NCBI GenBank assembly: GCA_964016885.1
Contig: OZ024743.1
Coordinates: forward strand, 281,666,001-281,730,000
Direction of reading: 5' to 3'
DNA length: 64,000 nucleotides
Source of the DNA: Eledone cirrhosa
Lineage: Eukaryota
The position numbers and the translations under genes are program-made. Under the pieces are notes generated by a model. The model ran no database searches. It was given only the letters and a program-made list of their open reading frames with translations, and was not told the origin of the DNA. This document shows positions 1 through 64,000 of the stretch, in pieces; the stretch's first letter is position 1, and each line of letters begins with the position of its first letter.

Positions 1-24
1 AATAAGTAATAAAAATTAATATAC

Positions 25-55492
<55,468 letters not shown>

Positions 55493-55981
55493 CTAAATGA
55501 AGAAAAAAATATGAAATAAGAATTTACTATCTTCAGAAATTTTAGAACAGAAATTATATTTCTCAAACAAAAAGAATGAAATAAATGTATTTAAAAACAG
55601 CAACATATAAAATAGTCTATAAAAAAAAAAAAAAAAGAAGATATTTGTCATATCCATAGAGTAAAAAATAGATTACTATTTTAGTTTAATATCATTTTTT
55701 TTGTTGGGTTTTTGCTTTGTACCAGCATATGTAGTTGTAGTTTAACCCTAGGTTAGTGCTGTATGACTAAGCAGAACTGATGATCAAGTGTTCCTGCAGC
55801 AAACCATCCCTCCAATAATTTGTTTCAATATACTTGCTGCTTTGGCTTTTACTACACTGATTTTCTATTGACTTTAAATATGTTAGTATGATCATGTTTT
55901 TAATTTCTTTCTTAGTCTTGTATTGGTGATAAAAAAGCATAAGCTAATAATAATACACATGTACAGTATATATATATATAT

Positions 55982-56100
55982 ATAGGAGTAAGTAAGACCC
56001 CGACGGCTGAGCTCAAGCCGTTTCGACGGCTAATTCTGCAGTACAGAATTAGCCGTCGAAACGGCTTGAGCTCAGCCGTCGGGGTCTTACTTACTCCTAT
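55982..56100. repeat. Perfect 57-bp inverted repeat with a 5-nt loop, part of a ~195-bp GC-richer insert (55982-56177) in (TA)n
   Basis: 55982-56038 is the exact reverse complement of 56044-56100; loop CAGTA. Confidence 0.97.
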
Positions 56101-56176
56101 TACCCACTCTACTACCCTAAGTATTGAGTACTTTGGTGCGTTATGGTCCACCTGGTTCCTTACCACTTTTCCCTCG

Positions 56177-56237
<61 letters not shown>

Positions 56238-57351
56238 CACACACACACTTAAGCCCCTCTCCATCCAAAAAATGTAGAAGATCTGAGCAGTAACTATCTT
56301 AGCTTTTTAGGGGTATTTAGGATTGTATTATCTGACGAGTTCCTTTCTTATTTAAGATACTGGGGTCTAATTTGAAGGAGAGTTGGCTGATGTTTGGTCA
56401 TAATCCTTATATAGAATATACAGTACATAAAATATATTTAACAACCTAGGGTAAAGATGGAATATGCTTTTGATCTGAAACATGTGCATGCCACACTCAA
56501 GCAGACACATGTGCATACATGTGCTCAAACACATACATATGTGCAAAGTTGATATCTTACTTCAAGACAAGGTGACTTACATCCAAGGCCAAAAAAAGTT
56601 AGTATATTGGCATGGGGCACAAAAAGCCAATGAGGGTTCCCATGAACATCAGATGTACCTCAAAAGAAACCACTCGGTTTCCTTGAATTTTGAAAAGAAC
56701 TTCATTACACTGGCAAAAAGTAGTCGCCATTCCACTTTGCACAATTTATCTTAGAGGGTTTATTTTGATATAAAACGAATGTCTCTCTCTCTCTCTCTCA
56801 CTAATTTATTTATAGATACATTACACATATATATATATGGAAATGTTCAAAAAGAGTAATTGAAAAGTACTATACCAATATGAAAATGGTTTACGAATAA
56901 ACATATATAAACATATGTACACCATAGATGCACACATGCATATGCAAACACACAATATATACAAAAATACAACTAAATTATCAATTTGCTTAATGTGTTA
57001 AGTAAATATTAAAATGATAATTATGCCTTTAGCATTGGCAAAAAAATTGATTTGGCATGAAGTATTTCAATGTTTGTACTACTACTACTACTACTACTAG
57101 AAACACACACACATTAAATGAAACAGAAATAGCTGTGTGTGTGTAAAAGTGTGTGAAAATGCGTGGCTTAGTGGTTAGGGTGCTTGGCTCATGATTGTAA
57201 AGTTTTGAGTTCAATTCCTGGCGATGCATTGTGTCTTTGAGCAAGACACTTCCTTTCACATTGCTCCAGTCCACTCAGCTGGAGAATATGAATATGAATT
57301 CAAAAGACAAACCTTGTCACAATGACATGCTGAATCTCCCTGAGAACTACC

Positions 57352-57499
57352 TTAACCATTTAGCATTTACTATTATATTTTCACGGCAAAGGCTTGACCT
57401 CACATAATTATCTCACAAGATATCGAATCTACGAGATATTGATATTTATTTTGAGGACAATATCTTAATGAAAGGTCAGTTTAAATGCTAAAGTGTTAA
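57352..57499. mobile_element. Short TTAA-type MITE nested in a SINE (57160-57605)
   Basis: TTAA-CCATTTAGCATTTA / TAAATGCTAAAGTG-TTAA; the SINE sequence resumes after the second TTAA. Confidence 0.7.
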
Positions 57500-58951
57500 G
57501 AGTACACGTGTTTGTGGAATGCCCAGCCACATGCATGTCAATTTTAGAAGCAGACTTGTTTGAACAACTTGAACACTCATCATCATAACTGATGAAGATA
57601 CAACACATACATACACACTCACACACACGTGTGTGTGTGATTGTGACCTAACAAACAATGTTCTCTCTCTATCCCTGGCATTTCACTGGTGAAAAGAAAA
57701 TTCTCTAATCTACAGACAGTAATTACATAGAAACATTTAATGATTGACAAATGAAATAAGTGAACTTTAGATAAAAACTTCACAATAGAACAATAACAGC
57801 TAGTAAATCTTTACAACTGTCTATCACTACACTACAATCTTCATTCACAATATCAACATTTAAGAGGTACAGGAAGGGTTGTGTGGTTAAGGAGTTCACT
57901 TTGTAACCACATCATCTTTTTTTATTTTTTTATATTTATTAACAATAGATTAAAGGGAGATTTGGCTGCTATTTCTAGCAGCTCAAACAACCGCACATTC
58001 TTCTGAGCTATATTAGTTTTGTGTAATTTTCAAAATTATTTGAAATTTCCCCTAAAAGTTTCCGAACCATTGAAATGTAACGTAAATTAATACAATGTCA
58101 ATTATTCATTTTAAAATGATTATTTTGAGGATAAACATGAATAGTTAATCATGAATTTGAGACTGTCTCACTTCTGTATCAAATTAAATAATACTTTTAA
58201 CTCTTTCATGGCTGAATTTCCAATAAAATACACTATTTTAATTAATTAATGAAGAATTTTGAGGGATTTATTAAAATTATTATTTATTTTATTACTAAGA
58301 TAGTAACTTAACGTTGGAAGATATTTAATTTAAAATGGAAAACTTTAAAATGGGTGACTTTATTGCATAGAACCAAAGCTAGTTTTGGCCAGGTTGGTAA
58401 TAAAAAGGTTAAAGTGAATAATCAATATCATTTCATCATCATTTCATCATCATTTTATGTTCATTATCCATGTTGGCATGGGTTGGATGGGTTACCATGA
58501 TCTGAGATTAGACTGGACAGAGGACCACATCTTGTTCATATATTCCATCTTTGGCATAGTTTTTACAATTAGATGTCCTTTGCCAACCACTTTACAGAGT
58601 GTACTGGCTGCATTTTATTGTGGCACCAGCACAACCAATTGACAGAGTGAACTGGGTGCATTTTGAAATATAACTTTACAAGGTTCTAGGTTCAATCCTA
58701 ACATGTAGCTCCTCTATATCTTTGAGTTGATCAAAGCCTTGTGAGTGAAATTTGACAGATTGGAAGCTGTGTGGAAACCCATCAATAGGCCCAAGCCAGA
58801 TGTAAAATGTAGGTGCCCCAAAAGCTGCTAATATGGCCAGGCCAGCTGTGAAATTTAGGTCACACTTCAAATTGCAAGTATTTTGATATTCAGTACTAAA
58901 TACATATATTTTACATATGGGTTATGGGTATATAAATGTACATGTATTATA

Positions 58952-59143
58952 CAAGGGTTGGCTGAAAAGTTGATAGGCTGATCAAGATACTCTCATGGAA
59001 TGAACAAAAGAGGTTTATTTTCAACATAGTCCCTGGAAAGAAACAATATTAATACGAAGAGTTGAAATTTAATGCATGCAAGATTTCACAGCTCTAGCAT
59101 CACTCCTTCATAGTCAGCCTATGAACTTTTCAGCCTACCCTTG
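58952..59143. mobile_element. Mariner-derived MITE
   Basis: ~30-bp TIR CAAGGGTTGGCTGAAAAGTTGATAGGCTGA / TCAGCCTATGAACTTTTCAGCCTACCCTTG, TA on both sides. Confidence 0.8.
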
Positions 59144-59961
59144 TACATGATGTACTTGCAAATAACAAAACAGAATAAAAGAACTAGAAGTTAAAACAAG
59201 CCTCTGGAAATTGTAGGCCCATGCCAACTGGTCCCCACCCTGTTTGGTTTGGATATACTAATTCTAATAGTGTGCTCGAAAACCAAATTGAATTCAACAT
59301 GTTAATAAAACTTGTTTATTAATTTTACATAACATGATGGCTAAAGACTTTTTATTTCATTTAATTATTTATTTATTTTTAATTTAGCTTTTTTTGTGTT
59401 GTTTTAGTAAGTCCCCAATTTTCCCATCCTCTGCTTAAGGGGACAAAAACAGATAGGTTCAACACATTTTGAATAATTAAGAAAAGGAAACAGAAAACAA
59501 TAAACAACAGATGGCTTTAAAGAATAGGAAGAGAGAATATGGGATCAAGTTTGCTGACATATATAATCAAAATACTATTGTACAAAGGGTGGTTACTTCA
59601 GAAAGAAAAAAACACAGAATACAATGAGCTGTTTCATAAGTTATTTTTCTAATGCTAGTGTGAAAAATAAGGTGATTATAATAGAATTGTCAGAAGATTG
59701 ATTTCTTTTATAAAGTTAGACAGGAAGAGGGGACAGGAAGATGGTGAAAGTCCCTTTCAACAGTATAACTGTGGGAAAAGGAAAAGGAATTCTATTTGTT
59801 GCAAAATAAATAAAAAGAAAGGATGAAGAAGCAGAGCAAGTAGTTCGATAAAAAGAAAAAGAAATTCTCATGACAATATAATTTCACAGAGAAAATAAAT
59901 AATTAAGTTTGGAGGTCTTTAAGTCAAACAAACCTAAAGAATAATGAATAGTAAGTTTTAA

Positions 59962-59996
<35 letters not shown>

Positions 59997-60462
59997 TTTT
60001 TTTTTAGAATAATCCACATTTAGCAAGTTCAGTCAAGAATAGTTTTGAAGGCATTGTCATGCAATTAAGAATTTTGTTTCACAAACATGTGGTTCCAAGT
60101 TCAAACTCAGAGTATGTCTTAGCCATGGATTGACTAGTGCTGTGAGTGAAATGTGGTAGCTAGAAACCTTAAGGAAGCACCTGTCTTATATATATATATA
60201 TATATATATAAACGGAAAAAATGAAACGAAATTTCATTTCCCACTCTTAGTACGGCTGTTACTTAAATATAAGTATGTACACGTACATACATATATGTAT
60301 ACAGACGTACAGTAGTATGTATATATATATACATACATGCACACACATATATATATATGTACGTATGGATTCACCGAACATTTATTATAATGCTCGGTGT
60401 GTTTGTAAACAAACATCCCATATTAAGTTGTAGTGTATATATATATATATATATATATATAA

Positions 60463-61052
60463 TGAGGTCTCTGTTGAAAAAGTATCTGACTTAAATTTTT
60501 TTCTGTAGAAACTAATGACATTAGGGAGCCTAAAGTGTGCAAACTGTTGTATTCGACTACCAAGGTATTGCACATAATATGAATCAGAATGACAAACAAT
60601 TACAAAGGAGCACTATCAGAAAGTCCTCTGGTGTCTTTGTGATACAGTTCAGCACAAGAGACTGGAGTTGTGGACCATACAAAACTGGCAGCTGCATCCA
60701 TGACAATGCCTTAGCTATTCATGGCAGCTGATCCAAAGTGTTTTGGCAAAGAAAAGCATTTCACTAATTCACCAGGCTGCCTTCTCTCCAGACATGGACC
60801 CTTTTAACTCCATTGAGAACCAGGAGGACTATGCAGTGGAGCTGTGAGCCAAAAGGATATCATGCAGATTGCAATTGTAGAGCCGAAAACCATTCTAGAA
60901 ACTTTCCAGATATGCTTTGAATAGAGGAAGGATCACTAGGCTAAGTGTGTGGAGGTGCAAAGAACCTACTTCAAAGGAGATGAACAATTGAACCCCACTA
61001 GTATGTAATTTTTTCCCAAGCCTAAGGTCAGCTACTTTTTTGACAGACCTCG
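60463..61052 (+). mobile_element. Decayed, deleted mariner element
   Basis: TIR-like TGAGGTCT(CT)GTTGAAAAAGTA / TACTTTTTTGACAGACCTCG-TA; remnants IHDNA..H and WAKCVEVQRTYFKGD. Confidence 0.75.
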
Positions 61053-61760
61053 TATATACACATGCACGAGCAAACTAAATCTTCACAACTGATTCTATCA
61101 TCTGCTAAAACTTAAAAAAATTATTCATTTAATTTGCTAAGCTACTAAAATTTGAAACACATATTCTGCTTAGAAAATTCTCTATTCATTAATAAAATAT
61201 TGTTACATTAAAATATCCCTTTATTAAAATGCGATATTAATATTTCTTTCTAATATTCACACAAGGCCAGCAATTTTTGGGAAAGGGAAAGTCAATTATA
61301 TTGACCCATTACTTAACTGGTACTTTATTTTATCTACCCCAGAAAGATGTAAAGCAAAGTTGATCTTGGCAAAGTTGATCTTGTAGAAAGTCATAACTAA
61401 ATACTGGCAATCCACATCCCTAAAACATGTGATATCATCCCTAGAGGAAACTGGTGATAACCTGTGTTGGTAAAAATAAATCTATCAAACATTTGGTAGC
61501 TTGGAAACGTTTATTAGCATTGATTATAACTGAAGACGAGGGATTGATTTGGTGGAGTGAAGGATAACTAAGCATGACTAGTGGAGTAGTGTGAGAGAGA
61601 GAGAAGCCAAGGAGCCAAGCTGACAAAGAAGAATAATCAAAATGTTGGTCAGGGAGGTAGACAGACACATCTCTCAAAAATGAATAGCACTAAGTTGACA
61701 AAGTATTATGAGAGGGGAGAAGGGAACATAAATGCAAACATAATTACACCAATACATAAT

Positions 61761-63895
61761 TCATCATCACCATCATCATCACCGTTTTATGTCCGTTCTT
61801 CCACGCTAGCATGGGTTAGACGGGTTGTCCTGTTGTGGGCAGTGTCTGGTCGGCTGACCATGCCTTGCTCATACAGGAACTGATCTGGCTTGATTTCTAC
61901 AGCTGGATGCCCTTCCTAACACCAACCTCATTTACAGTGAGTGCTGGGTGCTTTTTCGTGGCGCCTACATGTCCACTTTACAGTGGGGGCTGGGTGCTTT
62001 TTTGCCGTGGCACCTCCACGACCACCTTGCGGTGGGGGGTGTGGGGGCATATTGTCTATATGCTTCAGCTTGTGCCCATGGGAGGTCGGGTACTCTGTAT
62101 TACTGCGTGACGCCAGAAGTCACGGTCGTGTGTCATTGTCTTTGAGAGATGTAATTGGGTAAGGTTGGCTTTTATCACCTCATCCCAGGTCATCTTGGGT
62201 CTCCCCACTCCGCGGTTTCCATCGACTTCTAGTGCTCTGCACCTTTTTATGCAGCTGTCATCCTTCATACGCATCACATATCCATACCAACGCAACCGCC
62301 TCTCCTGCACACAGCATTTGATTCCTCTTATGCTCAGTCTCTCTCTCAATTCATTTATGCTTTGTTGTTCACGTATATTACTGTTACACATCCATCGGAG
62401 CATGCAGGCTTCGTTTCTCGCTAATCTACGTAAGTCTTCCACCTTCAGCGCCCAGGTCTCACTACCATGCAACATCGCTGTTCGGATACACGCATCATAC
62501 AGTCTGCCTTTCATTCTGAGGGAGAAGCCTTTTGCAGCTAGCAGTGGTAGTAGTTCCCTAAACTTCTTCCATCCCGTTCTTACCCTAGTTATTGTACTTT
62601 CTGAACACCCACCTCCGTTGCTAAGTCAGTCACCTAGGTAGCAGAAACTGTCTACTGTTTCTACAGGGCCCTCCCAGAGATTGGTGGTACTTGTTTCCTG
62701 TGGCCGTTTGCTGCCTCAGCACAGCTGCTGCATGTGAATCCTACATTCTTAATTAAGCTTCCTGAGATCCCGCTACATCTCTCATGTACCCATTGTTTGC
62801 ATTTGGGGCAGAGAATGGAGTTCCTACCTACACCTTTCCTACATACTGAGCAAGGCCATTTCCCTGAGGGGATCTGAGTTCTGTTTTCTCGTCTACTTAT
62901 AAGGACCTTAGTCTTTGTCATGTTGACTTTGAGACCCTTTCTTTCTAGTCCCTGCTTCCAGGTTTGGAATTTATTCTCTAGTTCTACCATAGATTCAGCT
63001 ATGAGTGCGAGGTCATCAGCATACAGGAGTTCCCATGGGCATCCGGTCTTAAACTCCTCCGTTATTGCCTGCAGGACTATGATGAACAGGAGAGGGCTAA
63101 GAACAGAGCCCTGGTGGACCCCAACCTGTACGCTAAATTCCTCGCTATACTCATTGCTAATCATAACTTTGCTGACTGCTCCCCTATACATGGCTTGTAC
63201 CGCTTTCACAAGCCATTCATCTACTCCTAGTTTTCTAAGAGCCCACCAGATTACAGCACGTGGAACTCTGTCAAAGGCTTTCACAAGGTCGACAAATGCC
63301 AAGTAGAGTGGCTTACTTTTAGCTAGGTACTTTTCCTGTAATTGCCTCACAAGGAAGAGGGCATCAGTGGTGCCTCTTCCTGGTACAAACCCAAATTGCA
63401 TCTCGTCTATTTTCACCCGGTCCCTAATCAGCTGTGCTATAACTCTTTCTGTTACTTTCATGACCTGGTCCATCAACTTTATACCTCTATAGTTTCCTCT
63501 ATCTAGTGCATCGCCTTTACCTTTGTAGCAGTTGACAATGATGCTACTGCACCAATCTTTTGGTATGGCCCCTTCTAGTATTACCTGGTTAACGATACGT
63601 GTGGTTATAGTGTGACCTACAGACCCAGATGCCTTCAGCATCTCGGCAGCTATACCCGATGGACCGGTTGCCTTCCCCATCTTCATATCTTTGATTGCCT
63701 TACTTACTACGCTGCCGCTGACTTGTACTGCTGGTCCCTCTATAGGGTCTACTTGGGGTAGGGTCTCTTCTTTCCATGCATTCTCCTCATTTAGTAATCT
63801 ATCATAATGACTCTTCCATGCATCTTCTCAGCACTTGTGAGGGCAAGCTCACCTTTATCATTCCGGATACACTTCTCTCCAATGACATCACAACT
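61761..63895 (-). mobile_element. RTE-clade LINE, ~2.1 kb, 5'-truncated, near-identical to 46494-48634
   Basis: Intact RT core including LLYADDL (ORF 62661-63686); small deletion/frameshift near 62712; same 3' UTR and tail. Confidence 0.96.
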
Positions 63896-64000
63896 TATTA
63901 TATACATATATATAAGCACACAATCATCAATATATATATATACAGAAACTGACCTACATACAATGATATGTGCACACTTCCTAACTGTCCCACCAACAAT

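What the first reader, a model, noticed from the sequence alone, without database searches (positions are those of the whole stretch)
55982..56177. Perfect 57-bp hairpin built from half a hammerhead ribozyme, ~490 bp upstream of the first MG1 exon
Seen: a flawless IR with a 5-nt loop, CpG-rich in otherwise CpG-poor DNA, sitting in (TA)n. Its centre GACGGCTAATTCTG-cagta-CAGAATTAGCCGTC is followed directly by GAAAC-GGCTTGAGCTCAGCC-GTC-GGGG. That reads as hammerhead stem II, GAAAC, a near-palindromic stem III and a GUC cleavage triplet. The CUGANGA side is replaced by an inverted copy of the 3' side. Inference: a young Penelope-type insertion whose inversion breakpoint fell in stem II, so the ribozyme's own hairpin may have primed fold-back synthesis. 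The result is a catalytically dead but perfect hairpin that could act as a cruciform, a Dicer/ADAR substrate or a trans-cleavable half-ribozyme.
Basis: partly seen in the sequence, partly recalled or inferred. Interest (0 to 1): 0.7.

Follow-up and report, generated by a model that had tools for sequence, protein, structure and literature searches.

The report
Head-to-head Penelope stubs marking RNA start
This hairpin is one of many hundreds of near-identical stub insertions of a Penelope-like jumping gene, made of two short end-pieces joined head to head, likely because two separately primed copying reactions each ran off the capped start of the element's RNA; the locus itself is likely of no use to the host, but the family offers a test of how these elements copy themselves.

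Summary
The 57-bp perfect inverted repeat is real. It is a stub of a young Hydra-clade Penelope-like element (1,574 exact core matches genome-wide; full-length copy found), sitting in (TA)n in intron 1 of an alpha-2-macroglobulin-like gene. The family's hammerhead has the known U3-A8 core (UUGANAA, 67 of 70 long arms), not CUGANGA. The joint lies in loop II, at an initiator-like site 30 nt behind a TATA-like box. In 48 of 48 close pairs, one arm carries a 77-nt tail and the other does not. The tailless arm is the longer in 15 of 48, and 12 joints have no loop, which fold-back cannot easily give. Arms begin at -6..+5 (61 of 100), often behind an untemplated G (327 G, 191 T, 57 A); a smaller peak sits at the predicted ribozyme cut. 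Best reading: two cDNAs primed from the two target ends at two internal sites run off the capped RNA 5' end and are end-joined. No RNA 5'-end data were available. This scan has noted the same architecture and reading before, on other DNA of this and other genomes.

The parts
55967..55983 (.). left (TA)n target tract; shares 2-3 bases with the arm end
55982..56038 (-). tailless arm: element positions +5 to +61 (numbered from the predicted RNA start), sense on the minus strand
56039..56177 (+). tailed arm: element positions -1 to +138
56040..56040 (+). +1: A of the initiator-like site, predicted transcription start; 30 nt behind a TATA-like box in long copies (the box is absent from this stub)
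   Evidence: G excess
56050..56085 (+). 3' half of a type I hammerhead: stem II 3' strand (56050-56057), GAAA, stem III, GUC with predicted cut after 56080 (+41), stem I 3' strand
56101..56177 (+). 77-nt tail between the two element ends (+61 and +138), i.e. between the two inferred reverse-transcription start sites
56178..56233 (.). right (TA)n target tract
55334..55492 (-). host exon 2 (MG1-like) of an alpha-2-macroglobulin-like gene; the insertion lies in the ~78-kb intron 1, about 490 nt before this exon

Best explanation
The hairpin is a minimal head-to-head insertion of a Hydra-clade Penelope-like retroelement, likely made of two separately primed cDNAs that each ran off the capped 5' end of the element's mRNA. 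Shown: family identity, the two fixed outer ends (+61, +138), one end of each kind per insertion, clustering of inner ends at -6..+5, the G excess, and varied microhomology or filler joints. Inferred: the endonuclease opens (TA)n on both strands; each 3' end primes reverse transcription at one of two internal sites 77 nt apart, probably on the same RNA; because the promoter lies in loop II of the hammerhead, an mRNA from the upstream pLTR has both sites within 140 nt of its cap, so both enzymes run off after about 61 and 138 nt, often copying the cap as an extra base; the two cDNA ends are trimmed and joined by microhomology-type end joining. A minority of arms come from ribozyme-cut RNA (start at +42). 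Long copies need RNA with the start sites at its 3' end (read-through) or a template jump. This copy is a dead, probably neutral by-product.
For: Family: 40 of 40 scored hits 100% identical over 134 nt, 996 candidates; 1,574 core matches; 833 tailed arms; full-length copy L127, period 3,707 bp, ORF beginning about 230-300 nt after +1. Two primers: 48 of 48 close pairs have one tailed and one tailless arm (46 by script, 2 by eye); 118 of 122 in the wider, non-random set; tailless arm longer 15, equal 17, shorter 16; 12 zero-loop palindromes on a self-complementary 4-mer; 27 microhomology, 5 blunt, 16 filler joints; tailless arms of 1.6-2.8 kb against tailed arms under 200 nt (L031, L134); two pairs with arms from different subfamilies (L093, L225). 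PLE protein cuts and extends both strands and starts at two internal sites in vitro (PMC11167929). RNA start: 97 of 122 arms begin at -7..+12, 7 of 122 reach beyond -40; 61 of 100 tailed arms begin at -6..+5 (overlaps the first sample by about half). Base before +1 genome-wide: C (templated) 1,025, G 327, T 191, A 57; 0 of 30 G-arms continue into upstream element sequence; about 23 of 30 not explained by the partner arm, 10 of these on tailless arms; 11 of 15 arms starting exactly at +1 have G. TATA-like box at -30/-29 kept across subfamilies. The peak lies 10 nt past the 3' strand of stem II, so not where a stem would stall the enzyme. L231 and L255 continue from a G-led stub into leader/ORF sequence (+80..251, +95..330), so the template extended into the ORF. 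An untemplated 5' G is read as a cap mark for L1 (PMC9341517). Ribozyme cut: 5 of 100 tailed arms start at +41..+44, both arms in L257.
Against: No RNA 5'-end data: the start site and cap are inferred from DNA. Inner ends are spread over about 12 nt and microhomology blurs them (a -4 start can be a +1 start plus the partner's bases). T before +1 is also common (191). The G could be ordinary non-templated addition, or be copied from a similar 5-mer in the tail (a 5-nt match is seen in only 8 arms, but shorter matches cannot be excluded; T precedes the G in most of 30 cases). In older subfamilies only 5 of 11 G cases viewed were unambiguous. A second start at -4 has weak support (26 of 66 G, several ambiguous). 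Arms share the subfamily tag in 103 of 108 pairs, which fits one RNA but also fits fold-back. Central deletions after insertion could create some arm asymmetry.
Confidence: 0.7

Rival explanations
1. Two cDNAs as above, but the stop at +1 is a pause or drop-off site in loop II of an RNA that extends upstream (the 3' pLTR), with non-templated G addition; no transcription start there.
For: No RNA evidence for a start; spread of ends; the young subfamily has a small hairpin at -13..+2; long copies read through +1 without a scar (345 exact matches to -9).
Against: Older subfamilies lack that hairpin yet stop at the same place; TATA-like and initiator-like motifs at textbook spacing; G outnumbers A about 6 to 1, whereas A is the usual non-templated addition (recalled); templates extend into the ORF (L231, L255).
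Confidence: 0.15
2. Fold-back self-priming (first reader; also the published reading of PLE palindromes, PMC3846280): one cDNA folds on itself and copies back to +61.
For: Arms share subfamily tags in 103 of 108 pairs; in 16 of 48 pairs the geometry allows it; fillers in joints are often copied from nearby element sequence.
Against: Tailless arm longer in 15 of 48; 12 zero-loop joints; kilobase tailless arms beside short tailed arms; G-led tailless arms whose partner lacks those bases (e.g. L063, L079, L085); +61 is also the end of long copies, so it is a priming site, not a copying stop; two mixed-subfamily pairs.
Confidence: 0.09
3. A single hairpin master (MITE- or retrozyme-like non-autonomous element) that amplified as a unit.
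For: Hundreds of near-identical short hairpins; the zero-loop form recurs (12 of 48).
Against: Joints differ from copy to copy; arms of all lengths exist; the same layout recurs in each subfamily.
Confidence: 0.04
4. Assembly or library fold-back artefact.
For: This particular insertion was not checked against reads spanning it.
Against: Fixed asymmetric tail rule; arms diverge independently (112 rare variants in one arm, 6 in both); short-read contigs show (TA)n behind +61 and inverted-arm sequence before -4 (these runs may be the assembly's own sample, so not independent of the animal, only of the assembly).
Confidence: 0.02

Closest known systems
Hydra clade of C-terminal EN+ Penelope-like elements (Craig et al. 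2021, PMC8557442), e.g. Hydra-1_Obim, Hydra-2_Amil
   Same: Single ORF with RT then GIY-YIG endonuclease; RWK-like, DKT, CxCX5C, CxxC and CxH motifs; (TA)n targets; hammerhead at the 3' end.
   Different: A separate family: its core 13-mer is absent from the paper's supplement; the hammerhead has a U3-A8 core and a 38-nt loop II, against ctgaagag and an 8-nt loop in Hydra-1_Obim; unit 3.7 kb against 'generally <3 kb'.
Standard EN+ PLE insertion: pLTR, adjacent inverted 5'-truncated copy, one-sided 30-40-bp tail (PMC3846280, PMC8557442, PMC8969392)
   Same: Exactly this layout, in its smallest form; TATA plus initiator motifs in a pLTR were also noted in Adineta (PMC3846280).
   Different: Tail is 77 nt; stubs far outnumber long copies; truncation is not random but piled at one site; the published explanation is self-priming, which the data here disfavour.
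Internal initiation by Poseidon_Ac in vitro (Frangieh et al. 2024, PMC11167929)
   Same: Two internal start sites bounding the tail; both target strands cut and extended; AT-rich targets; 5' truncation of the RNA shortens the product.
   Different: Different clade; the parts read did not address head-to-head joining, the RNA start or the cap.
U3-A8 hammerhead variant of Schistosoma PLEs (Cervera and de la Pena 2014, PMC4209133)
   Same: U3-A8 covariation in the core; motifs in pLTRs; pairs on opposite strands 100-700 bp apart.
   Different: Here stem III is full and loop II is long and holds the predicted promoter.
L1 twin priming and the cap-derived 5' G; retroviral minus-strand strong-stop DNA (twin priming and strong-stop recalled; cap G from PMC9341517)
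   Same: Works like twin priming (both target ends prime on one RNA) and like strong-stop synthesis (priming near the 5' end, run-off at the cap).
   Different: Arms overlap (inverted duplication, not inversion with deletion); primed by target DNA at fixed internal sites; not an L1 or an LTR element.

Membership tests
Hydra-clade PLE | Single ORF, RT followed by C-terminal GIY-YIG endonuclease | tested here: met
   Translations of L038, L047, L051, L127, judged by motifs and by eye against the Hydra proteins printed; Pfam gave no hit at E<=0.1.
Hydra-clade PLE | RWK motif and DKG changed to DKT | tested here: met
   RWR and DKT in the L127 ORF; definition.
Hydra-clade PLE | CxCX5C linker; CxxC and CxH around the conserved E and N of the endonuclease | tested here: met
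   CNC-x5-C, CNLC and CKH in 5 of 5 translated copies.
Hydra-clade PLE | Insertion into (TA)n | tested here: met
   Nearly all 30 loci and the loci end in (TA)n.
Hydra-clade PLE | Placement in the Hydra clade by RT phylogeny | not tested
   Reference proteins were seen only as cut text in a supplement; no tree was built.
EN+ PLE insertion layout | pLTR direct repeat, inverted 5'-truncated copy, one-sided tail | tested here: met
   L127 has all three; 48 of 48 pairs have a one-sided tail.
Type I hammerhead ribozyme (family, long copies) | Core CUGANGA / GAAA / UH, or the U3-A8 variant, with three stems | tested here: met
   UUGANAA in 67 of 70, CUGANGA in 0 of 70; N7 varies (C, T, G, A); 99% of cells paired in stems I-III over 8 rows, but no compensatory change, so no covariation support.
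Type I hammerhead ribozyme (family, long copies) | Self-cleavage | not testable with these tools
   Indirect only: 5 of 100 tailed arms start at +41..+44.
Type I hammerhead ribozyme (this locus) | 5' core box and stem I 5' strand present | tested here: not met
   Replaced by the inverted arm.
Neptune-clade PLE (first considered) | CX2-5CxxC linker | tested here: not met
   Linker is CxCX5C, and DKT replaces DKG.
Non-LTR retrozyme | Tandem monomers each with a whole hammerhead | tested here: not met
   Copies are dispersed, head-to-head, with half a ribozyme; definition from search listing and passages.

The most novel reading that the evidence does not exclude
Hydra PLEs replicate by a target-primed strong-stop route: the promoter sits inside the hammerhead, so the mRNA begins with the ribozyme's 3' half and, once cut at the downstream pLTR, ends at +41. 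Both priming sites then exist only near the 5' end, +1..+41 is a terminal repeat like a retroviral R region, and a full-length copy needs the run-off cDNA to jump to the RNA's 3' end, possibly guided by pairing of the two ribozyme halves. The thousands of hairpin stubs would be failed jumps, and the hammerhead would at last have a job: defining R.
Probability: 0.2. Interest if true: 0.8.

Novelty: new variant of a known kind. Interest (0 to 1): 0.5.

Why it matters
The locus itself is an ordinary dead stub. The family matters because how Penelope-like elements form head-to-head inverted ends, and what their hammerheads do, are open questions (PMC8557442 names both; PMC3846280 proposed self-priming). 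The copies here give countable evidence against self-priming and for two-site priming with run-off at the RNA start, and they name exact positions (+1, +41, +61, +138) to test with the existing in vitro PLE system. They also leave many hundreds of perfect 50-60-bp hairpins in the genome, some intronic, a predicted source of double-stranded RNA.

Tried and rejected
No RNA holder listed for the element's 5' region; not used for or against. Laying contigs of X1-X4 gave far higher summed depth over +1..+138 than beside it, but the tool warns this is no copy number and X1-X3 match the unique flank at 100%, so they may be the assembly's own sample; not counted as independent. The flank lay did not bridge the insertion because 55808-55955 is another repeat. 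Rfam found no hammerhead. Pfam did not recognise the ORF. A source copy with G at -1 was rejected: none of 15 arms continues upstream. Minimum-energy folding does not recover the hammerhead fold of the long motif. A recombination signature between upstream and downstream subfamily tags in long arms, which a jump between RNAs could leave, was not seen. The 'twin hairpin' behind each end, a lead from scan notes, was inconclusive here: z -0.9 and -1.7, with a shared 9-mer about 26 nt behind each end. L260 was dropped from the +42 peak (a one-base deletion, not a start): one search's p of 0.001 counted it; 5 of 8 gives about 0.005 by hand. A genome-wide direct count of hairpins was not obtained. 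Literature searches found no paper describing cap run-off or two-site priming as the source of PLE palindromes; Arkhipova 2006, Evgen'ev and Arkhipova 2005 and Schostak 2008 were not read and may bear on it, as may the closed supplements of the bioRxiv retrozyme preprint.

Full report
1. Observation. The inverted repeat is exact: arms 55982-56038 and 56044-56100, 57 nt, 100% complementary, folding z -16.7, CpG-rich against its flanks (0.98 vs 0.22), between (TA)n tracts. Its protein matches are weak, but a contig of run X4 covers exactly this exon and continues into an exon near 49796 and into a signal-peptide-like exon about 78 kb away. The hairpin is therefore in intron 1 of an alpha-2-macroglobulin-like gene.

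2. What it belongs to. The stretch 56044-56177 has 996 candidates in the window's genome; the 40 scored are all 100% identical. A 30-nt core has 1,574 exact matches. One locus led upstream into an ORF, and longer copies gave an RT followed by a GIY-YIG endonuclease. L127 is a full-length copy with direct pLTRs 3,707 bp apart and an adjacent inverted copy. Its motifs (RWR, DKT, CxCX5C, CxxC, CxH) and (TA)n targeting match the Hydra clade as defined in PMC8557442 section 11; no tree was built. It is not Hydra-1_Obim.

3. The ribozyme. Long copies show the missing half: stem I 5' strand, then UUGANAA, then the stem II 5' strand. TTGANAA is in 67 of 70 long arms, CTGANGA in none. This U3-A8 core is reported for PLE hammerheads (PMC4209133). 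Stems I-III pair in 99% of cells over 8 close rows, without compensatory changes. Loop II is 38 nt and holds a TATA-like box and, 30 nt later, an initiator-like site whose A is numbered +1 (window 56040). The window's joint is there, not in stem II.

4. Anatomy across copies. The first 100 of the 1,574 matches, taken in genome order, form 74 insertions; 48 are close head-to-head pairs, and every one has one arm ending at +138 and one at +61 (46 by script, 2 by eye). At least 8 of the 26 'solo' cases have, by eye, a shorter antisense partner. Of 122 arms, 97 begin at -7..+12 and 7 reach beyond -40. A second sample, the first 100 of 833 tailed arms anchored further downstream (about half shared with the first), gave 61 starts at -6..+5, 26 at +6..+38, 6 at +41..+44, 7 further upstream; 81 have a close antisense partner, 1 of them flagged as tailed. 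The window's copy is +5..+61 joined without overlap to -1..+138.

5. Two cDNAs, not fold-back. If one cDNA folded back, the tailless arm could never be the longer and a loop would be needed. The tailless arm is longer in 15 of 48, equal in 17, shorter in 16; 12 joints are zero-loop palindromes; 27 show microhomology, 5 are blunt, 16 have filler (values typed). L031 and L134 have kilobase tailless arms beside tailed arms under 200 nt. Long copies also end at +61. Against: arms share the subfamily tag in 103 of 108 pairs, which fits fold-back as well as one shared RNA; L093 and L225 are clear exceptions. The in vitro Poseidon protein cuts and extends both strands and starts at two internal sites bounding the tail (PMC11167929). 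The published reading of such palindromes is self-priming (PMC3846280 Discussion).

6. Why the arms stop at +1. Genome-wide, the base before +1 is C (templated) in 1,025, G in 327, T in 191 and A in 57 arms; 345 arms match exactly to -9. None of 30 G-arms continues into upstream element sequence; a script found 23 of 30 not explained by the partner arm (by eye a few calls either way are arguable). A variant source or copying from the tail explains few: 5 and 8 arms. Older subfamilies (6,308 arms matching) stop at the same site; G leads in 48 of the first 100 listed, but only 5 of 11 viewed were unambiguous. An untemplated 5' G is taken as a cap mark for L1 (PMC9341517). +1 lies about 230-300 nt before the ORF, and two insertions run from a G-led stub into leader and ORF sequence (L231, L255), so the template was the mRNA's front end. 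Five of 100 tailed arms start at the predicted ribozyme cut, both arms in L257 (L260 dropped), which suggests the U3-A8 ribozyme cuts read-through RNA. All of this is DNA evidence; the start site and the cap are inferred.

7. Function of this copy. None is shown. Intron-1 pre-mRNA would contain a perfect 57-bp duplex, a predicted ADAR or Dicer substrate (general knowledge, untested). The half-ribozyme is locked in that duplex.

8. Novelty. The layout is the textbook PLE inverted pLTR with a one-sided tail, at its smallest. The mechanism argued here was not found in seven literature searches, but older subscription papers were not read. I wrote this reading down, before looking at the scan's notes; those notes show the same architecture and reading on other DNA of this and other genomes, and are not counted as support.

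9. Papers seen. PMC11167929: parts 1-2 of 4 of the text. PMC8557442: passages, outline, section 11, supplement passages. PMC3846280: passages and the Discussion. PMC4209133, PMC9341517, PMC8969392 and bioRxiv 10.64898/2026.07.22.740005: passages only. L1 twin priming, retroviral strong-stop DNA, TATA/initiator spacing, hammerhead numbering and the usual bias of non-templated addition are recalled.

10. Verdict. Real, ordinary as a locus, useful as a family. New variant of a known kind; interest 0.5.

Noticed in passing
window 55334-55492 and about 49610-49800 (minus strand); L312:9827-9903: Exons 1-3 of an alpha-2-macroglobulin/thioester-protein-like gene; intron 1 is about 78 kb; splicing seen in a contig of run X4.
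   Followed up: partly
L257, L256, L269, L298, L131: Arms that begin at the predicted hammerhead cut (+41..+44); in L257 both arms do, giving a palindrome centred on the cut site.
   Followed up: partly
L231:1380-1760, L255:1122-1566: A G-led stub continues by a jump into leader/ORF sequence (+80..251; +95..330) before joining its partner.
   Followed up: partly
L093, L225: The two arms of one insertion carry different subfamily tags, suggesting two RNA templates or a later insertion.
   Followed up: partly
L013, L014, L020, L012 joints: Joints filled with tandem re-copies of 9-17 nt of nearby element sequence, as in polymerase-theta-type end joining (recalled).
   Followed up: no
L092, L140, L170, L197 (older subfamily arms): Runs of T (or A on the partner side) directly before +1, as if the cDNA 3' end had been A-tailed before joining.
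   Followed up: no
L127 +62..+100 and +139..+176; window 56101-56142: A similar short motif lies about 26 nt behind each of the two element ends; folding support is weak.
   Followed up: partly
L226: A long arm with G in place of C at -5, a possible cap scar left by a jump, or a point mutation; single case.
   Followed up: no
window 55808-55955: Another dispersed repeat lies directly left of the (TA)n target.
   Followed up: no
L127 3' UTR, about +2800..+3400: The element's long 3' UTR holds an internal tandem repeat of about 30-40 nt whose copy number varies between copies.
   Followed up: no
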